Virus record (IMG/VR): IMGVR_UViG_3300038321_000091
Span: 1-31,781 of that record
Source: a virus
Taxonomy: Duplodnaviria; Caudoviricetes
DNA length: 31,781 nucleotides
Direction: 5' to 3' (one strand)
Every line of letters begins with the position of its first letter. Within the stretch, counting starts at the first letter, position 1. The notes under the pieces were generated by a model that did not search any database, was not told the DNA's origin, and was given only the letters and a program-made list of their open reading frames with translations. The position numbers were made by a program, and so were the translations under genes. Below are positions 1 to 31,781 of the stretch, piece by piece.

Positions 1-140
1 AGATCAACACAATCCTGAAATTGTAGTTTTGCGGTGCATCTGGATCGTTTTCCAATTGCGAATCTTTTATAAAGAAAGCAACCGTACTTTTACTGTTATC
101 TTTATATTGAACGTCATAACTGATGGTTTCAGTAAAATTA

Positions 141-330
141 TGGGGGTAAAAACAAAAAGTACAATACTTTGATTTAATGAATTGAGTTAAACAGTTTGAT
201 TAATAGATGAATAACACGCATAAACTCAGCGGGTCGAAAAAAACATTTTGTACAAACAGGTTTAATTTGCTTTAATTCACGATTAATTTACTGGCCGCAC
301 GCGCGGCTTTTTTTGTGTACAGGTTTAATT
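141..330. repeat. Putative left end with repeated candidate transposase-binding sites
   Basis: TG at 141; AAAAACA-N4-GTACAA at 148-164 and 239-255; ACAGGTTTAATT direct repeat at 256-267 and 319-330. Confidence 0.5.
294..314 (+). terminator. Intrinsic terminator-like hairpin facing into the prophage
   Basis: GCCGC-ACGC-GCGGC followed by T7. Confidence 0.55.
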
Positions 331-489
331 ACCTATAGAAAAGCCTTTAAACGACGCTAAAACAGCCGTAAAACGGTGCGAATGACTTCATGACAAAGAT
401 AGGAAATAATAACTAACCTAAGTGGAAAACCGATTTATTTTTGTGGCAGAATCCGAACATACTTTTGTCTAAAAACACGTACATTTTGA

Positions 490-525
490 AATGGGTGGTA
501 GATTGGGGGGTAAAATGGGGGGTAA
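490..525. repeat. Three imperfect tandem 12-bp G-rich repeats
   Basis: AATGGGTGGTAG / ATTGGGGGGTAA / AATGGGGGGTAA; a related ATGGGGGTAAAA occurs at 140-151. Confidence 0.8.
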
Positions 526-643
526 AAAATCAGATAAAAAACACGTTTAAATTGCCTTATATACACGTAAAAAAGTAATAAATGAACTAAAAATACCATT
601 TAATCACACCCATAAGTACATAAATTAAACGTAAATAATAAAT

Positions 644-679
644 ATAAAAGGCTCACATTCAAAGATGTAAGCCTTTTAT
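644..679 (-). terminator. Hairpin terminator downstream of the repressor gene (possibly bidirectional)
   Basis: ATAAAAGGCT-C-ACAT...ATGT-A-AGCCTTTTAT inverted repeat 25 bp past the repressor stop codon. Confidence 0.6.
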
Positions 680-704
680 TGTATAGAAAGTGCCAAATTT
701 ACCG

Positions 705-1535
705 CTATTTTTCTAACTTTTTAAACCTAAAATCCATTTCATCGAAACGGTCCTCAAGTAATTTTAACCGATCAAAATAAGTGGCATTTATGTTTGGAAA
801 ATGAGCTGATATCTTCAGCTCAGCATAAAAAAAGTAGTGTAGTTCGCTCTCCTCAAGTGTAAAGTTTGGATAATTTATCTTATCTAGGTTGTCCGATGTT
901 AAAACGATAAAACCCCGAGAAAGTCGATCTTTTATTCGCTTGACATACGCTTTTCCATTTCGATCTACAATTACATAAACATACTCGTCGCGCAACTCGC
1001 CCCATTCGCCGCGATGAAGTTGGCGAATGATCAAAATATCCTTGTCATATATAGTGGGAAACATACTATCGCCACGACTTCGGATGGCGTAATAGGTGGC
1101 TGTTCTACTATGAAGAGAATTTATGGGAACAGCTATAAAGCCCAATGGTTCGATATAATCTCCGTTTAACTGTCCACTTCCGGCGGCGGCCTCTATATCG
1201 ATAATTGGTATCTTACGAGTATTTTCATTAGTCAAGTTGCCATATACAGTATGTGGATTATTTAGAACTAGTGGGCTATCCTCTTTTTTTCTGAACATCA
1301 TCCCTCTTCCAGTTAATAACCACTCGGGGTTCACATCTTCAAACTTATTTGAAATGTCGTTAAGAATTTCATATGAAGGATATGTATTTTCTTTCTTTAG
1401 TCGGTTAATTTTCTCTGAAGATGCGTAACCAAGGTAATCACAGGCAAAAGAATTTACGGAATTAATTCCATAAAAATCAATTATTTTCGATATTCTTTCA
1501 AAAAAGTTTGAAACTTTTGCCTTTTTTTCTTGCAT
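705..1535 (-). CDS. CI/LexA-like phage repressor with C-terminal S24 peptidase domain
   Basis: N-terminal HTH-like region with VNPEWLLTGRG; Ala-Gly site (AAAGSG); catalytic-type Ser (GDSM) and Lys (YVKRI); divergent from the early operon. Confidence 0.92.
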   Translation of the reverse strand: MQEKKAKVSNFFERISKIIDFYGINSVNSFACDYLGYASSEKINRLKKENTYPSYEILNDISNKFEDVNPEWLLTGRGMMFRKKEDSPLVLNNPHTVYGNLTNENTRKIPIIDIEAAAGSGQLNGDYIEPLGFIAVPINSLHSRTATYYAIRSRGDSMFPTIYDKDILIIRQLHRGEWGELRDEYVYVIVDRNGKAYVKRIKDRLSRGFIVLTSDNLDKINYPNFTLEESELHYFFYAELKISAHFPNINATYFDRLKLLEDRFDEMDFRFKKLEK

Positions 1536-1552
1536 ATTTCAAAGATGTTTGA

Positions 1553-1594
1553 TTACTTTGCAACACTTTCAAATGTGAAAGTGCGACAAAAATA
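1553..1594. promoter_or_regulatory. Lysis/lysogeny switch: face-to-face promoter boxes flanking a palindromic operator candidate
   Basis: + strand TTACTTTG at 1553-1560 (1 mismatch to the Bacteroidota TAnnTTTG box); - strand TATTTTTG at 1594-1587 (perfect); CACTTTCA-AATG-TGAAAGTG at 1564-1583. Confidence 0.6.
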
Positions 1595-1609
1595 GAGAAA
1601 ATATTCTAC

Positions 1610-1831
1610 ATGGAAGCAAAAAAAGAAAAAATTTCAAATAAAATTTTAGTTCCATATGGGGCTACCACCCAAATAATGAATGTGTTTGGTGTATCAGCGC
1701 CAACTGTTAGAGAGGCTTTAAGAGGAAATAGCAACAGCGATTTAGCAAAAAAAATACGGCATACCGCCCTGGAGAGGTTCGGTGGTGTAGAATTGGATAC
1801 AAGAATTATAAAAATTAAAAAGTTGGTGTAA
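1610..1831 (+). CDS. Ner/Cro-like small HTH DNA-binding protein
   Basis: 73 aa, basic, HTH-like TQIMNVFGVSAPTVREAL; first gene divergent from the repressor. Confidence 0.75.
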   Translation: MEAKKEKISNKILVPYGATTQIMNVFGVSAPTVREALRGNSNSDLAKKIRHTALERFGGVELDTRIIKIKKLV

Positions 1832-2026
1832 ATGAAAGCTTATTTTATTCTTATTAACTGGATGCTCAGTTTTATGGCATTGAGCACCGACACGGAGAAC
1901 AGTAGTTTTGTCGCTGTGATGGTTGTTTTCGCGTGGTTTGCGATATCATCAATTATCCTCATACGCGCACAACGGCGTGGTACCTTACGAAAAATTGAAA
2001 AACGATTTAAGATTAATGAACTATGA
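1832..2026 (+). CDS. Small membrane protein with two hydrophobic segments
   Basis: Abuts the upstream stop; two hydrophobic stretches and a basic C-terminus; ATGA overlap with the next ORF. Confidence 0.65.
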   Translation: MKAYFILINWMLSFMALSTDTENSSFVAVMVVFAWFAISSIILIRAQRRGTLRKIEKRFKINEL

Positions 2027-2214
2027 GGACAAAGAAAAGTGTATTCATGCAAATGCATGATCGGGAAAGAACTAACAAAGGATCCTTTAATGTAGGCCTT
2101 CAAAAATTATTCTATCTAGCCGATATGTCAAATAAACGCAAACTTGTGGGTGCTTTCCCTGATTTTTTTGGGGAAGAGGTGCCAGAGTTTGGTATAGAAA
2201 AACCCACTAAATAG
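2023..2214 (+). CDS. Hypothetical protein
   Basis: ATGA-coupled 63-aa ORF in the early operon. Confidence 0.6.
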   Translation: MRTKKSVFMQMHDRERTNKGSFNVGLQKLFYLADMSNKRKLVGAFPDFFGEEVPEFGIEKPTK

Positions 2215-2223
2215 ACCCGATGA

Positions 2224-2343
2224 AGGAAGAAGTAGCGAGGGTGACTCGGCTGGTGGGCAACCGGAAACCGGCCTGATGAAGATGAAGATTGATGATTGAG
2301 AGTTAAGGGTTGCCGTGAAACTTCCTATCCCGCGAAAGCGGGA
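2224..2343 (+). ncRNA. Candidate structured RNA in the transposase leader
   Basis: Nested pairings AGGAAG 2224-2229/CTTCCT 2321-2326, CGAG/CTCG 2236-2248 and GGCAACC 2256-2262/GGTTGCC 2308-2314, plus a GAAA-tetraloop hairpin at 2328-2343. Confidence 0.4.
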
Positions 2344-2381
2344 ATTAAGCAATCAGAGACACTTTGGATAGACAGAGGGAT

Positions 2382-2425
2382 TTCCCGGATGGCATACACA
2401 CAAGGTTCGAGTCCTTGGCGGGAGC
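2382..2425 (+). ncRNA. tRNA-like mini-element 1 (acceptor-like stem + T-arm)
   Basis: TCCCG 2383-2387 pairs with CGGGA 2419-2423; T-arm CAAGG-TTCGAGT-CCTTG at 2401-2417; no D or anticodon arm. Confidence 0.55.
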
Positions 2426-2437
2426 TAAACGAAACAA

Positions 2438-4414
2438 ATGGAATACTATAATAACATACTTTGCGCAGAGGCGAGATGGCTAACTGAAAACGACATCATG
2501 GATGCTGATCAGTATAAATATCTTGCTAAAACAAAGCAAATATACGTTGCACGACGCGGATGTCGTGGTACCCCTGCGCTTGTTGCGTACGATAGTATTC
2601 CCGACCGGTTCAAGCCTGAAATAAAAAAGGCACTGGGTTGTGATCCGTATGCGGCGGCAAAGGTTTCACAAGTTGAGATCAGGATCGAGCATAATGCTGA
2701 AATAAGTAAATTTTTTGAGGAGGACTTCGTGTTGGCCGACGGTCGAAGCCTGCCGAAAGAAACCAGGGCCGAATATTATGCTAACGCAATAGTTCTCGAG
2801 GCAATAGGAAAACTTCTGTCGGACAAAAAGCAAACACGCAGATCGAGAGGCGGCCGTGTTTCGCATAGGTGGAAAGATATCGCCGAGGGTGTTCAGGAAC
2901 TGGACAGAACAAAATACCCGCACACACTCCCGGCAAATGAACGTCGTTTGGAGAACAGGTTTAAGCGGTACAAAAAAGAGGGACTGGAAAGCCTGATACA
3001 TAAAAACTTCATGAACAAACATGCGGCAAGCATTGACGACGAAATAAAAGAAAGTTACATGACTGAACTACTTGCAAGCCCTAAAAACTTCGATAACGCT
3101 CAGGTTTCGCAATTATACAACATGATCGCTGGTCAAATGGGATGGAGGCAAATAACACCCGCAACCGTTGCCGTTTGGCGCGATAAGCTGGATACAACAA
3201 TTTTTGCAGGCCGCCGTGGTTCTGTTGCGTTCTCTAACAAAAAAACAATGCAAGTCAAGCGTTCAGCACCCACGGCGCCGCTTCTATACTGGACGTTGGA
3301 CGGTTGGGATGTTGAGCTGCTATATCAGAAATTTGAAAACGGTAAAACAACCTATCACCACAGGCCCACGGTTGTAATCGTGTTGGACGCCTGCCTGAAA
3401 TACCCGGTCGGATATGCCATCGGCACACACGAAACGCCGGAACTGACACAGGCCGCACTCAGGAACGCGGCTCGACACACGGCGGAACTTTTCGGATCGA
3501 TGCACAAGGCACACCAGATTCAGAGCGACCGTTATGCCATCAAAAAGCTTACTCCATACTATGAAACAATGGGTGAAAAGGTGACACCGGCCCGGGCGAA
3601 AAATGCTAAGGCAAAGATTATAGAACCTTATTTCGGATCGATTAACAAAAAATGGTGTCAGCTTTTGCCAAACTGGAGCGGATTCGGCATAACAAGCGAC
3701 CAGGACAAACAGCCAAATGTGGAGTACCTGAATAAGTACAAATCTGGCTTCCCGGATTTTGACGGAGTTTGCCGGCAAATTGAAATGATCATTTCCCGTG
3801 AGCGTGAGGAGAAAATTGAGCGATACATGGAACTGTGGCAGGGGATGGATGCAAGCCGAAAAATCGAACTCTCGGCGGAAAGTTATTTACTCCAGTTCGG
3901 CGAAACAACCGGACGGACAAATCTCTTACAAGGATCCGGGCTTCATCCAACAATATTGGGACAGCGTAGGGATTACGATTGCTTTGATATCTCTTTCCGT
4001 GATCATGGTTCAATAAAGTGGAAGGTGATGTATGATCCCGACGATCTGTCGAAAGTTCTTGCCGTAAATGAAAACGAAACGCTACGCTACATGCTGGAAG
4101 AAAAATACATACAGCCGATGGCGCTGGCAGACAGAAAAGACGGTGACAGCGATCAGCTTCAACGCATACGCCAGTACAACAGGGAACTGGAAGAAACGGT
4201 TATTGACAGGCGGTCGAAATCGGGCAACATTGTTCGTGACCACTTTTCGGAAAGCAGCATGATTGAGGATGAAACACTAAAACGACTGCTTATTACCGAC
4301 AGTAACGGACAGCATAAGGATGTGAAAAGCCGTTCGCGCACACGTAAGCAATTGCCGGCGGTCGAGTATGCCGAAGTTCAGGAAGAGAGAGGCAGTATTT
4401 TAAATAGATATTAA
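2438..4414 (+). CDS. Mu-like DDE transposase (MuA equivalent)
   Basis: 658 aa; candidate catalytic triad in WTLDGWD, IQSDR and AKIIEPYF; located directly upstream of an AAA ATPase. Confidence 0.92.
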   Translation: MEYYNNILCAEARWLTENDIMDADQYKYLAKTKQIYVARRGCRGTPALVAYDSIPDRFKPEIKKALGCDPYAAAKVSQVEIRIEHNAEISKFFEEDFVLADGRSLPKETRAEYYANAIVLEAIGKLLSDKKQTRRSRGGRVSHRWKDIAEGVQELDRTKYPHTLPANERRLENRFKRYKKEGLESLIHKNFMNKHAASIDDEIKESYMTELLASPKNFDNAQVSQLYNMIAGQMGWRQITPATVAVWRDKLDTTIFAGRRGSVAFSNKKTMQVKRSAPTAPLLYWTLDGWDVELLYQKFENGKTTYHHRPTVVIVLDACLKYPVGYAIGTHETPELTQAALRNAARHTAELFGSMHKAHQIQSDRYAIKKLTPYYETMGEKVTPARAKNAKAKIIEPYFGSINKKWCQLLPNWSGFGITSDQDKQPNVEYLNKYKSGFPDFDGVCRQIEMIISREREEKIERYMELWQGMDASRKIELSAESYLLQFGETTGRTNLLQGSGLHPTILGQRRDYDCFDISFRDHGSIKWKVMYDPDDLSKVLAVNENETLRYMLEEKYIQPMALADRKDGDSDQLQRIRQYNRELEETVIDRRSKSGNIVRDHFSESSMIEDETLKRLLITDSNGQHKDVKSRSRTRKQLPAVEYAEVQEERGSILNRY

Positions 4415-4437
4415 ATTACCAGTGAAAAGTAAATAGT

Positions 4438-5289
4438 ATGAAAACAAAGAAATTGAACAAAAGTGAAATCGTCGTACTTCTCCGCGAATATTGCGACAGG
4501 TACGACAGCCAGAACAAGGCGGCAGCGTCATTAAAGGGTGTAAGCTCCGCAACCGTGTCCCAGATGCTCAACGGCAACTGGGAACTGATTAAAGACGAAA
4601 TGTGGCGGAACGTAGCATCGCAAATAGGCTACAGCGGTATGGGTTGGAGCGCGGTAGAAACGCAAAATTTTCGCGATCTGTCAGCCATGTACGCAGATGC
4701 TCAGGAGAACAGCCTTGTTCTTGCCATCACAGGCGAAGCGGGAAGCAGCAAAACATTCACCGCCCGCAACTACGCGAACGGTCACCGTAGAGTGTATTTG
4801 CTTTGTTGCAACGAATTTTGGAACCGGAAAATGTTCCTCGCGGAACTACTTACGGTTATGGGCAGGGATTATAGCGGCTACACCGTGGGTGAAATGATGC
4901 ACGAAGTTGTGTCGGAACTCAAGAAACAGGACTCACCATTGCTGATCCTTGACGAAGCGGATAAACTGAGCGATCAGGTTCTTTACTTTTTCATTACCAT
5001 TTACAATCAACTGGAAGATGAGTGCGGTATCGTTTTGCAGGCTACAAACCATCTCGAAAAGCGGCTAAAGCGCGGCATAAAACTCAACAAAAAAGGCTAC
5101 AACGAAATTTGGAGCCGTGTGGGGCGCAAGTGCATCGAGCTGGATGGAGTAAGTGCGGACGATATCGCCTCTATTTGCGTGGCTAATGGGGTGAGCAATG
5201 AAAAGTTGATCGATAAAATAATTGACGGGAGTGAGGGTGATTTACGTCGGGTAAAACGTCGTATTCACGTTGCGAAAAAAGTAGGTTAA
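4438..5289 (+). CDS. MuB-like transposition AAA+ ATPase with N-terminal HTH
   Basis: HTH SQNKAAASLKGVSSATVSQ; Walker A variant GEAGSSKT; Walker B LLILDEAD; GDLRR near the C-terminus. Confidence 0.9.
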   Translation: MKTKKLNKSEIVVLLREYCDRYDSQNKAAASLKGVSSATVSQMLNGNWELIKDEMWRNVASQIGYSGMGWSAVETQNFRDLSAMYADAQENSLVLAITGEAGSSKTFTARNYANGHRRVYLLCCNEFWNRKMFLAELLTVMGRDYSGYTVGEMMHEVVSELKKQDSPLLILDEADKLSDQVLYFFITIYNQLEDECGIVLQATNHLEKRLKRGIKLNKKGYNEIWSRVGRKCIELDGVSADDIASICVANGVSNEKLIDKIIDGSEGDLRRVKRRIHVAKKVG

Positions 5290-5311
5290 ACGCTGCTTAA
5301 ACACTGATTAA

Positions 5312-5938
5312 ATGAAATTGAAACGAGCCCTAACGCTGCAAAATATAGTCGATGCCGTCGTGAAAGTATTTGACTTTACGGGCGAGTGGCGCGACGCTTT
5401 TGGTACACCTGAGCGTACGGGTGTGTGGTATGTATTTGGTGACAGCGGCAGCGGGAAAACATCGTTTATTCTCATGCTGATTAAATGTTTCGCCGAATTT
5501 GGGAAGGTGTTGTTTGTGAGTTATGAAGAGGGTGAGGTGAGCGCCTCCCTTCAATCCGGTATCAAGCGGCTTGGACTGCTGGAAAAGAAACAAAACGTCC
5601 TGGTTAGCACTGATAACCTTGAGGAGTTGAGTGAGCGTCTCGTGCGTCGTAAAAGTCCTGATTTTGTGATTATCGACAGTTTGGAATATTCGGAGTTTGT
5701 TTCCATCAAGCAAATAAAGTCATTTGCGGATCAACACCCTGGTAAATTGTTTGTCATCATCGGACAGGCAACAGGCAAAAAGCCACGTACCGCGTTGGGT
5801 GAAAGTGTGTTGTTTTTCGCAAAACAAAAAATATTTGTTGAAGGATACCGGGCCTATTCTCGCGGCAGATCGATGGGCGAAAAGGGATATATTACAATCT
5901 GGGAAAAAGGGGCAGACGATTATTGGGAGTATAAGTGA
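5312..5938 (+). CDS. Second P-loop ATPase (RecA/RadA-like fold)
   Basis: Walker A GDSGSGKT; VLFVSYEEG; Walker B VIIDS. Confidence 0.85.
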   Translation: MKLKRALTLQNIVDAVVKVFDFTGEWRDAFGTPERTGVWYVFGDSGSGKTSFILMLIKCFAEFGKVLFVSYEEGEVSASLQSGIKRLGLLEKKQNVLVSTDNLEELSERLVRRKSPDFVIIDSLEYSEFVSIKQIKSFADQHPGKLFVIIGQATGKKPRTALGESVLFFAKQKIFVEGYRAYSRGRSMGEKGYITIWEKGADDYWEYK

Positions 5939-5954
5939 TTTACATTTTAAATAG

Positions 5955-6407
5955 ATGATCATGCAAACACTGATGGATAAGCAACAAAAATTTCTCGTCA
6001 AGAAGTTTCATATCCTGCTTGCAAAGGCGGGGATTGACGAGTGCGGGAAAAGGGCAATGCTAGCATCTTATGGGGTAGGTAGCAGCCTTGACCTGGGAGT
6101 GCGTGACCTGTTGGACTTATGCCATAAACTGGAACTGATGACCAGTGAAAAGGCAAGACAGGAAGATATGTGGCGTAAACGTTTAATGGCCGCCATCGGT
6201 GGATATTTACGTGCAATGTATCAGGAGCAAAACGCGGTACGGATTAAAGCTATCGCCTGCCGTGCAGCCGATATCGATGATTTTAACCGTATCCCGCTGG
6301 AGCGCCTACGATCTCTTTACCACGCATTTATGAATAAAACAAAGGATTTGAAGTTCGTAGATAAATTCACTGCGGACGAGTTGGATTACAGTACACTGGT
6401 AAACTAA
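5955..6407 (+). CDS. GemA/Mu gp16-like protein
   Basis: N-terminal KFHILLAKAGID...YGVGSSLDL resembles the GemA (DUF1018) pattern; position in the early operon fits. The exact start Met is uncertain. Confidence 0.55.
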   Translation: MIMQTLMDKQQKFLVKKFHILLAKAGIDECGKRAMLASYGVGSSLDLGVRDLLDLCHKLELMTSEKARQEDMWRKRLMAAIGGYLRAMYQEQNAVRIKAIACRAADIDDFNRIPLERLRSLYHAFMNKTKDLKFVDKFTADELDYSTLVN

Positions 6408-6418
6408 ATATTGGCTTG

Positions 6419-6637
6419 ATGGCGTACAACAATAGATATTATTATAAGCGGGTACTGGAAGCGCAAATATTTGTGCGCCGGGTGCAACAGGAACATAGGG
6501 GACTGCCAATGTCGGTTATTTACCGGAATTATGTCCGGGATAAGTTCCATATCTCGAAGTCAACTTTTGACAGGTGGATGGAATGCCCGGCAGCCATGGA
6601 GCTTGCGAAATTGGAAAAAGAGACTTCTAACTACTAA
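6419..6637 (+). CDS. Small HTH-like hypothetical protein
   Basis: ATG at 6419; IYRNYVRDKFHISKSTFDRW is HTH-like. Confidence 0.65.
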   Translation: MAYNNRYYYKRVLEAQIFVRRVQQEHRGLPMSVIYRNYVRDKFHISKSTFDRWMECPAAMELAKLEKETSNY

Positions 6638-6648
6638 AATTACTTGTC

Positions 6649-6918
6649 ATGGGAGCACAAAAAATACTTTTTCCCGAACTGGAAAAACACAAGTCCAGGA
6701 AAGACCGTAACCGGGACCCGTGGGGACGTTACGACACCCGGGAGCGCTTTAAAGCGTATGAACAAAAGATTGAGCGGCTGCGTGCAACAATCAAATACCT
6801 GACGAGCGTAACGACGGCGAGTGCCGATGCGATCCGCAAGCGGGATATGGAAATTGAAAAATTAAAGAATATCATAAATAACCGCGATAATTCAGATTAT
6901 CGCTTAAAAGAAAGATAA
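6649..6918 (+). CDS. Hypothetical coiled-coil protein
   Basis: Tightly packed, charged 89-aa ORF in the operon. Confidence 0.65.
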   Translation: MGAQKILFPELEKHKSRKDRNRDPWGRYDTRERFKAYEQKIERLRATIKYLTSVTTASADAIRKRDMEIEKLKNIINNRDNSDYRLKER

Positions 6919-6920
6919 TT

Positions 6921-7448
6921 ATGGCAAAAAGAACAAAAAAAGTGATCCACAGCGGGATCACGTCGGAACAAATGGAAACGGCGATAGCCGAATATGCAGC
7001 TGCAGATGCCAAACTGGCAAAGATCAACGCCACAATGGACGAGCAGTTTACCCGAATCAGGGAAAAATATCAGGATGATATCACGAAGCTGACTGATACC
7101 AAGGACAAAAATTTTTCGATTGTACAGGCTTTCGCAATGGAGAACCGGGACGACCTGTTTGCAAAGAAAAAATCGATGGACAGCGCACACGGAACCTTCG
7201 GGTTTCGCACAGGAACGCCAAAGCTGAAGACATTGCGCGGTTTTACATGGGCATCCGCACTGAACCTGATCAAAGCGTTTCTGCCCGGGTACGTTCGTAC
7301 CAGTGAGGAGCCGGCGAAAGACAAGCTCCTTGCCGACCGTGAGTTGCCGGAAGTGGCTGGAAACCTCGAAAAGTGCGGCATCGAAGTGGTTCAGGATGAA
7401 ACGTTCTTTATAGAACTGAAAAAAGAAGAATCAGCCATTGCCGTATGA
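6921..7448 (+). CDS. gam: Mu Gam-family host-nuclease inhibitor (DNA end protection)
   Basis: 175 aa; long N-terminal helix followed by GTFGFRTGTPKL and GIEVVQDETFFIE, typical of Gam. Confidence 0.88.
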   Translation: MAKRTKKVIHSGITSEQMETAIAEYAAADAKLAKINATMDEQFTRIREKYQDDITKLTDTKDKNFSIVQAFAMENRDDLFAKKKSMDSAHGTFGFRTGTPKLKTLRGFTWASALNLIKAFLPGYVRTSEEPAKDKLLADRELPEVAGNLEKCGIEVVQDETFFIELKKEESAIAV

Positions 7449-7951
7449 CAAAGCAACCGGAATATACTTACGAACGCGAATCGACGGTGTGGTGCGTAGT
7501 TCACTGGAAAAAGTTGGATAACAACAGCTATTCCGGTGAAAAGATCGCCACGTACATACTGAAGGATGATGCGCGAAAAGAAGTATTCCGGTTAAACGGA
7601 TGGACGGATAACCGGATCGAGTTTTCAACCAACTGGAACGGAAAGCTTCACAATAACGCTTTTACTTCCATCCGGCTATGGAATGAAAAAAAGTACGTCA
7701 TTGGCCGCGATTACGATGTTTGGCTAAGCCACATAAGAAAAGGATTTGCCAAACTGGTTGCGGTTAAACGAATGAAGCTTCACCAAATTAACGAATACAT
7801 TGCCCGGATTGATACCGGATATTCAGCGGACGAATGTCAAAATATCATCCGAACGATGTATAAAAACAAACGCATCGACTGGAACACACAAGATTTGGCG
7901 CTATGCCTGTTTGTGTATGTCGATGAAAAAAAGAATTTATTTAATCAATAA
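7445..7951 (+). CDS. Hypothetical protein, C-terminal part possibly ASCH/PUA-like
   Basis: ATGA overlap with gam; FSTNWNGKL...FTSIRL resembles the ASCH K-x-x-T-I-R motif only loosely. Confidence 0.6.
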   Translation: MTKQPEYTYERESTVWCVVHWKKLDNNSYSGEKIATYILKDDARKEVFRLNGWTDNRIEFSTNWNGKLHNNAFTSIRLWNEKKYVIGRDYDVWLSHIRKGFAKLVAVKRMKLHQINEYIARIDTGYSADECQNIIRTMYKNKRIDWNTQDLALCLFVYVDEKKNLFNQ

Positions 7952-7963
7952 AATTAGAAAATT

Positions 7964-8401
7964 ATGTACAACTGGTTTGAATGTAAAGTGCGTTACGACA
8001 AAACGCAGGAAAACGGAGTGATAAAAACCGTTACGGAGCCTTATTTGGTGGACGCCCTCTCCTTTACCGAGGCGGAGGAACGGATTGTAAAGGAAATGGA
8101 ACCGTTTATCGGCGGCGTGTTTTCAGTTTCCGATATCCGGCGCAAAAAGTTCGCTGAAACTATTTTAAATGAAAATGGCGACCGTTATTATAACGCCCGA
8201 CTGGCATTCATCACGCTTGACGAGAAAAGCGGATCGGAAAAGAAAACAGCCGTCAATATGCTCGTACAGGCTTCGTCCCTGAGGGAGGCCATGGACATTG
8301 TTGAAGGTGAAATGGCAAAGACGATGGTTGATTACGACTTTATCGGTATTACTGAAACCGCTATTGTAGATGTTTTTCCCTATTCTGAGCAACCGGAATA
8401 A
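7964..8401 (+). CDS. DUF4494-like protein
   Basis: WFECKVRYDK...EPYLVDALSFTEAE and FITLDEKSGSEKK, recognised as this Bacteroidota family. Confidence 0.85.
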   Translation: MYNWFECKVRYDKTQENGVIKTVTEPYLVDALSFTEAEERIVKEMEPFIGGVFSVSDIRRKKFAETILNENGDRYYNARLAFITLDEKSGSEKKTAVNMLVQASSLREAMDIVEGEMAKTMVDYDFIGITETAIVDVFPYSEQPE

Positions 8402-8445
8402 TCCACGACGGTTCTTGGGCGGGGTTCGATTCCCCGTCGTGGAGC
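8402..8445 (+). ncRNA. tRNA-like mini-element 2 (7-bp acceptor stem + T-arm)
   Basis: TCCACGA 8402-8408 pairs with TCGTGGA 8437-8443; T-arm CGGGG-TTCGATT-CCCCG at 8420-8436; an 11-nt linker replaces the D and anticodon arms. Confidence 0.65.
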
Positions 8446-8476
8446 AAAATTTATTAACACTAAAAATTAGACCCTT

Positions 8477-8587
8477 ATGAACGATTTAGCAAGTTTTGCA
8501 CTCATGTTCGGATTGCTATCGGTAATAATATCTCTTTGTTTAGTTGTAGCCATTAAAGAAGCGAAAAACTCAAAAAACCATGATTAG
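8477..8587 (+). CDS. 36-aa single-TM peptide (not in the ORF track)
   Basis: MNDLASFALMFGLLSVIISLCLVVAIKEAKNSKNHD*; AT-rich leader; overlaps the next start codon. Confidence 0.55.
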   Translation: MNDLASFALMFGLLSVIISLCLVVAIKEAKNSKNHD

Positions 8588-8843
8588 CGAATTTTCAAGT
8601 AAAGTAGGCATTCCTGTAGAGGAAATTCTCGGCAGGAGCCGCGAGCGAATGGCTGTCGATGCAAGACATTTATACTGGCGGCTGCTCCGCGACAAGAAAA
8701 ATTTTACGGTAACGGTCATAGCCAGGCTTAACGAAAGAACACACGCCACGGTTGTTCATGGACTTAAAAAAGCTGATGACCTGCTGGAGACCGGGGATGC
8801 GTATACGGTAAAAATGTGGGATAAGATTAAGGATATTCTGTAA
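8580..8843 (+). CDS. DnaA C-terminal-domain-like HTH protein
   Basis: EEILGRSR...DARHLY...IARLNERTHATVVHG matches the Bac_DnaA_C pattern (R-D-H-T-T-V-x-H). Confidence 0.8.
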   Translation: MISEFSSKVGIPVEEILGRSRERMAVDARHLYWRLLRDKKNFTVTVIARLNERTHATVVHGLKKADDLLETGDAYTVKMWDKIKDIL

Positions 8844-8851
8844 GATAAGTT

Positions 8852-9736
8852 ATGAGCTACACACCTACAGCTAAAAGCTATTTTTCAGGAGGGGGACTAA
8901 TGGACTTAGGGCTACTAAATGCCGGAATAGATATCATACAGTCGCTCGAAATAGACTTAACTTGTGTTGAGACTTTGAAAAGGAACTTTTCTCACAAGAT
9001 AATACATACGGATATTAAGGATCAAAAGGTTTTGGATCAACCTAAATCCGATATCATAGTAGGCACTTACCCTTGTAAGAGATATTCTACAATAGCGGAT
9101 ATACATGGAACCCGAACAGGAGAAGAATTGTTTCTTCATTTTTTCAGACACATAGCACTTGAAAAGCCAGAAATGTATATATGCGAGAATGTGCCAGGGA
9201 TGAAAAAATTCCAGATAGTGATGGAAGCTATGACAAAGTTACCCGACTACTATGTGAATGTATTTTGCCCGGTTAATGCTTTAAACTGGCTCCCTCAAGA
9301 CCGAAAACGTCTTATAATATTTGGAACAAAAAAAAGATTCTCCATAAACCCTCCTAAAAATCAAAAAAGAGTACTGCTGTCTGATATAATTGAAGAGTGT
9401 CCGGAAATGGAAATACCTGATCACGTACTTAACAGGATCCAAGGGAAATATAGAGACTATCCAATAGTATCTGACCCATACGATTCAAACAGCGTAGCCC
9501 CCACTTGTGTAGCCCATTATGCAAAGGATAGGAGCACAAGGCTTGTAAAAGATCGCTCACATCCATTGGGCGTCAGACCGTACTCAGTTAAAGAATATGC
9601 GAGACTACAAGGCGTTCCGGATTCTTTCTACTTCTCCGGCGGTGATAACGATGCTTATAGAATGATCGGTAACGGTGTGCCCGTAAATTTAGCTGAATGG
9701 ATTGGCAATGAAGCAATAAAATATTTTAACGTGTAA
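8852..9736 (+). CDS. Orphan DNA (cytosine-5) methyltransferase
   Basis: Motif I FSGGG, IV YPC, VI ENV, VIII QDRKR, IX RLQG and X GNGV, in canonical order. Confidence 0.93.
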   Translation: MSYTPTAKSYFSGGGLMDLGLLNAGIDIIQSLEIDLTCVETLKRNFSHKIIHTDIKDQKVLDQPKSDIIVGTYPCKRYSTIADIHGTRTGEELFLHFFRHIALEKPEMYICENVPGMKKFQIVMEAMTKLPDYYVNVFCPVNALNWLPQDRKRLIIFGTKKRFSINPPKNQKRVLLSDIIEECPEMEIPDHVLNRIQGKYRDYPIVSDPYDSNSVAPTCVAHYAKDRSTRLVKDRSHPLGVRPYSVKEYARLQGVPDSFYFSGGDNDAYRMIGNGVPVNLAEWIGNEAIKYFNV

Positions 9737-9746
9737 GTGAACAAAT

Positions 9747-10139
9747 ATGATCATAGCAGTAGATTTTGACGGGACAATCGTACATGATGACTATCCCCGT
9801 ATAGGTGATCCTGTTACGGGAGCCATAGAAACCCTCAGGAAGCTGAAAAAAGAAGGTTATATTCTTATTCTCTGGACATGTAGAACGGGGCTATTATTAG
9901 CGCAAGCGGTAAAATTTTGCGCCGAGAACGGAATCAGATTTGATGCCATTAATGCCAACCCGAGGTCGGAGGTCATAAAATGGAAAAGCGACCCGCGCAA
10001 AGTAGGGGCAGATATTTATATCGATGATAGGGGTCTGGGGAAATTGCCGTCGTGGGACGAGATATATAAAATTGTCCATCGTCGGGTTCCGGATGCACTA
10101 GACAGGTTGGATATGAGTTATGGGTTTGCTCCTAGGTAG
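9747..10139 (+). CDS. HAD-superfamily phosphatase-like protein (BT0820-like)
   Basis: IAVDFDGTI, LWTCR and K...ADIYIDDR motifs. Confidence 0.88.
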   Translation: MIIAVDFDGTIVHDDYPRIGDPVTGAIETLRKLKKEGYILILWTCRTGLLLAQAVKFCAENGIRFDAINANPRSEVIKWKSDPRKVGADIYIDDRGLGKLPSWDEIYKIVHRRVPDALDRLDMSYGFAPR

Positions 10140-10282
10140 CTAAACTATCAGAACATTTAAAGCGATGGGCCGTGTTTTTATTCGGATTTTATTGATTTAT
10201 ACCGCATTTGTTTGTAAAAAACGGGGGCAGTTATCAAAAATATACAATTCTAAAATAGTGAAATATAATACAGATTTAATAT

Positions 10283-10290
10283 TATCTTTG
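10283..10290 (+). promoter_or_regulatory. Bacteroidota sigma-A -7 box for the moron operon
   Basis: TATCTTTG matches TAnnTTTG exactly, 21 bp upstream of ATG 10312 in an AT-rich gap. Confidence 0.65.
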
Positions 10291-10311
10291 TAAATAAAAT
10301 ATATATAGGTC

Positions 10312-11130
10312 ATGGATAGTACTGAAAATATAGGAAATAATGCCTTATCAATAGTTACATTTGAAGATTTTAAAAATACTAATGGGTTAACATATTGGTG
10401 GGCTTCTGAGTTAATGGTAATGCTCGGATATCAAAATATGAAATCATTTCAAAAAGTTTTAGATAGGGCCACTAAGGCCATGGTTTCTTTAAATATCCCT
10501 CATTATGAAAATATAATTGCCGAACAGAGAGAGGTTAATGGCGAAATTATTCAAGATTTTAAGTTAACAAGATTTGCCTGTTATATTGCCTCAATGAACG
10601 GTGATCCTAAAAAACCGGAGGTGGCAATCGCGCAAGCTTATTTTGCTCAACAAACACGAAAGTTTGAGCTCTATGTGGAAAACGCTCAGGAGATTGATAG
10701 GATACTGATACGTGACGAGCTTACTGATGGAAATAAATCACTTGCATCTACCGTAAAACATGCTGGAGTAGTAGATTATGCTAAATTTCAAAATGCTGGC
10801 TATGTGGGCATGTATAATATGGAATCCTGGAAGCTTGCAAGGATGAGAAATGTTGAGAAAAATAAACTATTTGATTCCATGGGTAGGACTGAGCTTGCTG
10901 CCAATTTATTTCGTGTAACTCAAACTGAGGAACGTATAAAGAGCCATGGCATAAAAGGACAGCATAATCTTGAACAAACTCATTTTGAGGTTGGCCGTGA
11001 AGTCAGAGACATTATTATAAAGAACGTGGGGAAAAAACCAGAAAACTTACCACAGGAAAAACAATTGCCCGAAGTAAAAAAAGAGCTTAAGAAAGGGTAT
11101 AGGAATATGAAAAAAATTGATAACAAATGA
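10312..11130 (+). CDS. DinD-like (BRO-N family) DNA-damage-inducible protein
   Basis: FED...YWWASELMVMLGY, LTRFACY...NGDPKKPEVAIAQAYFA, DSMGRTELAANLFRVTQTE and HFEVGREVR, as in DinD. Confidence 0.85.
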   Translation: MDSTENIGNNALSIVTFEDFKNTNGLTYWWASELMVMLGYQNMKSFQKVLDRATKAMVSLNIPHYENIIAEQREVNGEIIQDFKLTRFACYIASMNGDPKKPEVAIAQAYFAQQTRKFELYVENAQEIDRILIRDELTDGNKSLASTVKHAGVVDYAKFQNAGYVGMYNMESWKLARMRNVEKNKLFDSMGRTELAANLFRVTQTEERIKSHGIKGQHNLEQTHFEVGREVRDIIIKNVGKKPENLPQEKQLPEVKKELKKGYRNMKKIDNK

Positions 11131-11174
11131 CTACCTGTTGATGTTTTGTGAAAAATAATTAACTAAAAATGGAT

Positions 11175-11570
11175 ATGAAAAAAATTACGTTTTATTCTAT
11201 TTTATTATTATTGGCCATCGTTTCCTGCAGTAAAGATGAGCCCGAGGTTATTGAGGAGCCTAAAAATCCAATGATCGGTACGAAGTGGGAAGCTCCTGAC
11301 GAAATAGCAACGCTTATTTGGGGATCAACAATAAGCCGCTTAGAGTTTCTTGACGATAAAAACTTTCAGGATATTTCAATCACTAAGGGAGTAGTTAGAG
11401 GAACTGAAGATGGTACATACACCCATAAGGATGGAAAGGTCGTATTAACTTATCCTAAATACTTTTCCGACGGGAGAGATCGTGTTTTAAATTGTGAGGT
11501 GAAGGGCAGTCTTTTAATAACAGATCAGGGGCAGCCGTCCGGTGGGAATATGACATATCAGAAGAAATAA
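11175..11570 (+). CDS. Lipoprotein, possibly lipocalin-like
   Basis: Signal peptide MKKITFYSILLLLAIVS-C followed by acidic SKDEPEVIEE; MIGTKW motif. Alternative start at 11169. Confidence 0.8.
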   Translation: MKKITFYSILLLLAIVSCSKDEPEVIEEPKNPMIGTKWEAPDEIATLIWGSTISRLEFLDDKNFQDISITKGVVRGTEDGTYTHKDGKVVLTYPKYFSDGRDRVLNCEVKGSLLITDQGQPSGGNMTYQKK

Positions 11571-11571
11571 G

Positions 11572-11598
11572 AAAAAGCGGGGCACCCCCGCTTTTTTT
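11572..11598. terminator. Bidirectional intrinsic terminator between convergent operons
   Basis: AAAAAGCGGGG-CAC-CCCCGCTTTTTTT. Confidence 0.9.
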
Positions 11599-11599
11599 G

Positions 11600-12040
11600 T
11601 TATACTACCGCCGTTTCGTCCTCGAAGTTGAGTGCTAAATCAATGGTGTAAATAAACAGCCCGTGACGGCTGTTTTCTTTTCCCTGCCGTGTTCTAGAGA
11701 GCGTGTCGAAATGTGAGGTGCCAAAACCCTGTAAGGCGGCGTAAACGTCTGCAATTACGTCATAAGGCTCCAGTGCCTTTTCTATATGTTCTGCCGGTGT
11801 GGCGCTGTCGGTTTTCATTTGTTGGTCAAACGCCAGGCGAACACGAAGCTGAGCGCTACAGTCCTGTATATGATCGGTAATGTTTTTGGCCCCGGTTACC
11901 GAAATAGTGAGCAACGCACATGGGAACGCAACGGCCGGCCGCTCAGATGATTCCAGCTGCCCCTTATCAAAATCCGTCCAGCGGATCGCCGGAACTTTTT
12001 CCTTTAATCGTGCCATTATGGCGGTGTAAATTGTTTTCAT
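11600..12040 (-). CDS. Mu gp37-like tail terminator/completion protein
   Basis: 146 aa; DFDKGQLE...PAVAFPCALL and VYAALQG; last gene of the head-completion block. Confidence 0.65.
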   Translation of the reverse strand: MKTIYTAIMARLKEKVPAIRWTDFDKGQLESSERPAVAFPCALLTISVTGAKNITDHIQDCSAQLRVRLAFDQQMKTDSATPAEHIEKALEPYDVIADVYAALQGFGTSHFDTLSRTRQGKENSRHGLFIYTIDLALNFEDETAVV

Positions 12041-12051
12041 TTAAATGTTGT

Positions 12052-12552
12052 TTAATCGGTTTTTAAAATGCGGATCATCTCGCGTTTTATCTTCGCGTTG
12101 ATGTTTCGAACCAGTACGACAGATTTTCCCATAAACGGGCGCGGTGTCATTTGAAACTCCTTTTTACCGTATATCTTAGCTCGCCCACCGTACTGGTGCA
12201 CACTGGCGTAAGGCTTATCGTTTACGATTCGCACGCCGTTGGCAATTCGCCGGAATGCAATGGCGTTTTGCAGCTCCCTGGTTTCACCAGTTAGTATCTT
12301 AGCCGTTGTGCGGGAGTTTGAAAATTTTCCCAGTTGTCCGCTGTGGCCATACCACTTTGATTCAGGATCACGACGCTTGACATCTTTCCAGGGATTGAGG
12401 ACTTCATCCGTAAAGCCTTCTTCGGCAAATGACTGTTTATAATGATTCACAGCCTCAACGCCTAGAATGTCCTTAATTGCATCTCCGTTTGTAAACTCCC
12501 GGATCTTTTGCATCTTCTCCGGGAAACGCTTTGCGAAATCCTTTATATCCAT
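12052..12552 (-). CDS. Phage virion morphogenesis protein (Mu gpG-like)
   Basis: F...W...KRR, KILTGETRELQNAI, PYASVHQYG and PRPFMG motifs. Confidence 0.88.
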   Translation of the reverse strand: MDIKDFAKRFPEKMQKIREFTNGDAIKDILGVEAVNHYKQSFAEEGFTDEVLNPWKDVKRRDPESKWYGHSGQLGKFSNSRTTAKILTGETRELQNAIAFRRIANGVRIVNDKPYASVHQYGGRAKIYGKKEFQMTPRPFMGKSVVLVRNINAKIKREMIRILKTD

Positions 12553-14663
12553 TATTCGTCCTCCTCATCAGTAATTGAATCGAGATATTCCTTAAACAGA
12601 TCTTTGGCGATATCGATTACTAACTTTCTGTCGGATTTTTTCGTTTCCTCATAGTAGGTCGTTTTATCGATCTTCACGAACTCGGCAGATTTGCCTGGAT
12701 TGTTTTTAAATGTGGGCTTTTCTCCACCAGGCTCGGGAACATCTGTAATCTCTTTGTCAGTTTGCTTAACCGAACAGGAGCAATTCCAGTCACTTGGTGG
12801 CATATGGGTATCCCACCACGGATGATCTATCGGAAGTACGGTACCAACCCAATCCAGGTGCAACTCACGCGGATGCACTGCCGTAGTACGTACATATTCC
12901 AGGTTAGGATATAGATCCTTTGTCTCAAGCATCTTGCGATAGTTAACTGCGCTCCTGGCTGCTTTTACTGCAGTATTGAATTCGGTTCTCAGCCAGTTCT
13001 GATTGTAGTCTTTCGATATCTCAAGCGCCAGTTTTTTGAACTTCCGGAATGATCGCATGTTGCCATCTTCGTCAATTATGAGCGTGGCAATTTCTTTTGT
13101 CTGCTGATGATTTTTGAAAGCTGAAAATACAGCTGCATTCCGCTTGAACTCATTTATAAACTCGGCATTTTTCTTTCCGAATTCAGGTTCATCAAAAGCC
13201 TTGTCTATTCCTTGCTGCAGTGCCGCATTGGTGATTGAAAACAGAGGCTTTGAAACGACTGGTTGATCCTTTTCATTTTTCGCATTGTTGTACAGTTCAT
13301 CGATTGCCTGCTGAAGCAAGTTATCGAGATCTATGCGATAAGGATCATCGTCGGCCAGTTTAATGACTTTCGTACTGCCAATTAATTTTCTGATGAAGTT
13401 GCGAATGCCCCGCTCCTTTGTCGGGGCGAAAACGAAAAAATCGGATAACTTTTTCTTTTTGGGTGGCTCTTTTTTATCGTGTTTATCCGTGTCATCATTA
13501 TCGGATTTTCCGTTTTCAGGTTCTGTCGGCTGCGCGTTCAGGCGCTGCAGTATGATATCGTCTTTTTCGGCTGCTGGAATCCCCCACCGCTCCTGCACGT
13601 AGTAGGCCGGGATTGAAAGTACACCGGAAAGCTTAATAATCTGGTCAACCGTTAGTCCCTCTATGGCCTTTGGAAAAACGAACGAACCGCCTTTTACCGG
13701 AAATCCTCGGCGTTCTAGAATGGGCAGGAATTTATGGTTCAACACTCGCTGCACGAATCTCAGATCGTGTTTGTTCACTTCCTCCTCCACCTCCTTGTGT
13801 ACTTGCCCCTGCGAGCGGCTTGCGCCGTCCTTGGTGGTCATTGTCTGGGAGAGGATAGTAATTAAAATTTGTTCGTCAAGCGTGGCAATAAAATCCTTAT
13901 ATAACGTACCCCCACCGTTTCCTGTATTTTTTTCTGTTTCAACATCCGTCTCTTTGGGAACTATAAGTGTTGCCGCCCCTCCCTGCGTATTAAACGCCTG
14001 TTCAAGAGCCCTTCGTGCCTCAATGTCATGAACGCTGTACTTCCCAATCCTCTGCGGCATCCCGAAAATTTCAACCATCTGTGCCCAATCTCCAATCCCC
14101 CCGCGTTTTAAAATAGCGTATGGACAGGCCCGAAGCAAAAGCCCATGTTTTTGTTTTCGCGACTTCACTTCGAGCACATCTAGCTTGTCGTAGCTTATCT
14201 GCCCCTCCGGATCAGTTTCATTTACAGCGATGGTTTTTGTTTCCGGACGAATATGTTTTCGAGGAACGCTGTATACATCCATCCCGTTTTCAGTAAATGC
14301 GAACTCAATTAGTGAAAACTCCCAGAACACGGCTTTAATGATCTCCTCAAGAAGGTACTCGAACTCGTCTGTATCGATGAACTCGATCATGTCCTCGCTC
14401 TCGGTACCGTCGGCATATTGAAATGTCAAGTCCGAGCCGGTTACTGCCCTTATCCGTTTGTCTATTGCGTCCCCGAGCACTCCATCGGTAAGAATATTCT
14501 CATATAGATCGAACAGGTCTTTGCGTCTTCCTCGGTCCGCCATCTTCATGGCATCCGACCATTTTCCAACATCTAAAATCTGCCTATTGACCGGCTTAAC
14601 AATGATCTGGTTTACAACGATCGATTGTTTTTTATCATTATTTTTTACGAATCCTACTGACAT
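12552..14663 (-). CDS. Portal protein (DUF935/Mu gp29-like) fused to a Mu gpF-like minor head protein
   Basis: N-terminal part: WAQMVEIFGMPQRIGKY, ILSQTMTT, SQGQVH. C-terminal part: WLRTEFNTA, RELHLDWVG...DHPWW...PPSDWNCSC. ATG at 14663 preferred over TTG at 14669. Confidence 0.88.
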   Translation of the reverse strand: MSVGFVKNNDKKQSIVVNQIIVKPVNRQILDVGKWSDAMKMADRGRRKDLFDLYENILTDGVLGDAIDKRIRAVTGSDLTFQYADGTESEDMIEFIDTDEFEYLLEEIIKAVFWEFSLIEFAFTENGMDVYSVPRKHIRPETKTIAVNETDPEGQISYDKLDVLEVKSRKQKHGLLLRACPYAILKRGGIGDWAQMVEIFGMPQRIGKYSVHDIEARRALEQAFNTQGGAATLIVPKETDVETEKNTGNGGGTLYKDFIATLDEQILITILSQTMTTKDGASRSQGQVHKEVEEEVNKHDLRFVQRVLNHKFLPILERRGFPVKGGSFVFPKAIEGLTVDQIIKLSGVLSIPAYYVQERWGIPAAEKDDIILQRLNAQPTEPENGKSDNDDTDKHDKKEPPKKKKLSDFFVFAPTKERGIRNFIRKLIGSTKVIKLADDDPYRIDLDNLLQQAIDELYNNAKNEKDQPVVSKPLFSITNAALQQGIDKAFDEPEFGKKNAEFINEFKRNAAVFSAFKNHQQTKEIATLIIDEDGNMRSFRKFKKLALEISKDYNQNWLRTEFNTAVKAARSAVNYRKMLETKDLYPNLEYVRTTAVHPRELHLDWVGTVLPIDHPWWDTHMPPSDWNCSCSVKQTDKEITDVPEPGGEKPTFKNNPGKSAEFVKIDKTTYYEETKKSDRKLVIDIAKDLFKEYLDSITDEEDE

Positions 14664-14665
14664 AA

Positions 14666-15085
14666 TCAAAAATGGTTGTTTCTTTTTTGGTTAGAACTAA
14701 ATAAAATTAATCCCGTTTTAGTATCGTCCGGCAAGGCGGGCAAATCGGGTGTAACATTGCCCTTTTGTACCGATTTAAGCCAGTCTATTGCCCGTTCGTA
14801 CCTGTCCTGCCTTAGCTGCAAGTCGGTACCGGCGTTACACAGGTTTACAAAGTGCCAGACGGCAATATCTTTAATGAAAATCAATAACAGTGCATTACGT
14901 GTGTCCGGATCGCTCTTCACCTTTTCAAACTCGGCCTTTATGTCGAACGCGGTCAGATAACCTTTTGCCTCAACGACAGCGGCCTCGATCGCAGCCTGGA
15001 TAATTGTATCATCAGACCGCGCAATCACGTCTATATTTTCGGCGTATAGGTGTGTTTTTAGTTCGTCTGTTGAAATATATGCCAT
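14666..15085 (-). CDS. Mu gp36/DUF1320-like head-tail adaptor
   Basis: EAKGYL...KDIAVWH...RYERAIDWLKSVQKG. Confidence 0.85.
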   Translation of the reverse strand: MAYISTDELKTHLYAENIDVIARSDDTIIQAAIEAAVVEAKGYLTAFDIKAEFEKVKSDPDTRNALLLIFIKDIAVWHFVNLCNAGTDLQLRQDRYERAIDWLKSVQKGNVTPDLPALPDDTKTGLILFSSNQKRNNHF

Positions 15086-15089
15086 ATGA

Positions 15090-15392
15090 TTAAGGTTTAA
15101 ATTGATTATACTTGGGATTGGGATGGCGAGGTATACCGTCGATTGTGTCGAAAAGGCAAATTTTAGCGAGTTTTTGTGTGTTAATACCCTGTCTGAAAAC
15201 CCCCGCTCTCTTATGCATTTTTATATCTTCACGGGTAAACACCCGGTATTTGCCGCCGATGAAATAAACATAACTGCGTTTTTTCCCCTGGCATGCCTTA
15301 CGCACTGCTCTCTTGTAATTGTACATATTTCCACGCCATCGTAGCCGTAGCGTGTAAAAAAAAATGTAAATTTTTAAAATCAATTTTTTCAT
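15090..15392 (-). CDS. Basic hypothetical protein
   Basis: 100-aa ORF filling the gap between terminase and gp36 with 1-4 bp spacers. Confidence 0.65.
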   Translation of the reverse strand: MKKLILKIYIFFYTLRLRWRGNMYNYKRAVRKACQGKKRSYVYFIGGKYRVFTREDIKMHKRAGVFRQGINTQKLAKICLFDTIDGIPRHPNPKYNQFKP

Positions 15393-15393
15393 T

Positions 15394-16926
15394 TTAATAT
15401 CGTTTTTTGTTGATGTGTCGGATACCCGTTATTAATGATTCGCCGGCAAGAAGCAAAAGCTTATTATTGATGATCCACGATCCGCCCTCTATACAGTCGG
15501 GGCCGTCTGCGGGTGCGGTGAGCTTTGGAGTAACGAGCAGGAACTGCTCCTCGAGCCGCTTCATGTGAGGATTATCCTTTTCCGCTTCGTTTAATATCAG
15601 ATTTCCAAGCCGATTGAGCGGCTCAAGGTTCCCCTCTATACGTGAAAACTTGTCCGGCTTGTTGCGCTCATCGGGAACAATACCGATAAATCCTTTATCT
15701 TTTGCCGCTTCGGTAAAAAGCGGAATAAAAACCTGCTGATAAAACGGGTCCTGCAGTTTGTTATTCTCAACGTAGTTATAAACCTGTGTTTTGTTGCCGG
15801 TATATTCTTTCAAAGCGTAGTACCATTGCACAAACTCGGCATTGGTGGCATGGTTCAGGAACCCGATAATTACGTAAATCTTGCCGTCCAAACCTCCCAG
15901 AAGAAAAACCGACTTCATTGATCCGCTTTTGTTTTTGCTGTTGCTTGGAGACGGGTCGCCGTAAGCAATCAGAAACCGAAAACGGTTAAGCGGCGGTACT
16001 CTGCCCCAGCGCATTTCGGTAAAAACATCGCCCTCAGATAGTGGATTGTTGAAATACTCTTTTTGCGCTGATGCCGTACTGATCAGCGAAAGAATTTTGT
16101 CTATGTCCTCCTCGCTGTTTTTTTGCGGCCAGGTAGATTTCCCGTTTTTATCGCGGATATTGATAACGTCCACGTGATCAGCCTTTTCGATGGCGCGTGT
16201 AATGCAACAATCTTTAGCAATGATGTTGCCGTTGAACAAAATGCGGTAATTTCCAGAAACGCTGACCGTGGGAATGAGCGCTTGCTCAATCCATTCCCAC
16301 TTTTTCTTAATCCGGTCTGGATTACGGGTTTCCTCGTCGGTATCGATATCGTCCACCAGGATAAAATCAGGCCTAAACGATTCATTACGCGTTCCACGGG
16401 GAGACTGCCCCGCACCCAGCGCCCGGAAAGCGCACCCGCCATTGGTAGTGAACTCGCCAATTTCCCAGCTTCCTGGCTTTTGTTGTGTGCCGTAATCGTT
16501 AATGACCCTCGGGTTGCTTTCCAGATTGATCATTACCGGCATTAACAGACGTTCGGCATTATCCTGAGAGTTGGATATCAGCAACACGTTTTTAACCTGT
16601 CCGGTTACTGCCAGTTTGATTACTTCCATCATCGAACGCGATGACTTCGCCAGCTCGCGGCTCCACGCCCGTACTTCGTACCACCGGCTATTGGAAAACA
16701 ACCGCTTAGTCGCTTTTTTGTGAAACGGAGCCGGTTCCTTTTTGTAATACGTAGGAAAATAATAAGCAAACCACGCCTCATTGTCCGATTCCAAACGGGC
16801 CATTCTCATCCGTTTCTCTGGTACCGTCTCGGTATCGTCAACGGTGGCGGCTTCGAGTAGTCCCCGCCGGAACTCATCCCATTCACGCAGTGCATCGCGA
16901 TCCGTTATTTTTAACCGTTTAGACAT
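15394..16926 (-). CDS. terL: Terminase large subunit
   Basis: APFH; Walker A variant WSRELAKSS; GQSPRG; Walker B ILVDD; nuclease-type YGDPS, YVENN and DGPD motifs. Confidence 0.9.
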   Translation of the reverse strand: MSKRLKITDRDALREWDEFRRGLLEAATVDDTETVPEKRMRMARLESDNEAWFAYYFPTYYKKEPAPFHKKATKRLFSNSRWYEVRAWSRELAKSSRSMMEVIKLAVTGQVKNVLLISNSQDNAERLLMPVMINLESNPRVINDYGTQQKPGSWEIGEFTTNGGCAFRALGAGQSPRGTRNESFRPDFILVDDIDTDEETRNPDRIKKKWEWIEQALIPTVSVSGNYRILFNGNIIAKDCCITRAIEKADHVDVINIRDKNGKSTWPQKNSEEDIDKILSLISTASAQKEYFNNPLSEGDVFTEMRWGRVPPLNRFRFLIAYGDPSPSNSKNKSGSMKSVFLLGGLDGKIYVIIGFLNHATNAEFVQWYYALKEYTGNKTQVYNYVENNKLQDPFYQQVFIPLFTEAAKDKGFIGIVPDERNKPDKFSRIEGNLEPLNRLGNLILNEAEKDNPHMKRLEEQFLLVTPKLTAPADGPDCIEGGSWIINNKLLLLAGESLITGIRHINKKRY

Positions 16927-17369
16927 TATTTAATCACCGTTTTAATGAAGTCATCGAATAGGTTAACTAGGCGCTGTGCCTCCGGTAAATCGAATGTACG
17001 CAGCCAGGAGAGAAATTTCCGAAAAGAAGATTGAATATCGGCGAGGCCAACATCCGTTTCCATTTTTTCTATGGCATTGGCCAGCTTGGTAATGGTATCG
17101 GCCTCAGCCGGAGTGGCAAACTTGTTACCGTCCCTTTCGGCGATGGCGTTATTTATCTCTGCCAACTGCCGGTAAAGGTTTTTAATCTGTTCCTCCTTGG
17201 TGATCGTGATAGAAACACGCAAATCCTCCCACCGTTCATTTTTCACCCACTTGTTAATGGTAACGGCCGAAACACCTACGCGCTCCGCAATTTCTTTTTG
17301 CGTAAGATTTTCACGGAGGAAAAGCAACTTCGCCCACTCCTTTTTTTGTGCTATCGTTAAATTCCCCAT
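16926..17369 (-). CDS. Terminase small subunit-like HTH protein
   Basis: TQKEIAERVGVSAVTINKW HTH; directly upstream of terL with a 1-bp overlap. Confidence 0.8.
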   Translation of the reverse strand: MGNLTIAQKKEWAKLLFLRENLTQKEIAERVGVSAVTINKWVKNERWEDLRVSITITKEEQIKNLYRQLAEINNAIAERDGNKFATPAEADTITKLANAIEKMETDVGLADIQSSFRKFLSWLRTFDLPEAQRLVNLFDDFIKTVIK

Positions 17370-17516
17370 AGAATTGAATTTTTATACACAAAAATACACT
17401 TCAATAATATGTTTTACTTAAAAGTGTATTAAGGGTAAAGAACATTATACCTACGCTTGATATACTTTTTGGTGGTTATGTATAAATGCGGTTTTATTTG
17501 CATAAAAATTCAAATA
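17370..17516. promoter_or_regulatory. Divergent late-gene control region
   Basis: - strand TATTTTTG at 17396-17389; + strand near-consensus TTTATTTG at 17493-17500; 9-bp inverted repeat AATACACTT 17393-17401 / AAGTGTATT 17422-17430. Confidence 0.55.
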
Positions 17517-18509
17517 ATGGCAAAAAACAAACCTTTTGTGCTTACCGATGAAAGTGTCAACACATACGGATTTCGTGTATTGCTATCCGGCGGTGACCTG
17601 GACCAGTTTTTACGCAACCCGGTTTTGTATTTCAACCACGACGACTGGGACGCTCCAATCGGAATGTGGGAAAACACTACAATTAGTGATGACAGAATAC
17701 TTTCATGGCCCGTTTTTGATCTGGAAGATGAGTCAGGCAAGAAAATAGCCGGAAAGGTTGAACGTGGATTTTTAAAAATGGCCTCCATCGGAATAATCGT
17801 AAATGAATGGTCTGATGATCCAGCATATATGCTGCCAGGACAAACAGGGCCCACCGCGGTAAAATGGAGGCTCCGCGAGGCGTCTATTGTCGGGATTGGA
17901 TCAAACCATAACGCCATAAGGTTATACGATAAGGATGACAACCTGCTTTCTGACGATCAAATCATTAAACTTTTTGATAACTCGGTGGGCGGCAACCCAC
18001 CACAAATAAAAACAACAATGAAAAAAGAACTATTAGACATTTTAAAGCTGTCGGACAAGGCGACGGAAGATGATGTTTTTGCATCTGTAAAAAAACTTCA
18101 GGATGAAAAAACACAGATGGATAGTGATTTGGCCAACCTGGCCAAAGAAAAGAAAGAGCTATCCGACAAGATTTCCAAAATGGAAGAGGCTGAAAAGACT
18201 GCGAAGAAAAAAGAGGCGGAGCAACTAGTGGATAAAGCCATCCGTGATGGAAAACTGAACGCCGCTGCAAAAGAAGAAACGCTAAAGTTTTTCGACGCCA
18301 ATTTCGATGCCGCAAAGAAGATGATTGAGGGAATCCCGGGCAATCCTTCGATTAAGGATCAGCTTGAAGATGCTGACAAATCTGAACTTCAAAAACTTTC
18401 AGACAAGTCATGGGATGAACTGGATAAATCAGGGCAGTTGCAAAAGCTTAAGGACAAATATCCGGAAGTGTACATGGAAAAATTTAACTCAACTTTTAAA
18501 AAAGAGTAA
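17517..18509 (+). CDS. Prohead protease with C-terminal scaffold region
   Basis: NPVLYFNH, PIG, GFLKMASIG and LREASIV protease motifs, followed by a charged coiled-coil. ATG 17517 preferred over TTG 17457. Confidence 0.88.
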   Translation: MAKNKPFVLTDESVNTYGFRVLLSGGDLDQFLRNPVLYFNHDDWDAPIGMWENTTISDDRILSWPVFDLEDESGKKIAGKVERGFLKMASIGIIVNEWSDDPAYMLPGQTGPTAVKWRLREASIVGIGSNHNAIRLYDKDDNLLSDDQIIKLFDNSVGGNPPQIKTTMKKELLDILKLSDKATEDDVFASVKKLQDEKTQMDSDLANLAKEKKELSDKISKMEEAEKTAKKKEAEQLVDKAIRDGKLNAAAKEETLKFFDANFDAAKKMIEGIPGNPSIKDQLEDADKSELQKLSDKSWDELDKSGQLQKLKDKYPEVYMEKFNSTFKKE

Positions 18510-18584
18510 CCCGGTCGTTTAACCAAAACTTAACTATACTCAAATAAAGCTTTAACAATTTTATAAACAAAACTTTAACAAACA

Positions 18585-19859
18585 ATGAAAAAGATTTTAG
18601 CACTGATGTTTAACCTGGTTGTCGGGGCCACCCTGGCAGCGGTGACAGGTGGCGGTCTGATGGCCGCAGTGATAGCGGGGGGAGTATTATCTCTGATCCC
18701 GAAAACAATTACCGGCTCTTTGCCGATGGCCATACAGGTAGAAATATGGGAAAAGGACATTGTGGAGGGCCTGTTTGCTGACAACGCGTTTTTGAATTTT
18801 GCCTACAACGCTGATCAATATGTGCTACAGGGGAAAGTAGTTCATATCCCACAGGCGGGAGCATCCGCAGGCACTTCCGTTAACAGGTCGGAACTTCCAG
18901 CAACTGTGACTAAGCGTACAGACGTAGATATAACGTATGCGATCGATGAAATTACTTCCGATCCGGTATTGATACCCGATGCGGACACTGTGGAATTGAG
19001 TTATAGTAAGCGAACCTCCGTTACTGAGCAGATGCGTAAAAATATGTATGAAGCTTCTGCCTTAAACATGCTATACAGATGGGCACCTTCAGCAGGTGAT
19101 AGAATGATCCGCACGACCGGTACTGCTGTTGCCGCTCATCTTCCGTCTGCTACAGGCAGCAGGAATGCACTTACACTTGATGATGTCAAGAAAGCGCAAA
19201 AGCAATTCAATAAGGACAATGTACCATCTGCAGAGCGTTACTTGATGGTTGATGCCGAGATGTACGATCAGTTAACGAATGACATGACTGCGAACCAGAG
19301 CCGAGATTTCCTTGCGGCATATGACGAGAAAAATGGTATTCTGGGTAGGATCTATGGATTCAACGTTATCATGCGTTCACAGGTGATCCGCTATACCAAT
19401 GCTGCTACTCCCGCTAAAAAAGAGTGGTCTGCCGCAGGCGCGTCAACTGATAATGCAGCAGCTATCTGCTGGCAAAAACAGAGCGTAGAACGTGCACTGG
19501 GAGACGTGAAGTTCTTCGAAAAATTAGGAGATCCTCAATATTATGGTGACATATATTCTGCCCTGATTCGCCTTGGTGGACGTATTCGACGCAACGATAA
19601 CAACGGTGTCCTTGCGATTGTGCAAGCAGTAGTTGTAGCAACGACCTATACAGTAACGTTCAGTGTTGACGGCGGCTCAGAAGTCACTGCGCAGACAGTT
19701 GAGTCTGGCAATAAGGCAACCCAGCCTACGGCACCGACTAAAACTGGATTCACATTTGACGGCTGGTACGGTGAAGCAGGATTAACAACGCTTTATGATT
19801 TTAATACTCCTGTAACCTCTAACGTAACGTTGTACGCCAAGTGGACAGCTGAAGGATAA
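18585..19859 (+). CDS. Major capsid protein with hydrophobic N-terminal leader and C-terminal Listeria-Bacteroides repeat (InlB-B/Flg_new-like) domain
   Basis: Follows the protease gene; EIW, GKVVHIP, VPSAERY and GRIYGFNV capsid-like motifs; C-terminal YTVTF...PTAPTKTGFTFDGWY...YDFNTPVTSNVTLYAKW. Confidence 0.85.
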   Translation: MKKILALMFNLVVGATLAAVTGGGLMAAVIAGGVLSLIPKTITGSLPMAIQVEIWEKDIVEGLFADNAFLNFAYNADQYVLQGKVVHIPQAGASAGTSVNRSELPATVTKRTDVDITYAIDEITSDPVLIPDADTVELSYSKRTSVTEQMRKNMYEASALNMLYRWAPSAGDRMIRTTGTAVAAHLPSATGSRNALTLDDVKKAQKQFNKDNVPSAERYLMVDAEMYDQLTNDMTANQSRDFLAAYDEKNGILGRIYGFNVIMRSQVIRYTNAATPAKKEWSAAGASTDNAAAICWQKQSVERALGDVKFFEKLGDPQYYGDIYSALIRLGGRIRRNDNNGVLAIVQAVVVATTYTVTFSVDGGSEVTAQTVESGNKATQPTAPTKTGFTFDGWYGEAGLTTLYDFNTPVTSNVTLYAKWTAEG

Positions 19860-19864
19860 GCGCC

Positions 19865-20017
19865 ATGGTTAAGGTAAAAGTATTGCATATGTTCCGCGAC
19901 AAGTTCGATCACGTCACTGTCTATCAAGCTGGAAAAACTTATGAGTTTGACGCAGAAAGAGCCGAGGATCTGGTAAGTCGCGGGCTTGCAAAACTTATCA
20001 AAACAATTAAGAAATGA
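19865..20017 (+). CDS. 50-aa capsid-adjacent small protein (not in the ORF track)
   Basis: MVKVKVLHMFRDKFDHVTVYQAGKTYEFDAERAEDLVSRGLAKLIKTIKK*; ATGA overlap with the lysozyme gene. Confidence 0.75.
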   Translation: MVKVKVLHMFRDKFDHVTVYQAGKTYEFDAERAEDLVSRGLAKLIKTIKK

Positions 20018-20526
20018 AAACGAGCGACAAGGGGATCGATTTGATAAAACGTTTTGAAGCGTTGCATGATGGGGACTTGCACCTTATCGGCTTGCAGCCG
20101 AAGATGTGTCCGGCGGGGTTGTGGACTGAGGGTTGGGGGCGTTTGGTCCTTGACGAAAAAGGCAACCGGATATCGGGAATCGAAAATAAGGAAAAAGCTT
20201 ACAGATTCAGCAAAATAAAAACAGAGGCACAGGCGGAACTGGCATTACGCGAAGATTTAATCGAAAGAGAGAATATGGTAAATTCGCTAAAGCTACCGCT
20301 TAACCAAAATCAATTCGATGCTCTTGTTTCATTTACATATAATGTCGGGTTCACCAATTTACGTGGAAGTGAGTTGCTAAGAAAGGTCAGAGCAAATATT
20401 ACTGACCCTTCCATCGCTAATGAATTTCGCAAGTGGAACAAGGCCCGTATTAATGGAGTGTTGACTGTTTTACCAGGATTAACCCGTCGCCGCGATGCTG
20501 AACAAAAACTCTACTTTGAAAAATGA
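20014..20526 (+). CDS. Endolysin, GH24 phage lysozyme
   Basis: GIDLIKRFE, CPAGLWTEGWG, LNQNQFDALVSFTYNVG and GLTRRRDAE. Confidence 0.93.
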   Translation: MKTSDKGIDLIKRFEALHDGDLHLIGLQPKMCPAGLWTEGWGRLVLDEKGNRISGIENKEKAYRFSKIKTEAQAELALREDLIERENMVNSLKLPLNQNQFDALVSFTYNVGFTNLRGSELLRKVRANITDPSIANEFRKWNKARINGVLTVLPGLTRRRDAEQKLYFEK

Positions 20527-20846
20527 ATTTTGATGTGAACATACTCTTGGACCTTATCATGCCGGCCTTGACCGGGATAGTTGGGTGGATTGCCGGAACT
20601 AAAAAGCGGAATAACGACTTCCTGAGTGATTTACAGGAGTCAATAAATCTTCTGTCCGAAAGGAACAAGGATTTGCTTCAGGAGGTTGTTACGCTCCGCG
20701 GTGAGAATGCCGATTTGCTTTCTAACCAAAAAATGATGCAGGGTGAAATTTCACAATTAAGGGCTGAAAACAAACTGCTGCGAGATGAAGTTGAGCTGTT
20801 GAACGAACGCCTGACGGGCATAAAAACCATTACCCGGGCAAAATGA
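20523..20846 (+). CDS. Single-TM coiled-coil protein, holin candidate
   Basis: N-terminal hydrophobic helix, then KKR, then a heptad coiled-coil; located in the lysis cassette. Confidence 0.55.
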   Translation: MNFDVNILLDLIMPALTGIVGWIAGTKKRNNDFLSDLQESINLLSERNKDLLQEVVTLRGENADLLSNQKMMQGEISQLRAENKLLRDEVELLNERLTGIKTITRAK

Positions 20847-21316
20847 AAAAAATCGTGTTCATAGCCTTTTTGCTGTTGCTGCTTATCGGTTGCAAAACAA
20901 GGAATGCGATTATCCAGGTACCGATTAAAACGGTGGAGCGGAGGGTATCAACCCTGGTGCCTATTTATATCCCCGGAGATTCGGCCCTGTTGCGGGCAGT
21001 ATTTGAATGCGACTCGCTTAACAACGTTTTGCTGAAAGGCATTAGCGAGCAAAAAGGAGGCAATGTTGGCAGCACTATCGGATTTAAAGACGGCGTGCTG
21101 GATTACAAAGCGGATTTTAAACCGGACACGGTCTTTATTCCTAGCGATACCGTCTATATTGAAAAGGACGTGCCCTATTTTGTGGAAGTGCCAAAAATAG
21201 AATACCGGCAAACATCGTGGCAGTCGTTTTTAGTATGGATAGGAAAAATAACACTTATAATAGCCGCCGTTTGGGGCGGTTGGAAGCTGATTAAACGAAA
21301 ATTAAAACCAATTTAA
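20843..21316 (+). CDS. Lipoprotein with C-terminal TM helix, unimolecular-spanin candidate
   Basis: Lipobox LLIG-C; C-terminal FLVWIGKITLIIAAVWGGW followed by a basic tail. Confidence 0.65.
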   Translation: MKKIVFIAFLLLLLIGCKTRNAIIQVPIKTVERRVSTLVPIYIPGDSALLRAVFECDSLNNVLLKGISEQKGGNVGSTIGFKDGVLDYKADFKPDTVFIPSDTVYIEKDVPYFVEVPKIEYRQTSWQSFLVWIGKITLIIAAVWGGWKLIKRKLKPI

Positions 21317-21328
21317 ACAACAATAAAA

Positions 21329-21838
21329 ATGGCAGAAAATCTGATTTTAAAAGCCCGCGTGGAACAAATGGAAATGGCCGATCCCATTACGGCGCTTGCC
21401 GGTGTGGAATCTGCATCGTGGACGGTATTGCCGCTAACGCTGCGGGATGACATGGTGAGCATACTGGAGGGCGAACCTGACGAAAGCGAAGTTTTTTCGC
21501 ATGAAAATGATTCCGCTGAGGATTACGACATCGCCGGTACGGGGATGACCTTGTCCGGATCGTTCATTAAGGCTACTTATGCCCAGCTTGTTTCCTTAAT
21601 TGGAGGGAAAAAAGAAGGCGCTGTAGGTTCGGAAAAATATTCGAAATCGGCAAAAACGCTGTTGCTTAACAAGGCATTCCGCCTGACGTTAAAGGACGGA
21701 AACACCATCGTTATCCCGAACGCAAAAGGCGCCGTACGTGCCGAATTGAATCCGGGTTATGGAGGTGTATCTAAATTCCCCTTCCGCTTCAAGCTGTTGC
21801 AGGCATCAGCCGACTGGGACTGCACAATACAGTGGTAA
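21329..21838 (+). CDS. Major tail tube protein (putative)
   Basis: 169-aa beta-rich ORF preceding the chaperone and tape measure genes; assigned mainly by synteny. Confidence 0.65.
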   Translation: MAENLILKARVEQMEMADPITALAGVESASWTVLPLTLRDDMVSILEGEPDESEVFSHENDSAEDYDIAGTGMTLSGSFIKATYAQLVSLIGGKKEGAVGSEKYSKSAKTLLLNKAFRLTLKDGNTIVIPNAKGAVRAELNPGYGGVSKFPFRFKLLQASADWDCTIQW

Positions 21839-21839
21839 C

Positions 21840-22301
21840 ATGGACGTGAGGCTGCAAGCGGCCAACGCGATATTGGAAAGGGGCGTGCGGTTTAGGCTGC
21901 CCGCCCCTTTTTACAAACGTTGGTTCAAACTGGACAGAGTAACGATCCGGCACCTGAAAGCGGGAACAATCATCGAAATTGCCCGCGTGGTTATAGAGAA
22001 TGAATTGGAAAACGCTATAACAACCGGAGATTATGAGTTTTTGATGAAATCGGTTGAACCTTGCGCACGGTGCATAGCCATCGCAACGCTCAACGAAAAA
22101 CGGAAGGTTGAACGCGAAACGGACAAGTTAACACAATGTCTGTTGTGGAAAATTGCGCCGGAAAGCATTGTCGACATTTTCATCAAAATTTCGCTCATGA
22201 ACCGGGTATCGGATTTTACGGATATTACCAGATATCTTTTGACGATGACACAGACGATGATGAATCCGAAGAATCTGGGGCACGAAGCGGACGGGAGTTA
22301 A
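21840..22301 (+). CDS. Tail assembly chaperone (putative)
   Basis: ATG 21840 lies 1 bp after the tube stop; located between tube and tape measure genes. Confidence 0.7.
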   Translation: MDVRLQAANAILERGVRFRLPAPFYKRWFKLDRVTIRHLKAGTIIEIARVVIENELENAITTGDYEFLMKSVEPCARCIAIATLNEKRKVERETDKLTQCLLWKIAPESIVDIFIKISLMNRVSDFTDITRYLLTMTQTMMNPKNLGHEADGS

Positions 22302-22309
22302 AGGGCCGG

Positions 22310-22516
22310 ATGGACGGCCTCCATAGCCCGTGGGGAACGATAGGGAATATTAAACGGGAGCGTGGGTATACAAGCGATCAGGTGTTGTGGGGTGAAAGCT
22401 GGATAAACCTATTAATGGAAAGCGCGGACGCACCCAGGTACACGAAAAAAAGAAACACGCCCATCATTGAATCGACGGATCAGCTCGATAAAATGTTTGG
22501 CACCAAACAATTGTAA
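22310..22516 (+). CDS. Second tail chaperone ORF (gpT-like), possibly expressed by frameshift
   Basis: MDGLHSPWG...LWGESWINLLMESADAPRY; lies in the -1 frame, which is open from at least 22136. Confidence 0.65.
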   Translation: MDGLHSPWGTIGNIKRERGYTSDQVLWGESWINLLMESADAPRYTKKRNTPIIESTDQLDKMFGTKQL

Positions 22517-22518
22517 AA

Positions 22519-25500
22519 ATGGCAGAGGAACCGGTTGAAATAGATATCATTTTACGGCAAAACGTCGAGGACGAGGGCGCCAAGGCTACCCGGGCCATCG
22601 ATAAGATGGCGGAAGCAAGCGAGGAAGCATGGAAGCGTTCCAAAGAAGCTTTGCAGATGCAGCGCGATGTCATTGCCCGGCTCAAAAAAGAGTTGGAGCC
22701 GTTGCAGGCCCAGTTTGATAAGGTAAATATCGGCACAACTGACCCGAAAATCATAGCGGAACGACAGAAGTTATCTAAGGCTGTTCATGAACTTACTACA
22801 GAGTTAAGGGGTGAGGAGGCCGCGTTAAAGGTGCTCGAGGGCGCAAACTCATCTTTGAACGAAAAGCAAACTACACTGCTTACTCAAATGCGAGGCGTCA
22901 AAAATGAGATGGCGCAATTGAAATTGGATGGTAAGGGTGAAACTGAAATGTACCGTGAAAAAGAGGAACAACTCCGATCACTCGCCGTAGCTCATAAAGA
23001 GCTAACTCAGGAACAAAAATTATTAGTTTCTGGCGGGGCTCAAATGCAGGGATTCTTATCCGGTTTATCCGCTTTGTCGGGTCTATTGTCTGCTGGTGGC
23101 GGAGCACTCGGACTGTTCAACGCCAACAGTGAAGAGTTTGCCAAGATACAGACCAGAGTGCAGTCGCTTATGGCCATTACCATAGGACTTCAACAAATTC
23201 AAAACACGTTACACCAAACATCTGCATTCCGCATTCACACGGTTACCAAGGCAAAACAAATGTGGGCAGCGGCTAACATTAAACTGGCCACTTCCCTTGG
23301 CATATCCACTATTGCCGCTCAGGCGCTAATGGCAACTCTAACTCTTGGCCTTTCCGCAGCCATCGGTGTCGCCATTACATTAATTGACAAATATGTTTCA
23401 AGGCAACGCGCCGCTCGTGAGGAGCAACAAAAGTTTGCCGATGCCGTTGCCCAAAACAGTGCTTCTCAAATTGCTACTTTCGAAAAATTACGTATTTCCT
23501 ACAATAAACTAGGTCTCGACGTTAAGGTAAAGGAAAAATTTATCACCGACAACCAGGACGCATTTAAGCAGCTGGGTGTTGCCATCGACGACGTAAACGA
23601 TGCAGATAACGCTTTTATCACCAATACCGAAGCGTTTAAAGCGGCCGTTAACTCCCGGGCACTGGCAGCCGCATCGATGGAGTTTGCCACTGAAAAGTAC
23701 AAAGAGGCGCTTCGCAAAAAGGAGGAAGCCGATCAGTTAATGCTTACAAAGCCGACCACCTGGGGCGGTTACGAAACGGAGTTAGGCTCCGACGGCAGGC
23801 CCGTATATTACGACAAAAAATCATATAATAAGGCGCAGGACCTTTATGGGGAAGAAAAGAAGCTATACGATGAAGGTGAAAAACTGACAGAACAATCGGT
23901 TAACCATACCTTAGACGCAGAACAAAAACTTATCGAAGCCGGGTTTAAACTTGCCGGTTCTGCCGCTAAAACTACCAAAGAAATTACCGAAAAACAAGTT
24001 AATGAAGCTGAGAAAGCCAACGAACGTCTGGTAAAGCTAGGGGCAGACATCCAAAAAGAAACCGACGCTGCCATTGTTGCCTCCATGCAGGATGGCAGGG
24101 ATAAAAAGTTGGCGGAGCTAAAGGCCGAATACGATGCCAGGGCCTCGCTCATTGCCGAACGTCAACGGGAAATTGAGGAACTGGAAAAAACTACCGGTGT
24201 TGACGGTAGCAGGCAAAAAGGCCAGTTATCGGATTTAGATGCTGCCGAAAAAGCGAAATATGACGCTGCGGTTAATGCCGTTAACGAGGGATCGGCAGCT
24301 GCCATGGATACCATTTGGCAGGAAATAAACGATCGGTTCAACACCGAGAGCCAGCGGCGTTTGACAGAAATAAACCGGTTTTACCAGGAACAAATTGCCA
24401 GGGCACGGGAAAACGGGGCAACACAGTTGGAAATTGATCAGATATCCGCCGATCACAAGCGCGACATTGAACTGGAAAAACAATATATCGCGTTGGAAAC
24501 GCTCGACTTTGAGGAGCAAATCGCCATGAAAAAAGCGCAGATCGAAGACAGGCGCGTTATGTTGCAAACTGATCGTGAAGAGAAGATTTTGCGCATTCAG
24601 GTGGCGTCGGCTCAAAAACGGTTAACGGCCCTGAAAAATCTGTCCGTTAAGAGTGACGATACCCAACGCGAGATCGAAATGCTCACCGCGGAAATAGAGG
24701 CCATGAACACCGAACTTGACCGGATGCCATTACGCAAGTTTCAGGAACTAGCCGGATACGCACAACAGGTGTTGGACGGGATCGGCGGCTTTGCTTCCGG
24801 TTTTGACGAAGATCTTGGCGGTCTGTTCGATATGGCATCCGGGGCCGTTGGTGGTATTGCATCACTCGGTACTGGTATAGCAACCGGCAACCCACAGCAG
24901 ATGATCCAGGGCGCAATGCAACTGCTCGACGTGGCCGGAAAAATTATAAAAGCCAACAAACAGGCAAACGAAGAAATACGGAAATATAATCTTTCGCTGG
25001 CACAACAGGCAATCGATTACAGCCTGTCGGTGATTCGCGCCATAAAGGACATAAAAAGCGAAACAGACAGTATTTTTTCATCCAGCTACACCAACACGCT
25101 TACGCAGGGAATGGCCGGCTATAACGCCGCCTTAAACAAGCAGGCGGAACTGATGGCGAAGCTTGGAGCGGCCACCGTGAAAACGGGAGTAGAAAAGAAA
25201 AAGTTTCTCGGAATTACTTACGGCACGCGGGATGTTTACAGCAATTTGCTGAAACAATATCCCGACCTGATAAAAAAAGACGGCACGCTTAACCGGGAGC
25301 TAGCAGAAAGTTTAAAGAAGTCCGGAAACCTGAAAGAAGAAACTGCCGATCTCATTGACAATATACTACAGGCATCCGATGCCGCCAACGAGGCGATGCA
25401 GTCAGTTGAAAGCGAATTGCAAAACCTCGTTGGTTCTATCGGTTCCGAGCTAAAAAAGGCGCTGGACGACGCGTTCTCGTCCGGTACCGATTCGGCTAAG

Positions 25501-26040
25501 GCAATGACGGATAATGTGGTGAAAATGCTTAAGGAATTAAGCACGCAGAAACTGTACAACGCCGTTTTCGGCGGGCTTTTCTCCGAACTGGAAAAGCGGA
25601 TGAAAGAAAGTTACGGAGCCACAGGCGATCATGATTTGACGGACGACATCGACTGGTTCATGGAAAATTATCCCGATCTGGTGGATTCCTACAACAAGGG
25701 GCTCTCGGAGTTGCAAAAGAAAATACAGGAACGTTACGGGGTGGACGCTTTCGCTACCGATGACGGGAGAAAAGCCGTAAACAAAGGCATTGCACAGGCC
25801 TCGCAGGACAGCATCGACGAGCTGAACGGGCGGTTAACCTTTCTCGTGACGAAAGTGTCTGATATCGGAGTCATTAACGTTACGCACGCGGATCTAAGCC
25901 GGGAACAGCTGCTCGTTCAACGGGCCATGCTCGGGAGTTTGGAAACGATTGCGGAAAACAGCGAGTTCCTGAAAAAGTTGAATGGGATTGCCGAGGATAT
26001 CGCGAAAATGAATAGAGACGGAATAATACTAAAAAGATAA
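22519..26040 (+). CDS. Tail tape measure protein
   Basis: 1173 aa, Ala/Glu/Lys-rich and helical, with hydrophobic Gly/Ala segments; canonical position. Confidence 0.92.
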   Translation: MAEEPVEIDIILRQNVEDEGAKATRAIDKMAEASEEAWKRSKEALQMQRDVIARLKKELEPLQAQFDKVNIGTTDPKIIAERQKLSKAVHELTTELRGEEAALKVLEGANSSLNEKQTTLLTQMRGVKNEMAQLKLDGKGETEMYREKEEQLRSLAVAHKELTQEQKLLVSGGAQMQGFLSGLSALSGLLSAGGGALGLFNANSEEFAKIQTRVQSLMAITIGLQQIQNTLHQTSAFRIHTVTKAKQMWAAANIKLATSLGISTIAAQALMATLTLGLSAAIGVAITLIDKYVSRQRAAREEQQKFADAVAQNSASQIATFEKLRISYNKLGLDVKVKEKFITDNQDAFKQLGVAIDDVNDADNAFITNTEAFKAAVNSRALAAASMEFATEKYKEALRKKEEADQLMLTKPTTWGGYETELGSDGRPVYYDKKSYNKAQDLYGEEKKLYDEGEKLTEQSVNHTLDAEQKLIEAGFKLAGSAAKTTKEITEKQVNEAEKANERLVKLGADIQKETDAAIVASMQDGRDKKLAELKAEYDARASLIAERQREIEELEKTTGVDGSRQKGQLSDLDAAEKAKYDAAVNAVNEGSAAAMDTIWQEINDRFNTESQRRLTEINRFYQEQIARARENGATQLEIDQISADHKRDIELEKQYIALETLDFEEQIAMKKAQIEDRRVMLQTDREEKILRIQVASAQKRLTALKNLSVKSDDTQREIEMLTAEIEAMNTELDRMPLRKFQELAGYAQQVLDGIGGFASGFDEDLGGLFDMASGAVGGIASLGTGIATGNPQQMIQGAMQLLDVAGKIIKANKQANEEIRKYNLSLAQQAIDYSLSVIRAIKDIKSETDSIFSSSYTNTLTQGMAGYNAALNKQAELMAKLGAATVKTGVEKKKFLGITYGTRDVYSNLLKQYPDLIKKDGTLNRELAESLKKSGNLKEETADLIDNILQASDAANEAMQSVESELQNLVGSIGSELKKALDDAFSSGTDSAKAMTDNVVKMLKELSTQKLYNAVFGGLFSELEKRMKESYGATGDHDLTDDIDWFMENYPDLVDSYNKGLSELQKKIQERYGVDAFATDDGRKAVNKGIAQASQDSIDELNGRLTFLVTKVSDIGVINVTHADLSREQLLVQRAMLGSLETIAENSEFLKKLNGIAEDIAKMNRDGIILKR

Positions 26041-26909
26041 TGGCATTAGGCAGTTGCATAATTGATACGGTTGATCTGGCCGCCTACGGAATATTTATCG
26101 AGAGAGGCGGTTCGGATGATTTTATATCGTTCCCGGACAGGCGAACACCCGACCAAAACGATTGGGCAGAGTTTGACGGCTTGGACGTTGACCTGACAGA
26201 CTGTTGTTTCGATGCTAAATCTGTAAAAGTTAATTATGTGATCGTGGCCGAAACGGAAGCAACATTTAAAAGCCATTTAAACAGTTTTGAAACGTTACAT
26301 TTTGCGCCCGGGTTGCGGAATGTTTTTGTAAAGGAATTCAACAAAACGTTTTCGCTCCGTTTTCTCGGTTTCCCAGGATATAAGCATAAAGGGGGGCTAT
26401 ACAACCCACGCAAAAAAACAGGCTACATAACTGCGGAGTACTCCATGGATGACCCGCTGCAACTTTTCACGCCTGCTGTGATTTCTCCGGTTTCAAACCG
26501 GACAAATTTAGCGCAGATATCGATTAACGGTTACGACCTGTCAAAATTCGGCGTTGTAGTACAGGATATTTATTCAACCGCCTTGCAGCCGTACTCTGCA
26601 AAATCGGGGATGGTTCGAAAAATTCAATCTTTAAATGGGCTTATTGCAGACACGGGTGTGGCCCCGAAAAAAACATCGCGGCAGATCGTTATCGAGAGCA
26701 CTATGCTGGCGGACACGTTAAACGAGTTCTGGACGAATCATACGGCACTGTTTAATAACCTACGGATTACAACAGCCGTTCAGTTGGGCGTTACCCGAAC
26801 GGGGGCGATACTAAACTGCTATTACAGTAAAATGACGAATTTTAAAAAGGAAGCACCGTTTTCCCGAAAGATAAAGGTGAGTTTTAATTTGATATTGCAG
26901 GAAATATGA
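26040..26909 (+). CDS. Distal tail (Dit-like) protein with internal duplication
   Basis: Follows the tape measure gene; two halves begin IDTVDLAAYGIFI and INGYDLSKFGVVV. Confidence 0.65.
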   Translation: MALGSCIIDTVDLAAYGIFIERGGSDDFISFPDRRTPDQNDWAEFDGLDVDLTDCCFDAKSVKVNYVIVAETEATFKSHLNSFETLHFAPGLRNVFVKEFNKTFSLRFLGFPGYKHKGGLYNPRKKTGYITAEYSMDDPLQLFTPAVISPVSNRTNLAQISINGYDLSKFGVVVQDIYSTALQPYSAKSGMVRKIQSLNGLIADTGVAPKKTSRQIVIESTMLADTLNEFWTNHTALFNNLRITTAVQLGVTRTGAILNCYYSKMTNFKKEAPFSRKIKVSFNLILQEI

Positions 26910-29900
26910 AAATATACAACCCACAGGGCATAGAAATATACGATATCGCCGTCGATGACTCCTCAGTGCGTTACCGCTCCATCATGACGGATGATTCGCT
27001 TACGCTTAATTTTTCCATGACCGGGCCAATTACGGTACCGCAATTTTCGTACGTAAATTTTGAGAGTGCGCGATACACATTGTGGCGCCCTCAGGAATTT
27101 AAGAAACACAGTACCCGCAACCATGAATATACGCTTACGCTACACGGCTATCGCGAGTTTCTGAAATTCGTGAAATACAAGGATATGAGCACAAAGCCGT
27201 ATAGGCTTAAATTCTCGTTAACTGCAAAACCGATTGTTTTCCTGCAGAACCTCGTTGCGTGCCTAAATGCCAACGATCCCGCGGGTGGTTGGGTGGTCGG
27301 TAATTGCATCGATGCCCCGGAGAAAACACTCAGCTTCAACCACGAGTACTGCATAGATGTGTTCGGCCGAATAGCGCAAGAATGGGAAACGGAGTACGAA
27401 TTTGAAAATAAAACCGTTCACCTTCGCAAAGTAGAAAAATTTAAAGCCGCGCCACTGCCATTATCGTATGGTAAAGGTAACGGTTTTCTCCCGGGCGTTG
27501 GCCGTTACAATGACGGCGACAAGCAACCGGTTGGGCGTCTCTATGTTCAGGGCGGCGAAAGAAACATCGACTTTTCAACGTATAACAGCAAATCGCTGCT
27601 TTTGCCGAAATCAGCCACCTTGGTTGTGGACGGAAAAACATATCGCACGGACGCCGACGGGATGTATATTACCCGCGACGGCGGAACCAACACCGCCGAG
27701 GACAGTTACGACGCTTCGGAAATATACCCCAAGCGCGTGGGAACCGTGAGCGAGGTAGTTGTGGTTGATGCAGCCAAAAACTTTTACGATATAAAAGACA
27801 GCTCTATCCCCGAAACGCTGAATTATCGCGATTGTCGTATTGCCGGAGAAAAAGCAATTATAAAATTTGAAAGCGGCGCACTGGCAGGCCGTGAGTTCGA
27901 TATTGAGCAAACCGAAACCGATTTAACCGGTTATATTCATGCCGAAAGGCGTTTTAAAATCGTTCCGCAGGAACTGGACGGTCATATCATGCCTGGCGGG
28001 GTATTCGTTCCAGCCGTCGGCGATAAGTACGCCATTTTCAATATATCGATGCCCAACGCGTATATTTCAGACAGTGCAACCAAGACGGGCGCATCGTGGG
28101 ACATGTTCCGCGAAGCGGTGCGCTATTTTACCGAAAACGAAGCCGACCGTTTCCGTTTTACGGGTGAGCTGGACGGCGTGTGGTCGAAATCGCAATGGTT
28201 AGCCATTGGCGGAAAAATTGTGCCGGGTGGTCACGTGCTTTTTTCCGACACGCAATTTCAAACCACTGGTGTGGTTATTCGCATTGTGGCGATAAAAGAT
28301 TACGTAAACCAGCCACACAAACCTGAAATTACGCTCAGTAACGCGCCGATATCGGGTTCGTTCTCCTCAGAACTGGCGAAATTGGAAGCTGATGAAGTCG
28401 TAATTGAAGAATCGAAAAAAGAAATTATCCGGCTCACAAAACGCCAATGGCGCGACGCACGGGAAACGATGGAGATGCTTAACGCTTCGCTGCTTAACTT
28501 TTCCGGGGCGATTAACCCGATTACCGTACAAACGATGCAGCTGATTGCGGGCGATGAAAGCCTGCAGTTCCGGTTTGTGAATAGCAAAACAACGCCGGTA
28601 AAGGTTAATCATTCCGTGGCTTTCAATGCGACAAATAAGCAGCTAACAGCCGCCGCAGGCATATTGCAACACATGACGCTGGGGATTACCACGCTCTCAA
28701 CTGCAACAGCATCAAAAATATACAAGTTTTGGGACATGGCGGCCTATACTTCGCCTGCGCTTGTTTCGGAGAAAGCGTACTACCTTTATGCGAAATGTGC
28801 CAAAACGGGCACAGCCGGAACATTTTTATGTTCCGAAACGGCTATTGCCATGGAAACGGTGGCGGGTTATTACCATTTCCTCGTTGGAATACTCAACAGT
28901 GAAAATGCGGGGGATCGTTCGTTTGCCACGCTTTACGGCTATACCGAAATATTACCTGGGCGGGTTGTTACCAATACAATTGCATCGGAAGATGGGCAGA
29001 CCTACTTTGATCTATTAAATGGAATTATAGCCGGGAGGATTCGCTTTATTTCCACCGGCGGCACAACCCAAAACCTAAGCGATTGGGCTGATGGAGCCGC
29101 ACAGGACATTCAGGCCGCACAGGGGGCGGCAAATGCTGCAGCTTTGGCGGCGCAACAGGCTATAGATGATGCGGCGGCAAACGTTGGTCTAATCAACACG
29201 GAGGTGGGCAAATTACAGGCTCAAATCGACGGAGAGGTCTCCAATTGGTTCTATCCGTATTCTCCAACTTTGGCGAATTACCCCGCTTCTGACTGGACTA
29301 CAAATACAATCAAGGATAGGCATATAGGAGACACTTTTACAAATACAGCACAAGCACCTGCAACCGATGCAGGAAAATCATGGCGTTTCGTTAAAAATGG
29401 CACAGTCTACTCGTGGACACAAATTGCGGATTCCGATGCCGTCTTGGCACTTCAAAAAGCGGCACAGGCACAGAGCACCGCAGACGGGAAAAGCACTACA
29501 TATCTTATTCAGCCTTCATCTTACAAGTTTGGCGACATGTGGGTATTGGCAGCCGATCAAACCGTCAACGGGATAGCCTACAAAAGTGGTGAAATTCTCA
29601 CAGCCACGCAGGACAGCACAACGTTTGTTCAGGCTCATTGGGTAAAGAAAGTCAGATACACGGACGATACGGCGGTAAATGATTTGCAGATGGGCTATCG
29701 TAATTTATTGCTTAATTCAGGTGTTCCGGTAACTAATTCGAATTACCCGACAAAGGTATATAACCTTTCTCCTATCGGTCAGACGTTGGTGGACGGGGAA
29801 GATGTTACTGTTGTGATAAAAGGGTCTCTTGGAGCTGGTAAGAAATATTTTGCACTGTATAATTCTGGTGGTACAGTTGGCGCCGGAGCTACTATTTATC

Positions 29901-31781
29901 CAGAGCAATTTGTCGATGGGATAGCAATAAAAACATTTAAATGGATAAAAGGAACTGCCTCTAATACCGCTATACATGTTTACCCTATTCCCAATACCGT
30001 AACTGTTGATTCTGCTATTGAGTGGATAAAATTAGTTAGGGGCAATAAAACTTCCAAGGATTGGACGGAAGCTCCCGAGGATGTCCAAGCCGCCATCGAT
30101 GCCGCTGTAGTAAAAGCGACATACTGGTCTGTAAAAGCGAGTGCACCTGTAATTTACAAGGATGCCATCAACGCAGCAACTTCGGGAAGTCATACACCCG
30201 TAACGGTAAGCGGAGAGTTAAGAAGCGGAACAACAACCACTTCAGGAGGATTCATTACCGTTACGCCTAACGGAGGCACGGAGGCCGGTGCAGCAACGGC
30301 AAGTCCTGTAACGATTGCACCCGCTAATGGAGACGGAAAAACAAGTTACACGGTAAGACTATACGACGCAGCAGCAAAAACAACGCTGCTCGATACGATG
30401 GCAATTCCTGTCGTTTTCAAGGGTGCAAGCGGAGTGAATGCTATCAATGCGGTATTAAGTAACGAGGCAGATGTTTTGCCTGCATCACCCGAAGGAGTTG
30501 TATCAGACTACACAGGTTCTGGAACAATTATAAGAGTTTTCGAGGGTGCGACCGAATTGGATTATGACGGTATAGGAACGGCAAACGGGAAGTTCAACGT
30601 TACGGCTTCGGCAACAGGAATAACAGCAGGAACAAAGAGCGAAAGCGGACTGACATGCGTTTTTGCGAACGCTTCAAACATGACAGCCGACAATGCAACA
30701 ATAACATTTACAATCGCAGGAAAAACTTCGGCAGGAGCTTCATTCTCTCTAACAAAGGTTCAAGCATTTGCGAAGTCACGAACAGGGGCGAAAGGGGATA
30801 AGGGGGATAAAGGCGATCAAGGATTACAGGGAATACCAGGACAAAAGGGTGCGGATGGAGTCACATATTATACATGGGTACGCTATGCCGACACTCCCAC
30901 AACAGGAATGAGTCAATATCCTACTGGGAAAGCGTATATAGGTTTTGCATATAATAAAACTACTCCTACTGAAAGTTCAACTTATAGCGATTATCAATGG
31001 TCTCTAATAAAGGGTGAGCAGGGAATTCCTGGAGATAAGGGTGCGGATGGAACGCAATATTATACTTGGATAAAATATGCCGACACACCCACAAGCGGTA
31101 TGAGTGATAGCCCTACAGGTAAGGCATACATAGGTATCGCAGTTAATAAAACAACAGCAACGGAGAGCACGAACTACGCTGATTACACTTGGCAACTGAC
31201 GAAAGGCGAAAAAGGGGATGCGGGAGTCTCAGTTACATTGGTTGACGTTGAGTTTGCAAAGAACACAAGCCCGACTACAGCACCAACGACAGGATGGGCT
31301 ACAACCGCACCGACATTGGCAGAAGGTGAACAGCTTTGGACGAGAACAAAAACAACCTATTCAAGCGGAAACCCCACTTATTCAACCCCGGCAAACATCA
31401 CTCCAAAAACTGGTGCAACAGGTCAGGGAATTGATAGCGTTACCGAACAATTCATTTTATCTTCATCAAAGATAACTCAACCCGCAGAGGGCGATGTTAA
31501 TTGGAGCACAACGCCACCGACTTGGGAAAATGGAAAGTATATCTGGTCGAGGGTAAAAGTAGTTTACAAAAACCCAACATCAACCATTTACACGGGATAT
31601 GCAGTAAGTAGTGAGTGGGAGGCGGTGAATAATATACGTGGAGGGGTTAATCTTTTGCTTCAAAGTGATAGTTACGATAAAACAAGTATTACATCAAATA
31701 ATAATTCACAATATCCAATTTCAAAAACTAATATGGATGAAGGTAGTCGAAAGTTTGTCAGGATAAAGAGAACAAACACGA
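26906..31781 (+). CDS. Giant tail tip/host-specificity protein, 3'-truncated by the window (>1620 aa; not in the ORF track)
   Basis: ATG 26906 (ATGA overlap), MKIYNPQGIEIYDIAVDD.... The frame is protein-like wherever translated, and its absence from the track is consistent with no stop before the window end. Contains LSYGKGNG, a coiled-coil, collagen triplets and repeated modules. Confidence 0.88.
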   Translation, partial: MKIYNPQGIEIYDIAVDDSSVRYRSIMTDDSLTLNFSMTGPITVPQFSYVNFESARYTLWRPQEFKKHSTRNHEYTLTLHGYREFLKFVKYKDMSTKPYRLKFSLTAKPIVFLQNLVACLNANDPAGGWVVGNCIDAPEKTLSFNHEYCIDVFGRIAQEWETEYEFENKTVHLRKVEKFKAAPLPLSYGKGNGFLPGVGRYNDGDKQPVGRLYVQGGERNIDFSTYNSKSLLLPKSATLVVDGKTYRTDADGMYITRDGGTNTAEDSYDASEIYPKRVGTVSEVVVVDAAKNFYDIKDSSIPETLNYRDCRIAGEKAIIKFESGALAGREFDIEQTETDLTGYIHAERRFKIVPQELDGHIMPGGVFVPAVGDKYAIFNISMPNAYISDSATKTGASWDMFREAVRYFTENEADRFRFTGELDGVWSKSQWLAIGGKIVPGGHVLFSDTQFQTTGVVIRIVAIKDYVNQPHKPEITLSNAPISGSFSSELAKLEADEVVIEESKKEIIRLTKRQWRDARETMEMLNASLLNFSGAINPITVQTMQLIAGDESLQFRFVNSKTTPVKVNHSVAFNATNKQLTAAAGILQHMTLGITTLSTATASKIYKFWDMAAYTSPALVSEKAYYLYAKCAKTGTAGTFLCSETAIAMETVAGYYHFLVGILNSENAGDRSFATLYGYTEILPGRVVTNTIASEDGQTYFDLLNGIIAGRIRFISTGGTTQNLSDWADGAAQDIQAAQGAANAAALAAQQAIDDAAANVGLINTEVGKLQAQIDGEVSNWFYPYSPTLANYPASDWTTNTIKDRHIGDTFTNTAQAPATDAGKSWRFVKNGTVYSWTQIADSDAVLALQKAAQAQSTADGKSTTYLIQPSSYKFGDMWVLAADQTVNGIAYKSGEILTATQDSTTFVQAHWVKKVRYTDDTAVNDLQMGYRNLLLNSGVPVTNSNYPTKVYNLSPIGQTLVDGEDVTVVIKGSLGAGKKYFALYNSGGTVGAGATIYPEQFVDGIAIKTFKWIKGTASNTAIHVYPIPNTVTVDSAIEWIKLVRGNKTSKDWTEAPEDVQAAIDAAVVKATYWSVKASAPVIYKDAINAATSGSHTPVTVSGELRSGTTTTSGGFITVTPNGGTEAGAATASPVTIAPANGDGKTSYTVRLYDAAAKTTLLDTMAIPVVFKGASGVNAINAVLSNEADVLPASPEGVVSDYTGSGTIIRVFEGATELDYDGIGTANGKFNVTASATGITAGTKSESGLTCVFANASNMTADNATITFTIAGKTSAGASFSLTKVQAFAKSRTGAKGDKGDKGDQGLQGIPGQKGADGVTYYTWVRYADTPTTGMSQYPTGKAYIGFAYNKTTPTESSTYSDYQWSLIKGEQGIPGDKGADGTQYYTWIKYADTPTSGMSDSPTGKAYIGIAVNKTTATESTNYADYTWQLTKGEKGDAGVSVTLVDVEFAKNTSPTTAPTTGWATTAPTLAEGEQLWTRTKTTYSSGNPTYSTPANITPKTGATGQGIDSVTEQFILSSSKITQPAEGDVNWSTTPPTWENGKYIWSRVKVVYKNPTSTIYTGYAVSSEWEAVNNIRGGVNLLLQSDSYDKTSITSNNNSQYPISKTNMDEGSRKFVRIKRTNT
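30785..31223 (+). repeat. Collagen G-X-Y triplets plus two 64-aa (192-bp) repeats in the tail protein
   Basis: GAK-GDK-GDK-GDQ-GLQ-GIP-GQK-GAD; the unit QGIPGxKGADG..YYTW(V/I)(R/K)YADTPT.GMS..PTGKAYIG...Y.W...KG starts at 30827 and 31019. Confidence 0.9.

Follow-up and report, generated by a model that had tools for sequence, protein, structure and literature searches.

Why would a phage place a tRNA-like fold directly in front of its transposase gene? We asked this of the whole 31,781-nt stretch of DNA analyzed here (the window), which is a Mu-like transposable Bacteroidales prophage. A repressor with an S24 domain is encoded on the minus strand (705-1535) and is followed by small early ORFs, the transposase, a MuB-type ATPase, Gam, DUF4494 and Mu-type head genes. 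The MuA-like transposase (2438..4414, plus strand; phrog_310 match, E 2e-35) shares 42% identity with the MuA-like transposase of Elizabethkingia phage TCUEAP3. A transposase 99% identical to it occurs within a Bacteroidales genome (lineage L001), and relatives reach Flavobacteriales, hankyphage p00 and Porphyromonas phages. The window also encodes a capsid-like protein with a C-terminal Listeria-Bacteroides repeat domain (18585-19859).

Two tRNA mimics in the early operon

The segments 2382..2425 (element 1) and 8402..8445 (element 2), both on the plus strand and 44 nt long, are tRNA mimics in the early operon, each with an acceptor stem, a short GG-bearing connector, a T-arm, a discriminator and C74. 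The acceptor stem of element 1 is short (five pairs plus one G-U; one position short) and is formed by TTCCCG (2382-2387) and CGGGAG (2419-2424), which ends in the discriminator-like G2424. Its 13-nt connector (2388-2400) contains a GG (2391..2392, plus strand) that is likely the equivalent of D-loop G18-G19 docking on the T-loop, and the T-arm CAAGG-TTCGAGT-CCTTG follows (2401..2417, plus strand). C2425 and a further 12 nt precede the transposase ATG at 2438.

Element 2 abuts the stop codon of the DUF4494 gene (7964..8401, plus strand). It has a 7-bp acceptor stem, TCCACGA (8402-8408) with TCGTGGA (8437-8443), an 11-nt connector with GG (8409-8419), the T-arm CGGGG-TTCGATT-CCCCG (8420-8436), G8444 and C8445. 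A 36-aa hydrophobic ORF (8477..8587, plus strand) begins 33 nt past the acceptor stem and overlaps the start of a DnaA-C-type HTH gene (8580-8843). The common tRNA-like architecture that the sequence-only reading described for the two segments is thus present in the letters.

The elements share several traits with tRNA genes, namely the acceptor stem, a T-arm whose loop fits the consensus, the discriminator and a 3' trailer of host type. We nevertheless rejected a tRNA gene as the reading, as there is no D or anticodon arm and the 11-13-nt connector stands alone in their place. ARAGORN called no tRNA gene in the window, and an Rfam scan of the window returned no tRNA match at E<=1 and nothing relevant.

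The window has no strict T-arms besides those of the two elements; 200 dinucleotide shuffles averaged 0.1, and one of them reached two. A covariance model built without element 2 recovered it at E 7.8e-6, and apart from the two elements nothing in the window scored below E 0.1. Predicted folding gave a different picture. Element 1 is not unusually stable (z-score -0.40; element 2, -2.41), and in context its acceptor pairs have probabilities of 0.01-0.08 against 0.6-0.99 for the T-hairpin. In element 2 the acceptor stem is populated (0.86-0.99), and the T-stem (0.01-0.03) is outcompeted by an alternative hairpin. The folding models used disregard coaxial stacking and tertiary contacts, and we therefore examined relatives instead. 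Thermodynamics alone lends the tRNA-like fold no support, so the case for it is comparative.

The element recurs in related prophages

Four transposase searches, two pattern scans and four annotated records yielded 206 loci with a transposase match. These formed 118 transposase clusters at 90% identity, of which 106 were kept and 12 without a usable start were dropped. Across these 106 lineages (960,637 bases), strict T-arms numbered 56 in sense and one in antisense, and ten shuffles gave 0-2. At least one strict T-arm was present in 51 of the 106 lineages, or 57 once variants found only by the model were added; L108 was left out as a likely chance match. The sequence-only reading had staked its proposal on the element not being missing from this position in related prophages. 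A strict T-arm element begins 30-60 nt before the transposase start codon in 25 of 103 lineages, and an element lies at most 140 nt before the transposase in 35 of 103 when the model-only variants are counted with the strict scan. The proposal thus withstands this check.

What separates acceptor stem and T-arm can be as short as about 10 nt or as long as an entire tRNA body. About 25 elements are minimal, with a connector of nearly fixed length (10-13 nt). At the other extreme, lineage L018 has a complete tRNA (called Gln-CTG) in the same pre-transposase slot, and lineage L178 keeps a D arm with a proper anticodon arm absent. Whole, half-reduced and minimal forms thus occupy one slot with differing acceptor sequences, which vary between groups. 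The minimal class and a host tRNA-Asn (L230) have U1-A72, G73 and a CAA trailer in common. The elements probably descend from tRNAs that lost their D and anticodon arms.

In a FastTree of 99 transposases (7 of the 106 lineages were excluded for short matches or short upstream DNA), the element forms alternate among one another and are patchily distributed. Ten changes on the tree are needed for the minimal form, and 58 of the 99 lineages lack an upstream element by the scans used. The pattern would be consistent with repeated capture, reduction, exchange and loss of elements. Apparently whole tRNAs also occur inside early operons at 6828-6899 of L077, 7650-7723 of L084, 2148-2233 of L088 and 5967-6040 of L018 (anticodons CAT, CAT, GCT and CTG; identified by eye or with ARAGORN).

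The elements are found in Bacteroidales and in Flavobacteriales phages. Among cultured phages, family members are located in hankyphage p00 (about 1767-1849; a longer form that precedes an early gene), TCUEAP3 (1781-1824 and 6899-6954) and a Porphyromonas phage (2774-2845). In 401 Bacteroidales genomes the strict pattern matched four times in three genomes; one match is the L001 prophage and the other three lie beside transposase homologues. Neither Mu nor D3112 has a strict T-arm in its first 12 kb, a sample of two that is too small for claiming restriction to Bacteroidota. A covariance-model search of five host genomes scored 150 candidates per genome and is no measure of absence. A generic viral scan (3 of 64 parts) yielded whole tRNA genes for the most part; short-connector forms made up 9 of 137 sites, some with no Mu marker nearby. 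T-arm elements, some with short connectors, stand directly before the terminase large subunit or unknown genes in L300, L357, L323, L301 and L348, where there are no Mu markers nearby; these may represent this device in further groups of phages.

Stems, a probable elbow contact and the 3' signature are conserved

Pair counts and the covariance model were derived from 21 of the 25 aligned minimal elements; the four with a 7-bp register, element 2 included, were set aside. Across the 21 elements, 96.1% of cells pair, and two-sided changes affect 8 of 11 pairs (4 of 6 in the acceptor stem). None of 500 shuffles reached this level of covariation, and slid registers gave at most two such pairs, except for three at +2. 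T-stem covariation arises partly by construction, because T-stem pairing was a scan criterion, and the acceptor stem is therefore the fairer test.

The connector GG is invariant in all 25 aligned minimal elements. In 33 distinct elements collected with a pattern that fixed G19 and left the loop free, C56 is always present and the connector changes together with the T-loop: G18 goes with U55 in 28 of 29 cases and A18 with G55 in four of four. This co-change is as predicted for a D-loop/T-loop contact formed without a D stem, and it suggests that the element folds into an elbow. The A18/G55 variant is also found in Riemerella prophages and may represent one event, spread by exchange. Our literature search returned nothing usable on selection experiments with D/T-loop variants, so the A18-G55 geometry is one that we infer.

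C74 follows the discriminator in 55 of 55 elements (two registers allowed, chance 0.24 per site; L108 dropped). The discriminator is a purine in 52 of the 55, and CCA is encoded in only one. Host tRNA genes, represented by 30 distinct flanks from two Flavobacteriales genomes, have C74 in 30 of 30 and an encoded CCA in 1 of 30. The elements therefore retain the 3' signature of a host pre-tRNA, which takes no part in pairing.

The constant feature is a place before a start codon

Two of the 55 elements were omitted for want of both distances. Of the remaining 53, 46 have a start codon at most 41 nt past their end (distance: median 22, minimum 13). Spacing to the upstream stop codon is less strict, with 24 of the 53 inside the same limit (median 47; p 0.02). 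No ORF is this near to any of the 30 host tRNAs. The spacers between element and start are 54% A, and Shine-Dalgarno words occur in 5 of 48. The frequency of A rises to 0.73-0.79 at -11 to -14 in the 48 spacers, a peak to which the CAA trailer adds. Initiation in Bacteroidota is marked by low structure and upstream adenines (PMC6847099, excerpts), and the element spacers agree with this signature.

The suggestion that the two elements bracket the transposase-to-DUF4494 block does not generalize. In the 67 lineages for which both sides were covered, an upstream element occurs in 27, a downstream one in 14, both in four and neither in 30. The constant feature of the elements is their place just 5' of a start codon, and each element therefore likely serves the gene behind it. 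The context appears polycistronic, in that a tRNA-like fold with a conserved T-arm adjoins a gene end and the gene order points to co-transcription.

Other structures in the early leader

In some lineages the pre-transposase slot is filled by a bare stem. In others (L034, L082, L094, L096, L106, L134, L137, L150, L186, L023 and L061) an unrelated hairpin with a GGA(A/G)AGAC loop, often in multiple copies, occupies the slot 33-44 nt before the transposase ATG. This pattern has 31 sense and no antisense matches, some of them inside genes, and had no Rfam match in the loci scanned. An unrelated hairpin in the same slot fits a job that any stable structure can do.

A structured non-coding leader of about 180 nt lies upstream of element 1 (window 2205-2380, plus strand), with counterparts at 1863-2042 of L031, 1320-1499 of L059 and 2790-2965 of L001. 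Its folding z-score is -2.8 over window positions 2215-2350, and two-sided changes affect 3 of 43 pairs among four sequences. It carries a hairpin with a GGGCAA loop and a GNRA hairpin (2328-2344), the strands of which could swap with the acceptor stem of element 1. We dropped a hammerhead candidate at 2215-2345 (CTGATGA and GAAA words), which has no stem II and no Rfam match. In L031 and L059 the RNA sits between two mini-elements; in the window an ORF end takes the place of the upstream copy.

A leftward TAnnTTTG box, the Bacteroidota -7 promoter, precedes 8 of 56 elements at position -14/-15 (background 0.014 per 32 nt), with examples at 1800-1815 of L031 and in L061, L068, L135 and L194. 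It also directly precedes 11 of 80 element-less transposase starts, and it possibly drives a gene on the opposite strand or transcription antisense to the early leader. Given its fixed distance in these eight, the connector may partly be constrained as DNA, but not in the window, where the box is absent at both elements and a promoter reading was rejected. Sigma-70 and terminator scans remained at chance level. An RT-17 RNA in a related prophage (L097, 8688-8779) scored above the gathering threshold.

Predicted processing by host tRNA enzymes and its alternatives

What do the elements do? In our analysis, the likeliest mechanism (probability about 0.5) is that host RNase P and RNase Z excise the mimic; the early transcript would be split, and the transposase mRNA would keep a 13-nt A-rich leader. 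RNase P would cut the 5' end of element 1 at about 2382-2383, and RNase Z would cut after the discriminator at about 2424-2425. Of the two resulting transcripts, the transposase mRNA would begin with the A-rich spacer (2425..2437, plus strand), which would then be its entire 5' leader and would likely set its translation and lifetime. The effect is more likely to be the freeing of an unstructured initiation region; the predicted unpaired fraction of the start region rises from about 0.7 to 0.83 after the 3' cut. The tRNA-punctuation-like system proposed from the sequence is supported as the likeliest mechanism, though not in its bracketing form, and the stabilization of mRNA and tuning of transposase translation that it envisaged are putative.

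RNase Z faces the stacked acceptor and T helices, and other tRNA elements are largely dispensable to it (PMC3790967, excerpts). Bacterial RNase P uses the contact between D and T loops and a 3' RCCA, and tolerates acceptor/T hairpins (PMC4919922, excerpts). RNase Z was found in five of five host genomes and RNase P RNA in four of five, some of which are drafts; in the L001 host, which carries the 99%-identical prophage, the L15 GGU of RNase P RNA is intact. The elements retain what the processing enzymes read, the acceptor stem and T-arm, and the enzymes are present in the hosts, so a processing signal is the best reading. Against it, the element is dispensable and patchy (the scans found no upstream copy in 58 of the 99 tree lineages, and none on either side in 30 of 67), and the acceptor stem of element 1 is short and thinly populated in predicted ensembles.

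The main rival is an uncut structural leader, a compact fold that stays in the mRNA, insulates the start region, and blocks nucleases or aids polymerase read-through, possibly via a host protein that binds tRNA elbows. We consider this possible though rather unlikely. In its favour, no element comes closer than 13 nt to the start codon, which fits a structure that has to stay clear of the ribosome footprint; a second hairpin family can take the slot; stem-only remnants exist; and translation initiation in Bacteroidota relies on upstream adenines and little structure (PMC6847099, excerpts). Such a leader alone leaves C74, the discriminator, the T-loop consensus and the co-change of GG and T-loop unexplained. 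An intermediate between it and processing by both enzymes would be a cut by RNase P only, with the stem kept as a protective cap. Less likely than the uncut leader, and in our view improbable, is a product acting in trans, either the released mini-tRNA or an RNA excised between two copies, as a decoy for tRNA-binding or tRNA-attacking host proteins or as an immunity RNA like P1 C4. The shape does resemble the tRNA-like domain of tmRNA, and two copies flank the conserved, structured RNA of about 180 nt in L031 and L059. The window has that RNA as well, but its upstream flanking copy is missing; stems and connectors vary freely, the anticodon is absent, and a trans role makes the close tie to start codons unnecessary. 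The best complements of the element connectors within the window (connectors only were searched) are 9 and 7 nt. Phage C4 antisense RNA is matured by RNase P (PMC11143913, excerpts), which speaks for such a product.

Decay offers a further explanation, in which phage tRNA genes, currently functionless, are partly preserved by the overlapping leftward promoter. The continuum from whole tRNA to remnant, the patchy distribution and the box at -14/-15 in 8 of 56 elements would fit. We hold it to be quite improbable, given that compensatory changes affect both stems in minimal elements, that connector length is nearly fixed at 10-13 nt, that C74 is present in 55 of 55, that the elements occur in phages of both Bacteroidales and Flavobacteriales, and that the window copies have no promoter box. 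Finally, integrating phages duplicate the T-arm and acceptor 3' strand of tRNA genes, and the elements could be such att-type 3' tRNA fragments left from an integration site. This reading is already largely refuted: the phage is transposable (MuA, MuB, Gam), and the elements are internal to the early operon, with their own pairing 5' strand and covariation.

Returning to processing by the host enzymes, a broader and more tentative proposal is that Bacteroidota transposable phages turned tRNA genes of their hosts into a 44-nt elbow mimic for mitochondria-style punctuation by RNase P and RNase Z, with short leaders that license translation in a phylum lacking Shine-Dalgarno signals and paired copies that excise small RNAs. 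If this is true, few natural tRNA look-alikes in bacteria would be smaller than the mimic. Should the cuts prove real, they would amount to tRNA punctuation of mRNA in a bacterial virus and would add a layer of control over transposase, the dose of which drives phage replication and host mutagenesis. The elements would then also offer minimal substrates of natural origin for RNase P and RNase Z, including a naturally swapped elbow contact, and the engineering of Bacteroides and Flavobacterium would gain a 44-nt part for RNA processing.

Relation to known systems

We consider the element real, conserved and uncatalogued in Rfam. Our analysis points to a variant of a familiar type of device, seen here in a new setting and with a predicted mechanism. 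Its closest analogues are the t-elements and acceptor-stem-like stem-loops of plant mitochondria, which likewise have a conserved GGTTCRANYCC T-arm upstream of genes; there, RNase Z cleavage gives rise to the 5' end of cox1 mRNA, and 3' ends are generated by RNase P (Forner et al. 2007, PMC1920247, excerpts). The plant elements belong to an organelle, are about 70-75 nt and cloverleaf-like in the mapped cases, and leave leaders of tens to hundreds of nt (PMC1920247, excerpts), whereas the phage elements have a bacterial host, 44 nt, no D or anticodon arm, a start codon within 13-41 nt and a cleavage that is predicted. Metazoan mitochondrial tRNA punctuation and the MALAT1 and MEN-beta ends likewise use a tRNA or tRNA-like signal for RNase P and RNase Z in a long transcript, but these systems are eukaryotic, punctuation uses working tRNAs, and the MALAT1 element sets the 3' end of a non-coding RNA (PMC3790967 and PMC4919922, excerpts).

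The C4-type RNAs are similar to the elements in being RNAs of temperate phages from the early or immunity region that use a host tRNA-maturation enzyme, which for the element is a prediction. Their products differ in being trans-acting antisense RNAs with target-matching loops, whereas the elements track start codons. Rfam C4 families had no match in the window and 17 related loci. The CI RNA of P4 is also a phage substrate of RNase P. Others are the C4 antisense RNA of P1/P7 and phage M3 RNA (PMC11143913, excerpts). Phage tRNA genes are represented by the whole tRNA-like forms in the same slot (L018, L088), from which the window's elements differ in having no anticodon arm.

The tRNA-like domain of tmRNA consists of an acceptor stem, a T-arm and a stemless D-loop bearing GG, all features common to the elements. 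We rejected a tmRNA reading, as there is no mRNA-like domain or tag frame with pseudoknots, no G3-U70 (the alanine identity pair) in the window copies and no CCA; the Rfam tmRNA model matched just the 18-nt T-arm of a relative, at E 0.37.

Rfam scans of the window, 17 short related loci and 6 further loci returned nothing relevant. A full-text literature search, outside the coverage of which lie most subscription papers, found no such element described in phages. The word 'tRNA' is absent from the hankyphage paper, the Porphyromonas phage paper treats tRNAs only as integration sites, and the excerpts of PMC8776804, PMC5737381, PMC7609411 and PMC10690425 name no such element. The tables of Fremin and Bhatt include anonymous candidates near Mu or DUF4494 genes, for example HMP2_3238 and HMP2_1193, and the element may already be listed, unnamed, in such tables.
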